A stretch of 63,019 nucleotides of DNA, filler included. It is 3 parts of 3 records of this genome, joined end to end, with 100 filler letters (N's around TTAATTAATTAA, not from the genome) between each part and the next. Parts side by side here need not be neighbours in the genome. Positions count along the whole stretch, not along the records: positions 45,970 to 63,019 come from DRR723986_14693; 2 more parts are not named here. One strand, 5' to 3'. The position numbers were made by a program, and so were the translations under genes. Below the pieces are notes generated by a model that searched no databases, was not told the DNA's origin, and worked only from the letters and a program-made list of their open reading frames with translations. Shown here piece after piece: positions 1-63,019 of the stretch (position 1 is its first letter; every line of letters begins with the position of its first letter).

Positions 1-67
1 ACCCGAAGTCAGTGATTGATTACCCGAAGTAAATGCTTGACCGGGACAACCATCCCCGCGGAACCAA

Positions 68-853
68 GTGACAAGCGACCCCACCGAAGAGCAAACCGAT
101 GTACCTGGGCTCCACAATGCAGAGCCTTACGGTGAAGCGTCTTACAACGCAGCGTCTGATGGACCGATCAAGCCGCCTGGGGCGTTCGGGATCATCGATA
201 TTTTCGTGCTCACAACGCTTGTCGCGTTGGCGGTCGCGATTGCGGCACCATTCTTCCGGGCACTGAACCGGGAAAATCTTGGGCTGGTGGGCGGCATCAT
301 GGCCCTACAAATATCGCTCGTCGTAGCGACAGTCGCCTTTCTTGGCCGGCGACGCAGAAAGGCGCTGGCCATGGCAGGAAGTAAACGGGCGAAGGTCTAC
401 GTCGGCGCGCTTCGCTGGCGTCACTGGCCAATAGTTTTCGCCCTGGTCCAGCTAACTGCCCTCGCCGCGGGGCAGCTTGTTCTGGCATACGTTGTCTCGC
501 AAACGCAACATCTACGCCATTTGCCCTTCCATTGGATTCAAACGAGCCTATTTACTGGTTATGTCGTGGCTCGTTACTTGTGGCGGGCATTCCCTTGCAC
601 CATTGAGGTCTTTGAAAAGGGCTTGATACGCAGCGGATCCACGTTCATCGCTTGGTCCGAATGCGATGTCCGGCACAGCAAAATCTACCCAGGCCGCATC
701 GTCATTGTCCTTAAATCACGAGAGATAAAAGACACGCTGGTCGCGCACGCTCCCGAAGGGCTACAGAACGAGCTCCAAATGCGGGGAATTCTTGCCTCCA
801 GCAGTGCTTCCGAACCGATCGGAGCGAAAAACAGGCAAACTAGGCAAGAATAG
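68..853 (+). CDS. Hypothetical membrane protein (about 4 TM helices)
   Basis: 261-aa ORF with several hydrophobic segments (FGIIDIFVLTTLVALAVA..., WPIVFALVQLTALAAG...); no family recognised. Confidence 0.6.
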   Translation: MTSDPTEEQTDVPGLHNAEPYGEASYNAASDGPIKPPGAFGIIDIFVLTTLVALAVAIAAPFFRALNRENLGLVGGIMALQISLVVATVAFLGRRRRKALAMAGSKRAKVYVGALRWRHWPIVFALVQLTALAAGQLVLAYVVSQTQHLRHLPFHWIQTSLFTGYVVARYLWRAFPCTIEVFEKGLIRSGSTFIAWSECDVRHSKIYPGRIVIVLKSREIKDTLVAHAPEGLQNELQMRGILASSSASEPIGAKNRQTRQE

Positions 854-1132
854 AGCCAAGTCATCGAAAAATCATTGGTGGACTACCGCCGTCCTGCCAC
901 AACGATTCTTTGCCTGCAACAGGCAAGCCGATAGACTAACGGTGAGAACTTCTCCGGATCGCGAAGAATCTACCACGGGGATTCTGCGTGGCGTCTGCCG
1001 AGTCAATCAACGATCGACCGGTCCGACGCGATGCGGCATGGCGGAGAAGGGTAGAGGAACAGGAAACTGAATGGAAAGGTATCGTGAGGCAACTTGCCTT
1101 ACGGTCGGACCTGCCAAACGATGAAGGAAACC

Positions 1133-4100
1133 ATGGCTATTTCCGTTTCAAACACAGTATTTCAAGGAAGAGTTGCTTTGTCTGGTTCCACTTGGCGATG
1201 CGCATGGGCCGCGATTTTCGTGGCCCTGGCGGGATTGACCGCCCCAAAATTGGCAACGGCTCAACAAGAATCGTCACAGCGGGCAATCGCCTACTACGGT
1301 GACGCGGCATCCTTCCAAAACAATGGAGCATTCGATCTAGCGATCGAAGAATGGAACAAACTGCTGAAGGAGTTTCCCAAGGACCCTCTTGCCAGCAAGG
1401 CAGCTCACTACCTAGGTGTCTGTTATGCCAGCCTCCAACCACCCAAACTCGATCAAGCGCTGCAGGCCCTCCGCCGGTCGCTCGAAGATGAAAAACTCGA
1501 CATCCGTGACGAGACGCTGATTCGGGCCGCCGAGCTGCTTTATTCCAAGGGACGATCGTCAGCGGACTCCACAACGCAAAAGGCCGCTTACAGGGAATCA
1601 AAGAAGTATTTGACCGAGTTCATGAAGGAGCACTCCGAGAGTAGCTCTGTCGACCGCGGACTCTTCTACCTGGGTGAAATTGAATACGCCCTCGGCGACC
1701 TCCGCCGCTCAGTTACTTACCACTCTCGGCTGATCGGCGACAAGCGATTTAAGACTTCCAAACTGCTCCCAGACGCACGCTACGCTGTCGCTGTCGCTCG
1801 CGAAGAGCAAGAGCGGTGGAGTGACGCGATCGAAATGCACAAGGAGTTTCTCCAAGAGCACGAATCTCACCGCCTGGCGGATGAAGTCTCCGTGCGACTG
1901 GGCGACATCTACCTGCGAACCGGCGATACGCTCCAGGCGAAGGCCATCCTCGGCAAGCTAACTCAATCCCGCTCATCGGTCGCCGATTACGCCCTCTTGC
2001 GTCTGGGTTACGCACTCAGCCTTAGTGGCGACAAAGCTCGGGCGATCAACTACTACAAAGACTTGTTGAAGCGTTTCCCACAGTCCAAACACGCGTCTGC
2101 AGCGCAACTGTCGTTGGGCCAATTGTTGCTTTCGCAGGGGGATTCCGCCGAGGCGCGTAAGCAGCTCGAGCCGCTAATTGCAGCCAAGGGTGATCTCGGT
2201 TCCCAAGCACTGCATTTGCTCGCGACGATTATGCTTCGTGATGATCCAGAATCCGTCGAATCGCTCCTGGAAAAGAACAGATCCTGGACCAAGACGGCCA
2301 GTAACGCTGTCGACCTGGAAATGGATTACGCCGACGCGTTGTACGCTCAACCGGCGAAACTGGAGCAATCCCTGAAGCTCTACGAAGAAATCGCCACCAA
2401 GCATCAGGAACACTCGATTGCCCCTCGAGCGGCCTACAACACTGCGTTTGCCGCTCTTCAATTGAAGCAATTTGCACAGGCTCGCAAATGGGCCTCGCTC
2501 TTCCTAACTCGCTACCCACAGGATCCGCTTCGCAGCGATGTGGCCTACGTGGCTGCCGAAACGCTCCTGCAACAAGGGGAACATACGGCCGCCGCGGAAG
2601 CATTTGCAAAGCTCCGCCGCAGCGATTCCAGTAATCCGGCCGCTGCGCAGTGGCTCCTGCGTCAAGCGATGGCTTTCTACCTTGGTGGTGAACACGCTAA
2701 GGCTATAGCGCTCCTTCTACCAGAAGTAGACCGCTTCGCGGATGCCCCCGCTCGGGCCGAGGCATACTTTATCCTCGGCGGCAGCAATCTATTCCTCGAG
2801 AACTTGAGCGAAGCCACAGCGCAACTTACCAAGAGCCATGCGGCCAGCACGCGTTGGACCGCCGCGGATGAAGTCCTGCTCTTACTTTCTGAGGCACAGC
2901 AACGCAGCGGGAATCCAGAACAAGCTCTTGCAACACTCAAAGATCTGCTCAAGAATTTCCCACGAACCCGATTGAAGCAACAGGTTGAGTACAAAATGGC
3001 TCAACTCTCTGCAGCGATTGGCAGCTTCGACGAAGCAATTGCTGGTTACCGAGCGGTCACGCAAGACGCCGAGTCTGCTGGCTTCCACCGCTTTGCACAG
3101 TACGGAATTGCCTGGTGCCAAATGCAGCAAGGAAATTTTGATCTGGCACTTGGTGAACTGAAACCATTGTTGAACTCCGATCGACGAGATTCGATCTACA
3201 ACCAAAGCCAGCTCGCCGCAGGCGTTTGTTATCGAAAGACAAACCAACCCGATCGAGCCATTAGTCAGTTAAAGTCATTCCTAGCGTCGAATCCAGATCG
3301 TTCATCTGGTGCCAATGCTACGTATGAACTTGGACTGGCCTACTTGCAACAGGACAAACCTGACGAAGCCGATCGCGTCTTCATGCGTTTGATGAATGAT
3401 GCCCCAGCCTTCGCAAAGATGGATCGGGTTCTTTATGAGCTTGCTTGGAACGCCAAAGACCGGGGCGACGATGAGGCTGCGATGCGGCAGTTCTCCCGAC
3501 TCGCAACACAGTTCGCCGACAGCGAATACGTTCCGGAAGCTCGCTACTTGCTGGGCGAGGTCGCATACGAAGACGGCGACTTCGCAAAGGCAAGCCAACT
3601 CTACCAACAAGTGCTCGACACCGCGGGTGATCAGCCGATTGCCGAAAAAGCTCTTTATAAGATCGGTTGGAGCCGGTTTGAACAGAAACAATATCGCGAG
3701 TCTGAGAAGTCATTCCGGGAGCAAACGAGAAAATTCCCTGACTCAGAATTGGCCATCGAGGGATTGTTCATGGTTGGAGAGTGTCAATTCGAACTCGAGA
3801 ACTACGATGCTGCACTTACTGAGTACAAAAAAGCCCGCGACCTGCTCGAGAAAGGGCGGAAAACGATCGCTTCTCAGCAGGTGCAGTCACTGATCTATCT
3901 TCACGGCGCACAATGTTACCGCGAACGCAAAGACTGGACTCAGTGCCGCCAGTGGCTACAAATAGTCGACCGCAGGTTTAAGGACAGCCCCTTCCACGAC
4001 GTTGCTCGATATGAAATGGCCTACTGCCTGCAGCAACAAGATAAGGACACCGAAGCACTTCAAATCTACGAAGAAGTTGCTCGCGATAATCCACGCGGGG

Positions 4101-4426
4101 AAATCGGCGCTCGATCACGATTCATGAGCGGCCAAGTCTACTTTGCCAAACGTGATTTTGTGACTGCCATCAAAGAATTCCAACGCGTCATGTTTGGATT
4201 CGGCGGCAGTAGCGCTGGGGAGAAAATTAAAAACTGGCAAGCCAAGGCGGCATTCGAGGCCGCTCGGTGCACCGAAGTGCTCGCCGCCGACCGACGGGGC
4301 AGCGACAAACAACAATTGCTCGACAAAGCCCAAGAGTACTACGACTTCATCGTGAAACAGCACGGTGGCCATAGTTTGGCTGCCAAGGCACAATCGCGAC
4401 TCGGCGAACTTCGGAGCCTACGTTAG
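1133..4426 (+). CDS. Large exported tetratricopeptide-repeat protein (CpoB/YbgF- and BamD-like repeats)
   Basis: Signal-peptide-like N-terminus (…KLATA-QQ) and many helical repeats such as FPKDPLASKAAHYLG, FPQSKHASAAQLSLG, FADSEYVPEARYLLG. ATG 1133 follows AAGGA; the ORF track starts at TTG 1094 and another ATG is at 1121. Confidence 0.85.
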   Translation: MAISVSNTVFQGRVALSGSTWRCAWAAIFVALAGLTAPKLATAQQESSQRAIAYYGDAASFQNNGAFDLAIEEWNKLLKEFPKDPLASKAAHYLGVCYASLQPPKLDQALQALRRSLEDEKLDIRDETLIRAAELLYSKGRSSADSTTQKAAYRESKKYLTEFMKEHSESSSVDRGLFYLGEIEYALGDLRRSVTYHSRLIGDKRFKTSKLLPDARYAVAVAREEQERWSDAIEMHKEFLQEHESHRLADEVSVRLGDIYLRTGDTLQAKAILGKLTQSRSSVADYALLRLGYALSLSGDKARAINYYKDLLKRFPQSKHASAAQLSLGQLLLSQGDSAEARKQLEPLIAAKGDLGSQALHLLATIMLRDDPESVESLLEKNRSWTKTASNAVDLEMDYADALYAQPAKLEQSLKLYEEIATKHQEHSIAPRAAYNTAFAALQLKQFAQARKWASLFLTRYPQDPLRSDVAYVAAETLLQQGEHTAAAEAFAKLRRSDSSNPAAAQWLLRQAMAFYLGGEHAKAIALLLPEVDRFADAPARAEAYFILGGSNLFLENLSEATAQLTKSHAASTRWTAADEVLLLLSEAQQRSGNPEQALATLKDLLKNFPRTRLKQQVEYKMAQLSAAIGSFDEAIAGYRAVTQDAESAGFHRFAQYGIAWCQMQQGNFDLALGELKPLLNSDRRDSIYNQSQLAAGVCYRKTNQPDRAISQLKSFLASNPDRSSGANATYELGLAYLQQDKPDEADRVFMRLMNDAPAFAKMDRVLYELAWNAKDRGDDEAAMRQFSRLATQFADSEYVPEARYLLGEVAYEDGDFAKASQLYQQVLDTAGDQPIAEKALYKIGWSRFEQKQYRESEKSFREQTRKFPDSELAIEGLFMVGECQFELENYDAALTEYKKARDLLEKGRKTIASQQVQSLIYLHGAQCYRERKDWTQCRQWLQIVDRRFKDSPFHDVARYEMAYCLQQQDKDTEALQIYEEVARDNPRGEIGARSRFMSGQVYFAKRDFVTAIKEFQRVMFGFGGSSAGEKIKNWQAKAAFEAARCTEVLAADRRGSDKQQLLDKAQEYYDFIVKQHGGHSLAAKAQSRLGELRSLR

Positions 4427-5424
4427 TGAATCTTAAGCCAAAGCAAACTGCCGCTCGGCTCCTGTGCGTCTGCTTCATTGCGTTGACAACGCTGCATGCG
4501 TCGCCAGCCGCTGCTCAGAGGCCAGACCAACCTGCCGGCAACACCACTGCAGGTAACACGACAGCCGGTTCTCCCGAGACGGGTTTCAGCCAAGCGGAGC
4601 TGCAACGACTCGCCGAGGATGGGGCTGCTGATCCAGACGCAGTCGCCGCTCCCACCAGCTCCGGTGTCCGCAATAGCCTCAACTTCCTGTCATTACTGAT
4701 GGAAGGCGGCTGGTTGATGATTCCGATCGCGGCGATGAGCCTGCTGGTCGTGGCCATGACACTTGAGCGATTCGTGGCGGTTCGCAGTGGCAATCTCATG
4801 CCACGTGGGCTGAGACGGGAGATCCGCAAGGCGGTTGACCAGCCACCTGCAACCGTGCCGCCGGTCCTGTACACCGCCTCCGTTCGATACCGCTCAGCAG
4901 CGAGTCGGATCTTGCACGACGTCGTCCTGAAGTCGGGCAGACCAATTCCGGAAGCAGAATCGGCAATTGCCGATGGCTGTCAACGCGAAGCAGATCGGCT
5001 GTACGGAAATGTTCGCTGGCTATCCTTGGCCGCAGCCGTCACGCCATTGATCGGTCTGCTAGGTACGGTCTGGGGAATGATCATCGCTTTTTACAACACA
5101 ACGCAACTGGGAGCGGGTGTCAACAAAGCCGAATTCTTGGCCGAAGGCATTTACGTCGCTCTGGTAACCACGCTTGGTGGCCTCGCGGTCGCAATCCCGG
5201 CAGCGATCTTTGCTCACTTCTTCGAAGGCAAAATCACTCGACTGCTGGCCAAGATCGACGCGGAAATGCGATCGCTGCTTCCCGTCTTGGAACGCCTTGA
5301 GGGAAACGGCCGATTCGATTCCTCGACGCAGCAATTCGTTCAATCTTCCAACCGATCAACCGCCACCAGTCCGATCAAACCGCCTAAACCGCACACGCAA
5401 GACGCGGCCCGCGCTGCCCGCTAA
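4426..5424 (+). CDS. MotA/TolQ/ExbB proton-channel family protein with N-terminal extension
   Basis: Family motifs TPLIGLLGTVWGMI and GIYVALVTTLGGLAVAIPA; GGWLMIPI in TM1; GTG start overlaps the upstream TAG. Confidence 0.93.
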   Translation: MNLKPKQTAARLLCVCFIALTTLHASPAAAQRPDQPAGNTTAGNTTAGSPETGFSQAELQRLAEDGAADPDAVAAPTSSGVRNSLNFLSLLMEGGWLMIPIAAMSLLVVAMTLERFVAVRSGNLMPRGLRREIRKAVDQPPATVPPVLYTASVRYRSAASRILHDVVLKSGRPIPEAESAIADGCQREADRLYGNVRWLSLAAAVTPLIGLLGTVWGMIIAFYNTTQLGAGVNKAEFLAEGIYVALVTTLGGLAVAIPAAIFAHFFEGKITRLLAKIDAEMRSLLPVLERLEGNGRFDSSTQQFVQSSNRSTATSPIKPPKPHTQDAARAAR

Positions 5425-5513
5425 ACTTTGGCGAGTGCCACCACCGGTACTCGGTTCACTCCGGCAGTCGCCTGGATCAAATTGAGCCACAGTACGCCTG
5501 GAACTGCTGCAGT

Positions 5514-5930
5514 ATGACCGTACAACTCAAACAAGGTCGAGTGCTCTCAGCACTCAGCATGACTCCACTGATCGACGTGGTGTTTCTGCTGCTGATCTTC
5601 TTCCTGGTTGCTTCTCGGCTCAGCCAAGAAGATCGCGAAATGGATGTACCGCTGCCATCGGCTGCCAATGCGATGCCCATGACGGCTCAACCGCAAGAAT
5701 TGGTCGTCAACATTGATCGCCGCGGGGCGATCTACGTCAACAACAAGAATATGCAAGCCGAACAGTTCGAACAGTTGTTGCGCGAGAGCATCAGAAACAA
5801 TCCACTCGGGCAGAGCGTCATCATCAGGGCCGATCGACGCGTGCAATTTCAGACACCCGTCAACGTGATGGACATTTGCTTAAAGTGCGGCGCAGATTAC
5901 TCGATATCCACATCAGAGGATGAAGGCTAA
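5514..5930 (+). CDS. ExbD/TolR family protein
   Basis: MTPLIDVVFLLLIFFLV TM helix with the conserved Asp; periplasmic VIIRAD…V..VMD motif. Confidence 0.93.
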   Translation: MTVQLKQGRVLSALSMTPLIDVVFLLLIFFLVASRLSQEDREMDVPLPSAANAMPMTAQPQELVVNIDRRGAIYVNNKNMQAEQFEQLLRESIRNNPLGQSVIIRADRRVQFQTPVNVMDICLKCGADYSISTSEDEG

Positions 5931-8900
5931 AAAGGGGGCACACCTCTCAGCCGCGAGCAGCAGCATGGATCCAGAAATTCGCCTATCAGAGATTACCGGC
6001 ATTGCCGAGAAAGACGAGCAGATTCAGTCGTTCTGGCCGGTCAACGTTGCTCTCTTTCTACTCGGCGGAGCCATTATCGGGCTGTCGTTCTACTTCCTTG
6101 ACTCCAACGAATCACGGCCGCTTTACAATCCGTGGACATACGCCATTGCAACTCCCGTTGCAGTATTGTGTTTATCCACGTTACTCAGCCTGTTCGTGAG
6201 CCGCGTGGTAGAAAAATCCATGCAGTTGGCTTTCTTGCTCAGTGTGCTCATCCACATCCTGCTCCTCGTATTTGCCGTCAACGTCGTCATCTTCTCGCGT
6301 ATGTGGCCGGAAGTCCTTCGAGCGCTTTCACGACAACAACACCAACTTGAACTAGAGTCGCTTCAGGCGCGACAATACCACCAGTTTACCGACGCGTCGA
6401 AGTCAACTCAAAAACCCGACCACCTTCGTTTCGTGCCAACACAACACGAACCAACGAAAATCGAACATTCCAGTACGCAGGCCTTGCAACTGGCGGAAAA
6501 CGACACGCCAGATCTAGCCAGCCCAAGCCCAGAATTAAAGCCGTCACCAACCTCACATCTGCTCAAGCGGAAAGTCACGGCGTCGACTTCGGCCAACACG
6601 GCTCAGGATCTCGCATCGCTGGCGCGCAGCGAATCGAGAGTTACGCCTGATGAATTGCCAACCGAGGCCATGCAGGGTCCAGTACTAAAATCAAGTCCAC
6701 AGCCTGCCCCGATGAAACCGGCCGATCTTGCCCGGCGGGTTGCTCCTGGCACGTCGGAAGCCACCAATCCTGCACTTCAGAACGCGCCACTCCAAGCCTC
6801 CGCGGCAGAAACGCAGCTAAGTCGTCGCGAGACTGCCCGTGACACGGCCATGCTTTCGCCCTCTCAAAGCGATCTGCGACGTAGCGTCCCGCGAGTCAAC
6901 GCGTCGAACCCGACGATTCAGGCCCCACGTCCTCAATCTACACCGGACACTCCCAACTTAGCCGCCTCGTCCGCTCAACCAACGCTTAGCAGACGCAGCT
7001 CAGCCAACGACGCGGCAGTTGCAGCGAAGGCAGCTCGTCCGCCATCAGTTGATCAACTTCAGGCACGCTCAACACCACTTTCTAGTCCACGTCGTGCGCA
7101 GCGTTCTGCTCCATCGGAGGCGCTCTCCAGTGGCATTGAAGCCTATCAACTCAAGCGGCAGACGGCGGGCGGAGTCACAGGCTCGCCCAGCAAAGTCTCA
7201 TTGCCCAATCTTGGCCAACAACAAATTGCTGCATCGCAAAATCAAATCCCCAGACTGCAGGCTTCAAACGAGTCGCGCAAGCGTGGTACTCAATCGCGCC
7301 TGCGGAGTGCCGATAGCCTAGGCGACTTGGCACCACAGAGTCCGAACTGGGAGGGGCAGGTTTCGCAGGGCTCGTCCACGGGCGGTAACGCTCCGCAAAT
7401 GCTTCGCAACGATCCGGGAAGTGCTGCGTCACCAAGCGTCGACGGACTCTCCGGTGAAGGACGTGATATTGTCCGCGCTGCACTTGGCGGATCCACTTCT
7501 TCGCCGAACGTGCAGCCACTGCGTGACGCCACCGACGGCGGGGCAGGCGAATCTGGCGGCAGCACAAGCCTTGCTGATGCCGGAGATAGCGCACCTTCGC
7601 CCGCCCGTCAGCAGTCTTCTGATCGCTTGACGCCTTCTGGCAATGACTCCAGCCAGCTAGCCGAGCTGGCACCTGACTTCGGAAGCACGGATTCGTCTAG
7701 CTCAGCGTCCTCGCAATCCATGCTCAGCCAAGCATCGCGACTGCAGCGAAAACAACGCGGATCATCCGAAACGTCCAGCACACAATCCAGCGCAGACGCA
7801 ACGCTCCCTCGCGCCAGCACATTCAACATCATCGACGATGCTCAGTCGAGAGTCCCCTCACTTGCCGGCGCAACAACGGCATCTGACTCACAAGTTGAGC
7901 GGGCAGCCGCCCAAGGAACAGGCCTTCGCCGACAACAGCGTTTCGAGACCTCGGGTAGTCTGAACCTAGAAGTTGACGCTGATATGGGCTTAGCGGGCCT
8001 GGACACTACCAAGAATGTTCGTGGCCCCTTGTTGGCTAGGCGAGAATCCACCGCTTCGGCCAATCCGCTTCCGCAACTGGATAGCAGCCGGTTCGCACGG
8101 CAAAACTTGGGTGGTCCTCTGGCGGGCGGGCAACGCGTTCCCATTCCCAAGCCCGCCTTCCAACAACGCATCGACCGTCTGCAGGACAAACGCCCAGCAA
8201 GTGAATCCAGCATTAGCCCTCAAACTGAACTAGCCATTGAACGCGGGCTTGAGTTCCTCGCTCGCACCCAGCGCGATGATGGCTCTTGGCGACTAGAGGA
8301 CTACGACACCAAACTGCTGATGAGGAGCGACACTGCGGCGACGGGTTTGGCAGTTCTATCCTTCCAGGGGGCAGGCTATACACACCAACGATTCAAGCAC
8401 GCCGATACCGTCCGCAAAGCCCTAAGTTTCCTTGTTCGTAACCAGCAGGAAGACGGCGACCTCTACATCAAGATGAACCCCGCATCTGATCAGAACGCCT
8501 GGCTTTACTCGCATGCAATCGCCGCCTTGGCCCTCTGCGAGGCCTATGGCATGACGCAGGACCCCGAACTTGAACAAGCCGCGCAGAAGTCCGTCAACTT
8601 CATGATCTCTGCTCAAGACCCTCGGCGTGGCGGTTGGCGGTATCAGCCTGGCGACGGCTCTGATACCAGCGTCAGCGGCTGGTTCTTGATGGCTCTCAAG
8701 AGTGGTCAACTAGCGGGACTGGACATTCCCAAGAGTTCACTTGAGACACTGAATCGGTTCTTGTATTTGAGCCAAGCGTCCGCGGAACAGTCACATCTGT
8801 ATCGGTACAATCCGTACGCGGCTGACACCGTTCAACAACGCCATGGACTCAAGCCAACCGCTGTCATGACTAGCGTTGGTTTGCTAATGCGACTGTACAC

Positions 8901-9258
8901 GGGCTGGGATCGAAATCGCGACGACATGCAAGCTGGAGCTGATTATCTACTGGAGCATTTGCCCAAGCACGGCACTCCCAACAAGAGTCTTCGCGATACT
9001 TACTATTGGTACTATGCCACCCAGGTAATGTTCCACATGCAGGGTGAACACTGGTCGACCTGGCACGACACGTTGTATCCGCTGCTTGTTAATCACCAAG
9101 TCACGTCTGGAGAATATGCTGGCAGTTGGAATCCACAATCGCCAACCCCGGACTTGTGGGCTCGCTACGGCGGACGACTCTACGTCACGACGATGAACTT
9201 GCTCTCGCTTGAGGTCAGCTACCGGCACTTGCCGCTTTACGAAGCCGCCTCACAGTAG
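5920..9258 (+). CDS. Membrane-anchored protein: TonB/TolA-like SxxxH helix, long Ser/Pro/Ala/Gln-rich linker, C-terminal prenyltransferase/squalene-cyclase-like (alpha/alpha)6 barrel
   Basis: Three N-terminal hydrophobic helices, the third containing SVLIH (nt 6241-6255); low-complexity residues ~130-765; QW-type repeats (GLEFLARTQRDDGSW, ALSFLVRNQQEDG, AQDPRRGGWRY, HQ…AGSW) from ~residue 768. Confidence 0.8.
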   Translation: MKAKKGAHLSAASSSMDPEIRLSEITGIAEKDEQIQSFWPVNVALFLLGGAIIGLSFYFLDSNESRPLYNPWTYAIATPVAVLCLSTLLSLFVSRVVEKSMQLAFLLSVLIHILLLVFAVNVVIFSRMWPEVLRALSRQQHQLELESLQARQYHQFTDASKSTQKPDHLRFVPTQHEPTKIEHSSTQALQLAENDTPDLASPSPELKPSPTSHLLKRKVTASTSANTAQDLASLARSESRVTPDELPTEAMQGPVLKSSPQPAPMKPADLARRVAPGTSEATNPALQNAPLQASAAETQLSRRETARDTAMLSPSQSDLRRSVPRVNASNPTIQAPRPQSTPDTPNLAASSAQPTLSRRSSANDAAVAAKAARPPSVDQLQARSTPLSSPRRAQRSAPSEALSSGIEAYQLKRQTAGGVTGSPSKVSLPNLGQQQIAASQNQIPRLQASNESRKRGTQSRLRSADSLGDLAPQSPNWEGQVSQGSSTGGNAPQMLRNDPGSAASPSVDGLSGEGRDIVRAALGGSTSSPNVQPLRDATDGGAGESGGSTSLADAGDSAPSPARQQSSDRLTPSGNDSSQLAELAPDFGSTDSSSSASSQSMLSQASRLQRKQRGSSETSSTQSSADATLPRASTFNIIDDAQSRVPSLAGATTASDSQVERAAAQGTGLRRQQRFETSGSLNLEVDADMGLAGLDTTKNVRGPLLARRESTASANPLPQLDSSRFARQNLGGPLAGGQRVPIPKPAFQQRIDRLQDKRPASESSISPQTELAIERGLEFLARTQRDDGSWRLEDYDTKLLMRSDTAATGLAVLSFQGAGYTHQRFKHADTVRKALSFLVRNQQEDGDLYIKMNPASDQNAWLYSHAIAALALCEAYGMTQDPELEQAAQKSVNFMISAQDPRRGGWRYQPGDGSDTSVSGWFLMALKSGQLAGLDIPKSSLETLNRFLYLSQASAEQSHLYRYNPYAADTVQQRHGLKPTAVMTSVGLLMRLYTGWDRNRDDMQAGADYLLEHLPKHGTPNKSLRDTYYWYYATQVMFHMQGEHWSTWHDTLYPLLVNHQVTSGEYAGSWNPQSPTPDLWARYGGRLYVTTMNLLSLEVSYRHLPLYEAASQ

Positions 9259-9286
9259 CCCGCCTCACAGTAGCCCGGCGCAGTAG
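9245..9286. repeat. 15-bp tandem duplication (CCGCCTCACAGTAGC x2 plus a degenerate third copy)
   Basis: Exact copies at 9245-9259 and 9260-9274, followed by CCGGCGCAGTAG. Confidence 0.9.
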
Positions 9287-9288
9287 TC

Positions 9289-10116
9289 TCATTTCTGGCA
9301 TCGTGGACAATAGAACGTAGAACGCTGTGCTTGTACGATGCGTTTCACTTCGCTTCGGCCGCACTCACACAGTTCTGCGGCGCGATCGTACACACGATGG
9401 TGATTCTGATAGCTTCCCGGATCGTTGAGCGAGTTGCGGTAAGTGCCATCGGACAACGTTGAGCCCTCTTTATCGATAGCTTCCAAGAGTATCGCTAACA
9501 TAAAATCGTAGACACGCTTCATACGCTTTCGCGATACTGCGTTAGAAGCGGTCAGTGGCGAAACGCGGGCGGCGTAGAGGATTTCTGATGCATACAGATT
9601 GCCAACGCCGGCCACCAGTTTCTGGTCCAGTAGAGCAACCTTGATCGGGCGTTTGGTTGCTTGAAAGCGGCGATAGAATTCATCGAACTCGATTTCTAAC
9701 GCGTCCGGCCCCAGTTTTCCATCGATAACTTGCTGTTGGATTTCGTCATGGCGAAGCATCTGGACTCCGCCAAGCCCGCGGCGGTCCCAGTAGAACAGTG
9801 AGAGTGCTCCTTTCCCACGGAACTTCATTTCAAACCGCAGATGTTCTACGCTCGGTACTTCGGCAAGCGTCACTAGTCCGGCCATCTTGGGCTGAAGAAT
9901 CAAAGCGTGATCTGGAAGATTCACCAGAACGCGTTTTCCTAAACGAGTCACCGACTCAACCCGCTGACCGACAACAGCCTTGCGGATCCCACGAACACTC
10001 GGAAGTATCTGAATTGGCTTCAGTTTGCACGGTGGCAAGGCAATTTCAGCCACCTCGCGTCCCACGATCGGCAGCACACCGCGTCGCATTGTCTCGACTT
10101 CTGGCAGCTCTGGCAA
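9289..10116 (-). CDS. mutM: Formamidopyrimidine-DNA glycosylase (Fpg)
   Basis: N-terminal PELPEVET, H2TH motif LLDQ..VAGVGNLYASEILY, C-terminal zinc finger RSTFYCPRCQ; TTG start. Confidence 0.96.
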   Translation of the reverse strand: MPELPEVETMRRGVLPIVGREVAEIALPPCKLKPIQILPSVRGIRKAVVGQRVESVTRLGKRVLVNLPDHALILQPKMAGLVTLAEVPSVEHLRFEMKFRGKGALSLFYWDRRGLGGVQMLRHDEIQQQVIDGKLGPDALEIEFDEFYRRFQATKRPIKVALLDQKLVAGVGNLYASEILYAARVSPLTASNAVSRKRMKRVYDFMLAILLEAIDKEGSTLSDGTYRNSLNDPGSYQNHHRVYDRAAELCECGRSEVKRIVQAQRSTFYCPRCQK

Positions 10117-10287
10117 AACTCACACCTTCTGGGAAAAACAACTTTGACAATACCGCCCCTCGATGCCGTCTAGCAACCTTGCCCCTTTAGAAACCTATGT
10201 CGGCAAGTTGCCCATCTAATCATCTGCAATGAAACCACTGACGTAACATGTCGACTGAGCCATCGGGCCGATCGAGCTTACTATTCA

Positions 10288-11985
10288 TCAAGTCTTTCGA
10301 CCGAACCGGCGACGGCGGCGTCCCGTCTTTTTCCGAGCACCTTTTGACGTCCCCTTTTCACTGGGCTCAGCGGGAGTTTCGGCTGCGTCGTCGTCAGTGG
10401 ACTGCGAGGCTTCCCGTTGATCGCTCAAGTGCTCGTCTTGTTGATCAATTTCCGCATCTTCATCAGCCAAATCAACATTGCTCTTCGCGCTCGGCTTTCT
10501 CGGACGCGTACGAGGCACTCCGGCCACGCTGCCAGCTTCCCCACCACCTGCACCGGCCAGAATACTTTGGCGGTCGAAGTGCAGAAGCTCACGTTGGAGA
10601 ATCGAAAGAAGCGTTTGCAGCATTGCAACAACCATAGGACCAACGACGATTCCAACCGGTCCCAACGTCTGAACGCCGCCTAAAACACTAAGAAGGGCCA
10701 GCAGCGGATGCAACTGCGATTGCCCATGCAGTACAAACGCCTTTACGACGTTGTCGATAGTTCCCACGACGATGACGCCCCAAGTCGCCAACAAGCACGC
10801 AGGCAACACTCGCCCCTCGTACAGCCCGATGTAAAGGCAGACAGGCACCCAGATTACGGCAGGCCCCACAAATGGCACCATGGCAAAAACGGTGGTCAGC
10901 ATGACGAGCAGGATCAAGAAGTCCATGCCAGCAAAGTAGTAGCCGATCCCAGCCGTCAAACCTTGTGTAATTGCAGACAGAATCGTTGCCAGCACCACCG
11001 CTCGACTGATACGTTCAAATTCCAGCAACAACTCTTGTTCGTAGGCATCATCCAACGGACTCAGTCGCATGACGGCTTTTGTCATCGCGGGCCCGTCGTA
11101 CAAGAAGAAGAAGGTCGCGACGATCATAATCACACCGCCAAAGACCAGCTTGATCATCAACGCGCCAGTTGCACCGGTGATGGACAACAACCTAGGCTGA
11201 ACAAACTTGAGAACCTGGCCACTCCACTGCTCAATCTTGTCGTCGGTTGGGTTGGCCCATTCTCGCGCCAGGGCTTTCATCTGCCCGCCGAGCAAATCCG
11301 TTTTCAGATCACCAAACGAAGTTCGCAGTTCGACGGCCAATCGTGTCGCGGCACCAAACTCCTCCGTGGGCTGTCCAACAGCCGCCGCCAAGCCTTGAAG
11401 TTTTTCGAACAACGCCAGGCGTTTTGCACTCAGAATCTCTTCAGCAGGTACCTCGCTCGGTTGTTGGTTGCGAGCATCCGCCCGCAACTCGGCCTCAACT
11501 TGCTTTCTCAGATCAGTTATGGTGCCGACTGTTTTCTCGCCTAGTCGAACGAGTTTCGCGTCTCCTTCATCAAGCTCACTGGTCGCATCCGCGATTTCGC
11601 CAACCTCGGCCTCCAGCGTCCGCAGGGTTGATTCGTAGCTTGGCATCTGCAGACCAAGCGAATCACGGACGGCCCGAAAGCGGAGCGACACTGTGCGTGC
11701 ATTCTCATTCTTGACCAGTCGCAGACCTTGAACGGTTGCTGTCGGAACGATAATCCCAATGGGCAGACTCATCAGCAGCAGGATCAAACACGTCGTAACC
11801 GCCGCGGCAATCTGCTCTCTTTGACCGCACCGTTCAAGCACCCAGTGGTGCAGGGGGCGGAAAACGACCACCAACACGGCAGCCAGAAAGACCGGCACAA
11901 AGAACCCAATAAGCACTTTGTAGAACAGCAAACCGATCACGATGATGATCGCTATCAGCACAGCAAATGAGATCAGTCTAGACAT
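10288..11985 (-). CDS. AI-2E (PerM/TqsA) family transporter with a large soluble insertion
   Basis: AI-2E-like motifs (FFFLYDG, MVPFVG, IDNVVK, LHPLLALLSVLGG…G.VVGP); 565 aa versus roughly 350 typical. Confidence 0.85.
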   Translation of the reverse strand: MSRLISFAVLIAIIIVIGLLFYKVLIGFFVPVFLAAVLVVVFRPLHHWVLERCGQREQIAAAVTTCLILLLMSLPIGIIVPTATVQGLRLVKNENARTVSLRFRAVRDSLGLQMPSYESTLRTLEAEVGEIADATSELDEGDAKLVRLGEKTVGTITDLRKQVEAELRADARNQQPSEVPAEEILSAKRLALFEKLQGLAAAVGQPTEEFGAATRLAVELRTSFGDLKTDLLGGQMKALAREWANPTDDKIEQWSGQVLKFVQPRLLSITGATGALMIKLVFGGVIMIVATFFFLYDGPAMTKAVMRLSPLDDAYEQELLLEFERISRAVVLATILSAITQGLTAGIGYYFAGMDFLILLVMLTTVFAMVPFVGPAVIWVPVCLYIGLYEGRVLPACLLATWGVIVVGTIDNVVKAFVLHGQSQLHPLLALLSVLGGVQTLGPVGIVVGPMVVAMLQTLLSILQRELLHFDRQSILAGAGGGEAGSVAGVPRTRPRKPSAKSNVDLADEDAEIDQQDEHLSDQREASQSTDDDAAETPAEPSEKGTSKGARKKTGRRRRRFGRKT

Positions 11986-12202
11986 GGCAGAGGTGGATTC
12001 TCGTGTTTCGAAGCGAAGTTTCGAATTTCGCCCATCATTCTAGGCAATGTGCGGCGAACAGAATAAGGTGTGCAGGTAGCTTAAAGGCTGCATTTCTTGC
12101 AAAGCTGGTCACTTTCGCGGCAGCAAGCTCGCTCGGAGCCAAATCGAGCGTTCAATAGGCCTGCTGCAACTTGGACGACGACCGCAATCGAATCACCTAC
12201 GG

Positions 12203-13291
12203 ATGGGAGAGAAGCAATTGGAGAAAGGAACTCGCGGTCTCGCCAAGCTGCTCTTGCGCATCGTCATTCTTGGTCTCGTCGCCTGGGGTATCTATCAGTC
12301 GTTCCAAAAAGCTCGGCATGAATTAGTCGTTCAACAAGCGGATCTACTTGAGCAAGCGAGTGAACTTAGGGCAGAGTCAGCCGGCCTTGATGGCACTGCG
12401 AAACAGAGGATGCTGGACAGAGCACAAGAGTTGGAAACAGCTTCGCGAAACTTCTGGCGTCCCAATTTTCCTCTCCTCCTGCTCGGAGTAGTCTTGTACG
12501 CCATCGGCATGCTTCCCTCGGCACTCTACTGGAAACGCTGCCTGCAGACACTTGGGCAACATACACGTACACTCGAGACGCTTTGGGCCTATTTTTTGGG
12601 CAATCTAGGAAAGTACTTTCCTGGCAAAGCGATGGTCTTGATTCTTCGAGTCGACGCTCTCAAGCATCGCGGCGTTCATAAAGCAGCGACAGTGGTCAGC
12701 ATCTTTATGGAAACACTAACGCTCATGGCCGTAGGTGGAGCCATATCAGCGGTAGCTCTCATTCTTCTCAACGTCGACTGGCGACTGACGGTTGCGGCTA
12801 CCGGACTCTTGGCAGTCACCTTCGTCCCAACGATCCCACCGGTGCTCCGGCGTGTCATCCGAGTAATCAAAAAAAACTTGCCCGCCGAGGAGATCGACCA
12901 GCTCTGCCGGCAAATTTCATGGCGCAATACACTGGTGGGCTGGTTCTACCTCTCGATTAGCTGGACTTTCATGTGCGGTAGCTTGCTGGCCATCATTAGC
13001 GCGTTACCGACGGTGACCGCGGAGCAGGCATCCGTGGCGACGACAATCTTAGCGGCATCCGCCGCGTGTACGCTGGCCGTCGTGTTAGGATTCGTTTCGC
13101 TGATTCCCGGTGGCGCAGGTGTACGCGAGGTCGTACTGTCACTCATTTTGTCTCCCGTCGTTGGCCCGGTCGCTGCATTGAGCACGGCGGTTTGGATGCG
13201 GTTGGCATGGCTTTTCACCGAACTGGCGATGGTTGGCGGCCTTGCAATGATGAAAAAGCTCTGGGGATTTCGTGCTGAAAACGGCCCTTAA
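12203..13291 (+). CDS. Lysylphosphatidylglycerol-synthase TM domain (flippase-like) membrane protein
   Basis: Motifs YFLGNLGKYFPG and SLIPGGAGVRE; multiple TM helices. Confidence 0.85.
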   Translation: MGEKQLEKGTRGLAKLLLRIVILGLVAWGIYQSFQKARHELVVQQADLLEQASELRAESAGLDGTAKQRMLDRAQELETASRNFWRPNFPLLLLGVVLYAIGMLPSALYWKRCLQTLGQHTRTLETLWAYFLGNLGKYFPGKAMVLILRVDALKHRGVHKAATVVSIFMETLTLMAVGGAISAVALILLNVDWRLTVAATGLLAVTFVPTIPPVLRRVIRVIKKNLPAEEIDQLCRQISWRNTLVGWFYLSISWTFMCGSLLAIISALPTVTAEQASVATTILAASAACTLAVVLGFVSLIPGGAGVREVVLSLILSPVVGPVAALSTAVWMRLAWLFTELAMVGGLAMMKKLWGFRAENGP

Positions 13292-13389
13292 ACGACCGGA
13301 TCTACCCGCTATTTCAAGGTGGTTTCGCGAACGAGACAAATCTTCGAGAATAGTGCCTTCGCCATTATCGCTTGCATCAGGATTTGAAC

Positions 13390-14382
13390 ATGCTTTCCAT
13401 TGTCGTGCCGGTCTTCAACGAGGAAGAGAGTCTTGGCGAATTGTGCGCGAAGATTGACGAAACCTGCAGTGCGGAGGGAATCGACTATGAAATTGTCTTC
13501 GTCGACGATGGCTCAACTGATTCGTCCTGGGAACAGATTGAGAAGCACTCTAGCGACCGAATCCTAGGCATTCGATTCCGTCGGAATTTTGGGAAGGCGG
13601 CCGGGTTATCTGCCGGCTTTCAAGCGGCTCGCGGTGAAACGATCATCACCATGGATGCCGATTTGCAGGACGATCCGAACGAAATACCGCGGCTACTCAA
13701 GAAACTCGACGAAGGATACGACGTGGTATCGGGCTGGAAAAAAGTTCGCCACGATCCCTGGCATAAAGTGTTGCCGAGCCGCGTATTCAACGGCATGATC
13801 AGTTGGCTGACTGGCGTTCACTTGCACGACCACAACTGCGGCCTGAAGGCATATCGTCGTGCCGTGATCAAGGAAGTGAACCTTTACGGAGAAATGCACC
13901 GCTTCATCCCGGTGCTCGCTGCAGCGAAGGGGTTCCGCGTTTCCGAGTTGGTGATTAAGCACCACGCAAGGATGCACGGGCATTCCAAATACGGTTTTGA
14001 ACGCTTCATCAAAGGCTTCTTGGACTTACTGACTGTCTACTTCCTGACCGGTTACGGCAATCGTCCGCAGCACTTAATCGGCTCGGTCGGCCTGGCATCA
14101 TTCCTGGCCGGATCACTAGGATTGTTCCTTCTCAGTATTTTGTGGGTGCTGAGTCGATTATCGGAGACGTGGGAAGATGTCCACTTACACGCTAGCGCCA
14201 TATTTTACTTCTGCATTGTTGGCGTTCTGTTAGGAGTACAACTGCTTTCGCTCGGGTTCTTGGCTGAGCTGATTACGGCGCGCAGTCGTGACATGCAGAA
14301 TCCTTACTGCATCTCGGACCGAACGCCGCGAGCGTCGAAGCGGCCTGCCGCTGATTTGGAAAGCGAAACGATCGATGGATAG
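13390..14382 (+). CDS. GT2 polyprenyl-phosphate glycosyltransferase (ArnC/GtrB/DPM1-like)
   Basis: SIVVPVFNEE, FVDDGSTD, RNFGKAA, MDADLQD, GEMHRFIP; two C-terminal TM helices; ATG 13390 preferred over TTG 13372. Confidence 0.93.
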   Translation: MLSIVVPVFNEEESLGELCAKIDETCSAEGIDYEIVFVDDGSTDSSWEQIEKHSSDRILGIRFRRNFGKAAGLSAGFQAARGETIITMDADLQDDPNEIPRLLKKLDEGYDVVSGWKKVRHDPWHKVLPSRVFNGMISWLTGVHLHDHNCGLKAYRRAVIKEVNLYGEMHRFIPVLAAAKGFRVSELVIKHHARMHGHSKYGFERFIKGFLDLLTVYFLTGYGNRPQHLIGSVGLASFLAGSLGLFLLSILWVLSRLSETWEDVHLHASAIFYFCIVGVLLGVQLLSLGFLAELITARSRDMQNPYCISDRTPRASKRPAADLESETIDG

Positions 14383-16000
14383 CGGTTCCGATCAGACGCC
14401 AAACGTTCGCAGCGATGCACCTGCGAATTGGTCTACCTGGATTTTGATAGCCATCATCTCTAGCGGCTTCTTTGCCCAGCTCAGTCGAATCGTTCAGGTA
14501 CGTTCGTCTACCGGTGAAGTGCCGTTTTTGAGTGCGAATGACCGCAGTCGTTGGTGCACTATCGCCGCCCTCTCAACTCAACGAAGCTACGAGATCGACG
14601 AAATCCTCGAGATACGCGATCCCAACACGCGTCGTCGAACTTGGTACTCGATCGATTTGGTCCAGCATCGCGGGCCCGACGGCAAGCAGCACTTTTACAG
14701 CAGCAAACCACCGCTCCTACCCACGATGCAGTATTGGGTTTACCGCGCAGTGCGGGCGACCACCGGGCTAACGCTGATGCAAGACACGTTTGCAACAGCC
14801 CGAATCATGCTCGTGCTGATTAACCTCATCCCGTTGACGCTGTTTTGGTGCATGATTGCGTTTTGGGCGAAGCGCGTTTGCGACAACGACTTGGCTTGCG
14901 TGCTCATCACGTTGTTTATCGTGTGGGGGAGCTTCCTAACCACGTTTGCTAGCTCCCTAAACAATCATCTGCCCGGCGCAATTGCTGTCGGCTTGTCTTT
15001 ACTGTTGATCTGGCGGATCGTCGAGAAACGAAGTCCGTCGATCTGGAATTTTGTGGTTTGCGGTCTCTGCACATCATTTGGCGTCGCCAACGAACTACCG
15101 GCCCTTAGCTGGCTCGCTGCGGCAGGTGCGATATTGTTCATTGTGGATTGGAGGCGGACTCTCCTGGGCTATCTGCCTGGACTTCTGCCGGTCGCGATCG
15201 CATTCTTTGCTACAAACTTTGCCGCCCACGAAACGCTGAAGCCCGCTTATGCACACCGCAATTATGCTGAAAAAATCGCCGACCTCTCTGAACTAGCAAA
15301 TGCACCGCCATCGGACTTACAATCTGTAAAGTCCGCCCTCAATGCTGCTGGTATAGATGTCTCCGCGGAAGCGGTCTTGCGTCCTGCTCGGCGCGATGGC
15401 GTTCTGGAGGTTTGGGATCCGGCCGACGAGACTCGCCTGGCAATCGTCACCGATCAAGATAGCGGCAGCGTTGCAGCTCACCGTTGGGGCGACTGGTACG
15501 ACTACCCCGGCAGCTACTGGGTCAGCGGACAGAAACAGGGCGTCGACAAAGGGGAACCTAATCGGGCGAAGTACATTTTCCACTGCCTGCTTGGACACCA
15601 CGGCATCTTCAGCCTGACGCCATTTTGGTTCATCGCATTGATTGGATGCGGAACCATTTGGCAGGGACGCAGCTCAAGCAATTTCTTCAAGGATCATCAA
15701 CTTCTGATGATGCTTGCCGTGGTCGCGACCAGTCTCGTTTCTATCGCGTTCTATCTGGCACGGCCGCTTGAAGACTGCAACTATGGAGGTGTCTCGAGTG
15801 GTTTTCGCTGGGCATTCTGGCTGTCGCCGCTGTGGGTCTGGCTTTGCATGCATGCTCTCGCGCGCGGTGGTCGTCGACTTCACGCAGTGGCCACTTGCCT
15901 AATCGCTTTGAGCGTTTTCTCGGCCACGTTTGCGTGGTCAAATCCCTGGGTCAGCCCTTGGCCAATGCAGTTGCTTCAGTGGCTGGGGCTGCCAACCTAG
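14375..16000 (+). CDS. Polytopic membrane protein, probable GT-C-fold glycosyltransferase
   Basis: First loop with NDRSR and YSSKPPLLP (resembles the KPP motif of ArnT/PMT-type enzymes); about 10 TM helices; start overlaps the GT2 stop. Confidence 0.65.
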   Translation: MDSGSDQTPNVRSDAPANWSTWILIAIISSGFFAQLSRIVQVRSSTGEVPFLSANDRSRWCTIAALSTQRSYEIDEILEIRDPNTRRRTWYSIDLVQHRGPDGKQHFYSSKPPLLPTMQYWVYRAVRATTGLTLMQDTFATARIMLVLINLIPLTLFWCMIAFWAKRVCDNDLACVLITLFIVWGSFLTTFASSLNNHLPGAIAVGLSLLLIWRIVEKRSPSIWNFVVCGLCTSFGVANELPALSWLAAAGAILFIVDWRRTLLGYLPGLLPVAIAFFATNFAAHETLKPAYAHRNYAEKIADLSELANAPPSDLQSVKSALNAAGIDVSAEAVLRPARRDGVLEVWDPADETRLAIVTDQDSGSVAAHRWGDWYDYPGSYWVSGQKQGVDKGEPNRAKYIFHCLLGHHGIFSLTPFWFIALIGCGTIWQGRSSSNFFKDHQLLMMLAVVATSLVSIAFYLARPLEDCNYGGVSSGFRWAFWLSPLWVWLCMHALARGGRRLHAVATCLIALSVFSATFAWSNPWVSPWPMQLLQWLGLPT

Positions 16001-16026
16001 TGCGAGTCGCACGGACGTATAGCGTT

Positions 16027-16126
16027 NNNNNNNNNNNNNNNNNNNNNNNNNNNNNNNNNNNNNNNNNNNNTTAATTAATTAANNNNNNNNNNNNNNNNNN
16101 NNNNNNNNNNNNNNNNNNNNNNNNNN
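16027..16126. other. Artificial contig linker (44 N + TTAATTAATTAA + 44 N)
   Basis: Six-frame stop sequence flanked by N runs; base composition and gene phylogeny change across it. Confidence 0.98.
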
Positions 16127-16161
16127 CAACGCTGCGCGTCTACCAATTCCGCCACGGCCGC
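16127..16161 (-). tRNA. tRNA-Leu (probably GAG), 5' half only, truncated at contig edge
   Basis: Reverse complement GCGGCCG-TG-GCG-GAATTGGTAGA-CGC-G-CAGCG-TTG: acceptor strand, Leu-type D arm, anticodon stem and loop starting TT-G. Confidence 0.85.
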
Positions 16162-16244
16162 ACATGAGGTTGCGGATAGCTATCAAATAACCATTCGGGC
16201 CGCAAGAACAAAAGCAAGATTAATCCGAGATTAAAACTAGCGCG

Positions 16245-16487
16245 CTAAACCTGAAGCTGGCTCATCATTCTGGTGATGGATACACCTATTTTTTCGCCGA
16301 CAATCATAATCTCGCCGCGCGCCACCAACTCGCCGTTCGCATATATCCAACATTCATCTTCGTGCTTGGCGTCCAGATCAATCACCGCGCCTCGGCCCAT
16401 TTTCAAAAGCTGGCGCACCGGCATCATTGATCGACCAAGCACGACACTAATTTCAACGCTAACTCTGCCAACTGCCTGAACATTCAT
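16245..16487 (-). CDS. Stand-alone FliM/FliN C-terminal (SpoA) domain protein
   Basis: VEISVVLG..M.V..LLKMGRGAVIDLD…IYANGELVARGEI. Confidence 0.85.
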   Translation of the reverse strand: MNVQAVGRVSVEISVVLGRSMMPVRQLLKMGRGAVIDLDAKHEDECWIYANGELVARGEIMIVGEKIGVSITRMMSQLQV

Positions 16488-16670
16488 GGTTTTGTCTCTG
16501 CTCGCTTCTAAAAAAGTGATGGATTGCTTTCTGATTCCGCTAACAATCGCAGTCGAGGGTTATCATATCGTTAACCATGATTATTTTTCTGACTATATTT
16601 ACCGCCTAATTGGCTTGGCCAAATTGCAAAAAACGGGTAAACCGCCATAACAGCGCATAAAGGATAAATA

Positions 16671-17468
16671 ATGCCTCAAGCCAATAACCAAACTGGCCAC
16701 AACCTTGAATGGCGGATCAGCGATAATCTGGTCAGCTACCCGGACGCGCTTACAGAAATGGAAGCGCGCGTACAGGCCATTCGCTCGGGTGAAGCCCGTG
16801 AATTGGTCTGGCTTCTGGAGCACCCTCCGCTTTACACTGCAGGTACAAGCGCCAACCCGGCCGACCTTGTCGACCCGGACCGTTTTCCGGTCTATGACGC
16901 CGGCCGTGGCGGGCAGTATACCTATCATGGCCCCGGCCAGCGCGTTGGCTATTTCCTGCTAGACCTGAAAAAACGCGGCCGCGATGTACGGCAATTTGTT
17001 TATAGCCTTGAGGAAGTTATCATTCGCTCGCTCGCGGCTTTTGGTGTAACCGCTGAACGGCGCAATGGTCGTGTCGGCGTTTGGGTTACCCGTGATGATG
17101 GCCGCGAAGAAAAAGTGGCCGCCATCGGTGTGCGCGTGCGCCAATGGGTTACTTATCACGGCATTTCCATCAACGTTGAACCCGACCTTAGCCATTTTGA
17201 CGGCATTGTACCTTGCGGTATTGCAGAGCACGGTGTCACCAGCATGACCGACCTGGGCCTGCCAATCACCATGAATGACCTGGATGTAGTGTTGAAAGAC
17301 GTGTTTGACGAAGTGTTCGGCCTTGAAACACGCCCCATGCATCTTGAAGTGCAACCAGCACCAGACAGCAAGCCCGCTAAAATGCCCTTTGAGGCCATGC
17401 CAACTGAAGACGGCATGCAAGACACCTCAAACCCTATTGAAGACACCCACCCAGTTTTCCAGATTTAA
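16671..17468 (+). CDS. lipB: Lipoyl(octanoyl) transferase
   Basis: [39 protein letters not shown]. Confidence 0.96.
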
Positions 17469-17693
17469 TGCCGAACGCATTGCAGTTGGCTTACTAGAAC
17501 AAATTACTGGGCAGGATAAAAATCCTGATAATCGCATTGCATCGGCATGATATGGCCCGCCCGATATGCTAAAATTTCCGATAAAATGCTGCGCAAACTC
17601 CGTGAATCTAGCAGAGTTCTGATTGCAGTTTCCATAGTCGTCAACTATACAATAAATTCTCTCGGTAGTTAAAATTCAAAATGGGGTGCGGTT

Positions 17694-18251
17694 ATGAAAA
17701 AGAAATTAATTTCGGTAGGTGCACTGCTCCTGTTCAGCGGTTCGATTTATTCCATTCAATCAAGCGCTGATCCGTTAGAGTCGTTACGTACATTCAGTCA
17801 GGAATCAAATGTTGAAAAATTACTGGGTGTTGCGTTGGGGAAAAACGTTGAAGCCGAATTTACAAAAGCTACGATAATCGATTTTTTTCGCCTTTTTAAC
17901 AACGAGGATTATGCAGCAATTCATGACACTTTAATCCACGACAAAGCCAAGGTGTTAAAGAACACCGCCTATTTTACAGCTACACTGTCAGAAATTAAGG
18001 CTAAAACCGGAGAGTATGCCACTGGTTCACAAAGTGGGTTTGGAATGGGAGTGTATACCTGGGCCACCGATCAGACTGGCGTAAGATTAGACAAATCATT
18101 AACATTAAACACGAAAACGATAAGATGGCAGGGAGAATTTGAAAACGGCACATTTTACTTCGAATTCAAATTTACCAAAGACAGCAATAAGTTGATTGAA
18201 ATAGAAGCTGCAGATAATCAGCTTTCCGCAACGTTCGAGCGATCATTTTGA
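17694..18251 (+). CDS. Hypothetical exported protein
   Basis: MKKK + hydrophobic signal peptide (…QSSA-D); visibly more AT-rich than neighbouring genes. Confidence 0.7.
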   Translation: MKKKLISVGALLLFSGSIYSIQSSADPLESLRTFSQESNVEKLLGVALGKNVEAEFTKATIIDFFRLFNNEDYAAIHDTLIHDKAKVLKNTAYFTATLSEIKAKTGEYATGSQSGFGMGVYTWATDQTGVRLDKSLTLNTKTIRWQGEFENGTFYFEFKFTKDSNKLIEIEAADNQLSATFERSF

Positions 18252-18311
18252 TCTTGGATTACGTACCAGAAACTACGAATTACGAAGGCCGTTTACGAAC
18301 TAAAATAGAGG

Positions 18312-18605
18312 CTAAACCGTTGGTTTAACCTCAAACCGCTTGGCAGCAATGCCTGCAGCCAATTCCGTTTCAATGCGATCAACTTTGGCAAGTTTCGGCC
18401 CGCGCATGCAAAGCGCCAGCATCCTGTCCACCACGTGGGGAGGGCCGCATAGTAAGGCTTCCACGGTGCCATCTTCGCGGTTACGCACCCAGCCATACAG
18501 GCCCAATCTTTGTGCTTTCGATTGCACCCAGCCCCGATACCACACCTTTTGCACCTTGCCGTATACACGTGCTCGCACAGCTTTAAAATCAGCCTCGTTG
18601 CTCAT
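18312..18605 (-). CDS. acyP: Acylphosphatase
   Basis: VYGKVQKVWYR and GWVRNREDGTVE motifs; 97 aa. Confidence 0.9.
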   Translation of the reverse strand: MSNEADFKAVRARVYGKVQKVWYRGWVQSKAQRLGLYGWVRNREDGTVEALLCGPPHVVDRMLALCMRGPKLAKVDRIETELAAGIAAKRFEVKPTV

Positions 18606-19774
18606 GCCGCCATAGCTTCTGCTACACGCTCCATAAAACGCGCACAGGCATCTAACTGTTTGATTTCAATGTATTCATCAGGTTTATGTGCCTGTGCAAT
18701 ATCGCCGGGGCCGCAAACAACAGTGGGGAAAGACAAACCCTGAAAATGCCCTCCTTCAGTACCAAACGCCAACACAATTGAATCATTACGCTGGGCCAGA
18801 GCCTTGGCAAAACTCTCTCCGTCCGAACCTGGCTCGGTTTTCAAAGGCGGCAAATAGGCCCACACATCGTTGGTAATATCACAGTGGGGGAACTTGGCCC
18901 GCATTGCCGGCAGAATGTCCTGTTCAAAATGCTTCACATACCGGTCTGTTATCGCAGGCCCGTTTTCACTTGGTAAAAAGCGAAATTCCCAATCAAATTC
19001 GCACGTATTTGAAATGATGTTGAAGGCACTACCGCCTGTGATGGGCCCAATGTTAAATGTGGTATAGGGCGGAGAGAAAGCATCATCAAATGGCCCATTC
19101 TCGCGGGTGTCTTTCGCCATTTTGTCAATAAAGCCAATAAGCTCTGCGGCAACCACAACCGCATTCACACCGTCATCTGGCCTGCTTGAATGTGCCTCTT
19201 GCCCTGTAACACGCGTTTTAGCGACATATTGCCCCTTGTGCGCCGTTGCCACCTGCATCGAGGTTGGCTCGCCGATCACAACAAGTCGTGGCGACGCAAT
19301 ATTTTCTGCCAGAAAAGGCAGCATTTCCTGCACACCTGTGCACCCTACTTCTTCATCGAAAGAAAAAGCGAGATGAATAGGGTATTTCAGTTTTGCGGTA
19401 ACAAACATAGGCACGCTTGCAAGCACAGCAGCAATGAAACCTTTCATGTCAGCAACACCGCGCCCAAAGTAAAAGCCGTCGGCTTCGGTCAGCTCAAATG
19501 CAGGTTTGGTCCAAACTTGCCCCGCCACTGGCACAACGTCCGTATGACCAGATAGCACAACGCCGCCCGGCACATTGGGGCCAATGGTTGCAACTAAATT
19601 GGCTTTCGGCTGGCCGTCAGCTGCCAAAATTTTTGCATTAACCCCGTACCCGGCCAAATAATCCGCAATATACTGGATTAAATCCAGATTAGATCGGTGG
19701 CTGGTCGTATCAAACGCAATCAAATCCGCCAAAATGGCTTTAATGCCAGCGGTTGTTGACGCTGATGAGGTCAT
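18602..19774 (-). CDS. argE: Acetylornithine deacetylase (M20 family)
   Basis: SGHTDVVP, GRGVADMKG, FDEEVGC, GEPT, AHKPDEY. Confidence 0.9.
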   Translation of the reverse strand: MTSSASTTAGIKAILADLIAFDTTSHRSNLDLIQYIADYLAGYGVNAKILAADGQPKANLVATIGPNVPGGVVLSGHTDVVPVAGQVWTKPAFELTEADGFYFGRGVADMKGFIAAVLASVPMFVTAKLKYPIHLAFSFDEEVGCTGVQEMLPFLAENIASPRLVVIGEPTSMQVATAHKGQYVAKTRVTGQEAHSSRPDDGVNAVVVAAELIGFIDKMAKDTRENGPFDDAFSPPYTTFNIGPITGGSAFNIISNTCEFDWEFRFLPSENGPAITDRYVKHFEQDILPAMRAKFPHCDITNDVWAYLPPLKTEPGSDGESFAKALAQRNDSIVLAFGTEGGHFQGLSFPTVVCGPGDIAQAHKPDEYIEIKQLDACARFMERVAEAMAA

Positions 19775-21756
19775 TCAAATTCCATAATAACCGCATCAAC
19801 AGCCAGGCTGTCTCCTGCCGCTGCCGAAACTGTGGCCACGGTGCCGTCTTTTTCAGCACGCAGAATATTTTCCATTTTCATGGCTTCAACCACAGCAAGG
19901 GCTTGGCCTGCCTTCACTTCCTCACCGGCTTCCACCGCCACAGAAACAACCAAACCCGGCATGGGGCACAGCAGGAACTTCGATGTATCAGGCGCTTCTT
20001 TCTCCGGCATTTTCGCCAAAAGCTCGGCAGCCCGGCGCGAGAGCACCCTAACGTGTTTGGCAACGCCGTCTGTGGTTAGCGTCCAACCAAGGCTGTTTCG
20101 GTCTACTTCAATAGACATTTCATTGCCGTCGATTATGGCCACCATAAGCGGCATCCCCGGCACCCATTCACTGGCAATTTTAACACGCTTGTCGCCAAAG
20201 CTGACTTCTGCATGGTCTGAGAACGGCGCTATGCGGCAAACCACTTCCTCGTCATCAATACCGATAACCCAATCACGCTCTTGCGGGCCTTGCGGTGCGA
20301 TAATTTGACCCTCAATTTGCGTGGCGCGCGACTGTTCAACCGCATTAATAAACGTTGCTGCTGTAATCAGTGCGTTCTTCACTTCGTCAGATAGTGCACC
20401 ACCTTTGAACCCATCGGGATATTCTTCCGCGATAAAGCCCGTGGTAATTTTGCCAGATTGAAAACGGGGGTGCGCCATCAAGGCAGACAAAAACGGAATG
20501 TTATGAGCAATTCCGCGAATATAAAAGGCATCAAGAGCCTTGCGCTGAGCTGCAATTGCTTCATCCCTCGTCGCACCGTATGTGACCAGTTTGGCAATCA
20601 TAGGGTCATAGAACATTGAGATTTCTGCACCCTCGTACACGCCGGTGTCGACCCGTACAGTCTCTGTTTCAGCCGGAGGACGGTACCGCGTTAAACGGCC
20701 AATAGACGGCAAAAAGCCGCGAATTGGGTCTTCAGCGTAAACGCGGTTCTCCACAGCCCAGCCAGTAAGCGTTACATCGCTTTGTGTCATGGACAGCTTT
20801 TCGCCGTTTGCTACACGCAGCATCTGCTCAACCAGATCAACGCCCGTTACATATTCCGTTACAGGGTGCTCCACCTGCAAGCGAGTATTCATTTCGAGGA
20901 AGTAAAAATTCAGGTTTTTATCAACGATAAATTCCACCGTACCCGCGCTGCAATAGTCCACTGCTTTAGACAGGGCCACCGCTTGCTCACCCATGGCTTT
21001 TCGGGTTGCCTCATCAAGAAATGGTGACGGTGCTTCCTCCACTACTTTTTGGTGCCGTCGCTGAATGGAACATTCACGCTCACCCAAATATACAACATTG
21101 CCGTGCTTATCGCCCAAAACCTGAATTTCAATGTGACGAGGCTCTTCAACAAATTTTTCAATAAAAACGCGGTCATCACCAAAGCTTGCGCGAGCCTCAT
21201 TCTGGGCAGAAATGAAGCCTTCCCGAGCTTCTTCATCGTTGTATGCGATGCGCATGCCCTTGCCGCCACCGCCAGCAGACGCTTTCAGCATAACAGGGTA
21301 ACCCACATCAGCAGAAATTTTAGCCGCCTCATCAGCATCTTCGATAATGCCCATATGGCCAGGCACGGTTGAAACACCAGCTTCTGACGCCAGCTTTTTG
21401 GAGGTTATTTTGTCTCCCATTGCGTCTATAGCGCGCGGATCGGGACCAATGAATGCAAGCCCGGCCTTTTGCACCGCCTCGACAAATGACGCCCGCTCGG
21501 AGAGAAAACCATAGCCGGGGTGTATGGCTTCAGCACCGGTTTCTTTACAAACTTCCAGAATTCTGTCTGCCAGCAAGTAGCTTTCTGCCGCAGGGGGCGG
21601 GCCAATATGTACGGCTTCATCAGCCATTTCCACATGTAATGCATCCGCATCAGCATCGGAGTAAACGGCAACAGTTTTAATGCCCATTTTTCGTGCCGTT
21701 TTAATGACACGGCAGGCGATTTCGCCCCGGTTCGCTATCAGAATTTTTTTGAACAC
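19771..21756 (-). CDS. pccA: Propionyl-CoA carboxylase alpha subunit (biotin carboxylase + biotin carrier)
   Basis: ILIANRGEIA, HPGYGFLSE, GGGGKGM, FLEMNTRLQVEH, biotin motif EAMKME; near pccB. Confidence 0.93.
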   Translation of the reverse strand: MFKKILIANRGEIACRVIKTARKMGIKTVAVYSDADADALHVEMADEAVHIGPPPAAESYLLADRILEVCKETGAEAIHPGYGFLSERASFVEAVQKAGLAFIGPDPRAIDAMGDKITSKKLASEAGVSTVPGHMGIIEDADEAAKISADVGYPVMLKASAGGGGKGMRIAYNDEEAREGFISAQNEARASFGDDRVFIEKFVEEPRHIEIQVLGDKHGNVVYLGERECSIQRRHQKVVEEAPSPFLDEATRKAMGEQAVALSKAVDYCSAGTVEFIVDKNLNFYFLEMNTRLQVEHPVTEYVTGVDLVEQMLRVANGEKLSMTQSDVTLTGWAVENRVYAEDPIRGFLPSIGRLTRYRPPAETETVRVDTGVYEGAEISMFYDPMIAKLVTYGATRDEAIAAQRKALDAFYIRGIAHNIPFLSALMAHPRFQSGKITTGFIAEEYPDGFKGGALSDEVKNALITAATFINAVEQSRATQIEGQIIAPQGPQERDWVIGIDDEEVVCRIAPFSDHAEVSFGDKRVKIASEWVPGMPLMVAIIDGNEMSIEVDRNSLGWTLTTDGVAKHVRVLSRRAAELLAKMPEKEAPDTSKFLLCPMPGLVVSVAVEAGEEVKAGQALAVVEAMKMENILRAEKDGTVATVSAAAGDSLAVDAVIMEFE

Positions 21757-21779
21757 TGGTAACAGCTCCCATTTACTAC

Positions 21780-22019
21780 TTAATTATTTTTATTTCGCCG
21801 TCCGGCGAAAAACCACAGTGCGGCAACAGCGCCAGCACCAATTGTAAACAACACTGATCCGCCCCAAACCGGCAAGGCAGCGGAAAAAAACGATGCCCCC
21901 AAACCAAAACCAAAGGCACTGCCAAGAATAAAGCCCATCACGCCCACAGAGCGTACTTCCGAGCGTCTTGCTGTGCCAGCGATGCGGTCTTCAAGGTCTT
22001 TTGGTAAAGGTCGAGCCAT
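21780..22019 (-). CDS. Small hypothetical membrane protein (2 TM)
   Basis: Two hydrophobic helices; ATG 22019 after a G-rich RBS-like stretch (ORF track starts at TTG 22040). Confidence 0.6.
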   Translation of the reverse strand: MARPLPKDLEDRIAGTARRSEVRSVGVMGFILGSAFGFGLGASFFSAALPVWGGSVLFTIGAGAVAALWFFAGRRNKNN

Positions 22020-22099
22020 TACGCCCCCCTTAAAAGCCAAGCGGCCTTCATAACATTGCTCATACTTTTTAGCATGTGCCCAAGCAATTGCCTGCTCCT

Positions 22100-22336
22100 T
22101 CAGTCGTTAGACTTTTCAGTATCTAACATATTGTTTTTGGCCTTCTTTCGCCCGGCAGATTGCACCACGAAAACGTAGCCAACAGCAAATAAGATGATAC
22201 CAAGCATGACTTCTCCGAGGAGCGGCATGGCCTCTGCACCGAGATCAACCGCCTTATCCGCAAAGATATAAACGGCCACAGCAATAAAGAGTAAGCCGAT
22301 AGCCTTTTGATATTTCCTGATAAAGTCACGCATCAA
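22100..22336 (-). CDS. Small hypothetical membrane protein (2 TM)
   Basis: Two hydrophobic helices and a basic tail; starts 8 nt after the pccB stop. Confidence 0.65.
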   Translation of the reverse strand: MMRDFIRKYQKAIGLLFIAVAVYIFADKAVDLGAEAMPLLGEVMLGIILFAVGYVFVVQSAGRKKAKNNMLDTEKSND

Positions 22337-22344
22337 TTTGCCCC

Positions 22345-23877
22345 TTAAAGCGGAATGTTATCGTGTTTCTTCCACGGATTTTCCAAGTCTTTGTTGGCCA
22401 GCTTTTTAAGGCCCCGCACAATACGATTACGGGTGTTATGCGGCATAATCACATCGTCAATGAAGCCGCGCTGTGCCGCGATAAACGGGTTGGCGAACAA
22501 GTCTTCATAATCTTTGGTGCGCTTGGCAATTTTGTCGGCGTCATCTTTTTCTTTGCGATACAAAATCTCCACCGCGCCTTTAGCGCCCATCACTGCAATT
22601 TCTGCGGTTGGCCAGGCGTAATTTAGATCGCCGCGCAAATGTTTGGACGCCATTACATCATAAGCACCGCCATATGCCTTTCGGGTAATAACTGTGATTT
22701 TTGGCACTGTCGCTTCGCCGTAGGCAAACAATAGCTTTGCACCGTGCTTGATGATACCGCCGTATTCCTGTGCCGTACCGGGCAAGAAGCCAGGCACATC
22801 AACAAGCGTGACAATGGGAATGTTAAAACAATCACAGAAGCGTACAAACCGCGCCGCCTTCTTTGAACTATCTATATCCAGACAACCAGCAAGCACCATA
22901 GGCTGGTTGGCAACAATACCAACGGTTTCACCGTCCATGCGACCCAGGCCAATAATAATGTTGCCAGCATGCTTGGGCTGAAGTTCAAAAAAGTCGCCTT
23001 CGTCAACAAGCTTGTTAATCACTTCATGCATGTCATAGGGCTGGTTAGGGTTGGACGGCACAACTGTGTCCAGTGAGTGTTCTGGCCGTGCGGGCTTATC
23101 GAACGTTGCACGCACTGGTGCTTTCTCTCTGTTGTTCAGCGGCAAGAAATCATAAAAACGGCGCAGCTGTATCAGCGCTTCCACGTCATTGGCGAATGAT
23201 TTGTCTGCAACGCCGGACTTTGTGGTGTGGGTTGAGGCACCGCCAAGTTCTTCTTGTGAAACCACTTCATTGGTTACGGTTTTCACCACATCTGGGCCGG
23301 TCACAAACATATAGCTACTGTCTTCAACCATGAAGATGAAATCAGTCATTGCGGGGCTGTAAACTGCCCCCCCAGCACAAGGCCCCATAATCATGGAAAT
23401 TTGCGGAATAACACCAGACGCCAGTATGTTTTTCTGGAACACATCAGCATAGCCGCCAAGGGCTGCAACACCTTCCTGAATGCGGGCACCGCCGCTATCG
23501 TTCAAGCCAATAAGAGGCGCGCCAACTTTCATCGCCATGTCCATGACTTTGATGATTTTTTGCGCATGCGTTGCTGAAAGCGACCCGCCAAAAACAGTGA
23601 AATCTTGGCTGTAAACATATACCAACCGGCCGTTAATTGTGCCAGACCCGGTTACAACGCCGTCGCCAGCATATTTTTGTTCTTCCATGCCGAAGTCAGC
23701 ACAGCGGTGTTCAACGAACATGTCATATTCTTCAAAACTGTCGGCATCCAGCAAGATATCCAAACGCTCACGGGCTGTTAATTTACCACGTGCATGTTGA
23801 GCATCAATACGCTTTTGGCCACCGCCAGCGCGAGCCTGATTGCGTTTTTCTTCCAGTTGTTCAAGAATTTGCTTCAT
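22345..23877 (-). CDS. pccB: Propionyl-CoA carboxylase beta subunit (carboxyltransferase)
   Basis: [36 protein letters not shown]-terminal KKHDNIPL; 510 aa. Confidence 0.96.
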
Positions 23878-24102
23878 CGGTTATTGCTCCCAAATGGACT
23901 GGCAGCGTTCTAACCGGTTTCTTCTAGTTTTCCGTGCGCAAGCGAATTGCCGCGACCCCGGACCATATCAAAGATAGAAGAAATTTAGTTAGACCCAACC
24001 GCCTCAAAATCAGCACTGACTACGTTCATATCCGTATTGTCCAGTGTTTTCCAGCACTTTAGGAATTTCCGATCAGCATTTACACGTTTTACGATCAGCG
24101 CT

Positions 24103-24798
24103 TTAGGCTTTGACAAAATGCCATAAATTGATGCTGTTCAAAAGGTCTTGCCACTGACGTTCCCGGTTTTCAAGAACCTCCGCATCGGTACCCCATAGGT
24201 TTTCCTGAAAAGTTTGATCCAGAATGCTGGCGTGCCAACAGTCTTCAAAGCTTTGGAATTCGTAAATAGCGGCCAATGCTATAACAATTGACCCATAACC
24301 AGAAACAAAGGCATGAAAAGCCGCCAGCGCGAAATCATCAAACTTTTCAACCTCTTCGGCCAGTGTTCTCATAGCGGTTTCACTTTGGGTTAACGGTAAA
24401 ACACCCGCTGTTACGGCGAGTTCAATGCCCAGTTTTTCCTTCAACCAAACCAGATATGGTTCCCAGGTTTTCACCTGGAGTGCAGCAAGTTCGTCAGGCT
24501 CTTCGGCGCGATAACAAACAAGGTCAGTATGGCCATAAGCCACTAATTCTGCGACAGTTTCAGCGCGGCGGCTGGCTACCCGGTCAATGGCGGTGTTGAC
24601 CAAAGTGGTCATTGGCATGGTTGCCGGAACGATAGTTTCGTCCTGGGCAATCCATTCATCAGCCACTGATTGCGCCAGTGCTTTTGTAGGCATCACCAGC
24701 GCATTTTTCATCGGTGTTTTTATCGCTTTACCATCCAGCGTTACGGTAAAACCAGCCGAAGTTTCATGGAGATCAACATTGCTGTAAAATTTTCTCAC
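24103..24798 (-). CDS. ATP12-family chaperone
   Basis: MRKFY…LDGKAIKTP, EW.AQ.E.I.P.TMP, TDLVCYRA, Q…WGTD.E. Confidence 0.9.
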   Translation of the reverse strand: MRKFYSNVDLHETSAGFTVTLDGKAIKTPMKNALVMPTKALAQSVADEWIAQDETIVPATMPMTTLVNTAIDRVASRRAETVAELVAYGHTDLVCYRAEEPDELAALQVKTWEPYLVWLKEKLGIELAVTAGVLPLTQSETAMRTLAEEVEKFDDFALAAFHAFVSGYGSIVIALAAIYEFQSFEDCWHASILDQTFQENLWGTDAEVLENRERQWQDLLNSINLWHFVKA

Positions 24799-24819
24799 GG
24801 CAGTACTTTCTGCAAAAAA

Positions 24820-25344
24820 TCAGGAAGTTTTGGGTTTTGAGGGGCTTTTTTCAGCGTTTAATTCATCATTTTCAGAACTAAACTCGCCGTTTTTAGGAAC
24901 AAACTCGGCTTTTTCAGAATTTTCCTGCTGCATTTCGCGCGTAATCGCCGCCAGCTTTCGACGTGAATGACGGGCCTGTTTTCGTTTCGTGTTTAAGCGT
25001 TTTGCATCAACAGCCGTTTCCGATTTAAATCCGGCGGTAAATTGAACATCCGATTTCGCGGTTTTCTTATCGCCAGTCAATTTGTGATAGCCCATCAACC
25101 GAGCGCCAATTCTTGGTACGCGGTAACACAACATGAAAAACATCGCCAGCAACACCAGTGCAATCAGCAAAAAGGCAAAGGTAATGCCGCTGTCGCCAGA
25201 ACCACCTGCCGCATTTGAAGTAATTTCATCCTCGTATAGATATACCGCCATCGCAGTAACAGCCGCAGCACCCGACGCTAGCAAAAACCCCATTTTAGGC
25301 TTCAATAACTCTGCCTGAAAATCATCGTCCTTCTTTTCCATCAA
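24820..25344 (-). CDS. Hypothetical membrane protein (2 TM, basic tail)
   Basis: 174-aa co-directional ORF with two hydrophobic segments. Confidence 0.6.
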   Translation of the reverse strand: MMEKKDDDFQAELLKPKMGFLLASGAAAVTAMAVYLYEDEITSNAAGGSGDSGITFAFLLIALVLLAMFFMLCYRVPRIGARLMGYHKLTGDKKTAKSDVQFTAGFKSETAVDAKRLNTKRKQARHSRRKLAAITREMQQENSEKAEFVPKNGEFSSENDELNAEKSPSKPKTS

Positions 25345-25368
25345 TGCCTCTATAGTCCGTTTATGTGG

Positions 25369-26046
25369 CTATTTGCCGCTGAAATCAGTTGCGATGGGTG
25401 CCAGTTCATCAAAAGCATCCAGCAAATGATGCGCACCGCCTTGGCTTAGCTCGTCAACCGTGTGATAGCCCCACTTTACTCCAACCGCAAGTGAGCCAGC
25501 AGACCGCGCCATGATCATATCATAACTGGTGTCGCCCACCATAATACAAGCGCTTGGCTCAAGCCCAACGTCGGCTGCCGCCGTTTGAATCATGGATGGA
25601 TGCGGCTTTGAAGGATGGCCGTCTGCGGTTTGGAGGGTCATGAAAAAACCATCCAGATTATGTTCCTCAATAACGCGGTCCAGCCCGCGCCGGGAGTTGC
25701 CCGTTGCCACCCCCAAAATAAACCCTGCGTCCCGCAAGTGCTCAAGAATTTCCAATGTACCAGTGTAGAGTGGGTCAGGTTTAGGTGCTTCTTCAACCCG
25801 CAGGCGGTAAAACTCGCGCTTGAATATATTCGCCATATTTTCCAGTGCTTTATCATCAGCGTCCGGGCGCAACATAGCAATGGCTTCCCGTACACTCAGC
25901 CCAACGGTAGACCGAATACGGTTATCGCTTTCCATTGGCAGGCCAGCTGAAAGCAATGTGGCCTGCATGGCATCAATAATCATGTGCTGGCTATCAACCA
26001 GCGTGCCGTCACAATCAAAAATAACTAATTTGCTAGCGGGCTCCAT
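25369..26046 (-). CDS. HAD-IA family hydrolase (phosphoglycolate-phosphatase-like)
   Basis: FDCDGTLVDS, ATG, SKPHP, MVGDT.YD. Confidence 0.92.
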   Translation of the reverse strand: MEPASKLVIFDCDGTLVDSQHMIIDAMQATLLSAGLPMESDNRIRSTVGLSVREAIAMLRPDADDKALENMANIFKREFYRLRVEEAPKPDPLYTGTLEILEHLRDAGFILGVATGNSRRGLDRVIEEHNLDGFFMTLQTADGHPSKPHPSMIQTAAADVGLEPSACIMVGDTSYDMIMARSAGSLAVGVKWGYHTVDELSQGGAHHLLDAFDELAPIATDFSGK

Positions 26047-26057
26047 ATGAACACCCC

Positions 26058-27044
26058 CTATTCAAAATCCGGGTCCTCATAATCGCCGACCGTGAAGCCG
26101 AGGAAATCAAAACTGGCGGCCATATGTTCGGAAAGAGGTGCCGTGACTGTAATTTGCCCCCCGTCCGGATGCGGGAAGCTAATGAAGCGGCTGTGCAAAT
26201 GCAGTTTGCGTGAAATCGCACCGGTTAGGTATGACGCCTGGCCGCCGTATTTGCCGTCGCCGATAATGGGGTGCCCCATCTCGGCGCAATGCAAGCGCAA
26301 CTGGTGTGTGCGGCCCGTGTGCGGCTTAAGCGCAACCCACGCCGCCATTTGCGCCGCACTTTCCACCACGCTGTAGTCGGTGAGGGAATGTTTGCCATCA
26401 TTAGTGACAACCATACGCTCATGGCCCTTAACCGCAATTTTATCCATTTTCAGAATAATGCGCCCGTCCCGGCTTTGCGGTGTGCCTGCCACCAACGCCC
26501 AATATCGCTTATCCGTCGCCCGGCTTTGAAATGCTTTTGCAAGCGCGCCGGCAGCTTTCGGTGTGCGCGCCAACAACAGTGCGCCAGATGTATCTTTGTC
26601 TAACCGGTGCACCAGCTTGGGTCGGTGCCGCCCATCAAAAATAAGCGCGTCTAAAAGACCGTCTAAATGTTTGGTTTGGCCAGTACCGCCCTGGGTTGGC
26701 AAGCCAGCGGGTTTATTAATCGCAATAACCGCATCATCTTTATAAATAACCCAACTACGCACATCGGCTATTTCATGATCAGACAATCTTTTGGCTGATG
26801 GTTTCTTGGCATGGTGCGCGCCCGGTTGGCCGGGACTGCCAGGAATGGGTGGCACCCGAACGGTTTGCCCCGCCCATACATGCTCCTTGCCCTTCACCCG
26901 CTTGCCATTAACGCGCACATCGCCCTTGCGCATCATCTTTTGCAACTGCACAAAAGAAAGCTCGGGAAAATGCCGCTTGAACCAGCGGTCAATGCGCACA
27001 TCATCGTCGTCAAAATGCACTTCAATATGCTGTACACCACTCAT
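26058..27044 (-). CDS. rluC: RluA-family 23S rRNA pseudouridine synthase (RluC-like)
   Basis: S4 domain (RIDRWF…RKGDVRVNG), NKPAGL, VHRLDKDTSG, TGRTHQLR; ATG 27044 overlaps the crcB stop. Confidence 0.9.
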   Translation of the reverse strand: MSGVQHIEVHFDDDDVRIDRWFKRHFPELSFVQLQKMMRKGDVRVNGKRVKGKEHVWAGQTVRVPPIPGSPGQPGAHHAKKPSAKRLSDHEIADVRSWVIYKDDAVIAINKPAGLPTQGGTGQTKHLDGLLDALIFDGRHRPKLVHRLDKDTSGALLLARTPKAAGALAKAFQSRATDKRYWALVAGTPQSRDGRIILKMDKIAVKGHERMVVTNDGKHSLTDYSVVESAAQMAAWVALKPHTGRTHQLRLHCAEMGHPIIGDGKYGGQASYLTGAISRKLHLHSRFISFPHPDGGQITVTAPLSEHMAASFDFLGFTVGDYEDPDFE

Positions 27045-27418
27045 ACAAACAATCTTCCCAGCCACAATCCCAACAACAGCGCCAAAGCGCCAATGATGAG
27101 CGACCCTACAGAGTAAAACACCGCTGCGCTCCAATCACCGCGCTGGATCAGTAACACTGTTTCCATTGAATAGGTAGAAAAGGTAGTGAAACTGCCCAGA
27201 AAGCCAACAGTCAAGAAACTACGCAAATCTGCAGACACATCAACTTTATGCGCAAATAGCGTTACCAGCAAACCCATAAGAAGGCTGCCCAATATGTTGA
27301 CGGAAAAGGTACCAAACGGAAAACCAATGCCGACTATTTTGCTCACAGCACCGCTGACAAAATGGCGGCTTACAGCGCCCAGCGCGCCCCCGGCGGCAAT
27401 TGCTAATACAAGCTGCAT
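27041..27418 (-). CDS. crcB: Fluoride efflux channel
   Basis: GGALGAVSR, FPFGTFSVNILGS, GFLGSFTTFSTYS. Confidence 0.95.
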   Translation of the reverse strand: MQLVLAIAAGGALGAVSRHFVSGAVSKIVGIGFPFGTFSVNILGSLLMGLLVTLFAHKVDVSADLRSFLTVGFLGSFTTFSTYSMETVLLIQRGDWSAAVFYSVGSLIIGALALLLGLWLGRLFV

Positions 27419-27427
27419 CTCAACCCC

Positions 27428-27829
27428 TTACGATGTTATATCGTCTTCAACACCTAACCATTTACGGGCTTCTTCAACGGTTGCAAAAACCCTCACTTCG
27501 CGACCCTGCGAAACCATCAATTCAGCATATTTCTGGACATCCTGAATTTGGCGTTCATTGGTGGTTACCATCGCCGAACGCGTTATTTTCGTATAACCGG
27601 AAGCTGACCGCTGAACAGCGAAAGATAACTGGGTGTCCTCTGGCTGAAGTTCGTAGCTTGGGCAATCGCTCATGTCTACCAGCATAGCACTCACTGTTTC
27701 TATGCGCTCATCGCCATAGGCAGCCGCAATTAACTCTCGCATAACGCTACTGGAAAAAGCTACATCCACCCGGCCCTCAACATGGTTTTTATACCATTTG
27801 ATGTTAAATTTTTCACTCAATGTCGACAA
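27428..27829 (-). CDS. Hypothetical protein, STAS/SpoIIAA-like
   Basis: C-terminal VRVFATVEEARKWL resembles SpoIIAA-like small proteins; MLVDMS strand. Confidence 0.55.
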   Translation of the reverse strand: MSTLSEKFNIKWYKNHVEGRVDVAFSSSVMRELIAAAYGDERIETVSAMLVDMSDCPSYELQPEDTQLSFAVQRSASGYTKITRSAMVTTNERQIQDVQKYAELMVSQGREVRVFATVEEARKWLGVEDDITS

Positions 27830-27889
27830 AACCCGTCATTCCCCGGTATTCAATTTACAGTTGCCAATTTACGGTTTTTAATCCAACCC

Positions 27890-28801
27890 CTAAAGCACCC
27901 CAAAAATCCACCCTTCGGTACGGCGTACTTTAGTTGAAAGCGCAGACGGATACCAGTATTCAGCGCTGTTCGCAACATGCCTCAGGCCCGCACTTGTCAT
28001 AACGGCATCGGTAACATCATCAACGGTATTGCCCGACGGTAATTTCTTTCCATACGGCAATGAGCCTAAACCAGCAAGTGTTTGGTTAAGTGCCTTAATA
28101 TCCCTAACCTTACCCCTGCCTCCACCAAGTTTCGAAAAGACGGCGGCATATATTTCGACCATTACAATAGAAGCTTGCCCCGCGTCATCAAATGGCCAAA
28201 CGGAAATTGCCGGATGCGACCTTAATGCATGTAGCATGATCATGGTGGAAAGGGCCGATTTGCCAACCTGGCTAGCACCGATCAGATTAAAAACGCTCTC
28301 GCACGGCCCATATTTCTCATCGATGCAAATCTGTTCCGGCACGCGCAAAAGTGGCTTGAAGTATCCGTTGTCCACAATGGTATCAAAAGCCCTACGATCC
28401 GAATTATAGCGTTGAAACCTATAATGCCTGGCATGGCGCTCCACGAACGCGCCGCCAAACAGGTCTTCCGCCCCCTCACAAGCATTGGCTATCTCGCTCC
28501 ATAATTCCGGAGCGCTTTTAGCCTTACTGTCGCCCCTGAGGTATCCATGCGCCTGATCATGGGGGTAGCCAAACGCCGCGTCGATACCAATGAGAGAGCG
28601 TGCACCTGTCGGAAGGCCCATGCCGCCCGCTATCCAATTAGCACACTCCTGTCGGCTCCAGTTTGCCGCGCCACTGGGCGGCACAACAAGGCTTGGGGCC
28701 ACGCGATCAGCCTTGCAGATAGCGACCTTCAGGCCAGCGTGTCGCTTTCCCTTGGCGCCGGTCCAATCGATACCGACAAAATGCGTAAATTCAGGTTTCA
28801 T
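27890..28801 (-). CDS. DUF429-like protein, predicted RNase H-fold nuclease
   Basis: FVGIDWTGA, IGIDAAFGYP, VEIYAA, DDVTDA acidic motifs; C-terminal EGWIFG. Confidence 0.6.
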   Translation of the reverse strand: MKPEFTHFVGIDWTGAKGKRHAGLKVAICKADRVAPSLVVPPSGAANWSRQECANWIAGGMGLPTGARSLIGIDAAFGYPHDQAHGYLRGDSKAKSAPELWSEIANACEGAEDLFGGAFVERHARHYRFQRYNSDRRAFDTIVDNGYFKPLLRVPEQICIDEKYGPCESVFNLIGASQVGKSALSTMIMLHALRSHPAISVWPFDDAGQASIVMVEIYAAVFSKLGGGRGKVRDIKALNQTLAGLGSLPYGKKLPSGNTVDDVTDAVMTSAGLRHVANSAEYWYPSALSTKVRRTEGWIFGVL

Positions 28802-30129
28802 TCGCTTTCAGAAGGGTCTGATTTTCCATCTGCGGCGGCTGCATCACGGAATTTCTGAAAATACGCCAGCCGCTTTTGCACATCGCGCTCGAAACCGCGT
28901 TCAACCGGCTGATAAAATTGCTCGCGCGGCATATCATCGGGAAAATAATTTTGCTCCGATACACCACCTTCAACATCATGGTCGTAGGCATAGTCTTTGC
29001 CGTAGCCGATATCTTTCATCAGCTTGGTAGGCGCATTAAGAATATGGGCTGGCGGCATAAGGCTGCCGGTTGCGCGCGCAGATTTCATGGCGGCCTTTTG
29101 GGCTTTGTAGGCTGCGTTTGATTTGGGGGCCGTCGCCAGATACAACACCGCCTGCACAATTTGCAGTTCTCCCTCTGGGCTGCCTAAAAATTCATAGGTG
29201 TTTTTGGCAGCCAATACCTGATGAATAGCTTCTGGGTCGGCAAGGCCGACATCTTCGCTGGCAAAACGCACCAACCGGCGGATGATATAGAGCGGGTCTT
29301 CGCCGCCAACCAGCATGCGCGCGGTCCAGTATAGTGCGGCGTCAGGGTCTGACCCCCGCAATGACTTATGCAGCGCCGAGATCAGGTTATAGTGGCCGTC
29401 GCGGTCTTTATCATACGCAGGGGCGCGCTTATGCAATAGCTTGGCGAGTTTGTCGGGCGTGATGGTTTGCCCGGCGTCTGTGTCTGCCAATGTTTCGACG
29501 CAGTTCAACAGAAAGCGTCCGTCACCGTCTGCCATGGCTTTAAGGCTTATCCGCGCATCCGCATCCAGTGGTAGCGGGTGGCCCAAATCAGCCTCAGCGC
29601 GCACGAGAAGCTGTTCCAATGCGTCATCATCGTGGCGGTTTAAGACCAGCACCTGCATTCTCGACAGCAGTGCACCGTTAATTTCAAAAGAAGGGTTTTC
29701 TGTAGTGGCACCCACCAAGGTGATGGTGCCGTCTTCCACGTAAGGTAGAAAACCATCTTGCTGTGAGCGGTTAAAACGATGGATTTCATCAACAAACAAC
29801 AGGGTGCCGCGCCCATCCATACGGCGCATTTTTGCGGCCTCAAATATCTTTTTCAAGTCCGCGACGCCGGAAAAAATTGCTGAAATTTGCTCGAAAGCCA
29901 AATCAGCATGGTCTGCCAGCAAACGCGCAATAGTGGTTTTGCCGCTGCCGGGCGGACCCCACAAAATAAGGCTGGTTATCTTGCCAGTAGCAACCATACG
30001 GCCAAGCGGTCCGTCATTTGCCAGCAAATGGTCTTGCCCTACAACAGTTTCCAATGATGCAGGCCGAAGCCGGTCCGCCAGCGGCCTGAGGCCGCTGTCG
30101 TCTGCTCCGGCTGCAAAAAGGTCAACCAC
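28798..30129 (-). CDS. rarA: Replication-associated recombination protein A (MgsA)
   Basis: RPLADRLRP, GPPGSGKTT, FVDEIHRFN, GATTENPSF, YNLISALHKSLRGSD. Confidence 0.96.
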   Translation of the reverse strand: MVDLFAAGADDSGLRPLADRLRPASLETVVGQDHLLANDGPLGRMVATGKITSLILWGPPGSGKTTIARLLADHADLAFEQISAIFSGVADLKKIFEAAKMRRMDGRGTLLFVDEIHRFNRSQQDGFLPYVEDGTITLVGATTENPSFEINGALLSRMQVLVLNRHDDDALEQLLVRAEADLGHPLPLDADARISLKAMADGDGRFLLNCVETLADTDAGQTITPDKLAKLLHKRAPAYDKDRDGHYNLISALHKSLRGSDPDAALYWTARMLVGGEDPLYIIRRLVRFASEDVGLADPEAIHQVLAAKNTYEFLGSPEGELQIVQAVLYLATAPKSNAAYKAQKAAMKSARATGSLMPPAHILNAPTKLMKDIGYGKDYAYDHDVEGGVSEQNYFPDDMPREQFYQPVERGFERDVQKRLAYFQKFRDAAAADGKSDPSESE

Positions 30130-30132
30130 CGT

Positions 30133-31593
30133 TTACCTGATTGTAGTGCAACGGAAAGACCGGTTAGGCACCACCGTGCATTCTTGCACGCGGCCCCGGC
30201 GCTGTATTTGATAAACAAACCGTTCGGCCTCTTCATTAAGCACAGCATCCAAATCTGCAACAAGCGAGACGGGCGCACCGTTCACCGCGAGCAAAATGTC
30301 GCCAGGTACAAGGAACTGATACCGCGCAGAAGGCGAGCGGCGCTCAACCTCAAGTACAATGACGCCTTTGGCGAAGGCACTGATTTGCAACTCTTCATTA
30401 AAGCGCGGCGACATATTGGCCACCGTGACACCCTGGAAGGGGTGGCGTCCATCAAGCTTGGTAAGGTTACGGGCCGGGTCTTCCGGTGGCAGGGCAAGCG
30501 CAACGCGGCGTTCCTGAATGAAACCTTCGGTGAGTACGGCCAGAGGCACCTCGTCGCCTTCCTGCAATGTGGCAATGCGGAAGTTCAGGCCGGGTTCATC
30601 GATAATTTCTTTGCCGTTGATGGCCATAATAACGTCGCCAGGGCTTATACCAGCAGCCGCTGCTGGGCCATCTGCATAAACTTCGTCAACCAACACGCCC
30701 CCTGCCCGGTCAAGGCCTAAGCCAGCAGCAAGGTCTGTAGTAACTGATTGACCATTAATGCCCAGCCAGGGGCGAACCAACTGGCCTTCGTTTAAGGCGG
30801 CACGAAGCACGGACTTCACCATATTGGCTGGTACAGCAAAGCCAATGCCGTTTGAAGCCCCTGTGCGGCTGTAAATGGCCGTGTTGATGCCCAAAAGGTC
30901 ACCGTCTATGCCAATAAGCGCACCGCCTGAGTTGCCGGGGTTTACCGCGGCGTCTGTCTGGATGAAAAAGCCAAAGTCTGAAATGCCGCGCTGTGTACGG
31001 GCATTGGCCGACACAATACCGCCGGTAACGGTTTGACCAATGCCGAACGGATTACCAATGGCGAGCACGATATCGCCTACCTCAACGCTGTCACTGTCGG
31101 CCAAGTTGAGAATAGCCAGTGGCTCATCACCGGCTTCAATGCGCAAGATAGCAAGATCAGTGCGTGGATCAGCCAGAATGATCTCGGCGTCAAACTCGCG
31201 CCTGTCAGATAGCACCACCGTAACCTCGTCCGCGCCTTCAATAACGTGGTTATTGGTCACAATGATGCCGTCAGGCCGCACAATAACACCCGAGCCCAAT
31301 GACCCGCGCACCCGCTCTTTCGGCATACCAAAGCTGAACTGGTCACCAAAGAAACGCTTAAAGAGCGAATCGTCAAACATGGCGGACCGGCTTCTGACAA
31401 CTTTACGCGTGTATATGTTAACAACCGCAGGCGCACTATCGGCCACCAGTGGGGCGTATGACAATTTAACCTGCGCGGCTGATTGCGGCACAACACGCTG
31501 AGGCTGTTCCTGCTGGGCGCTTACATTAAGCGAGGTGCCCACACCGAGCACAAATATAAACAAGAGCGATAAGGATTTAAGAGTGCTTTTCAT
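30133..31593 (-). CDS. Do/DegP/DegQ-family periplasmic serine protease with two PDZ domains
   Basis: Signal peptide; TNNHVI, DLA, GNPFG, QTDAAVNPGNSGG. Confidence 0.95.
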   Translation of the reverse strand: MKSTLKSLSLLFIFVLGVGTSLNVSAQQEQPQRVVPQSAAQVKLSYAPLVADSAPAVVNIYTRKVVRSRSAMFDDSLFKRFFGDQFSFGMPKERVRGSLGSGVIVRPDGIIVTNNHVIEGADEVTVVLSDRREFDAEIILADPRTDLAILRIEAGDEPLAILNLADSDSVEVGDIVLAIGNPFGIGQTVTGGIVSANARTQRGISDFGFFIQTDAAVNPGNSGGALIGIDGDLLGINTAIYSRTGASNGIGFAVPANMVKSVLRAALNEGQLVRPWLGINGQSVTTDLAAGLGLDRAGGVLVDEVYADGPAAAAGISPGDVIMAINGKEIIDEPGLNFRIATLQEGDEVPLAVLTEGFIQERRVALALPPEDPARNLTKLDGRHPFQGVTVANMSPRFNEELQISAFAKGVIVLEVERRSPSARYQFLVPGDILLAVNGAPVSLVADLDAVLNEEAERFVYQIQRRGRVQECTVVPNRSFRCTTIR

Positions 31594-31642
31594 CGTTATG
31601 AATTCCTGTTTCAGTTGGTGCTAACATTATGCAAACGCCCCC

Positions 31643-31672
31643 TATATGGAAACGCCGCACCGGATGTGCAAG
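31643..31672 (-). promoter_or_regulatory. Putative RpoH (sigma32) promoter of the degQ-rarA operon
   Basis: Minus strand reads CTTGCA-N16-TCCATATA about 50 nt upstream of the protease ATG, similar to the alphaproteobacterial CTTG…CCTATAT consensus. Confidence 0.55.
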
Positions 31673-31792
31673 GGCTTGTCGGTAAGGTGGCCTACGCCTG
31701 CGATAAAATCAACTTATTGCACAATAAGGTGGTGGGGAAATGCGGCTGTGTTGAGGCAGATGTGTTTAGACACCCCATATTCGGCCAAGACA

Positions 31793-31828
31793 ACAAAAAA
31801 GGGCCACCCTAACAGGCAGCCCTTTTGT
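31793..31828 (-). terminator. Intrinsic terminator after rplQ
   Basis: Minus strand GGGCTGCC-TGTTAG-GGTGGCCC followed by TTTTTT. Confidence 0.8.
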
Positions 31829-31847
31829 ATTCTGTAGAACGTGCGGT

Positions 31848-32270
31848 TTATGCCGCGTCGTCTTCCATGTCAATTTCCTGGCTTGGGCCACTGTCTTGAC
31901 CTTTGGCATCTTCGTTACGGTCAACCAGCTCGATCACAGCCATTGGCGCATTGTCGCCGTGGCGGTAACCAGCTTTCAGAACGCGGGTGTAACCACCCTG
32001 ACGGTCTTTATAGCGGTCAGCAAGCTCATCGAACATCTTCTTAACAAGTGTTTCATTCTGAAGGCGTGCAACAGCAAGGCGACGATTGGCAAGGCCACCC
32101 TTTTTTGCAAGCGTGATCAGTTTTTCAACGATAGGCGCAAGGTCTTTGGCCTTAGGCAATGTTGTTACAATCTGCTCGTGCTTCAACAAAGCTTGAGCAA
32201 GGTTCATGAACATAGCCTTACGGTGGCTAGCAGTTCTGTTTAGTTTACGACCGGCTTTACGGTGACGCAT
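31848..32270 (-). CDS. rplQ: 50S ribosomal protein L17
   Basis: [27 protein letters not shown]. Confidence 0.98.
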
Positions 32271-32376
32271 GGTTTTAGCTCCTTGTTGCCTGTCCGGCCT
32301 TGGGCGGTTTGAAATAACCGCCTAGTACCAGCAGGTGGCCCCTAAACTGCGGGGAGGTTTTTTACAATTTTAATAC

Positions 32377-33393
32377 TTAGTATTCTTGTTCCAGCTTCTT
32401 AGCCATCTCTTCGATGTTCTCTGGTGGCCAAGCAGGCAGTTCCATACCAAGACGCAAGCCCATAGTAGACAATACTTCCTTGATCTCGTTTAGAGACTTA
32501 CGACCAAAGTTTGGTGTCCGCAGCATTTCTGCTTCGGTTTTCTGCACCAAATCACCGATGTAAACGATGTTGTCGTTTTTCAGGCAATTAGCCGAACGAA
32601 CAGACAATTCAAGCTCGTCCACTTTGCGCAGAAGCTGACGGTTGAACGCTGGTTCATCGTCTTCTTCAGGCTTGGCAGCTTCTTCAGGCTCATCGAAGCT
32701 TACAAACACAGCCAGTTGGTCCTGCAGAATGCGCGCAGCAAAAGCAATGGCATCTTCAGGTGTTACTGTACCGTCTGTTTCTACTTCCATGGTCAGCTTG
32801 TCATAGTCAAGAACCTGTCCCTCACGGGTAGCTTCAACTTTGTAGCTAACTTTCTTCACTGGGCTGTAGAGAGCATCAACTGGAATAAGACCAATCGGTG
32901 CATCTTCTGGCCGGTTGCGGTCTGCAGGCACATAGCCTTTGCCGCTTGACGCCATCAGTTCCATGTTAAGGGTCGCGCCTTCATCCAGATGACAAAGAAC
33001 CAAGTCTTTGTCCAGAATGTCCACATCAGCAACTTCGCTGATCTGGCTGGCCTTCACCTCACCAGGACCTGTCGCTGTCAGGTGCAAACGCTTTGTACCA
33101 TCAGACGTTACCCGCACAGGCAACTGCTTGATGTTCAGGACCATGTCCGTCACGTCTTCACGTACACCCGGTACAGAGGAAAACTCGTGGAGCACGCCTT
33201 CAATTTGAATGCTGGTGATTGCACCACCTTGCAACGATGATAACAGCACACGACGCAGGCCATTGCCCAACGTATTGCCATAGCCACGCTCAAGTGGTTC
33301 AACAACGAGTTTCGCTTTACGAAGTGGGTCAGCGCCCGATTCAATCGTTAAGCCATTCGGTTTAATTAGTTCTTGCCAGTTTTTCTGGATCAC
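32377..33393 (-). CDS. rpoA: RNA polymerase alpha subunit
   Basis: [44 protein letters not shown] 33393 after GAGGGT (ORF track starts 33414). Confidence 0.98.
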
Positions 33394-33486
33394 AGTGTAA
33401 CCCTCATGTTGCATGACAGCTCTATAAGTTTGAGTGTCAAAGGATTCTCGCCAATACTCTTACTACTTAACCAATTACGACGTGCG

Positions 33487-33879
33487 TTATACGCGGCGGC
33501 GTTTGGGCGGACGGCAACCATTGTGTGGAATAGGTGTAACATCACGAATTGAGGTGATGACAAACCCAATGGCCTGCAGCGCGCGCAGTGCACTTTCGCG
33601 ACCTGCGCCCGGACCTTTTACTTCCACTTCAACGGATTTAACGCCGTGGTCTTGCGCTTTTTTGCCTGCATCTTCCGCAGCAACCTGTGCAGCGTAAGGT
33701 GTTGACTTGCGCGAGCCCTTGAAGCCCATCATGCCAGCAGATGACCAGGAAATCGCGTTGCCCTGCAAATCTGTAATGGTAATCATTGTATTGTTGAAAG
33801 TCGCATTCACGTGAACAACACCGTTCGTGATGTTTTTACGCTCACGTCTTTTAACGCGTCCTGTATCTTTTGTAGCCAT
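33487..33879 (-). CDS. rpsK: 30S ribosomal protein S11
   Basis: [31 protein letters not shown]. Confidence 0.98.
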
Positions 33880-33930
33880 CTCTATCAGACCCTATAAATT
33901 TCGGGGGGAGCCCTAAACAGCGTTACCCAA

Positions 33931-34299
33931 TTACTTTTTCTTACCGGCAATCGCCACCGCTTTACCCTTACGGGTACGAGCATTAGTGCTCGTGCGCTGG
34001 CCGCGTGTCGGCAACTTGGCACGGTGACGAAGACCACGATAAGTCTTGAGGTCCATCAACCGCTTAATATTCATAGCAACTTCACGACGAAGGTCACCTT
34101 CAACCGTGTGATCGCTGTCAATCATCTCACGGATCTGAATTACTTCAGCATCCGTCAATTCCGCCACTCTGCGTTCGAATGGGAAATTAAGCTTTGCACA
34201 AATATCCTTAGCAGCGGTGTGACCGATGCCGTGGATATAAGTCAGTGCGATTTCCACTCGCTTGTTGGTCGGAATGTTAACGCCTGCAATACGCGCCAC
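33931..34299 (-). CDS. rpsM: 30S ribosomal protein S13
   Basis: [34 protein letters not shown] 34299 after AGGAGA. Confidence 0.98.
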
Positions 34300-34365
34300 G
34301 ACCATTCTCCTGATCAAAAAAATTTACGTTCAAGTACCATACAGTCACAAGACGTGCGAAGCCGG

Positions 34366-34394
34366 GGCTTATAGGAACAAACCCCCCGCGTCAA
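34366..34394 (-). promoter_or_regulatory. Putative sigma70 promoter of the alpha operon
   Basis: Minus strand TTGACG followed 15-17 nt later by TATAAGCC in the adk-rpsM gap. Confidence 0.45.
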
Positions 34395-34412
34395 CCGTCG
34401 TGTAACAATTTC

Positions 34413-35060
34413 TTACGCAGCCAAAACCGCGTCTATTTGTGCAGCAACCTCATTGACGGCAGTCATGCCGTCGACCTGCTGCAAAATTCCTTGTTGTGCG
34501 TAGTAAGGCAGCACCGGTGCCGTCTGCGCATAATATTCATCCAATCGCTTGGCGACAGTCTCTGCATTATCGTCTGCACGGCGCTTAAACTCAGTGCTAC
34601 CGCAGTTGTCACACACACCGTCAACCGCTGGTTTCAGGTTGGTGTCATGGTAGCCTTCGTTGCAGCCTGCGCATGTGTAACGACCAGAAATTCGGTCAAC
34701 CAAGGCAGCGTCATCAACTTTCATTTCCACAACGGCATCAAGCTTTACGCCCGCTTCCGCCAGCATGACATCCAAGGCTTGCGCCTGAGCTGTGTTGCGA
34801 GGGAAACCGTCAAGAATGAAACCATTCTTGCAATCATCTTCTTTGATTCGGTCCGCAATAATGCCGATAACAATATCATCTGACACCAATTGGCCCGCAT
34901 CCATCTTGTCTTTTGCTTGTTTGCCGTAGTGCGTTTGTGCCGTTACGGCTGCACGTAGCATGTCCCCCGTTGATAACTGCACAAGGCCGCGGCTCTTTTC
35001 CAAGCGCTGTGCCTGCGTGCCTTTACCTGCACCGGGAGGACCAAACAAAATTATGATCAT
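34413..35060 (-). CDS. adk: Adenylate kinase with four-Cys zinc LID
   Basis: GPPGAGKGTQ, STGDMLR, LDGFPR, CAGC…CDNC. Confidence 0.97.
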   Translation of the reverse strand: MIIILFGPPGAGKGTQAQRLEKSRGLVQLSTGDMLRAAVTAQTHYGKQAKDKMDAGQLVSDDIVIGIIADRIKEDDCKNGFILDGFPRNTAQAQALDVMLAEAGVKLDAVVEMKVDDAALVDRISGRYTCAGCNEGYHDTNLKPAVDGVCDNCGSTEFKRRADDNAETVAKRLDEYYAQTAPVLPYYAQQGILQQVDGMTAVNEVAAQIDAVLAA

Positions 35061-36391
35061 CTTTTACGGCCGCCCTTCAAACGCGCTTTCTTGAGCAGCC
35101 CTTCATATTGCTGTGCCATCAGGTGAGAGTGAATTTGGCTCACTGTGTCCATCGTCACATTCACAACAATCAGCAAGCTGGTGCCACCAAGGTAGAATGG
35201 GATGGACGCCGAGCTAATCAAAAGTTCAGGAATGGCACAAACGATAGAAAGGTAAGCTGAACCAATCACCGTCAAACGTGTGAGGACATAGTCAAGATAT
35301 TCCGCAGTCCGCGCACCAGGACGAATACCAGGAACAAAACCGCCGTTTTTTTTCAAATTATCGGCTGTGTCTTCAGGGTTAAACTGAATAGCCGTGTAGA
35401 AGAAACAGAAGAAAACGATAAGCGCTATATAGAGTGCAATGTAAACCGGCTGACCAGGGGCCAAAATCGACGTTACAGTCGTTAAATATTCATTGCCACC
35501 CTGCGCTGACATACCAGCCACTGTTAGCGGCATCAACAACAAGGAGCTTGCGAAAATAGGTGGAATCACGCCAGCAACGTTCAGCTTCATTGGCAAATGC
35601 GACTGATCGCTTTGCATACCACCACCGCGCTGTTGCCGCTTAGGGTATTGAATAACAATGCGGCGCTGAGCGCGTTCACAGAAAACGATGAACCAGATAA
35701 GGGCAGCTGCGCCGCCAAGCATTGCCAACAGTACAGGCAAATTCATCTGACCCGTGCGTGTGAGCTCAAAAGCCTGTGCTAACGTGCCCGGCAATTCAGC
35801 CACAATTCCGGCGAAAATAATCAGTGAGATACCATTACCAATACCGCGCTGAGTGATTTGCTCACCTAACCACATCAGGAACATGGTGCCGCCAAGCAGT
35901 GTAACCACCGCCGTAAAGCGGAAGAACAAGCCTGGGTCAACCACCACGCCCGGCTGACTCTCTAAGCCAGAAGCAATTGCCCAACCTTGAACAATGGTCA
36001 ACAAAACCGTGCCATAGCGGGTATATTGGTTGATCTTCTTGCGGCCTTGCTCACCATCCTTTTTAAGCTGCGCCAAAGACGAGCTCATGGTGGTGAGAAG
36101 CTGCATGATAATCGAAGCCGAGATATAAGGCATAATGCCAAGCATTATGATCGAGGTACGTTGCAAGGCACCGCCAGAGAAAGTGTTAACAATGTCAACA
36201 AACCCTCCGCCAAGGTTCGCAAACATGCGCTCAACCGATGCAGCGTCCAAACCCGGAATGGGAATGTAGCTGCAAAGCCTGAACACAATCAGCGCACCAA
36301 GAGCGAACAGAATCCTTTTTTTCAGTTCGTCCGCCTTCGAAAAGGCAGACCAACTAATATTGGATGCTAATTGTTCAGCAGCAGATGCCAT
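35057..36391 (-). CDS. secY: Preprotein translocase subunit SecY
   Basis: LGIMPYISASII, WLGEQIT.RGIGNG, GVIPPIFASS, GGTSLLIVV. Confidence 0.98.
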   Translation of the reverse strand: MASAAEQLASNISWSAFSKADELKKRILFALGALIVFRLCSYIPIPGLDAASVERMFANLGGGFVDIVNTFSGGALQRTSIIMLGIMPYISASIIMQLLTTMSSSLAQLKKDGEQGRKKINQYTRYGTVLLTIVQGWAIASGLESQPGVVVDPGLFFRFTAVVTLLGGTMFLMWLGEQITQRGIGNGISLIIFAGIVAELPGTLAQAFELTRTGQMNLPVLLAMLGGAAALIWFIVFCERAQRRIVIQYPKRQQRGGGMQSDQSHLPMKLNVAGVIPPIFASSLLLMPLTVAGMSAQGGNEYLTTVTSILAPGQPVYIALYIALIVFFCFFYTAIQFNPEDTADNLKKNGGFVPGIRPGARTAEYLDYVLTRLTVIGSAYLSIVCAIPELLISSASIPFYLGGTSLLIVVNVTMDTVSQIHSHLMAQQYEGLLKKARLKGGRKR

Positions 36392-36435
36392 GTACGTCTA
36401 CTCCAGCCTAAGTATAATCTCGGCTTAATTAGTTT

Positions 36436-36894
36436 TTATTCAGCAACGGTTACTTTACCGCCAGCCTTTTCAACAGCTTCAACAGCACCTTTAGATGCCC
36501 CTGTTACTGTGATATCGATTTTGGCATTCAATTCACCTTTAGCCAGCAGACGAACACCGTCTACTACCCTGCCAATGATGCCAGCTTCGATAAGCACTTC
36601 AGATGTAATTGGTGACTTGGCATTCAATTTACCAGCATCAATTGCAGTCTGAAGGCGGCCAATATTCACAACCTGGAAATCTTTCCGATTACGACTTGTG
36701 AAGCCACGCTTAGGCAGGCGTTGATAAAGTGGCATTTGGCCACCCTCAAAACCATTGATTGCAACACCTGAGCGCGCTTTTTGACCTTTGTGACCAGAAC
36801 CGGCAGTTTTACCTTTGCCAGACCCTATCCCGCGGCCAACACGCATCGCAGATTTGCGGGCGCCTGCATTGTCTTTAAGTTCGTTGAGTTTCAT
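36436..36894 (-). CDS. rplO: 50S ribosomal protein L15
   Basis: [29 protein letters not shown]. Confidence 0.98.
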
Positions 36895-36915
36895 CGCACT
36901 ATCTCCAACGCCGGC

Positions 36916-37101
36916 TTAATCTTCAACGCGCACTAAGTGGTGCACCTTGTTGATCATGCCACGAACGGCTGGAGAATCTTCCAGCTCGCGCGTTTTATGC
37001 ATTTTGTTTAACCCCAAGCCAACCAGCGTTTGACGCTGGTCTTCACGGCGACGGATCGGGCTACCGATCTGAGTTACGGTTATTGTTTTCTTCGCAGCCA
37101 T
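36916..37101 (-). CDS. rpmD: 50S ribosomal protein L30
   Basis: [21 protein letters not shown]; operon position. Confidence 0.97.
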
Positions 37102-37107
37102 TGTTGA

Positions 37108-37704
37108 TTACTCCGCTTCTGCAGTTTCAACAGCAGCCTCTTCATCGTTTGCCGCTACAGCTTTAACGTCGCCGCGACGAGATACGATATCAGCTACTTT
37201 TTTACCGCGTTTAGCAGCAATCTGACGAGGCGAGTTTTGCAGCGTAAGCGCATTAAACGTGGCCCGAACCATATTGTACGGGTTTGACGAGCCCTGAGAC
37301 TTCGTCACTACGTCTTGTACGCCGAGTGCTTCAAATACCGCACGCATCGGACCACCAGCAATGATGCCTGTACCGGCAACAGTTGTACGCAACAACACTT
37401 TACCAGCACCGTGACGGCCCCGGATATCATGGTGAAGCGTACGACCTTCTTTAAGCGGTACACGGATCATGTTTTTCTTAGCAGCTTCTGTGGCTTTGCG
37501 AATGGCTTCAGGAACTTCCCGAGCCTTCCCTTTGCCGAAGCCTACGCGGCCACGCTGGTCACCAACAACCACAAGGGCTGCGAAACCGAAACGACGGCCA
37601 CCTTTTACAACTTTGGCCACACGGTTAATGTGGACAAGTTTCTCAATCAATTCGCTTTCTTCGCGGTTTCCGCGCTCTTGGCGATTACGTTCTGGGCGTG
37701 CCAT
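37108..37704 (-). CDS. rpsE: 30S ribosomal protein S5
   Basis: [24 protein letters not shown]. Confidence 0.98.
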
Positions 37705-37730
37705 GGGACATCCTTTTCCTTATCTCTTGC

Positions 37731-38087
37731 CTAAAAGGTCAAGCCGCCATCGCGCGCTGCTTCAGCCAATGCTTTAACACGTCCGTGGTACAAGAAACCA
37801 CCGCGATCAAAAACAACTGATTCAACACCCGCGGCCTTAGCTCGCTCGGCAATCAATTTTCCAACTTTAGATGCAGCGTCAATGTTCGATGTTGCATCGC
37901 CCTTCAGGCCTTCGTCGAGCGTTGATGCAGCCGCAAGGGTCGCACCTTTCACATCATCGATAACCTGCGCATAAATATGCTGGTTTGTCCTATGGACAGA
38001 AAGACGCGGCCGCCCGGTGCTTGTTTTACGAAGCTGAACCCGGTTACGCAGACGGCGTCGTTCGAAAAGATCTTTGCTATTTGCCAT
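37731..38087 (-). CDS. rplR: 50S ribosomal protein L18
   Basis: RPRLSVHR…[16 protein letters not shown]. Confidence 0.97.
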
Positions 38088-38099
38088 TGCTGCCACCCA

Positions 38100-38633
38100 T
38101 TACTTCTTCTTGCCTTCTTTACGGAAGACGTATTCGCCGTCATACCGAACACCCTTGCCTTTGTATGGCTCTGGTTTTCTGTATTCGCGGATCTTGGCTG
38201 CTGTTTCACCGACCAGTTGCTTGTCGATGCCAGAAATCTCGATCGTTGTTTGATCAGGCGTTTTAATTTGAATACCAGCCGGTACAGGGAAATCGATGTC
38301 ATGGCTGAAACCAAGCTGAAGATTTAAGCTTGAGCCTTTCATCTGCGCTCTGTAACCAACACCGGTGAGCAAAAGTTTCTTAGTGAAACCGTTTGTTACA
38401 CCTTCGACGATGTTAGAAACCAAAGAACGCTGCATTCCCCACATTGAGCGGGCGCGTTTAGTATCACCAACGGGCAATACAGTGATTTTGTCGTCTTCAT
38501 GTGACACTGTCACTTCAGGGACAAAAGACATTGCAAGCTCGCCTTTCGGGCCTTTGACCGCAAGGTCAGTACCGTTCAAGGAAACGGTGACGCCTGCTGG
38601 TATAGCTACTGGCTGTTTACCGATACGGGACAT
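38100..38633 (-). CDS. rplF: 50S ribosomal protein L6
   Basis: [15 protein letters not shown]. Confidence 0.98.
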
Positions 38634-38648
38634 GTGTTTTTCCCTTCC

Positions 38649-39047
38649 CTAGAATACGGTGCAGAGAACTTCGCCGCCCACATTACTTTCACGCGCTTCC
38701 GCGTCAGAAAGTACACCTTTCGGTGTGGATACGATCGAAATTCCTAGGCCGTTATGAACACGTGGCAAGTCACGCACTGAGCTGTATACGCGGCGACCAG
38801 GCTTAGACACACGATTGATTGTGCGGATAACCGGCTCACCTTCCATATATTTCAACTCGATAGAAAGTTCAGCGTGGTTTGCTTCACCTTCTGTGCGGGA
38901 ATAACCCCGGATGTAACCTTCACGCTGCAGCACATCAAGAATACGCTGGCGTGTTTTTGAAGCTGGGCTCGAAACAACGGACTTGCCAGCTTGCAAGCCA
39001 TTGCGAATTCGGGTCAGCATATCAGCGATTGGATCTGTCATAGACAT
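38649..39047 (-). CDS. rpsH: 30S ribosomal protein S8
   Basis: [26 protein letters not shown]. Confidence 0.98.
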
Positions 39048-39058
39048 CAGCTATCCCC

Positions 39059-39364
39059 TTACCAACTTGATTTCACGAGGCCAGGTACTTTTGCAGCAGA
39101 GCCGAGCTCACGCAGCGCAATACGAGACATTTTAAATTTACGATAGTAACCGCGCGGGCGACCTGTAACTTCGCAACGATTGCGAAGACGGGTTGCCGCA
39201 CCGTCACGTGGAAGCGCAGCGAGCTGCAACGCAGCAAGCCAACGATCATCTTCAGACAAGCTCTTGTCATAAACCTTAGCTTTAAGTTCGGCACGCTTGG
39301 CAGCGAACTTGGCTACAGTCTTTTCACGACGCTTGTTTTTGTTGATGGCACTTTTTTTAGCCAT
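39059..39364 (-). CDS. rpsN: 30S ribosomal protein S14 (long, zinc-free type)
   Basis: 101 aa; [22 protein letters not shown]; only one Cys. Confidence 0.98.
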
Positions 39365-39385
39365 AATAAAACCCTCCTGCTACCG

Positions 39386-39940
39386 CTATTGCTTGAACGG
39401 CATATCGAAACCGGCGAGAAGCGCACGCGCCTCGTCGTCGTTCTTAGCCGTGGTGCAGATAATGATGTCCATTCCGCGAACTTGATCAACATCGTCATAG
39501 TTGATCTCGGGGAAAACCAATTGTTCCTTAAGACCCATCGCATAATTGCCGTTTCCGTCGAATGACTTAGGGTTAACGCCCTGGAAGTCACGAACACGTG
39601 GCATTGCGATTGTGATCAAACGATCAAGAAACTCATACATACGCTTAGAGCGCAGCGTTACTTTAGCACCGATTGGCATGCCCTCACGCAACTTGAAGCC
39701 TGCAATAGACTTACGCGCTACAGTAACAACAGGCTTTTGGCCTGCAATGGCAGCAATTTCGCTGGCAGCTTTTGTAACTTTTTTCTTGTCTTGAACGCCT
39801 TCACCAACACCCATGTTGATGACGATCTTGTCCAATTTCGGAACCTGCATGGGGTTCTTGTAGCCGAACTGCTCTTGCAGAGACGCCCGGATTTTTTCTT
39901 CGTATGCGTTACGAAGGCGTGGCATTGCTTTATCAGCCAT
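39386..39940 (-). CDS. rplE: 50S ribosomal protein L5
   Basis: [26 protein letters not shown]. Confidence 0.98.
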
Positions 39941-40250
39941 TGATCACCTCCCCAGACTTTTTGGCAAAGCGTACTTTCTTGCCATCGTCGGAAACTTTGA
40001 AACCAACACGGGTAGGAGCGCCGTCTTTCGGATCTTCAATCATAAGATTAGAGAGCTGAATAGCTGCTTCTTTGGTATTAATTCCACCCGCTGCTGTCTG
40101 CGTTGGACGCGTGTGACGCTTAACCAGGTTAATTCCCTGAACAACGGCACGGCCTTCCGACGGCAGTACAGACGTAATTTCGCCACGCTTGCCTTTGTCT
40201 TTACCGGCAATCACAACGACTTTGTCACCTTTTTTAAGTTTGGCAGCCAT
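39933..40250 (-). CDS. rplX: 50S ribosomal protein L24
   Basis: [16 protein letters not shown]. Confidence 0.98.
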
Positions 40251-40618
40251 TATAACACCTCCGGTGCAAGCGATACGATCTTCATATGCTTCTTCGCACG
40301 CAATTCACGAACAACAGGGCCAAAGATACGTGTACCAATTGGCTCGTGGTTCTTGTTTACAAGCACAGCCGCATTGTTGTCGAAACGAATGGTTGTTCCA
40401 TCGCCGCGACGAACTTCTTTAGCTGTACGAACGATAACGGCGCGATGCACGTCACCCTTCTTAACGCGGCCCCGTGGGATCGCCTCTTTTACTGAGACAA
40501 CAATAATGTCGCCTACTCCAGCAGTTTTACGTTTAGATCCACCAAGGACCTTAATGCACTGCACCCTCTTGGCCCCGGAGTTGTCGGCCACGTCGAGGTT
40601 GGTTTGCATTTGAATCAT
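40250..40618 (-). CDS. rplN: 50S ribosomal protein L14
   Basis: [22 protein letters not shown]. Confidence 0.98.
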
Positions 40619-40668
40619 GGGTTACACCCTTTTCTTCAGTTTAAAAGGCACAAAGAAAACGATGAAGC

Positions 40669-40905
40669 TTACGCCTCACCGCCAACTACGCGCCACGTCT
40701 TAAGTTTCGAGATAGGACGACACTCTACAATACGTACAGTTTCGCCAACCTGAATCTGGTTGCTCTCATCATGAGCGTGGTACTTCTTAGAGCGTCGAAT
40801 AATTTTGTCAAGCAAAGGATGCTTAATACGACGTTCTACTTTAACAACAACGGTATTTGTACCTTTGTCGCTGACTACTACACCCTGCAGAATACGCTTT
40901 GGCAT
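40669..40905 (-). CDS. rpsQ: 30S ribosomal protein S17
   Basis: [23 protein letters not shown]. Confidence 0.98.
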
Positions 40906-40915
40906 TGGTTTCTCC

Positions 40916-41107
40916 TTACGCCTCTGCTTGTTCAGTTAGGATTGTCTGGATACGCGCAACGTCGCGGCGTACCTGTTTAACCCGTGCTGTGTTTTCCAAT
41001 TGGCCAGACGCCGCTTGAAAGCGCAGATTAAACTGCTCTTTTTTCAAGCTAACGAGCTCATCACGGAGCTCGTCTTTCGACTTGGCACGAAGATCTGTTG
41101 CCTTCAT
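40916..41107 (-). CDS. rpmC: 50S ribosomal protein L29
   Basis: [21 protein letters not shown]. Confidence 0.97.
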
Positions 41108-41124
41108 GGTTCTTCTCCGTTTTC

Positions 41125-41535
41125 TTAATGCATCCGCTCGACGATACGGCTTGCAACTGACAGCTTAGCGGCTGCCCGCTCAAACGCACCACGCGCGACT
41201 TCATCAGAGACACCATCGATTTCAAACATGATGCGGCCAGGCTTAACCTTTGCCACCCATCTGTCGACGGAACCCTTACCTTTACCCATCCGAACTTCGG
41301 TAGGCTTCGCTGTTACTGGAACATCAGGGAAAATCCTGATCCAGACTTTACCAGACCGTTTCATGTGACGGTTAATGGCACGGCGAGCCGCCTCAATTTG
41401 GCGAGCTGTTACACGGCCAGGCTGGGTCGCTTTAAGACCAAACTGACCAAAGTTCAAATCTGTTCCGCCCGGGGCTTTGCCGCGGATACGACCTTTGAAG
41501 GCCTTACGGAACTTTGTACGCTTCGGTTGCAACAT
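41125..41535 (-). CDS. rplP: 50S ribosomal protein L16
   Basis: [18 protein letters not shown]. Confidence 0.98.
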
Positions 41536-41565
41536 TGTCTGTCGCTCCTAATCTATCGCCCCAGC

Positions 41566-42261
41566 CTAACGGCGGGACGGGCCACCTTGGCTTTGAGCTT
41601 CGTTTGCACGACGCTCATGAGCCATTGGGTCATGTTCCATGATGTCGCCTTTATAGACCCACACCTTGATGCCTGAAATGCCGTAAGCAGTCAGAGCTTC
41701 AGAAGTGCCATAGTCAATATCAGCGCGCAGTGTGTGAAGAGGCACGCGACCTTCGCGGTACCATTCAGTCCGTGCAATTTCTGCACCGCCCAAACGGCCA
41801 GCACAGTTTACCCGAATGCCACCAGCGCCAAGGCGCATTGCACTTTGAACCGAACGCTTCATCGCGCGGCGGAAAGCCACCCGGCGCTCAAGCTGTTGTG
41901 CAATACCATCAGCGATCAACTTCGCATCGATCTCAGGCTTGCGAACCTCAACGATATTCAGGCTAACTTCCGACACTGTTTTTTCCGCAATCTTCTTGCG
42001 AAGCTTTTCAATGTCAGCACCTTTTTTACCGATGATAACGCCAGGACGCGCCGAATAAATCGTCACGCGGCATTTCTTAGCAGGCCGTTCGATCACAACT
42101 TTCGAAATACCAGCCTGTGACAGCTCTTTTTCAACGAAAGTGCGAATTTCCAGGTCTTCATGCAACATTGTGCCGTAATCATCGCCTTCGGCATACCAAC
42201 GCGAGTCCCAGGTGCGGTTAACACCAAGGCGCAGACCTACTGGGCTTACTTTCTGACCCAT
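41566..42261 (-). CDS. rpsC: 30S ribosomal protein S3
   Basis: [31 protein letters not shown]. Confidence 0.98.
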
Positions 42262-42641
42262 TATGTAGTCTCCTCTACTTCGCGCACAACAATGCGCAGA
42301 CGACTGAACGGCTTGACAATTTTCGCGGCACGACCGCGAGCACGTGCACGAAACCGTTTCATGGTCAGTGCCTTGCCCACAGTTGCTTCGGCCACAATCA
42401 GGCTGTCCACATCAAGGTTATGATTGTTCTCGGCGTTCGCAATTGCGGACTCGAGAACAGATTTAACAGCTGTTGCACTACGACGACGGTTAAAGCTCAA
42501 AGACGTCAACGCCTTCTCCACTTTCATGCCGCGAATACTGGCTGCTACCAGATTAAGCTTCTGGGGTGAGCCACGAAGCTGGGTCGCAATTGCGACAGCT
42601 TCGTTATCCGCCAATTGGCGTTTTGCTGATTGCTTACCCAC
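42261..42641 (-). CDS. rplV: 50S ribosomal protein L22
   Basis: [25 protein letters not shown]. Confidence 0.97.
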
Positions 42642-42643
42642 GA

Positions 42644-42925
42644 TTAGCCCCTCTTCGCTTTCTTATCCGCAGTGTGACCATAGTAGGTCCGCGTCGGAGC
42701 GAATTCACCAAGCTTATGACCAACCATATCTTCGGTTACATAAACAGGAATGAACTTCTTACCGTTGTAGACATTGAATGTAATGCCAACAAAGTCTGGT
42801 AGAATTGTAGACCGGCGAGACCAAGTCTGAATTACTACCGATGATTTGCCACTTTCTTGAGCCGCTTCCACCTTCTTGAGAAGATGCATGTCAACGAAAG
42901 GGCCTTTCCAAACAGAACGTGCCAT
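42644..42925 (-). CDS. rpsS: 30S ribosomal protein S19
   Basis: [27 protein letters not shown]. Confidence 0.98.
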
Positions 42926-42937
42926 AATAAGGCCTCC

Positions 42938-43774
42938 TTAACGTTTCTTGCGCTCGTGGCGCGACCGGATGATAAGCTTGTCAGTTGCTTTATTAGAGCG
43001 CGTGCGCTTACCTTTTGTAGGCTTGCCCCATGGTGTCACTGGGTGACGACCACCAGACGTACGACCTTCACCACCACCGTGTGGGTGATCAACAGGGTTC
43101 ATGGCAACACCACGAACAGAAGGACGCTTGCCCAACCAACGATTCCGACCCGCTTTACCGAGCTTGGTATTTTGGTTGTCAGGGTTTGAAACGGCACCAA
43201 CAGTGGCAACACACTCACCGCGAACAACGCGAACTTCACCTGAACTCAGGCGCAGCTGCGCATATCCACGGTCACGACCGATCAACTGAGCGTATGTACC
43301 AGCTGAACGAGCGATCTGCCCGCCCTTGCCTGCTTTCATCTCCACATTGTGGATGATGGTTCCAACAGGCATGTTAGCAAGTCGCATGACATTACCAGGC
43401 TTCACATCAGTTTTCTCGGACGCAATAACAACATCGCCCGGAGCCAACCGTTGAGGCGCCAAAATGTACGCGAGCTCACCGTCTTCATATTTAATCAACG
43501 CAATGAAAGCTGTCCGGTTTGGATCGTACTCAAGACGTTCCACAGTTGCGGGCATATCCCATTTCGTGCGCTTAAAATCGATTTTCCGGTAGGTACGCTT
43601 ATGACCACCACCAATACGACGAGCAGTGATGCGGCCAGTATTATTACGGCCACCAGATTTGGTCAAACCTTCCGTCAACGCTTTAACTGGCTTGCCCTTG
43701 TGAAGACCTTCCCGGTCGACAAGAACCAAACCACGCTGTGACGGGGTCATAGGTCTATATTGCTTTAATGCCAT
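42938..43774 (-). CDS. rplB: 50S ribosomal protein L2
   Basis: [32 protein letters not shown]. Confidence 0.99.
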
Positions 43775-43777
43775 CGG

Positions 43778-44071
43778 TTAAACCCCCGTCGTCACGTCTA
43801 TGCTGTTGCCTTCAGCAAGGGTTACCATGGCTTTTTTGTATTCGGCACGTTTGCCTTTTACACCACGGAACCGCTTAATCTTGCCTTCTTGGCGCAGCGT
43901 GTTGACCTTGGTCACTTTCACGTCGAACAATGCTTCAACAGCCTTCTTAATTTCAGGCTTAGTCGCATCAATCGCAACTTTGAAAGTCACTTGGTTGTTT
44001 TCAGAGCCGAGCGTTGCTTTTTCGGTGATTACCGGGCTCTTGATAACGTCATAGTTCCTTAATGAAGTCAT
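43778..44071 (-). CDS. rplW: 50S ribosomal protein L23
   Basis: PVITEKA, ATKPEIK.AVE.LF.VKV, KKAMVTL. Confidence 0.97.
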
Positions 44072-44688
44072 TTGAGCCTCTCCCCGAGCTGAGCAACGGC
44101 CGCTTTTGTCAGAACCAGCGTGTCACGACGAAGAATGTCGTAAACATTGGCACCCTGAGTTGGCAGCACATCGACGTTGGGAATGTTTTGAGCGGCCCGC
44201 AGGAAGTTTTGGTTCACTTCTGCACCGTCCAGGAACAAAGCGTTGGTCAAACCCAGTTTCTCAAGCTTCGCTTGAAGTTCCTGCGTTTTACCATCTTTCA
44301 GCTCTGCAGCATCCACAACAATGATTTTTCCATTCGCTTGCTTGGCAGAGAGCGCACTCTTAAGGCCAAGTTTACGAATTTTCTTTGGCAGGTTGTAGCC
44401 GTGGTCCCGAGGGATTGGGCCAAATGCACGACCACCACCAACAAAAATGTTGGAGCTGCGCGCACCGTGACGGGCTGTACCGCCACCTTTTTGACGACCA
44501 AAGCGAGCACCCGTGCGGGACACATCCGAGCGGAACTGCACAGCGTGCGTTCCGGCGCGGCGCTTGGCCAACTGCCAGTTAACAACACGGTGCAGAATGT
44601 CTGCCCGTGCTGGTACGCCGAAGATAGCCTCATCCAAATCGATGTCGCCGGCTTTCTTGGCGTCTAATGTAAGGACATTCGTCTTCAT
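44068..44688 (-). CDS. rplD: 50S ribosomal protein L4
   Basis: [25 protein letters not shown]. Confidence 0.97.
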
Positions 44689-44691
44689 GAC

Positions 44692-45462
44692 TTATTCCTC
44701 GCCTTTTTCTGCAGCATCCGCAGCTTCTGCCAGTGCTTCTACAGGCGCCTCAGTTGTTACCTCTGGGGCAGCCTCTTCAGCTTTTCCAGGTGCGCGGAAC
44801 GCAGCTGGCATCGGAAGGTCTGCTGGAGCAACTTTTTTGGCAGCGTCTGAAAGAAGAACCCAACCTTGCTTGGCACCAGGCAAGCCGCCCTTTACCAAAA
44901 TCAAGCCTTCATCAGCACGTGCCTCAACGATTTCAAGGTTTTGAACTGTTGAGCGATGGTCACCCATGTGGCCCGCCATTTTCTTACCTTTAAATACACG
45001 GCCCGGGTCTTGACATTGACCCGTAGAACCATGTGAACGGTGAGAAATTGACACACCATGTGACGCCCGAAGACCGCCAAAGTTATGACGCTTCATCGCA
45101 CCAGCGAAACCCTTACCTTTAGACGTGCCAACTGCATCAACATATTGGCCCGGAACAAAGTGGTCTGCCGTTAGTTCTGCACCAACCTCGACAAGAGCAT
45201 CTTCAGCCACGCGAAACTCAACCAACTTTGCTTTTGGTTCAACTTCGGCTTTGGCGAAGTGGCCGCGCTGAGCTTTGGTCACATTCTTAACCTTGCGGGT
45301 ACCGGCACCAAGTTGCAGAGCCGTGTATCCATCTTTTTCTACTGTACGCTGTGCAACAACCTGACAGCCTTCCAGCTGCAGAACAGTTACAGGTACATGA
45401 TGCCCTTTGTCGTTAAAGACGCGGGTCATACCTAATTTTTTTGCTATCAAACCTGTACGCAT
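44692..45462 (-). CDS. rplC: 50S ribosomal protein L3
   Basis: [33 protein letters not shown]; acidic C-terminal tail. Confidence 0.98.
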
Positions 45463-45467
45463 GGTTC

Positions 45468-45782
45468 TTATCCTTGCAGTTTGATTTCAACGTCAACACC
45501 GGCAGACAGGTCGAGCTTCATCAGCGCGTCCACTGTTTGCGGCGTTGGGTCAACGATATCGAGCAAGCGTTTGTGCGTACGTATTTCGAATTGTTCACGC
45601 GCCTTTTTGTTCACATGTGGTGAACGAAGAACTGTAAACTTTTCGATCCTGGTTGGCATCGGGATAGGTCCGCGAACCATTGCGCCCGTACGCTTAGCCG
45701 TATTGGCAATTTCACCAGTCGCTTGGTCAAGCACACGATGGTCAAAAGCCTTCAGGCGGATGCGAATATTTTGCGCTTCCAT
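45468..45782 (-). CDS. rpsJ: 30S ribosomal protein S10
   Basis: [24 protein letters not shown]. Confidence 0.98.
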
Positions 45783-45796
45783 TGATCTTACACCTT

Positions 45797-45834
45797 AAAA
45801 AAGAAGCGGCACTGAGACTGTGCTCAGCGCCGTT
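45797..45834 (-). terminator. Terminator-like hairpin between tuf and rpsJ
   Basis: Minus strand CGGCGCTGAG-CACAGT-CTCAGTGCCG followed by CTTCTTTTTT. Confidence 0.6.
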
Positions 45835-45840
45835 GTTTCA

Positions 45841-45869
45841 TTATTCGATAATTTTAGCGACGACACCGG
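45841..45869 (-). CDS. tuf: Elongation factor Tu, 3' end only (truncated at contig edge)
   Basis: Minus strand encodes …GVVAKIIE* directly upstream of rpsJ. Confidence 0.85.
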
Positions 45870-45969
45870 NNNNNNNNNNNNNNNNNNNNNNNNNNNNNNN
45901 NNNNNNNNNNNNNTTAATTAATTAANNNNNNNNNNNNNNNNNNNNNNNNNNNNNNNNNNNNNNNNNNNN
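45870..45969. other. Artificial contig linker (44 N + TTAATTAATTAA + 44 N)
   Basis: Identical in design to the first linker; sharp drop in GC after it. Confidence 0.98.
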
Positions 45970-46004
45970 AAAGGGAGATGCTCTACCAACTGAGCTACCC
46001 GGTC
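45970..46004 (-). tRNA. tRNA (probably Lys-UUU), 5' half only, truncated at contig edge
   Basis: Reverse complement GACCGGG-TA-GCTC-AGTTGGTA-GAGC-A-TCTCC-CTTT; third anticodon base missing. Confidence 0.8.
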
Positions 46005-46031
46005 TAAAATTGTTTTTCTCCAACGAGGGTG

Positions 46032-46039
46032 CAAATATA
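46032..46039 (-). promoter_or_regulatory. Bacteroidota -7 promoter element for the tRNA
   Basis: TATATTTG on the minus strand ~28 nt upstream of the tRNA. Confidence 0.7.
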
Positions 46040-46135
46040 AAATGTTTAATTTATAAAACAATACTTTTTTTATTTAAATTTTTGTTTTTTTGTTGCCTAT
46101 TTGTGTATTAAATTCATAATCAATTTATAAGCCTT

Positions 46136-46657
46136 ATGATAATAGTTTTGATGGGATATATGGGATCTGGAAAATCTACAATAGGTCAGGATTTGGCTTC
46201 AATTCTGAATTATAAATTTGTTGATTTAGATGATTACATTTCTGATAATGAAAATGATTCAATCTCAAATATTTTTAATTCTAAGGGTGAAATTTATTTT
46301 CGAAAAAAAGAATCTTTTTATCTTAATGAATTACTAAAGACTAAAAATCATATAGTTTTAGCCTTAGGAGGTGGAACTCCTTGTTATGGACAAAACATGA
46401 AGCTATTAAATAGTACAAAAGCAGTTAAATCTTTTTATTTACAACTTGCTATACCCTTATTATCGATACGCTTATTTAAAGAAAAGGAAAAACGCCCTCT
46501 TATTAGTCATTTAACCTCTGAAGAAGCGATGTTAGAATTTATAGGGAAACATTTATTTGAAAGAGTGCAATACTATAATCAAGCTACATTTACTATCAAA
46601 ACTGACAATAAGACGAAGCAAGACATAATTGAAGAGATATTAATGCAGTTAATCTAA
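46136..46657 (+). CDS. aroK: Shikimate kinase
   Basis: GYMGSGKST, DLD, GEIYFR..E, GGG, RPL. Confidence 0.93.
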   Translation: MIIVLMGYMGSGKSTIGQDLASILNYKFVDLDDYISDNENDSISNIFNSKGEIYFRKKESFYLNELLKTKNHIVLALGGGTPCYGQNMKLLNSTKAVKSFYLQLAIPLLSIRLFKEKEKRPLISHLTSEEAMLEFIGKHLFERVQYYNQATFTIKTDNKTKQDIIEEILMQLI

Positions 46658-47152
46658 ATAAGCTTCATATGGTTGCTTAGATAAATTAACATGTACATGT
46701 TCAAAAAGTGATGTTGATAATGATATACCCTTAAAGTCTGCTTTAACAGGATATTTTTTGTGATTTCTATTAACTAATACCGCAGTTTTAAATTGCTTAA
46801 GCGGAACATCCAAGAAGTGTTTAATACCATAAATTAAGGTGCTTCCAGAATTTAAAACATCATCAATCAAGACCAAAGATTTGTTGGCATATTCCTCCTT
46901 CGTAATAGAAGTTATAATAGGGTTTGTAGGTTCGGCTTTGTCAATGATAACTTTGCACAATGTAGATTCTATTGGCGATATTTTATCGAGATTTGCTTTA
47001 ATTTTTCTGGCTAATAAATAACCATTACTTTCTATACCAGCAATTACCAATTCAGTCTCATTAGCATTGCTTTCATATATTTGATAGGCTATTCGCTTTA
47101 TTTTATGCTCAATTTCTTTATTACTTAATATGGTGTTTTTTGTTAGTGCCAT
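46649..47152 (-). CDS. PyrR-like phosphoribosyltransferase family protein
   Basis: IKRIAYQIYE, PRPP loop VLIDDVLNSGST, YPVKADF.G. Confidence 0.85.
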   Translation of the reverse strand: MALTKNTILSNKEIEHKIKRIAYQIYESNANETELVIAGIESNGYLLARKIKANLDKISPIESTLCKVIIDKAEPTNPIITSITKEEYANKSLVLIDDVLNSGSTLIYGIKHFLDVPLKQFKTAVLVNRNHKKYPVKADFKGISLSTSLFEHVHVNLSKQPYEAYLD

Positions 47153-47748
47153 TAGGTCTTTTTTTCAAAGATAAAAAACAGTTCTTTACCTTGTCTTTCT
47201 TTTATGGAATTAATTGATCGTTCTAATTTTTTAATTTCAAAATTGGCATTAAATGATGCTTTATATTCTGTTATACTACCACCAAATGGCGGTCCGGAAG
47301 AAGTTAACTCAAAATCAAAGAATAAGCCAACTAATTTACCATGAGACTTTAAAAGCTTATGCATTTGAAGAGAATAAGATAACCTAAGAGTTGGATTTAG
47401 AGCACAAAAAAAAGTTTGCTCAATAATTAAATCAAAAGTGTCGTTTATTTCAAAGAAATCAACATTTAATAATTGGTGGTCTGGGAAATCTTTTACTCTT
47501 TCCTTTAAGTTTATTAATGGTTGTTTTGCAATATCTACAACATAAAGATTTTTAAATCCTTGATTCCATAAATATTCGGCTTCATAACTATTACCTGCGC
47601 CAGGAATAAGAATTTTTAATGACTTATCTTGAAGTTGATCAATATAAGTTTTTAGAGGAGTAGATACTGTGCCAATATTCCAACCAATTTCATTGTTGAT
47701 ATAACGATTTTCCCAATAGGTCTTATCTAATTTATTCTTCTTCTTCAT
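47152..47748 (-). CDS. Thiopurine/thiol S-methyltransferase (TPMT) family SAM-dependent methyltransferase
   Basis: YW..RY…GW..G, ILIPGAGNSYE, EQTFFCAL.P, GPPFG. Confidence 0.85.
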   Translation of the reverse strand: MKKKNKLDKTYWENRYINNEIGWNIGTVSTPLKTYIDQLQDKSLKILIPGAGNSYEAEYLWNQGFKNLYVVDIAKQPLINLKERVKDFPDHQLLNVDFFEINDTFDLIIEQTFFCALNPTLRLSYSLQMHKLLKSHGKLVGLFFDFELTSSGPPFGGSITEYKASFNANFEIKKLERSINSIKERQGKELFFIFEKKT

Positions 47749-48103
47749 AAAAATCATCTATATCACGTCTGTCTTTTTTGGTTGGTCTACCAGTACCTTT
47801 CTTTCTGTAATAGTCTTTACTATACTTTAATAATTCTTTAGCTTCAAAAGCTTCTTTAGGAGTGACGTCCGTTCTGTAAATATCAACCAGTTTGGCGCCA
47901 ACTCTACTTTTAGGCACATCATTTACAATTAACTTATAGTTAATTTGATCCTTCCTTAATTCAATTTTATCTGTTGGGTAGACTTCTCTTGATGGTTTTG
48001 CCACAACATCATTAATCTTAACCTGACCTTTTCTACAAGCCTGGGTGGCTATATTACGAGTTTTGTAATATCGCACACTCCATAAAAATTTATCAACACG
48101 CAT
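47732..48103 (-). CDS. hslR: Ribosome-associated heat shock protein Hsp15 (S4 domain)
   Basis: MRVDKFLW.VR.YKTR, GRPTKKDRR; ATG 48103; TATTTTTG promoter element at 48140-48147 (-). Confidence 0.9.
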   Translation of the reverse strand: MRVDKFLWSVRYYKTRNIATQACRKGQVKINDVVAKPSREVYPTDKIELRKDQINYKLIVNDVPKSRVGAKLVDIYRTDVTPKEAFEAKELLKYSKDYYRKKGTGRPTKKDRRDIDDFYEEEE

Positions 48104-48205
48104 ACATTTTAAATAAAAAACAACGTTAATCTTATGGTACAAAAATATTATATTATTGTATCTTGCGCCAGTTAATTAAGCAATAATGAGCAATACAATA
48201 CATCT

Positions 48206-49276
48206 ATGAAAATTAAAGCCTTACAATTTTGCCTTTTACTATTAACATTGACAACTGCATTTGTTGCCTGTGAAGAGGATGATGGACCAACTCAAGATTT
48301 TGAAGAAAGAGATAGAGTCGAACAGCAAGTTTCAGATGACTCTACACTAGTAGATTATTTAACAACACATTATTACAATTCTGGATTTTTTGAGACTGGT
48401 ACAAACCATAAGTATAGTGACATTATTATCACAGAATTACCTCAAGATGAAGACGGAAACTATCTAGATATGCCAGATCCTGATAATAATACATTACTAA
48501 TAGATGCTGTTGAAACTTTAACTACGGAATGGGTAGATACAGACTATAAATATTATGTATTAAGATTAAATGAAGGAGGTGGTGAATCACCTAAATTCAC
48601 AGATGCAATACGTTATAGATTTGAAGGAAATATTGTTGAAACTGGTGACGAATTCCAAGAAATTGCTTCACCAGAAGAATTAAACTTGCAAAGTGATGTG
48701 TTTAGTGGTGGTGCCATTAGAGCATGGCAACTTGTAATTCCTACATTTAAAGCAGCACTAGACTTTTCAATAGACGAGCAAGGTATTACAAATTATAATG
48801 ATTTTGGATTGGGTGTAATGTTTGTACCTTCAGGATTATCTTATTTTTCATTTCCAACCTTAAGTATACCAGCATACTCTAATCTTATATTTAAGTTTGA
48901 AGTTCTTCAGGTAGAAGTTAGAGATCATGATACTGACGGTGTACCTTCTTTTTTAGAAGATATAGATGGTGATGATAATGTTTCTAATGACGACTCTGAT
49001 GACGATGGTTTCCCTGATTATTTAGATTTTGATGATGATGGTGATGGTGTCTTTACAATTAATGAATTGGTGCCAACAACTTATGTAGTAGATACAAATA
49101 TGGGCGAAACAGAACCTGTTTTAGCAGAAAATGAGTATGAGAGGAGTAGAAGTGAATTTGGTGGTGTAATAACAATTGAAACGGTAACACTCATAGATTC
49201 TGACAATAATGGCACTGCCGATTATCTGGACGAAGACATAACTATTAACTATAATGAAGAGAGTGACGATTCTTAA
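48206..49276 (+). CDS. FKBP-like lipoprotein with Asp-rich Ca-binding repeats
   Basis: Lipobox FVA-C followed by EEDD; FKBP C-terminal motif FVPSGLSY…IPAYSNLIF; DxDxDG repeats (DHDTDGVP, DSDDDGFPDYLD, DSDNNGTADYLD). Confidence 0.8.
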   Translation: MKIKALQFCLLLLTLTTAFVACEEDDGPTQDFEERDRVEQQVSDDSTLVDYLTTHYYNSGFFETGTNHKYSDIIITELPQDEDGNYLDMPDPDNNTLLIDAVETLTTEWVDTDYKYYVLRLNEGGGESPKFTDAIRYRFEGNIVETGDEFQEIASPEELNLQSDVFSGGAIRAWQLVIPTFKAALDFSIDEQGITNYNDFGLGVMFVPSGLSYFSFPTLSIPAYSNLIFKFEVLQVEVRDHDTDGVPSFLEDIDGDDNVSNDDSDDDGFPDYLDFDDDGDGVFTINELVPTTYVVDTNMGETEPVLAENEYERSRSEFGGVITIETVTLIDSDNNGTADYLDEDITINYNEESDDS

Positions 49277-49296
49277 TTATTAGGAAAATATAAAAT

Positions 49297-49326
49297 AAAA
49301 AAGCCGCTGATTAAGCGGCTTTTTTT
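49297..49326. terminator. Bidirectional intrinsic terminator
   Basis: AAAAAAGCCGCT-GATTA-AGCGGCTTTTTTT between convergent genes. Confidence 0.9.
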
Positions 49327-49342
49327 ATTCAAATTTTTATCA

Positions 49343-49942
49343 CTACAAGGCAATAGATAAACTTAATATTAACTGATCTGGTCTTGTGTCAATTCTACTA
49401 ACAACACCAGCTCCTAAATTGTTATTTATAAAGCGCGCCTCGTTGTTATTAAAGCCTCTTTCGTATCTAAGATCTATACCTATTTTATTTAGATTTATCC
49501 CTATTCCAAAATTAAGACCTACAGAGAAATCATCTTCTACGTTGTCAATATCAATTCCATCAAATTCAGTATCCAGTATATATTGTAAAGATGGTCCTGC
49601 GAATACACTAACAGGTCCTAACACTTTAAGACCAACCAATAGTGGTGCATCAATCTTTTTCATCGAAAACTCATTACTGTCATAATCACTTTTAGTTGCT
49701 GTGTAGACTAATTCTGGTCTAAAATAAAGCTGATCTCCAATCTTTCCGAATATACCTAAATGATATCCAATATTACGATCTGGATTTTTTGAGTTTTCAC
49801 CAATGGACTCAAAGTAGTCACCATTGGCATTGTAGTTGAGTCCACCTTTAAACCCAAATAAACTTCCTTTTTGAGCGTTTAAACTAAAACTAATTAATGC
49901 GAAAACTATAGCAATGAATGCTGACTTTTTTAAATTTTTCAT
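49343..49942 (-). CDS. Outer-membrane beta-barrel protein (PorT/OMP_b-brl_2-like)
   Basis: Signal peptide (SLNA-Q), FGFKGGLN, RPELVY, AGP, DLRYERG alternating beta strands. Confidence 0.8.
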   Translation of the reverse strand: MKNLKKSAFIAIVFALISFSLNAQKGSLFGFKGGLNYNANGDYFESIGENSKNPDRNIGYHLGIFGKIGDQLYFRPELVYTATKSDYDSNEFSMKKIDAPLLVGLKVLGPVSVFAGPSLQYILDTEFDGIDIDNVEDDFSVGLNFGIGINLNKIGIDLRYERGFNNNEARFINNNLGAGVVSRIDTRPDQLILSLSIAL

Positions 49943-49996
49943 AATGTTCGTTTTTAAGATTAGGTATGTAATATCAAAAACGTTGCCAAAATGAAG

Positions 49997-50950
49997 TTAT
50001 TTTCTTTTAAGTACCTTTTTTGCTGCAGCAACAATTGCTTCACTATTTAAACCATACTTATCCATAAGTTGAGCAGGTGTGCCAGATTCACCAAAAGTGT
50101 CATTGGTTGCTACAAACTCTTGTGGTGTTGGTTTATGCTTGGCTAAAACCCTTGCTACACTTTCTCCTAAACCTCCAAGATAGTTGTGTTCTTCTGCGGT
50201 AACTATACAGCCAGTTTTAGAAACAGAGTCTAAGATAGCTTTATCGTCAAGAGGTTTAATAGTATGAATATTAATTACTTCTGCACTAATACCGTTTTCT
50301 TTTAAGGCTTTAGCAGCTTCTAACGCTTCCCAAACTAAATGTCCTGTAGCGACAATGGTGACATCATTACCTTCAGTAAATTGTACAGCTTTACCAATTT
50401 TAAACTCACCATTCTCAGGAGTGAAATTTGCTACTTTTGGTCTACCAAATCTTAAGTAAACAGGTCCATTGTGTTCTGCAATTGCTAATGTTGCTGCTTT
50501 GGTCTGATTGAAATCACAAGTATTTATAACTGTCATACCTGGTAACATTTTCATAAGACCAATGTCTTCAAGTATTTGATGTGTTGCACCATCTTCTCCT
50601 AAAGTAATACCTGCATGAGAGGCACAAATTTTTACATTCTTACCAGAATAGGCAACACTTTGTCTAATTTGGTCGTAAACTCTACCTGTAGAGAAATTGG
50701 CAAATGTCCCTGTAAATGGAATTTTTCCGCCAATAGTCATACCAGCTGCAATACCAATCATATTCGCTTCAGCAATTCCAACTTGAAAAAATCGTTCCGG
50801 ATGATTAGCTTTAAATTCATCCATTTTTAATGAGCCAGTTAAATCTGCGCAAAGAGCAACAACATTTTTGTTGGTTTTTCCAAGTTCTGTAAGTCCAGCT
50901 CCGAATCCTGATCTTGTGTCTTTATTTCCTGTATTTGTGTATGTTTTCAT
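49997..50950 (-). CDS. Transketolase, C-terminal subunit
   Basis: GIAEANM, GEDGATHQ, GPVYLR, TIKPLD, EEH. Confidence 0.92.
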   Translation of the reverse strand: MKTYTNTGNKDTRSGFGAGLTELGKTNKNVVALCADLTGSLKMDEFKANHPERFFQVGIAEANMIGIAAGMTIGGKIPFTGTFANFSTGRVYDQIRQSVAYSGKNVKICASHAGITLGEDGATHQILEDIGLMKMLPGMTVINTCDFNQTKAATLAIAEHNGPVYLRFGRPKVANFTPENGEFKIGKAVQFTEGNDVTIVATGHLVWEALEAAKALKENGISAEVINIHTIKPLDDKAILDSVSKTGCIVTAEEHNYLGGLGESVARVLAKHKPTPQEFVATNDTFGESGTPAQLMDKYGLNSEAIVAAAKKVLKRK

Positions 50951-50970
50951 TGTTTGTGTTTGATTGATGA

Positions 50971-51816
50971 TTAATAATCTCCTAAAGTTTCAGCATTTTG
51001 AGCTAATCCTGTCGCTAGTTGCTCATCATTTGGTGCTTTACCGTGCCAAGCATGTGTGTGCATCATAAAGTCTACACCATTACCCATTACTGTTTGTAAT
51101 AGTACACAAACTGGTTTTCCGTTTCCAGCCTGCGATTTTGCTTCAGCCATTCCATCTAAAATTGATGCAACATCATTACCATTTTCAATCTCTACGACTA
51201 ACCAACCAAACGCTTCAAATTTTGCCTTTAAATTACCCATAGGTAATACATTATCTGTTGAACCGTCTATTTGTTGTCCATTAACATCAATAGTAGAAAT
51301 GAGATTATCTATTTTATTACCAGAAGCATACATAATGGCTTCCCAATTTTGTCCTTCTTGTAATTCACCATCTCCATGTAGACTATACACTAATTTACTG
51401 TCCTTATTTAATTTTTTAGCTTCTGCCGCACCAATCGCAACAGACATGCCTTGTCCTAAAGAACCAGATGCAATTCTTACTCCAGGTAATCCTTCGTGGG
51501 TCGTTGGGTGACCTTGTAATCTCGAGTCAATTAATCTAAACGTATTTAACTCATCAACAGGAAAATAACCAGATCTGGCTAATACACTATAGTAGACCGG
51601 TGAAATGTGGCCATTAGATAAGAAAAATAAGTCTTCACCAATGCCATCCATATCAAAAGCATCCTTAGTTTCTATAATTTCTTGGTAAAGGGTTACAAAA
51701 AATTCAGCACAACCTAATGAACCGCCTGGATGACCAGAATTCACCTTATGTACCATTCGTAGTATATCTCTACGAACCTGAGTAGTTAAATCTTCTAATT
51801 GTTGAATGTTTGGCAT
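50971..51816 (-). CDS. Transketolase, N-terminal (TPP-binding) subunit
   Basis: SGHPGGSL, LSNGH, LQGHP, GSLGQG, GDGELQEG..WEA; TATTTTTG element at 51841-51848 (-). Confidence 0.92.
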   Translation of the reverse strand: MPNIQQLEDLTTQVRRDILRMVHKVNSGHPGGSLGCAEFFVTLYQEIIETKDAFDMDGIGEDLFFLSNGHISPVYYSVLARSGYFPVDELNTFRLIDSRLQGHPTTHEGLPGVRIASGSLGQGMSVAIGAAEAKKLNKDSKLVYSLHGDGELQEGQNWEAIMYASGNKIDNLISTIDVNGQQIDGSTDNVLPMGNLKAKFEAFGWLVVEIENGNDVASILDGMAEAKSQAGNGKPVCVLLQTVMGNGVDFMMHTHAWHGKAPNDEQLATGLAQNAETLGDY

Positions 51817-51956
51817 GTTATATTGCTTAAATTAATGGCACAAAAATAGTTTTTTAAAAGCCTCTTGCAAAAGCAGATTGATGTCACTTATTAACGATTT
51901 TGAGGATTTGCTAACAATTTTAAATTTAATTAAGACTTCAATGTATTTGAGTTATT

Positions 51957-51964
51957 TATATTTG
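51957..51964 (+). promoter_or_regulatory. Bacteroidota -7 promoter element for tgt
   Basis: TATATTTG ending 20 nt before the tgt ATG. Confidence 0.65.
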
Positions 51965-51983
51965 CTAACAGACTTACTATTTA

Positions 51984-53114
51984 ATGAATTTTAAACGTTT
52001 AGCAACAGATATAGCAACCAAGGCAAGAGCAGGAGAAATAACCACAGATCATGGTAAAATTGAAACTCCGATTTTTATGCCAGTTGGTACTGTGGCTTCT
52101 GTTAAGGGAGTACATCAACGCGAACTTAAGAATGATATTAATCCAGATATAATTTTGGGTAACACCTATCATTTATTTTTAAGACCACAAACACCTATTT
52201 TAGAGAAAGCAGGTGGTCTTCATAAGTTTATGAATTGGGATAGAAATATTCTAACAGATTCAGGTGGTTATCAGGTGTATTCATTGTCGGCAAATCGAAA
52301 AATTAAGGAGGAAGGTGTGAAGTTTAAATCTCATATAGATGGTAGTTATCATGTTTTTACTCCTGAAAACGTAATGGAGATTCAGCGAAGCATCGGAGCA
52401 GATATTATTATGGCTTTTGATGAATGTACACCATATCCTTGCGACTATAACTATGCTAAACGCTCTATGCACATGACACATCGATGGCTAGAACGTTGTT
52501 TAGAGCATTTAAAAAAGACTCCGTTTAAATACGATTATTCACAAACTTTTTTCCCAATTGTACAAGGAAGTACCTATAAGGACCTGAGGAAACAATCGGC
52601 AGAATATATCGCAAATGCTGGTGCTGAAGGTAATGCTATAGGTGGTTTATCAGTTGGTGAACCAGCAGAGGAGATGTATGAAATGACAGATGTGGTTTGT
52701 AGTATTCTACCGGAAGATAAGCCTAGATATTTAATGGGAGTTGGGACACCAATCAATATATTAGAGAATATTGCGTTAGGTGTAGACATGTTCGATTGTG
52801 TTATGCCCACGCGTAATGCAAGAAATGGAATGCTTTTTACAGCACACGGAACAATAAATATTAAAAATCTTAAATGGGCAGATGATTTTTCACCTATCGA
52901 TGACATGGGAATTACTTTTGTAGATACCGAATATAGTAAAGCCTATTTAAGACATTTGTTTACTGTAAATGAATTATTAGGTAAGCAAATTGCAACAATT
53001 CATAATTTAGGGTTTTATTTATGGTTGGTACGTGAAGCAAGAAAACATATTATTGCAGGAGATTTTAGTACTTGGAAAAATAAAATGGTAAAACAAATGG
53101 ATAAGAGATTATAA
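51984..53114 (+). CDS. tgt: Queuine tRNA-ribosyltransferase
   Basis: TPIFMPVGT, NTYHL, TDSGGYQV, DEC, GGLSVGE, YLMGVG, DMFDCV.PTRNARNG. Confidence 0.97.
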   Translation: MNFKRLATDIATKARAGEITTDHGKIETPIFMPVGTVASVKGVHQRELKNDINPDIILGNTYHLFLRPQTPILEKAGGLHKFMNWDRNILTDSGGYQVYSLSANRKIKEEGVKFKSHIDGSYHVFTPENVMEIQRSIGADIIMAFDECTPYPCDYNYAKRSMHMTHRWLERCLEHLKKTPFKYDYSQTFFPIVQGSTYKDLRKQSAEYIANAGAEGNAIGGLSVGEPAEEMYEMTDVVCSILPEDKPRYLMGVGTPINILENIALGVDMFDCVMPTRNARNGMLFTAHGTINIKNLKWADDFSPIDDMGITFVDTEYSKAYLRHLFTVNELLGKQIATIHNLGFYLWLVREARKHIIAGDFSTWKNKMVKQMDKRL

Positions 53115-53117
53115 GCA

Positions 53118-54194
53118 TTGAAAATATTAGACTGGTACATATTAAAGCGTTATTTATTTACATTTTTGATGATGTTGCTATTGTTTATTCCAATTGGTAT
53201 AACGGTAGACCTTGCCGAGAAAATCGGTAAAATTTTAGAGAATAAAGCGCCATTTGGAGAGGTTACATCTTATTATGTGGATTTTACAGTCTATTTTGCC
53301 AATCTATTATTCCCTTTGTTTTTATTTCTTTCTGTTATTTGGTTTACATCTAAGTTAGCAAACAATACTGAAATTGTTGCTTTTTTAAGTTCTGGTGTTT
53401 CCTTTACTAGATTTTTAAGACCTTATCTTATTGGTGCCACATTGGTAGCTGGTTTTGCACTTGTTTTAGGTATGTATTTGGCACCTTATGCTAGTCAGGG
53501 TTTTAATGAATTTAAATTTAAATACTTAAAGAAAAATAAAAGAGTTCAACAAACTAATCATATTTATAGACAAATAAATGATAATGATTATATATACGTG
53601 AGTAGTTTTATACCTCGCAGTAAATCTGGCATGAACTTTACTTATGAGCATTTTGAAGGCAATGAGTTGAAGTATAAAATCTTTGCAGATAATATTAGAT
53701 ATGTTGATAAAGATTCGAGTTACAGATTAATTGGTTATACAAAACGAAGTTTTGAAAATGGAATAGAAACCATAGAAACTAAAAGAAGGCAAAACATGAA
53801 ATTTCCTTTTGAACTTGAAGATTTAACACCTGTTGAATATGCTGCAGAAACAAAAACTTATGGCGAATTATTAGATTTTATCGCAGCTGAAAAAAGACGA
53901 GGATCATCAAATATTGGTCGATATGAAGTGGTTAAGCTAAAGAAATGGAGTTTGCCTGTTTCAATTTATATTCTAACCATAATAGCAGTAGCGGTTTCTT
54001 CGGTAAAGCGAAGAGGTGGTATGGGAGTTAATCTGGCAGTGGGTATCGCTATTGCTATGATTTATGTATTCTTTGATAAGATTTTTGGTGTTATGGCAGA
54101 ACAGTCTAATTTTCCTGCCATCGTCGCGGTATGGCTTCCTAATGTAATATTTGGTATTTTAGCAGTATACCTCCTTCAAAATGCCAAACGCTAA
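53118..54194 (+). CDS. LptF/LptG family LPS export permease
   Basis: ILDWYI, NTEIVAFLSSG.S..R..RP, WLPN; TTG start. Confidence 0.9.
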   Translation: MKILDWYILKRYLFTFLMMLLLFIPIGITVDLAEKIGKILENKAPFGEVTSYYVDFTVYFANLLFPLFLFLSVIWFTSKLANNTEIVAFLSSGVSFTRFLRPYLIGATLVAGFALVLGMYLAPYASQGFNEFKFKYLKKNKRVQQTNHIYRQINDNDYIYVSSFIPRSKSGMNFTYEHFEGNELKYKIFADNIRYVDKDSSYRLIGYTKRSFENGIETIETKRRQNMKFPFELEDLTPVEYAAETKTYGELLDFIAAEKRRGSSNIGRYEVVKLKKWSLPVSIYILTIIAVAVSSVKRRGGMGVNLAVGIAIAMIYVFFDKIFGVMAEQSNFPAIVAVWLPNVIFGILAVYLLQNAKR

Positions 54195-55089
54195 ACTTAA
54201 ACATTATTTACATTTACACTTACTGGTTTTTATAGCTGGTTTTACAGCAATCCTTGGTGAATTAATTACCATTGGTGCATTAGCCTTAGTTTGGTATCGT
54301 ATGGCTATAGCAGGTATATTGATGTTTTTATACATTAAAATTATTAAGTTAAATGTTAAAATCACTACGAAGGCCTTTTGGCAGTTTTCGGCTGCAGGTG
54401 TTATAATTGCATTGCATTGGATTACGTTTTTCGAAGCAATTAATCAAGCGAATGTTTCTATTGCCTTAGCTATGTTCTCTTCAGGAGCATTTTTTGCGAG
54501 TTTTATTGAACCAATTTTTTTTAAACGTCGAATTTTGGCCTATGAAATTATATTTGGTTTATTCGTTATACTCGGCGTCGTTTTAATAACAAGTAGTGAA
54601 ATGGGCTACATTAATGGTATTATCCTGGGACTTTTGTCGGCCTTATTTTCAACTTTGTTTGCGGTTATAAATGGTAGATTTATAGAAAGATATAATGCAA
54701 CAATTATTTCATTTTATGAATTTATAAGTGGAGTTGTATTCTTAACAGCATTTATACTCTTGACAGGTAGTCGATTTAATTCAGAATTTTTTACACTATC
54801 AGATTCTGATTGGATTTATATTTTTATTCTGGCATCCGTTTGTACGGCCTATGCATTTATAGGAGCAGTTGAGGTAATGCGTTATATAAGTCCTTTTACG
54901 GTAATATTAAGTTATAATTTAGAGCCTATTTATGGTATAGCCATTGCTCTTGTTTTATTTCCAGAGACAGAAAAAATGTCGCCACAATTTTATATCGGTG
55001 CTATTCTGGTTTTGGTTACCGTTTTATTAGATGCTGTTTTTAAAAACTATAAAAGACGCAGACAAAATACCAATAGTATTACCAATTAA
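54181..55089 (+). CDS. DMT/EamA family transporter
   Basis: About 10 TM helices, GFTAILG, HWITFF, LEPIYG. Confidence 0.88.
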   Translation: MPNAKLKHYLHLHLLVFIAGFTAILGELITIGALALVWYRMAIAGILMFLYIKIIKLNVKITTKAFWQFSAAGVIIALHWITFFEAINQANVSIALAMFSSGAFFASFIEPIFFKRRILAYEIIFGLFVILGVVLITSSEMGYINGIILGLLSALFSTLFAVINGRFIERYNATIISFYEFISGVVFLTAFILLTGSRFNSEFFTLSDSDWIYIFILASVCTAYAFIGAVEVMRYISPFTVILSYNLEPIYGIAIALVLFPETEKMSPQFYIGAILVLVTVLLDAVFKNYKRRRQNTNSITN

Positions 55090-55094
55090 GTTTT

Positions 55095-55102
55095 TATATT
55101 TG
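55095..55102 (+). promoter_or_regulatory. Bacteroidota -7 promoter element for accA
   Basis: TATATTTG followed by an A-rich leader lacking a Shine-Dalgarno. Confidence 0.65.
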
Positions 55103-55138
55103 TAACCTAAACTAACTAAAAAAACAACTTCAAATTGT

Positions 55139-56092
55139 ATGGAATATTTAGAGTTTGAACTACCAATAAAAGAGCTAGAAGAGCAACTAGATAAGTGCCA
55201 AATAATAGGCGAAGAAAGTGATGTAGACGTAACTGAAACTTGTAAGCAGATTGAGAAGAAATTAGCCGAAACCAAAAAGGAGATTTATAAAAATCTTACA
55301 GCATGGCAACGCGTGCAATTATCACGTCATCCTAATAGACCTTATACATTAGACCATATAAAAGCACTTTGTGGCGACTCATTTTTAGAGTTACATGGAG
55401 ACAGAAATGTTAAGGATGATAAAGCGATGATTGGTGGCTTAGGAAAAATAGGAGACCAGTCGTACATGTTTATTGGGCAGCAAAAAGGATTTAATACCAA
55501 AACGAGACAATATCGTAACTTCGGAATGTCTAATCCAGAGGGTTATCGCAAAGCATTGCGCCTTATGAAATCTGCTGAAAAATTTGGTATTCCGGTAGTT
55601 ACTTTAATTGATACACCAGGTGCATATCCTGGTCTCGAAGCAGAAGAACGTGGCCAAGGAGAAGCAATAGCGCGTAATATATTAGAAATGACACGCCTTA
55701 AAGTACCAATTATTACAGTTATAATTGGAGAAGGCGCTTCTGGTGGTGCATTAGGAATAGGTGTAGGTGATAAAGTATTAATGTTAGAGAATACATGGTA
55801 TTCGGTTATTTCTCCAGAATCTTGCTCTTCAATATTATGGAGAAGCTGGGAATATAAAGAGCAGGCTGCCGAAGTCTTGAAACTAACGGCTAAAGACATG
55901 AAGCGCATGAAGTTAGTAGATCAAATACTCAAAGAACCACTTGGTGGAGCACATACAGATAGGGAGAAAACTTTTACTACCATAAGAGACGCCATAGTTA
56001 AATCATATGATGAACTTAAAAACTTATCACCAAAAGAATTGGTAAATCAGCGTATGAGTAAGTACTTTGATATGGGAGTTTATAAAGACTAA
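55139..56092 (+). CDS. accA: Acetyl-CoA carboxylase carboxyltransferase alpha subunit
   Basis: [43 protein letters not shown]. Confidence 0.97.
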
Positions 56093-56111
56093 ATCCAATA
56101 TACATAGGCAA

Positions 56112-56149
56112 CTAAAAAAAACTGAAGTTTTAGCTTCGGTTTTTTTTAG
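56112..56149 (+). terminator. Intrinsic terminator after accA
   Basis: CTAAAAAAAACTGAAG-TTTTAG-CTTCGGTTTTTTTTAG. Confidence 0.8.
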
Positions 56150-56261
56150 GGCTATTAACAATAATTCAGAGTTATTAACAGTTAAATTGTTAACTTTATG
56201 TTGAGAACGGAAAACGTAAATCATACCGTTCGTCGATACTATTTAGCTACTTTTGTTTTAT

Positions 56262-57794
56262 ATGAAACAACCCAATCCAATACAAGGTTATAAAGTCGAT
56301 AAAAGCACTATTATAAGCTTAGAAAAAGGTAAAATACCACCTCAATCTATTGATTTAGAGGAAGTTGTGCTTGGAGCGATGATGATTGATAAAAAGGGTG
56401 TTGATGAGGTTATAGATATTTTAAGCCCTGAAGCTTTTTACAAAGATTCCCATAAATACATATTTGAGGCAATTTTCAAATTATTTGAAAATAGTGAGCC
56501 TATTGACTTATTAACTGTTTCTAGCCAGTTAAAAAAAGATGAAAAACTAGATCTTGTTGGAGGTGATTTTTATCTGATTTCATTGACGCAACGCGTGTCT
56601 TCTTCGGCACATATTGAGTTTCATGCTAGGATTATATTACAAAAGTATATTCAGCGTAGCTTAATTAAGATTTCTAATGAAATTATTGAAGAGGCATACG
56701 ATGAAACTAAAGATGTATTTGATCTTTTGGACAATGCAGAGGCTAAATTATACGAGGTTACACAAGGCAATGTTAAAAAGTCTACAGAAACGGCACAAAG
56801 TTTAGTTATTCAGGCCAAAAAGAAGATTGAAGAAATATCTAATAAAGAAGGATTAAGTGGTATACCAACAGGGTTTGATAAATTAGATAAACTAACTTCG
56901 GGCTGGCAGCCAAGTGATTTAATTATTGTTGCTGCAAGACCAGGTATGGGTAAGACAGCGCTTACCTTAACAATGGCAAGAAACATTGCCGTAGACTTTA
57001 ATCAACCAGTAGCATTTTTCTCATTAGAGATGTCTTCCGTTCAATTAATTACGCGATTAATTTCGAGTGAAACGGGCTTATCTTCTGAGAAATTGAGAAC
57101 AGGTAAGTTAGAAAAGCACGAATGGGAACAGCTTAATGTAAAAGTAAAAACCTTAGAACAAGCTCCTCTGTTTATTGATGACACGCCATCACTTTCAATA
57201 TTTGATTTAAGAGCAAAAGCAAGACGATTGGCTTCACAATATGGTATCAAGGTTATAATGATTGATTATTTGCAGTTAATGACGGCTGGTGGAAGTCAAA
57301 AAGGAGGAAATAGAGAGCAAGAAATTTCTATGATTTCACGTAATCTAAAAGCTTTAGCAAAAGAATTGAATGTGCCTGTAATTGCATTATCACAGTTATC
57401 ACGTGCTGTTGAAACTCGTGGAGGAAGTAAGCGTCCATTACTTTCAGATTTGCGCGAATCTGGTGCTATTGAGCAAGATGCCGATATTGTTTCATTCATT
57501 TATAGACCAGAATATTATAAGATTGATGAATGGGATGATGAAGAACGCTCACCAACCGAAGGTCAAGGTGAATTTATTGTTGCAAAGCATAGAAATGGTG
57601 GTTTAGACAATATTAGATTAAAATTCATAGGTCATCTAGGTAAGTTTGATAATCTCGACGATTTTGACACATCTTTTGGAGAGTTTCATTCTAAGATGAA
57701 TGCAGCAGCAAATGACGATACATTTAAGCCAGATAATTTCCCTTCTGCTTCCGACGCCTTCGATGGACCAGAGGATGATGGTGTTCCTTTTTAA
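56262..57794 (+). CDS. dnaB: Replicative DNA helicase
   Basis: PPQ..DLEE.VLG, AARPGMGKT, FSLEM, IDYLQL, LSQLSRAVE, SDLRESGAIEQDAD; no intein; ATG 56262 preferred because TTG 56253 lies inside a TACTTTTG promoter element. Confidence 0.97.
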   Translation: MKQPNPIQGYKVDKSTIISLEKGKIPPQSIDLEEVVLGAMMIDKKGVDEVIDILSPEAFYKDSHKYIFEAIFKLFENSEPIDLLTVSSQLKKDEKLDLVGGDFYLISLTQRVSSSAHIEFHARIILQKYIQRSLIKISNEIIEEAYDETKDVFDLLDNAEAKLYEVTQGNVKKSTETAQSLVIQAKKKIEEISNKEGLSGIPTGFDKLDKLTSGWQPSDLIIVAARPGMGKTALTLTMARNIAVDFNQPVAFFSLEMSSVQLITRLISSETGLSSEKLRTGKLEKHEWEQLNVKVKTLEQAPLFIDDTPSLSIFDLRAKARRLASQYGIKVIMIDYLQLMTAGGSQKGGNREQEISMISRNLKALAKELNVPVIALSQLSRAVETRGGSKRPLLSDLRESGAIEQDADIVSFIYRPEYYKIDEWDDEERSPTEGQGEFIVAKHRNGGLDNIRLKFIGHLGKFDNLDDFDTSFGEFHSKMNAAANDDTFKPDNFPSASDAFDGPEDDGVPF

Positions 57795-57866
57795 CAACAA
57801 TTTAAATAGATAGAGATTCTTTTTTAGCCTATCTTTGTCATTCGTCAAATTATTGAATGTTGCCTC

Positions 57867-58913
57867 ATGTTAAACGAAAGAAGAACAACAAATATCTTGT
57901 TGTTAATTATCGCGATACCTCTTGTATTTTATTTACTTAAAATCCTTTCCTTCATTTTTATTCCACTCATTTTTTCAATGTTTATTGCATTGTTATTTTT
58001 ACCTCTTATGAGATGGTTGGGAAGACGTAAAGTTCCTAAAGTTTTAAGTATATTAATTGTATTGTTATTAGTTGCTGGTGGTTTAAAAATAGGTTTTGAA
58101 CTAGTGCAACTTTCAAGCAAAGAAATATTAGCTACAAAATCAGAGTTTTTTCCAAAAGTAGAAGAAAAATTAGCGAGTTTGAAAATTTATTTATCTGATA
58201 GTTTTGGTATTGAATTTGAGGAAAATCAAAACTTTTTAGCCCAGTTTTTTCAAAAAGACAACTTAGGTGATACCATTGGATTTCTTCGCAAGTTTTTAAC
58301 AACCTTGCTAATGACAGCCTTTTTTGTAGTATTGTGGCTAGCTGAGTCCATAAATGTCCATAAACTATTAAATAATACATTATTAAAACAAAAACATACA
58401 TCTATAAAGGCTTTCATGAAAATTGAAAAAGACCTTATTAAATTTATTAAGGTAAAGTTTTTAGTTAGTGCTTTAACTGGATTATTTACAGGATTAATGT
58501 GTGTTTTCTTTGATGTTAGTTTTCCTATTTTCTGGGGAATTTTTGCATTCGCAATAAACTTTGTGCAAATGGTTGGTTCTTTTATTTCTGTAATATTATT
58601 ATCAATTTTTGCTTTTGTAGAGTTAGACCCAACGAGTGCATTGTTTTTCTTTGTATTATCTATAACGTTAGTCCAAGTTGTTTTTGGAGCTATTTTAGAG
58701 CCTATTTTTATGGGTAAATCCTTCTCAATAAATATTATTGCAGTACTTGTAATGCTTATGTTTTGGGGCTTTTTATGGGGAATTCCAGGTTTAATAATGG
58801 CAATACCAATCACCGTATTTATTAAAATAATATTAGAACAGTTTCCAAGTACAAAAATTATAGCTAGTCTACTCTCTGGCAAAGAAACTGAAATAGAAAA
58901 ATTTAGTCGCTAG
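57867..58913 (+). CDS. AI-2E family transporter
   Basis: FIPL..S.FIALL..P, LEPIFMGK, FWGFLWGIPGLIMAIP; TATCTTTG element at 57830-57837. Confidence 0.88.
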   Translation: MLNERRTTNILLLIIAIPLVFYLLKILSFIFIPLIFSMFIALLFLPLMRWLGRRKVPKVLSILIVLLLVAGGLKIGFELVQLSSKEILATKSEFFPKVEEKLASLKIYLSDSFGIEFEENQNFLAQFFQKDNLGDTIGFLRKFLTTLLMTAFFVVLWLAESINVHKLLNNTLLKQKHTSIKAFMKIEKDLIKFIKVKFLVSALTGLFTGLMCVFFDVSFPIFWGIFAFAINFVQMVGSFISVILLSIFAFVELDPTSALFFFVLSITLVQVVFGAILEPIFMGKSFSINIIAVLVMLMFWGFLWGIPGLIMAIPITVFIKIILEQFPSTKIIASLLSGKETEIEKFSR

Positions 58914-58964
58914 ATAATGTACAATACTAATTTTAAGTATCTTTCTACTTAAAAATTTTTGTAT

Positions 58965-59882
58965 ATGGTTCATGGTACTCATAATGCTATAGAGGATTCT
59001 AGAAACAACAATATTTTAATAGCAATAAACGACGAACTTTTCACAAGAAATGATGCCAAGATATCTGTTTTTGATAGTGGGTATTTAGTCGGTGACGGAG
59101 TGTGGGAAGCGCTCAGGCTACATCACGGAAAATTAGTCTTTTTAGAAGATCATTTTAATAGGTTATGGCAATCTGCGGCAACCATTGGAATGCGTTTGCC
59201 ATTCACAAAGAAGGAGCTCACCGATAAAGTTTGGACTGTATTGCATGCCAATAAAATGTCAGATGGAGTTCACGTTAGAATTATGTTGACTCGTGGTATA
59301 AAAAAAACACCTTCTCAAGATCCAAGATTGACCATTTCTGGACCAAATGTGGTAATTATTCCAGAGTTTAAAGAGGCTTCAAAATCTTCCAAAGAAAAAG
59401 GAATCACGCTCTTTACTAGTACTGTGAGGAGAGGTTCACCAGATTATTTAGATCCAAGATTAAATTGTCATAGTAAATTACACGAAGTACAGGCATTAAT
59501 ACAAGCTATAGAAGCTGGTGCTGATGAAGCACTGATGCTTGATGTTAATGGATTTGTATCAACCTGTAATGCAACTAATTTTTTTATTGTTAGAAACAAT
59601 GAGGTTTGGACTTCTACCAGTAAATATTGCATGAATGGAATAACGAGAGCAAAAGTTCTCCAAGTTTGTAAAGAAAATAATATTCCACATTTAGAAAAAG
59701 ACTTTTCACTCTTTGATGTTTATGGCGCAGATGAAGCTTTTGTTACTGGTACCTTCGGTGGCTTAACTCCTGTTACCAAAATAGATGGTAGACAAATTGG
59801 TAAAGGTAAATTTGGTGAAATGACTAAGAATCTGAGCAATTTGTATGAAAAATTAATAGAAAAAGAGGTTGAAAATGGATAA
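58965..59882 (+). CDS. Fold-type IV PLP-dependent aminotransferase-like protein (atypical active site)
   Basis: ISVFDSG…GDGVWE, HFNRL, GITR, DEAFVTGT; DPRLNCHSKL in place of the usual PxxKSxNY. Confidence 0.88.
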   Translation: MVHGTHNAIEDSRNNNILIAINDELFTRNDAKISVFDSGYLVGDGVWEALRLHHGKLVFLEDHFNRLWQSAATIGMRLPFTKKELTDKVWTVLHANKMSDGVHVRIMLTRGIKKTPSQDPRLTISGPNVVIIPEFKEASKSSKEKGITLFTSTVRRGSPDYLDPRLNCHSKLHEVQALIQAIEAGADEALMLDVNGFVSTCNATNFFIVRNNEVWTSTSKYCMNGITRAKVLQVCKENNIPHLEKDFSLFDVYGADEAFVTGTFGGLTPVTKIDGRQIGKGKFGEMTKNLSNLYEKLIEKEVENG

Positions 59883-60600
59883 TATAAAGCGTATTTGCTT
59901 ATGGTCTGGCCCCAGAAATATATCAACTGCATTAATGTATTCTTTTGCACAACGTAGTGATACAAAAGTCTTTGATGAGCCTTTGTATGGTTATTATTTA
60001 AAAACACATCCTGAGGCACATCAATATCACCCTGGATCAGAGGATATAATTAATACTATGGAAACAGTAGGTGATAAAGTGGTTGATATGATGCTTTCTT
60101 ATAATGAAAAACCAGTCTTATTTTTTAAACATATGACGCATCATTTATTGGGATTAGACCGCGATTTTATGAAGCAAACCATTAATATTATGCTCACAAG
60201 AGATCCTGAGGATATGTTGCCTTCCTTTGACAAAGTCATTAAAAATCCAACTATAAATGATGTGGGTTATGCTATGCATGTGGAGTTACTTAATTATTTT
60301 GAGAAAAATAAAATTCCGTTTGTTGTTTTAGATTCTAAAAAGGTACTTTTAGATCCAAAAAATACGCTCATTAAATTATGCAAATTTGCTGAAATTAAGT
60401 TTGAAGATGCTATGTTATCTTGGGTGCCGCAACGAAGGGAAGAAGATGGAATATGGGCAAAATATTGGTACAATAGTGTGCATAAATCTAGGGGGTTTTT
60501 AAAATATACAGCAAAAGATAAAACAATACCCAATCATCTCAATCAACTATTAAAAGAGTGTTTGCCATATTACAATCAGCTCATTGAATATTCTATTTAG
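59875..60600 (+). CDS. Sulfotransferase-like P-loop protein
   Basis: WSGPRNISTALM (5'-PSB-like loop), DEPLY, RDP…S (3'-PB-like), DG.WA.YWY; start overlaps the upstream gene. Confidence 0.75.
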   Translation: MDNIKRICLWSGPRNISTALMYSFAQRSDTKVFDEPLYGYYLKTHPEAHQYHPGSEDIINTMETVGDKVVDMMLSYNEKPVLFFKHMTHHLLGLDRDFMKQTINIMLTRDPEDMLPSFDKVIKNPTINDVGYAMHVELLNYFEKNKIPFVVLDSKKVLLDPKNTLIKLCKFAEIKFEDAMLSWVPQRREEDGIWAKYWYNSVHKSRGFLKYTAKDKTIPNHLNQLLKECLPYYNQLIEYSI

Positions 60601-60665
60601 CTCTTAAAAGAATTATAATTTGAGAGTTAAAAGACTAAAAATTAATTATATTTCGTTCTAAATCT

Positions 60666-61931
60666 ATGAACTTGAAGAATTATATCATCTTTGTTTTTAC
60701 GCTCTTTGTTAGTTTTAATACGTATGCTTCATACATATTGATTCCTATGGATTCAGAAACACAGGAAAATCATCTAAAAGCATATGGCGTAACCTACTGG
60801 ACCTTAGAACGCGAATTAAAAGTGAAGTGGTTACTTAATTATAGAGGAGGTTCATTTCTATTACCTGATGCAGAAATTATACAGAAAGAATGTCAAATAA
60901 GAGGAGTTTCGTTCGAGGTGATTTCAGATTCTAAAGCAGCAGAAATATTAGAGGCGATTAGTAGTCCTGCTGTTAATCAAGAAGCTGTTGTTTTAGAGAA
61001 GGCGCCTAAAATTGCAGTTTATACACCTTATGGAAAGCAACCATGGGATGATGCAGTGACTATGGTGTTAACTTATGCTGAAATTCCTTATGAAACCATA
61101 TATGATGAGGAGGTATTGAATGATGAATTATTGCTATACGATTGGTTACACTTACATCACGAAGATTTTACAGGGCAATACGGTAAATTTTATAGAACAT
61201 ATAGGTCTGCTGCTTGGTATATAGAAGAGAAAAAGGCTGCCGAAGAGCTAGCAACAAAGTTAGGATTTAGTAAGGTGTCAGAAGCAAAATTAGCTGTGGC
61301 AAATAAAATACGCGACTATGTCGTTGGTGGTGGTTTTATGTTTGCAATGTGCTCTGCAACTGATAGTTTTGATATCGCTTTATCTGCAGAAGGAGTGGAT
61401 ATTTGTGAACCCATGTTTGACGCAGACGGAAGTGATCCAGGATATCAGAATAAAATAGATTTTTCAAAAACATTTGCTTTTAAAGATTTCATTTTAGAGC
61501 AAAGTCCTAATGTTTATGAATTCTCTTCAATAGATATGACACAAAAAAGACAGATTCCAAAAACTACTGATTATTTTTCATTAATGGAATATTCAGCAAA
61601 ATGGGATCCAATACCGACTATGCTTACCCAGAATCATACAGCTTTAGTAAAAGGGTTTATGGGGCAAACTACAGCTTTTACGAGAGATCAAATAAAGTCA
61701 AATGTATTGGTAATGGGTGAAAATAGAACTAATGGTGAAGCTAAATACATTCACGGGATAAAAGGCAAAGGGTTCTTTACTTTCTATGGAGGTCATGATC
61801 CAGAAGATTATACCCATAGAGTGGGTGATCCAAAAACAGAATTAGACTTACATCCAACTTCACCAGGTTACAGATTAATATTAAACAATGTACTTTTTCC
61901 AGCAGCGAAAAAGAAAAAGCAAAAAACGTAA
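60666..61931 (+). CDS. Conserved exported protein with class I glutamine-amidotransferase-like fold
   Basis: Signal peptide (NTYA-S); PKIAVY, DWLHLHHEDFTGQ, GGFMFAMCSA nucleophile-elbow-like Cys, GGHDPED. Confidence 0.7.
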   Translation: MNLKNYIIFVFTLFVSFNTYASYILIPMDSETQENHLKAYGVTYWTLERELKVKWLLNYRGGSFLLPDAEIIQKECQIRGVSFEVISDSKAAEILEAISSPAVNQEAVVLEKAPKIAVYTPYGKQPWDDAVTMVLTYAEIPYETIYDEEVLNDELLLYDWLHLHHEDFTGQYGKFYRTYRSAAWYIEEKKAAEELATKLGFSKVSEAKLAVANKIRDYVVGGGFMFAMCSATDSFDIALSAEGVDICEPMFDADGSDPGYQNKIDFSKTFAFKDFILEQSPNVYEFSSIDMTQKRQIPKTTDYFSLMEYSAKWDPIPTMLTQNHTALVKGFMGQTTAFTRDQIKSNVLVMGENRTNGEAKYIHGIKGKGFFTFYGGHDPEDYTHRVGDPKTELDLHPTSPGYRLILNNVLFPAAKKKKQKT

Positions 61932-61939
61932 TTTTCAAA

Positions 61940-62362
61940 TTGAAATTTTATCAGAAAGAAATACGTCTTCCACAAAAACAAAGAGGATTTCATCTTATCA
62001 CATCTGAAGTATTATCGAATATTGAAGAAATTCGAGAAATTAAAATAGGCGTATTGCACGTATTTACTAAACATACTTCTGCTAGTTTATCAATAAACGA
62101 AAATGCGGATCCTACTGTTAGGGAAGATTTTGAGGCGCACATAAATAAAATGGTACCTGAGAATATGTCTTATTACAAACACATATATGAAGGGTCAGAC
62201 GATATGCCTGCTCATGTAAAATAATCTTTATTAGGGAGCTCAGTTCAAATCCCAGTGACTAATGGTAAATTGAACTTAGGTACTTGGCAAGGTATATATT
62301 TAGGCGAACATCGTAATTTTGGAGGATCAAGAAGACTTGTAATAACCTTAGTAGGAAACTAA
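61940..62362 (+). pseudogene. yjbQ: YjbQ/UPF0047 family gene interrupted by one in-frame TAA (62222-62224)
   Basis: HTSASL.INENADP, EG.DDMPAHVK* continues in frame as SLLGSSVQIP…LGTWQGIYLGEHR…GN* to give a ~140-aa YjbQ. Confidence 0.85.
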
Positions 62363-62364
62363 AC

Positions 62365-62399
62365 AAAAAAATCCGATTCAATTACGAATCGGATTTTTT
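62365..62399. terminator. Bidirectional intrinsic terminator
   Basis: AAAAAAATCCGATTC-AATTAC-GAATCGGATTTTTT between convergent yjbQ and rplT. Confidence 0.9.
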
Positions 62400-62436
62400 A
62401 CTAAGCGAAATGTTGTTATTAATTTGGCTAAAAGCC

Positions 62437-62781
62437 TTACTTAACTTTGTTTACTATAGCTTCAAAAGCTTCTGGATGATTCATAGCTAAATCTGCAAGA
62501 ACCTTACGATTCAATTCAATATTATTAGCTTTTAATTTACCCATAAATTTTGAATAACTCATTCCATGTTGTCTTGCACCTGCGTTAATACGCATAATCC
62601 ATAACGCACGGAATGTTCTTTTTTTGTTTCTACGGTCTCTATACGAATATTGCATCGCTTTGTCAACCGCATTCTTTGCTACTGTCCAAACGTTTTTACG
62701 TCTTCCGAAGTAACCTTTTGCTTGCTTAAGAACCTTTTTTCTTCTAGCTCTTTTTGCAACTGAATTTACTGATCTTGGCAT
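62437..62781 (-). CDS. rplT: 50S ribosomal protein L20
   Basis: [33 protein letters not shown]. Confidence 0.98.
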
Positions 62782-62883
62782 TTCTTAATTGTTTTTTGTA
62801 GTAGGCGATCTTAAAAAGATACTTGCTAAATTATTTTGCCTAACTCCAGGGTTTATAAATTGTTTTAACCGATTAAAACTATA

Positions 62884-63019
62884 TTACTTTAAACGTAACA
62901 TTGTTTTAATGTTATCCTCATCAGATTTGTGTACCAAACCATCATGAGTTAACTTAAGCTTACGCTTTTTAGATTTTTTTGTCAGGATATGACTCTTAAA
63001 AGCGTGCTTTCTTTTGATT
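62884..63019 (-). CDS. rpmI: 50S ribosomal protein L35, 3' part (runs off window end)
   Basis: Minus strand encodes [23 protein letters not shown]…MLRLK*, upstream of rplT. Confidence 0.93.

Follow-up and report, generated by a model that had tools for sequence, protein, structure and literature searches.

A Tol-like four-gene operon of a Pirellulaceae planctomycete with a candidate force transducer bearing a terpene-cyclase-like barrel

The operon and its motor subunits

Four open reading frames (ORFs) follow each other on the plus strand at positions 1094-9258 of the window (the whole stretch of DNA that was analysed, 63,019 nt including filler), in an operon that belongs to a Pirellulaceae planctomycete. 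They encode an exported TPR protein, a member of the ExbB/TolQ family, a member of the ExbD/TolR family and a protein of 1112 aa. The junctions bear out the tight coupling noted in an earlier, sequence-only reading of this DNA: the TPR ORF (1094..4426) overlaps the ExbB ORF (4426..5424) by 1 nt, 89 nt separate the latter from the ExbD ORF (5514..5930), and this in turn overlaps the ORF of the 1112-aa protein (5920..9258) by 11 nt, or is followed by a gap of 34 nt should M16 be the true start of the last gene. The same reading had reported no TonB-dependent receptor, TolB or Pal next to these genes, and none was found among the 10 flanking ORFs scanned, which distinguishes the operon from the Tol-Pal and TonB systems. 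The upstream ORF (68..853) yielded no family match and has no relative in 80 related loci; downstream of the 1112-aa gene lies a convergent fpg. Neither a sigma factor nor a regulator was found with the conserved operon, in the flanking ORFs or in the related loci.

The TPR gene begins with TTG at 1094, with further in-frame ATGs at 1121 and 1133, and encodes 1110 aa. Its product possesses a single N-terminal hydrophobic segment in the hydropathy profile (residues 36-54), which is consistent with a signal peptide, and about nine TPR modules of YbgF/CpoB type, which match TPR families in Pfam and NCBIfam and are also BamD-like; its description as a giant exported TPR protein holds. Nine stretches match the YbgF model TIGR02795 with 270.9 bits (cut-off 90.1), a score that in a protein of this length and module number is a sum over repeats, and the full-length CpoB model NF008068 reaches 89 bits, below its cut-off of 383. 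The likeness to CpoB/YbgF, the TPR partner encoded in tol-pal, consists in an exported TPR protein encoded together with the motor; the difference lies in the 1110 aa and about nine modules found here. A relative of this protein (31-47% identity) is encoded 5' of exbB in 27 related loci.

Both motor genes recognised from the letters alone were recovered by family searches. The ExbB/TolQ-family proton-channel subunit (4426..5424, plus strand; 332 aa; PF01618 MotA_ExbB, 1.2e-24) shows an N-terminal signal-like segment followed by three membrane segments in the hydropathy profile. The ExbD/TolR-family subunit (5514..5930, plus strand; 138 aa; PF02472, 1.3e-27) carries the catalytic membrane aspartate, D21, which is invariant in all 42 aligned ExbDs. 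In NCBIfam, TolQ and TolR models score slightly above ExbB and ExbD models, with TolQ as the top match of ExbB (2.6e-16, below cut-off), but both subunits stay below the equivalog cut-offs (60 bits against 221 for TolQ, TIGR02796; 61.8 bits against 127.3 for TolR, TIGR02801), and by their sequences they are assigned at family level only (PF01618, PF02472).

Architecture of the 1112-aa protein

The last gene (5920..9258, plus strand) encodes the candidate force transducer. Its true start is probably M16 (nt 5965), which is favoured because the motif described below lies at residue ~93, and not 108, in homologues. The N-terminus forms a membrane module of three helices (6028..6297, plus strand; about residues 37-62, 73-98 and 100-126). 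The hydropathy profile gives three hydrophobic segments (37-62, 73-98 and 96-133). In the AF2 model the helices span residues 39-59, 71-92 and 98-151 (pLDDT 80-95 within the membrane), and the third (TM3) runs on without a break to about residue 151.

TM3 contains S108-V-L-I-H112 (6241..6255, plus strand), an S-x3-H motif of the TonB/TolA type, through which the helices of TonB and TolA engage their motors (PMC12204202). The sequence-only reading had placed this motif in a transmembrane helix; the motif is present, yet its helix is the third of three hydrophobic segments and not a single one. Conservation in orthologues, which that reading had named as a check, is high: of 120 close homologues, 112 have S-x3-H, and the remaining eight are proteins of at most 850 aa that start within the linker. 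Among representatives of clusters at 50% identity, 145 of 150 retain His112, and the Ser column is S, C, G or A. An alignment of 57 diverse full-length proteins shows no invariant residue ahead of position 747 except S108 and H112; in 80 sequences including distant long forms, His112 alone is invariant within the N-terminal 212 residues. The complete SHLS pattern, which calls for Leu at His+7 and Ser at His+11, is absent, with A119 and V123 in these positions and H-x6-A-x-N as the family consensus past the histidine. All 192 phmmer representatives of the membrane module (E<=1e-3) belong to the barrel-protein family, and among the matches listed with at least 800 aa, 80 of 82 carry the barrel. 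No relative outside this family was detected with phmmer, nor any homology to TonB or TolA, so the S-x3-H motif could be convergent, or could contribute to packing among the three helices of the protein itself.

Among the loops, that preceding TM3 carries the highest positive charge (net +1.61, compared with -0.42 for loop 1), from which TM3 is predicted to run from inside to outside; only about 20 residues, predicted to be cytoplasmic, precede TM1, and Pfam revealed no recognisable cytoplasmic output domain. Several paralogue barrels follow a plain signal peptide. Charge bias and paralogues alike point to a barrel in the periplasm, the opposite of the cytoplasmic C-terminus that had been raised as a possible objection.

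Past the motif, the low-complexity stretch of some 630 residues seen earlier was found again as a non-conserved linker of about 625-630 residues (136-760; 6325..8199, plus strand), composed of S (15%), A (13%), L, Q and P (9% each) and R (8%). It is neither Pro-rich nor helical, is unconserved among 111 full-length homologues, and its DNA contains no tandem repeat; differences in this part account for the spread of relatives from 812 to 2293 aa. About 40 residues past TM3 lies a conserved, proline-bounded segment, P166-DHLRFV-P173-TQH176 (6415..6447, plus strand), which by analogy with the D-box of energy transducers (PMC10907165) is a candidate for an ExbD-binding 'D-box/motor box'. The mid-segment Pro is part of the consensus of wider alignments (57 and 80 sequences), and no strand is predicted for residues 166-176 in the AF2 monomer model.

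The C-terminus (8200..9258, plus strand) folds in the AF2 model (pLDDT 88.8, pTM 0.88) as an (alpha/alpha)6 toroid with three QW-like repeats (residues 779, 837 and 894 in a motif search), in agreement with the terpene-cyclase/prenyltransferase-like barrel proposed from the letters. Foldseek (E ~2e-7) and VIA-align (Z 22-25.8 over 277-294 residues) rank terpene cyclases as the top structural matches, with Z 25.8 for squalene-hopene cyclase 1gsz and 25.6 for 8paj. Glycoside hydrolases and sugar epimerases follow closely (Z 20-22.7), and the fold therefore names no chemistry. With class II terpene-cyclase-like proteins (8paj, 1gsz, AprG 9lfq, MstE 6sbb) the barrel shares the (alpha/alpha)6 fold and QW-type repeats, but only 13-18% identity. 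In contrast to terpene cyclases, it is tethered to the membrane, is predicted to be periplasmic, and scores below the family cut-offs: SQHop_cyclase_C (PF13243) is the only Pfam match of the 1112-aa protein (1.4e-4; 21.4 bits, cut-off 26.1), TIGR01787 gives 29.8 bits (cut-off 322.7), and the alignment of the QW region to lanosterol synthase is not significant (E 0.24). Some paralogues lie just above the PF13243 cut-off (26.2-29.1 bits). A cyclase DxDD (D.DD) is absent from the entire 1112-aa protein, and the motif search retrieved neither DDxxD nor a CGEQ thioester motif in the barrel. Neither Pfam nor NCBIfam gave a match to TonB_C/TolA domain III, and Pfam gave none to vWA. No other part exceeds the barrel in conservation: at locus L079, for example, the identities are 60% for the barrel, 49% for ExbD, 38% for ExbB and 31% for the TPR protein.

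Distribution of the barrel and its linkage to exbD

Our data reveal the barrel as a phylum-wide paralogue family, present in 266 of 301 Planctomycetota genomes and, in most of the paralogues sampled, placed behind a TonB-type S-x3-H anchor. This is new here, and the family extends far beyond this operon and beyond the earlier account of it. An S-x3-H within a hydrophobic segment is found in 39 of 52 barrel ORFs (44 loci); of 203 background ORFs that have hydrophobic segments but no barrel, 2 show it. Most of the 39 paralogues feature a single helix, a short alternating hydrophobic stretch and a Glu/Pro-rich stalk, a layout like that of TonB, and the same kind of anchor occurs in a protein with TonB_C from a related genome. 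The occurrence of barrels behind plain signal peptides or anti-sigma-like N-termini implies that the head can also work without a motor. In four of five related Pirellulales genomes, 7-9 matches to the MotA/ExbB family were counted per genome, but neither TonB_C nor a TonB-dependent receptor barrel was found in these four; TolB_N was found in none of the five. TonB_C is nevertheless present in 209 of the 301 genomes, and the barrel proteins are thus no general replacement of TonB.

The sequence-only reading had made consistent linkage to exbBD a further check, and this was largely borne out: in 61 of the 66 loci that could be evaluated, exbD lies immediately 5' of the barrel gene in the same orientation. 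Of 56 evaluable loci, only 28 have exbB next to these genes and 27 the TPR gene, and the full order TPR-exbB-exbD-barrel gene is preserved in 27 loci. In one genome (with L001) the barrel gene has been relocated, and TPR-exbB-exbD persists on a separate contig. In three other genomes (L104, L113, L117), diverged forms of the protein with two hydrophobic segments also follow exbD.

Comparison with known transducers and interpretation

The likeness of the 1112-aa protein to TonB and TolA, which work with ExbB-ExbD and TolQ-TolR, comprises the S-x3-H anchor, the predicted inside-to-outside helix, a long middle part that would span the periplasm, a globular C-terminal head and the gene position after exbD/tolR. 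The differences are as marked: TonB and TolA have one membrane helix and a small TonB_C/TolA-III head, whereas the window protein has three helices without the L and S of SHLS, a disordered S/A/L/Q/P/R-rich linker of ~630 residues and a toroid of ~350 aa. The closest published case is that of the vWA-headed transducers (PMC12204202). As described in that paper, these occur in PVC bacteria, where their function is unknown; they consist of an SHLS anchor, a domain II of ~100 residues and a von Willebrand A instead of a TonB head, and their gene lies 3' of TPR, tolQ-like and two tolR-like genes. They share with the window protein an SHLS-type anchor, a disordered region, a non-TonB head and the operon logic with a conserved histidine, but the latter differs in its toroid, its single exbD, its far longer linker and its three-helix anchor. 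The main text of PMC12204202 contains none of the terms terpen-, toroid, cyclase, squalene or prenyl-, and a design that combines ExbB/ExbD, a TPR protein, a TonB/TolA-like anchor and a terpene-cyclase-like head was not found in the literature searched.

We consider the 1112-aa protein to be, with good probability, a motor-coupled analogue of TonB/TolA with a new head in a Tol-like four-gene system. The earlier proposal of an energy transducer that ends in a barrel is thereby supported by the conservation of S-x3-H, the topology evidence and the linkage to exbD, from which we infer the coupling itself. The four genes would form a system that is driven by the proton motive force and spans the cell envelope, in which the ExbB/TolQ and ExbD/TolR subunits would build the inner-membrane motor. 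The 1112-aa protein would replace TonB/TolA, docking on this motor with TM3 presenting S108 and H112 at the outer face of the ExbB ring, and would transmit force through its long linker, which may suit an enlarged periplasm, to its highly conserved barrel, a head that may grip a partner or ligand at the level of the peptidoglycan or outer membrane; the exported TPR protein may act as a periplasmic scaffold similar to CpoB/YbgF. As a physiological role we favour housekeeping maintenance of the envelope, as for Tol, over nutrient import.

Alternatively, the protein might be a membrane-tethered periplasmic enzyme or ligand-binding protein (for a glycan, an isoprenoid lipid or a peptide) that is not mechanically driven, its S/H pair serving helix packing or oligomerisation and its position next to exbD reflecting co-regulation of envelope genes. 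This explanation, which we regard as unlikely though deserving of attention, draws on the fact that (alpha/alpha)6 toroids are mostly enzymes, as are the best structural matches, and on the simply secreted paralogues and the isolated membrane module. The barrel is 56-72% identical over 80 related loci, and the polar residues E874, D915, R1086, E1098 and R1102 are kept across paralogues of 33-45% identity, as would be expected of an enzyme or of a pocket for a specific ligand. However, the DxDD, DDxxD and thioester motifs are missing, and paralogues do not retain D804 of a cyclase-like 'SDTA' stretch. The invariant mid-membrane histidine four residues past a small residue corresponds to the known signature of motor docking (PMC12204202), and the repetition of this motif among the paralogues, far above its background frequency, likewise speaks against an undriven protein, as does the nearly constant exbD directly upstream. 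The two explanations are compatible in that a head could be both catalytic and driven by the motor.

A role in trans-envelope signalling, with the barrel sensing a periplasmic ligand, the membrane module relaying the signal as in anti-sigma factors, and ExbBD modulating it instead of supplying force, appears improbable to us. It finds a parallel in paralogue barrels with anti-sigma-like N-termini or beside ECF sigma genes (L107, L124), but the window protein has only the short N-terminus before TM1 and no recognisable cytoplasmic output domain, and the conserved operon comes without sigma factor or regulator. A fortuitous juxtaposition of unrelated envelope genes is more improbable still: half of the loci evaluated lack exbB and the TPR gene, and five lack exbD, but the adjacency of exbD and the barrel gene persists in different lineages from 72% down to ~33% barrel identity while the flanking genes change.

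The four-gene operon and the membrane module of its fourth protein

The operon consists of four ORFs arranged head to tail on the + strand, with an unconserved membrane ORF on the upstream side and fpg, in convergent orientation, on the downstream side. Its first gene (1094..4426, +) encodes an exported-type TPR protein of 1110 aa that matches TPR families, BamD-like models and, in nine stretches with a total of 270.9 bits, the YbgF/CpoB family TIGR02795 (Pfam/NCBIfam), and hydropathy shows a single N-terminal hydrophobic segment (36-54) compatible with a signal peptide. It is followed by a MotA/ExbB/TolQ-family protein (4426..5424, +; PF01618, 1.2e-24) that combines three membrane segments with a signal-like one, by ExbD/TolR (5514..5930, +; PF02472, 1.3e-27), whose membrane Asp D21 is unvaried in 42 of 42 aligned sequences, and by a protein of 1112 aa (5920..9258, +), for which SQHop_cyclase_C is the sole family match (1.4e-4, under the cut-off). 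Both motor subunits score slightly higher as TolQ/TolR than as ExbB/ExbD in NCBIfam, with all scores under the equivalog cut-offs. The ExbB homologue at 4426-5424 carries an extension of ~60 residues with the signal-like segment ahead of its first membrane helix, which recalls the 'long ExbB' forms in the available part of PMC9008036. A promoter and terminator scan of the operon returned sites no commoner than in shuffles and does not define the operon ends. An ORF of 261 aa at 68-853 (+), with several hydrophobic stretches by eye, has no Pfam family and no relative in 80 related loci; it was dismissed as a fifth operon member on the latter ground, and may be lineage-specific or no gene at all. 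The remainder of the window is core chromosome (secY, rpoA, dnaB, acyl-CoA carboxylase genes), and the named relatives are Aureliella and other Pirellulaceae.

Hydropathy places three hydrophobic segments (37-62, 73-98 and 96-133) in the fourth protein. The sequence-only reading had placed S108-V-L-I-H112, an S-x3-H motif as in TonB and TolA, in a membrane helix; the motif indeed lies in a hydrophobic segment, but this is the third of three. In homologues the motif stands at ~residue 93, which makes M16 the probable true start. Residues 16-227 were modelled with AF2 from an alignment of 80 sequences (mean pLDDT 73; 80-95 for the membrane part); the model places helices at 39-59, 71-92 and 98-151, and TM3 is therefore predicted to be one long helix that reaches ~25 residues past the membrane. 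Among 111 full-length homologues the N-module (~38-180) and the C-domain (~740-1112) are conserved and ~240-680 is unconserved; the linker is rich in S/A/L/Q/P/R, and a search for tandem repeats in it found none. A conserved, proline-bounded short segment, P166-DHLRFV-P173-TQH176, lies where a D-box or motor box (a motif described in the available parts of PMC10907165 and PMC12204202) would be expected, and is a candidate for one by its position. Co-folding of two copies of ExbD 40-138 with candidate-transducer residues 127-215 scored 0.03 against a mark of 0.34, in a run that left the supplied alignments unused and is evidence neither way.

The conservation of S-x3-H expected of a transducer is borne out: the motif is present in 112 of 120 close homologues, and the eight without it are all <=850 aa long and start inside the linker. 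When 1.84 billion cluster representatives were searched by phmmer with N-module residues 16-187, 192 matched (E<=1e-3); among the 150 listed, 145 have His at the H112 column (the other five being three Asn, one Tyr and a 64-aa fragment), and the Ser column holds S in 114 and C/G/A in 35. Across 57 diverse full-length proteins, nothing ahead of residue 747 is invariant except S108 and H112, and when 23 more distant long forms are included (80 sequences) the His alone is invariant within the first 212 residues. The Leu and Ser of SHLS, the full TonB/TolA anchor motif, are replaced in the fourth protein (A119, V123), and no relative of the N-module was detectable among TonB, TolA or vWA transducers. 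The barrel is present in 80 of the 82 listed phmmer representatives of >=800 aa; the three-helix module is therefore confined to the family of the 1112-aa protein.

Positive charge is highest, over the 80-sequence alignment, in the loop that precedes TM3 (K+R 2.31 in 8 residues, net +1.61), and loop 1 of the N-module has a net charge of -0.42. By the positive-inside rule TM3 would run from inside to outside, and this charge bias predicts a periplasmic location for the C-terminal part with the barrel. The presumed position of the barrel outside the cytoplasm thus gains support, and, as a separate line, several paralogue barrels come straight after classical signal peptides.

The toroid fold of the head

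The AF2 model of residues 736-1112 (65 sequences; pLDDT 88.8, pTM 0.88) is all-helical with 16 helices. Its best Foldseek matches in the PDB are AprG, 8paj, which is a single-domain squalene-hopene-cyclase-like protein, and MstE (E ~2e-7, TM ~0.6). Among 48,161 chains compared with VIA-align, squalene-hopene cyclase 1gsz comes first (Z 25.8 over 293 residues, rmsd 3.6) and 8paj second (Z 25.6), followed by drimenyl diphosphate synthase and oxidosqualene cyclase, with glycoside hydrolases and epimerases just behind the cyclases (Z 20-22.7). The head also has three QW-like repeats, and a motif search of the fourth protein found none of DxDD, DDxxD or CGEQ. Given the cyclase matches and the repeats, and with DxDD missing, the head is modelled as a terpene-cyclase-like (alpha/alpha)6 toroid that lacks the class II catalytic motif, in agreement with the barrel first proposed from the sequence. 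The fold itself points to no particular chemistry. A PDB sequence search with the family profile gave nothing significant, its best match being the low-complexity linker of TolA (E 0.097), which we ascribe to composition.

In the main rival explanation no mechanical drive acts on the barrel, which would serve as a tethered enzyme or binding protein. Its conservation is unusually high and all paralogues share polar residues (E874, D915, R1086, E1098, R1102), both of which speak for this rival, and the conserved S-x3-H in a predicted membrane helix is what a motor-driven protein would carry; we regard the rival as unlikely, and the two readings are compatible, so that both can hold. An alpha-2-macroglobulin thioester domain was considered and set aside, as CGEQ is absent and no TED entry is among the 50 VIA rows shown; a single weak, sub-threshold TED match occurs in one paralogue.

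To our knowledge, TonB and TolA were for long the sole known carriers of inner-membrane energy to the outer envelope. A class of transducers with an SHLS helix and a vWA head was added in 2025 (PMC12204202), and the available main text of that paper mentions neither terpene, cyclase, squalene, toroid nor prenyl. A description of a toroid-headed transducer was not found in the literature searched, and the supplements of PMC12204202 might list other heads.

Linkage to motor genes and the role of the system

Of the first 600 pattern matches in a scan of 185,579 species genomes, at least 543 stretches were confirmed. Linkage was assessed in the best 80 loci, all from Pirellulales-type records with 56-72% barrel identity, of which 66 were evaluable upstream. 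In 61 of these 66, exbD lies directly upstream on the same strand, and in five it is absent. The 61 comprise 27 loci with the order TPR-exbB-exbD-barrel gene, one with exbB-exbD-barrel gene, 28 with exbD-barrel gene only, and five in which the upstream sequence is too short to judge exbB. The linkage to exbBD that had been proposed thus holds for exbD, but exbB accompanies the barrel gene in only 28 of the 56 loci that allow a judgement, so the pairing that is both tight and persistent is that of exbD with the barrel gene. In the Pirellula-type L026, the locus sampled from the 28 with exbD-barrel gene only, a thioredoxin-family gene (7088-7906, +) takes the place of exbB upstream of exbD and the barrel gene. 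In that genome the exbB orthologue (48% identity) lies elsewhere, without exbD and behind an 823-aa protein of no Pfam family (L087:8287-10758). One genome that lacks exbD upstream of the barrel gene retains TPR-exbB-exbD intact on another contig. Small mobile-type genes lie at both break points of this split genome (L088:467-676, +; L001:1052-1507, -), namely a PIN-domain gene and an ORF that by eye is addiction-module-like, and they hint at a rearrangement.

Most simply, the fourth protein is probably an analogue of TonB/TolA that bears a new head, the toroid. It would dock on an ExbB/ExbD motor in place of TonB or TolA, and the TPR protein would work alongside as a CpoB-like scaffold. For the system as a whole we favour a Tol-like role in envelope housekeeping, because it sits in the core chromosome, because one high-scoring orthologue was found in each of two related genomes sampled, because the motor is slightly more TolQR-like, and because YbgF-type repeats are present. 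If the toroid-headed class is real, it would be a third head type after TonB/TolA and vWA, and would explain some of the 7-9 ExbB-family matches in four Pirellulales genomes in which neither TonB_C nor a TonB-dependent receptor was found. It would also provide testable genes for the upkeep of the unusual planctomycete envelope or for import across it, with a single His and a single Asp as targets and the head domain as bait.

In each of five related genomes, 7-11 matches to the MotA/ExbB family were counted. Searches for TonB_C and for a TonB-dependent receptor barrel were positive in only one of the five, where the two lie side by side, and TolB_N was found in none; a TonB_2 search was uninformative, as its control gave a match in 0 of 14 genomes. 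In the locus concerned (L133:498-2885, +; 4203-5036, -; 5478-7913, +) the canonical TonB_C gene adjoins the only detected TonB-dependent receptor, and nearby is a 795-aa secreted protein that is vWA-like by eye. A replacement of TonB by barrel proteins throughout the phylum is ruled out, since TonB_C occurs in 209 of 301 Planctomycetota genomes. Among the genomes then available, TonB was reported from only four planctomycetes (available part of PMC3422733).

Barrel paralogues in Planctomycetota

Beyond the sequence-only reading, the barrel alone was matched in 266 of 301 sampled Planctomycetota genomes (E<=1e-20). Most of these have several matches (up to six candidates were scored in each), with 33-45% identity in ORFs of ~490-800 aa. 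In a sample of 44 paralogue loci, skewed to the best-scoring paralogues, 39 of 52 barrel ORFs carry S-x3-H within a hydrophobic segment that precedes the barrel, against 2 of 203 non-barrel ORFs with hydrophobic segments from the same loci, many of the latter probably spurious. In most of the 39 the segment is a single helix with a basic residue and P-W ahead of it and, behind it, a short alternating hydrophobic stretch and then a Glu/Pro-rich stalk. This is the layout of TonB, and an anchor of this kind is also seen in the TonB_C-bearing protein of a related genome. Other barrels follow signal peptides, anti-sigma-like zinc-finger or ECF-adjacent forms or, once, an Hsp70-like region; the barrel thus appears to be a general periplasmic module, mostly on a TonB-type anchor.

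Directly upstream of the paralogue gene, exbD was found in three loci (L104, L113, L117; proteins of 744-754 aa), and in the other 41 of the 44 it was not within ~4 kb. Recurrent neighbours of the single-helix paralogues were limited to small groups of 3-5 loci each. Single-helix, TonB-anchored barrel genes are often arrayed in tandem: L121 has four in a row, and L092, L124, L126 and L130 have two apiece, and no motor gene lies within ~4 kb of them.

A broader reading, which we offer as speculation and judge quite improbable, is that Planctomycetota have a second class of trans-envelope machines, powered by the PMF and independent of receptors, in which several TonB-anchored heads per genome share a few ExbBD/TolQR motors. 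Under such a scheme the (alpha/alpha)6 heads, often in tandem, would each grip a different ligand in the periplasm or at the outer membrane, such as a glycan chain or lipid-linked polymer, for the motor to reel in. Envelope remodelling or the uptake of macromolecules would thereby be energised with no need of TonB-dependent barrels. The exbD-linked, long-tether protein of the window with its TPR scaffold would then be the conserved housekeeping core in Pirellulaceae.

Several paralogues depart from the single-helix layout. The barrel ORF L107:1403-4969 directly follows an ECF sigma-70 gene (853-1410, +), and the paralogue L124:5742-7466 (-) has a Cys-x2-Cys zinc-finger-like N-terminus ahead of its membrane helix; given these anti-sigma-like forms, the toroid may double as a periplasmic sensor domain. 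The 1192-aa protein L097:3977-7555 (-) combines a Hsp70/DnaK-like N-terminus, a membrane helix and the barrel, and in its helix the His is present and the Ser four residues earlier is absent. One paralogue subfamily lies directly behind a SurA-like PPIase gene in five loci, with mfd ahead in four (for example L103:9-2213, 2230-3345 and 3500-5050). Protein Atlas clusters of a paralogue bear the names 'hypothetical' or 'prenyltransferase and squalene oxidase repeat' protein.

What the first reader, a model, noticed from the sequence alone, without database searches (positions are those of the whole stretch)
58965..60600. Rewired fold-IV PLP enzyme coupled to a sulfotransferase-like protein: unknown two-enzyme pathway
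Seen: the phosphate-cup residues are intact (HFNRL, GITR, VTGT). By-eye alignment to PxxK-S-x-N-Y-L gives P-R-L-N-C-H-S-K-L, so Asn (59463) replaces the Schiff-base Lys and a Lys (59475) appears four residues later. VSTCNATNFF has Thr where BCAT, D-amino-acid transaminase and PabC have the pyridine-binding Glu (VxEGxxxNxF). The next gene overlaps by 8 nt and has a PAPS-loop-like WSGPRNIST. From memory, plant 'BCAT-like' proteins fuse these two domains. Inference: not an ordinary IlvE, but a module with different chemistry, e.g. sulfation or phosphorylation of a hydroxyl followed by PLP-dependent elimination.
Basis: partly seen in the sequence, partly recalled or inferred. Interest (0 to 1): 0.72.

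Follow-up and report, generated by a model that had tools for sequence, protein, structure and literature searches.

The report
Lysine-less aminotransferase look-alike with sulfotransferase partner
Two overlapping genes of a marine flavobacterium encode a sulfotransferase and an aminotransferase look-alike that lacks the residues needed for transamination; the pair is conserved from bacteria to algae, and its substrate and product are still unknown.

Summary
Gene A (58965-59882) is a fold-type-IV protein with Asn in place of the Schiff-base Lys and Thr in place of the pyridine-binding Glu. A Lys replaces the Tyr four residues after the lost Lys, and the phosphate cup is intact. Its closest solved relative is the 'aminotransferase-like protein' of Variovorax paradoxus (PDB 7Z79), which carries the same Asn.

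Gene B (59875-60600) overlaps A by 8 nt. It is a PF19798 sulfotransferase, closest to tyrosylprotein sulfotransferases and to the CurM/OLS sulfotransferase domains.

The pair is adjacent in 70 of 80 loci from many bacterial phyla, with no conserved third gene. It is fused in green algae and a chytrid. A sister clade with His in place of Lys shows the same partnership. In 301 Bacteroidia genomes, all 24 sulfotransferase carriers have APS kinase, against 135 of 277 non-carriers. That supports PAPS as the donor.

A is not an IlvE, Dat or PabC. The 'displaced Lys' is Arg in a subclade, so it is unlikely to form a Schiff base. The substrate is unknown, and I found no published function.

This scan reported the same module at least eight times on other DNA, so this is a new member of a known, uncharacterised kind.

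The parts
58965..59882 (+). Gene A: 305-aa lysine-less fold-type-IV 'aminotransferase-like' protein (Asn clade, 7Z79 type)
   Evidence: Pfam Aminotran_4 E 7.6e-44. Below all NCBIfam cut-offs. 7Z79 E 1.1e-93. Model pLDDT 90.7 with Z 40.5 and rmsd 1.5 over 301 residues to 7Z79. Homologues are 305 aa, which sets the start at the second ATG.
59160..59162 (+). Arg66 codon (HFNRL), phosphate-cup arginine, retained
   Evidence: Aligned to the Arg of 'hidRl' in BCAT 5MQZ. Invariant in 42 homologues.
59463..59465 (+). Asn167 codon, in place of the Schiff-base Lys
   Evidence: Aligned to the Lys of 'pniKslnyl' in BCAT 5MQZ and to the Asn of 7Z79; 9J32 is the N174K mutant of 7Z79. Invariant.
59475..59477 (+). 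Lys171 codon, in place of the Tyr that binds PLP O3' in canonical enzymes
   Evidence: Alignment. Lys in representatives with Thr200 and Arg in those with Ser200.
59562..59576 (+). Thr200-Cys-Asn-Ala-Thr (TCNAT); Thr is in place of the pyridine-N Glu
   Evidence: Alignment. C201 and N202 invariant. N202 and T204 are shared with the His sister clade but not with canonical enzymes.
59875..59882 (+). 8-nt overlap of the gene B start (ATG) with the gene A stop (TAA)
   Evidence: Sequence. In 48 of 61 measured loci the conserved Trp of gene B begins 40 nt or less after the stop of gene A.
59875..60600 (+). Gene B: 241-aa sulfotransferase of family PF19798 (Sulfotransfer_5)
   Evidence: Pfam E 1.1e-38. 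Model pLDDT 95.7. VIA Z 15.2 to TPST1, 15.0 to OLS ST and 14.7 to CurM ST. Profile hits CurM ST at E 6.2e-9 and OLS ST at 9.6e-8.
59902..59928 (+). WSGPRNIST, the loop at the place of the 5'-phosphosulfate-binding loop
   Evidence: W10, P13, R14, N15, S17 and T18 are invariant in 39 homologues. The motif assignment is recalled knowledge of sulfotransferases.
60199..60225 (+). RDPEDMLPS, an Arg-x7-Ser 3'-phosphate-binding motif
   Evidence: R109, P111 and S117 are invariant. Aligned to 'RhPysvieS' of CurM ST.

Best explanation
The two overlapping genes are one conserved functional unit.

Gene B is a PAPS-dependent sulfotransferase (PF19798). Gene A has a complete fold-type-IV (BCAT-like) scaffold, but the three residues that perform PLP chemistry are replaced in a conserved way: the Schiff-base Lys by Asn, the pyridine-N Glu by Thr, and the O3' Tyr by Lys. 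The phosphate cup and the carboxylate-binding arginines are kept, and new basic or polar residues are added (R28, H103, K113, K136, N202). So A cannot be a transaminase of the IlvE/Dat type or a PabC-type lyase.

The most likely working model is inferred, not shown. B transfers sulfate from PAPS to a hydroxyl of a small carboxylate or amino-acid-like metabolite. A is physically associated with B. A binds that anionic ester, or the acceptor, in the old PLP and substrate pocket, with the ester group in the phosphate cup. A then either processes the ester (for example by loss of sulfate) or presents the acceptor to B.

My odds, stated separately: about 0.9 that this is the 7Z79-type / PF19798 module and not a transaminase; about 0.75 that PAPS is the donor; about 0.3 that A has any particular catalytic role.
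For: Shown by calls:
- Residue replacements come from alignment to solved BCATs and to 7Z79 and are conserved.
- The model of A matches 7Z79 at Z 40.5 and rmsd 1.5.
- B has a sulfotransferase fold. Its only significant PDB sequence relatives are CurM ST and OLS ST. The PSB-like loop, K85 and R109-x7-S117 are invariant.
- Adjacency: 70 of 80 loci from many phyla carry the sulfotransferase gene, 67 of them directly downstream on the same strand. In 48 of 61 measured loci the two genes are within coupling distance.
- No third conserved neighbour was found.
- Of the 10 loci without the partner, 5 genomes carry it elsewhere.
- In 301 Bacteroidia genomes, 19 of 20 carriers of a lysine-less protein also carry PF19798 (Fisher p 1.5e-24).
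- Fusions: 25 of 38 longer homologues carry both domains, with the sulfotransferase domain at the N-terminus.
- APS kinase is present in all 24 PF19798-positive Bacteroidia genomes against 135 of 277 negative ones (p 1e-7), and in 10 of 10 pair-bearing genomes of other phyla.
- Five of 5 pair-bearing genomes have 3-4 class IV paralogues, so A is not the only, housekeeping enzyme.
Against: - No substrate, product, cofactor or complex was observed. The complex predictor was unavailable.
- APS kinase is common anyway (159 of 301 genomes; 11 of 14 controls), and genomes within one class are not independent samples.
- An earlier scan note (e1-5128301) says SAR86 carriers mostly cannot make PAPS. 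I did not test that group.
- Four or five lineages keep gene A without any PF19798 gene in the assembly. They place it beside M24 PepQ-like hydrolases and dipeptide ABC transporters instead. So A can work without B, and the 'sulfate ester in the phosphate cup' idea is not general.
- From memory, not checked: the depositors of 7Z79 reported that the protein can still hold PLP non-covalently. That would favour a cofactor-dependent reading.
Confidence: 0.6

Rival explanations
1. A is a catalytically dead pseudoenzyme. It serves only as the acceptor-binding, specificity or regulatory subunit (a domain in eukaryotes) of the sulfotransferase, for example by sensing a branched-chain amino or keto acid.
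For: All three PLP-chemistry residues are lost. The substrate-side residues inherited from BCATs are kept: R51, R105, R110 and the phosphate cup. The partnership and the fusions are obligate-looking.
Against: The replacement residues are themselves invariant (N167, C201, N202) or co-vary (K171 with T200, R171 with S200). That looks like a new active or binding site, not decay. Gene A also persists without B in some lineages, in catabolic-looking clusters.
Confidence: 0.25
2. One reading: A is still a PLP or PMP enzyme that holds the cofactor non-covalently. It uses His169 and Lys171 as the base and eliminates the sulfate that B installed. This would parallel His-for-Lys PMP enzymes such as ColD (recalled) and the Ser/Thr at the pyridine N of fold-type-II eliminases (recalled).
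For: The phosphate cup is intact. The sister clade keeps the Glu and has His at the Lys position. The nearest sequence relatives of B are CurM ST and OLS ST, whose sulfate is a leaving group (recalled). Retinol dehydratase is also among the fold matches.
Against: Position 171 is Arg in 7Z79 and in 14 of 15 Asn/Ser representatives, and Leu, Gln or Met in the His clade. There is therefore no conserved amine or base at that position. No cofactor data were obtainable here.
Confidence: 0.15
3. A is an ordinary IlvE, Dat or PabC whose catalytic Lys was merely misaligned.
For: Strong overall similarity to BCATs (E 1.8e-58 to 5MQZ; Z 36 to 5E25).
Against: HMMER alignments place Asn on the Lys, and the solved homologue 7Z79 has the same Asn, with a deposited N174K mutant. 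The Lys is absent in all 54 Asn-clade representatives. The score is below every NCBIfam cut-off. The genomes carry other class IV paralogues.
Confidence: 0.01
4. B is not a PAPS sulfotransferase. It is a kinase-like P-loop enzyme or uses another donor.
For: The loop is PRNIST rather than the usual P-K/R-S-G-T-T (sequence; the consensus is recalled). dCK and adenylate kinase appear low in the Foldseek list.
Against: There is no Walker-A GK[ST]. The top 50 structural matches are all sulfotransferases. The R-x7-S motif is aligned to CurM ST. APS kinase is present in 24 of 24 carriers.
Confidence: 0.05

Closest known systems
'Aminotransferase-like protein' of Variovorax paradoxus, PDB 7Z79 (released 2022-04-13), and its N174K mutant 9J32 (released 2025-01-29)
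   Same: Same clade. E 1.1e-93. 48% identity, Z 40.5 and rmsd 1.5 over 301 residues. Asn at the Lys position, and the same N-x-H-S-[KR] and [ST]-C-N-x-T-N-F-F motifs.
   Different: 7Z79 has Arg and Ser where this protein has Lys171 and Thr200 (the R/S subtype against the K/T subtype). No function is attached to 7Z79 in anything I could read; its paper is not held.
Eukaryotic 'branched-chain-amino-acid aminotransferase-like protein 1/2' (PF19798 + PF01063 fusion)
   Same: The same two domains. Green-algal and Gonapodya fusions are 44-54% identical to gene A and are of the Asn type (P0282, P0284, P0285, P0124, P0148).
   Different: Here the two are separate, overlapping genes in the order A then B, while the fusions have the sulfotransferase first. 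Many long forms belong to the His sister clade (KIHHNN...AETNATN). Land-plant identity (Arabidopsis At3g05190 and At5g27410) is recalled and in earlier notes, not tested here.
His-type lysine-less clade with its own PF19798 partner (Bacteroidia and fused eukaryotic forms)
   Same: It lacks the Lys and shares R28, W47, H103, K113, E134, K136, N202 and T204 with the Asn clade. It lies on the same side of the tree as the Asn clade (quick tree, SH-aLRT 89-95). The sulfotransferase gene is adjacent in 10 of 12 loci.
   Different: His at the Lys position, the Glu retained, Leu/Gln/Met at position 171, and the gene order sulfotransferase then aminotransferase-like (10 of 10).
Sulfotransferase domains of CurM (4GBM) and olefin synthase (4GOX)
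   Same: The only significant PDB sequence matches of the gene B profile (E 6.2e-9 and 9.6e-8). The alignment covers K85, R109-x7-S117 and the C-terminal helix. Z 14.7-15.0.
   Different: Those are domains of polyketide synthases acting on carrier-protein-bound beta-hydroxyacyl chains, followed by a thioesterase (recalled). Here there is no PKS, carrier protein or thioesterase nearby.
Canonical fold-type-IV enzymes (archaeal BCATs 5MQZ, 5E25, 5CM0; E. coli IlvE 1I1K; Bacillus Dat 1DAA; PabC 1ET0)
   Same: Whole fold (Z 32-36), 37-38% identity to the archaeal BCATs, the phosphate cup, and the R105/R110 'TRG' region.
   Different: The Schiff-base Lys, the Glu to the pyridine N and the Tyr to O3' are all replaced.

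Membership tests
Canonical class IV transaminase or lyase (IlvE / Dat / PabC) | Schiff-base lysine on the strand after the 'P-x-x-K' turn | tested here: not met
   Asn167 aligns with the Lys of 5MQZ. Asn in all 54 Asn-clade representatives.
Canonical class IV transaminase or lyase (IlvE / Dat / PabC) | Glu hydrogen-bonded to the pyridine N1 (VxEGxxxNxF) | tested here: not met
   Thr200 aligns with the Glu. Thr or Ser across the clade.
Canonical class IV transaminase or lyase (IlvE / Dat / PabC) | Curated family score (NCBIfam equivalogs and subfamilies) | tested here: not met
   Best 248.5 bits against a cut-off of 363. ilvE_I 200.9 against 245.55. D_amino_aminoT 180.8 against 277.45. pabC_Proteo 101.1 against 176.85.
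Canonical class IV transaminase or lyase (IlvE / Dat / PabC) | Fold and phosphate cup (Arg, Ile-Thr, Thr-Gly-Thr) | tested here: met
   Z 32-36 to BCAT and Dat structures. R66, T227, T261 and G262 invariant.
7Z79-type lysine-less aminotransferase-like proteins (Asn clade) | Asn at the Lys position, Ser/Thr at the Glu position, Lys/Arg at +4, and the C-N-x-T-[NH]-F-F motif | tested here: met
7Z79-type lysine-less aminotransferase-like proteins (Asn clade) | Close sequence and structure similarity to 7Z79 | tested here: met
   E 1.1e-93. Z 40.5 and rmsd 1.5 over 301 of 305 residues.
7Z79-type lysine-less aminotransferase-like proteins (Asn clade) | PF19798 partner gene adjacent or fused | tested here: met
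   8-nt overlap here. 70 of 80 loci.
PAPS-dependent sulfotransferases, family PF19798 | Family profile above the curated cut-off | tested here: met
   133.3 bits against 23.2.
PAPS-dependent sulfotransferases, family PF19798 | Sulfotransferase fold | tested here: met
   pLDDT 95.7. Z 15.2, rmsd 4.1 and 216 aligned residues to TPST1. All 50 listed matches are sulfotransferases.
PAPS-dependent sulfotransferases, family PF19798 | 5'-PSB loop and 3'-PB Arg-x7-Ser motif | tested here: met
   P13, R14, S17, T18, R109 and S117 invariant. R-x7-S aligned to CurM ST. The motif definitions are recalled.
PAPS-dependent sulfotransferases, family PF19798 | The host can make PAPS (APS kinase) | tested here: met
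   24 of 24 carriers against 135 of 277 non-carriers in Bacteroidia. 10 of 10 in other phyla. The window's own genome is not held.
PAPS-dependent sulfotransferases, family PF19798 | Sulfate transfer to a defined acceptor | not testable with these tools
   Needs an enzyme assay.
Activating sulfotransferases of CurM / OLS type | Embedded in a PKS module, carrier-protein-bound substrate, followed by a thioesterase | tested here: not met
   No such genes in the window contig or among conserved neighbours. Only homology of the sulfotransferase domain.
Eukaryotic BCAT-like protein 1/2 | Single polypeptide with N-terminal PF19798 and C-terminal PF01063 | tested here: not met
   Two genes here. The apparent long ORFs in 6 high-GC loci lie in a different frame from gene A (coordinates).

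The most novel reading that the evidence does not exclude
An ancient two-step 'activate by sulfation, then convert' pathway shared by bacteria, algae, fungi and plants. In it, a BCAT scaffold has been rebuilt into a cofactor-independent (or non-covalent B6) enzyme. That enzyme docks a sulfate ester in the former PLP phosphate cup and removes or displaces the sulfate. The co-varying Lys/Thr or Arg/Ser pair and the invariant Asn, His and Cys would form the new active site. The lineages without the sulfotransferase, which sit beside M24 hydrolases, would feed the same enzyme an amino-acid-derived substrate by another route.
Probability: 0.15. Interest if true: 0.85.

Novelty: new member of a known kind. 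Interest (0 to 1): 0.5.

Why it matters
The module is one of the more widespread conserved gene pairs with no assigned function. It occurs in many bacterial phyla and, as a fusion, in green algae and a chytrid (and in land plants, according to recalled names and earlier notes). It is routinely annotated as 'branched-chain amino acid aminotransferase', which is wrong for a protein without the Schiff-base lysine.

Finding its substrate would add a new sulfated metabolite or a new use of PAPS to central metabolism. It would also show what a PLP fold can do after losing its PLP chemistry.

For this window the practical value is a corrected annotation and three testable leads:
- the link to PAPS supply;
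- the Lys/Thr against Arg/Ser covariation at positions 171 and 200;
- the variants without the sulfotransferase that sit beside M24 hydrolases.

Tried and rejected
None gave a paper on 7Z79, on the function of PF19798 or on the fusion proteins. PF19798 is only listed in two reviews or surveys (passages read). The Physcomitrella HIP6 'sulfotransferase' paper is unrelated: it describes a transmembrane P-loop protein and does not mention an aminotransferase (passages). A guessed DOI for the 7Z79 paper is not held. Supplements were not consulted.
- Third conserved gene: none. The next most common neighbours after the pair are antisense shadow ORFs or Flavobacteriaceae synteny (12 of 80 loci or fewer). 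A class I/II aminotransferase lies nearby in 7 loci only.
- Bacterial fusions: the six long ORFs that span both genes are frame artefacts of high-GC DNA.
- Rfam: no match on the 17-kb contig.
- Promoter and terminator scan: fewer promoter-like sites than in shuffles and no terminator. The scan is not suited to Bacteroidota.
- Protein atlas: returned only the protein's own family.
- Sequence search of gene B alone against the PDB: nothing below E 0.07.
- The careful tree search did not finish, so only the quick tree is reported.
- The window's own genome is not held. PAPS supply and paralogues were therefore tested in relatives, not in this organism.
Full report
WHAT IS THERE. The finding lies on the low-GC part of the window (about 32% GC). 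This part is separated from the preceding, higher-GC DNA by a run of N with a stop-codon linker near 45.87-45.94 kb, so the window is a concatenation of contigs. No whole genome is held for it. The nearest relatives of both proteins are Winogradskyella and other Flavobacteriaceae, at 84-93% and 85% identity.

Gene A runs from 58965 to 59882. Its homologues are 305 aa, which sets the start at the second ATG. Gene B runs from 59875 to 60600, and its homologues are 241 aa. The ATG of B overlaps the TAA of A by 8 nt.

CHECK OF THE OBSERVATION. The by-eye alignment is borne out by HMMER alignments to solved structures:
- Against the archaeal BCAT 5MQZ, Asn167 sits on the Schiff-base Lys.
- Lys171 sits on the Tyr four residues later.
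- Thr200 sits on the Glu of the V-x-E-G-x-x-x-N-x-F strand.
- Arg66, Gly-Ile-Thr-Arg and Thr-Gly-Thr coincide with the same residues of the BCAT.

The roles of these residues (Schiff base, pyridine N1, O3', phosphate cup) are established knowledge of E. coli IlvE and Bacillus Dat. I recall them and did not test them.

Gene A scores below the curated cut-off of all 19 NCBIfam class IV models that it touches.

CLOSEST SOLVED RELATIVE. The best PDB match is 7Z79, 'aminotransferase-like protein from Variovorax paradoxus', at E 1.1e-93. It has the same Asn, and 9J32 is its N174K mutant. My AlphaFold model of gene A (pLDDT 90.7) superposes on 7Z79 with Z 40.5 and rmsd 1.5 over 301 residues. It superposes on BCATs and Dat with Z 32-36.

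I could not read the paper behind 7Z79. My recollection is that the depositors found a normal fold and non-covalent PLP binding but no function. That recollection is unverified.

THE FAMILY. I aligned the 150 best 50%-identity cluster representatives with the query. Three groups appear at the Lys and Glu columns:
- Asn with Thr (39 rows, including the query) or Asn with Ser (15 rows).
- His with Glu (26 rows).
- Canonical Lys with Glu (40 rows).
- The remaining rows are fragments or oddities.

Within the Asn group, position 171 is Lys where position 200 is Thr. It is Arg in 14 of the 15 rows where position 200 is Ser. This covariation suggests that the two side chains work together. It also argues against residue 171 being a relocated Schiff-base lysine.

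A quick maximum-likelihood tree of 84 near-full-length rows puts 39 of the 40 canonical rows on one side of a branch (SH-aLRT 95). All His and Asn rows fall on the other side, with the Asn group nested as a supported clan (96). The careful search did not finish, and the tree is unrooted.

Both lysine-less groups share derived residues that canonical enzymes lack: R28, W47, H103 with a one-residue insertion, K113 with an insertion, E134, K136, N202 and T204. All three groups keep the phosphate cup and R105/R110. The pocket therefore looks rebuilt and more basic, not decayed.

THE PARTNER. Gene B matches Pfam Sulfotransfer_5 (PF19798) at E 1.1e-38. Its model (pLDDT 95.7) matches only sulfotransferases among the 50 best structural alignments. 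The best are TPST1 (Z 15.2, rmsd 4.1, 216 residues aligned), olefin-synthase ST (Z 15.0) and CurM ST (Z 14.7). The next tier is at Z 12.3 or lower.

A profile of 39 homologues finds only two significant PDB sequences, CurM ST (E 6.2e-9) and OLS ST (E 9.6e-8). The alignment covers the invariant K85, R109-x7-S117 and the C-terminal helix.

I recall, and did not read here, that these two domains install sulfate as a leaving group. Retinol dehydratase, another sulfotransferase-fold enzyme, is also among the Foldseek matches.

LINKAGE.
- A scan of one genome per species returned 80 loci from Bacteroidota, Chloroflexota, Balneolales, Opitutaceae, Trueperaceae, Rubrobacteraceae, Acidimicrobiia, and Alpha- and Gammaproteobacteria.
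- Seventy of these loci hold a PF19798-type ORF. Sixty-seven are directly downstream on the same strand, and three are adjacent on the opposite strand.
- In 48 of 61 loci that I could measure, the conserved Trp10 codon of B begins 40 nt or less after the stop of A. That is, the genes overlap or abut, as they do here (19 nt).
- Six long ORFs that seem to span both genes lie in another frame than gene A, so none of the 80 is a fusion.
- No other neighbour is conserved beyond single families.
- Of the ten loci without the partner, two are cut by a contig end. Five genomes hold the gene elsewhere, and five assemblies have none.

In a sample of 301 Bacteroidia genomes, 20 carry a lysine-less protein (17 His type, 3 Asn type) and 24 carry PF19798. 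Nineteen carry both (Fisher p 1.5e-24). The genomes are related, so this p-value overstates independence.

The His type has the opposite gene order, sulfotransferase first, in 10 of the 10 adjacent cases among the 12 loci fetched. This is the domain order of the eukaryotic fusions. Fusions make up 25 of 38 longer homologues. The named ones are green algae (Chlorella, Volvox, Scenedesmus and others) and the chytrid Gonapodya.

PAPS.
- APS kinase (PF01583) is present in 10 of 10 pair-bearing genomes from five other lineages.
- It is present in all 24 PF19798-positive Bacteroidia genomes, against 135 of 277 negative ones (p 1e-7).
- The tallies 159 of 301 and 135 of 277 include one genome flagged unpublished (G200). 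Leaving it out gives 158 of 300 and 134 of 276 and changes nothing.
- This supports PAPS as the donor.

NOT THE HOUSEKEEPING ENZYME. Five of five pair-bearing genomes have 3-4 class IV paralogues each.

AN UNEXPECTED VARIANT. The five assemblies with gene A but no PF19798 gene all have an M24 hydrolase within about 7 kb. Their gene A keeps Asn, His-Ser-Lys and T-C-N.
- In L032 and L075 a PepQ-like M24 gene directly follows gene A.
- In L038 one lies 0.8 kb upstream.
- In L035 gene A ends a cluster of an M24 gene and a dipeptide-type ABC importer, followed by a GntR regulator and an enolase-superfamily gene.
- In L058 the M24 gene is a true ectoine hydrolase 6.6 kb away, and the contig ends 70 nt after gene A. 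That case says little.

These loci do not form one clade in a FastTree of the 80 proteins. So A can apparently function without B, in amino-acid or peptide contexts. This argues against a pure 'regulatory subunit of B' reading and points to an amino-acid-like ligand.

HOW IT MOST LIKELY WORKS.
- Shown: A lacks the chemistry of a transaminase but keeps the phosphate and carboxylate sites. B is a sulfotransferase-fold protein with intact nucleotide-binding motifs. The two are inherited, transcribed and often fused together, and carriers can make PAPS.
- Inferred: B sulfates a small hydroxylated carboxylate or amino-acid-like metabolite. A, bound to B, holds that anionic compound in the old cofactor and substrate pocket and either converts it or presents it.
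- Open: I cannot tell conversion (elimination) from presentation, nor exclude non-covalent PLP or PMP.

COMPARISON AND NOVELTY. The protein is a member of the 7Z79-type lysine-less clade, and its partner is a member of PF19798. It fails the membership test for IlvE, Dat and PabC and for CurM-type PKS sulfotransferases. It is the split bacterial form of the eukaryotic 'BCAT-like protein' fusion.

The same module was reported by this scan at least eight times on other genomes, with the same reading.
- the split into Asn and His types with opposite gene orders and a shared origin;
- the Lys/Thr against Arg/Ser covariation;
- the 24-of-24 APS-kinase association;
- the variants without the sulfotransferase that lie beside M24 hydrolases.

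It is a new member of a known but functionally uncharacterised kind. In none of my ten literature searches did I find a function in print.

Noticed in passing
window 45870-45940: A run of N interrupted by 'ttaattaattaa', a six-frame stop linker. GC falls from about 0.49-0.56 before it to 0.25-0.35 after it. The window is a concatenation of contigs of unlike composition, possibly a mixed bin. The finding lies on the last, Flavobacteriaceae-like contig.
   Followed up: partly
window 60666-61931 (+): A 421-aa protein with a hydrophobic N-terminus and no Pfam or NCBIfam match lies directly after the pair. It is conserved at this place in only 9 of 80 loci (all among L001-L028), so it is not part of the module.
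   Followed up: partly
window 61940-62224 (+): The UPF0047 (YjbQ-like) ORF stops after 94 aa and covers only positions 2-74 of the 117-position profile. This may be a frameshift or a truncated gene.
   Followed up: no
L032:7248-8357, L075:8846-10051, L038:5774-7180, L035:469-6012: In the assemblies that have the lysine-less gene but no PF19798 gene, it lies beside PepQ-like M24 hydrolases. In L035 and L038 it also lies beside dipeptide-type ABC transporter genes. This is a second, unexplained partnership.
   Followed up: partly
L017:6633-7928, L022, L023 (directly upstream of gene A); L039, L042, L043, L062 (nearby, opposite strand): A class I/II aminotransferase (PF00155) gene lies next to the pair in 7 of 80 loci (Balneolales, Rubrobacteraceae, an actinomycete). 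It may be lineage synteny or a hint at an amino-acid substrate.
   Followed up: no
proteins P0309, P0375, P0315: Rows that fall inside or next to the Asn clade in the quick tree but carry Lys with Thr, Lys with Gly, or Gly with Gly at the two key columns. They may be reversions or intermediates.
   Followed up: no
proteins P0121, P0139, P0123, P0125: Single metagenomic or genomic proteins in which the lysine-less domain is joined to a metallophosphoesterase/5'-nucleotidase, an OMP-decarboxylase-family domain, a PEP-mutase-family domain or a methyltransferase domain. Each occurs once and may be a gene-calling run-on.
   Followed up: partly
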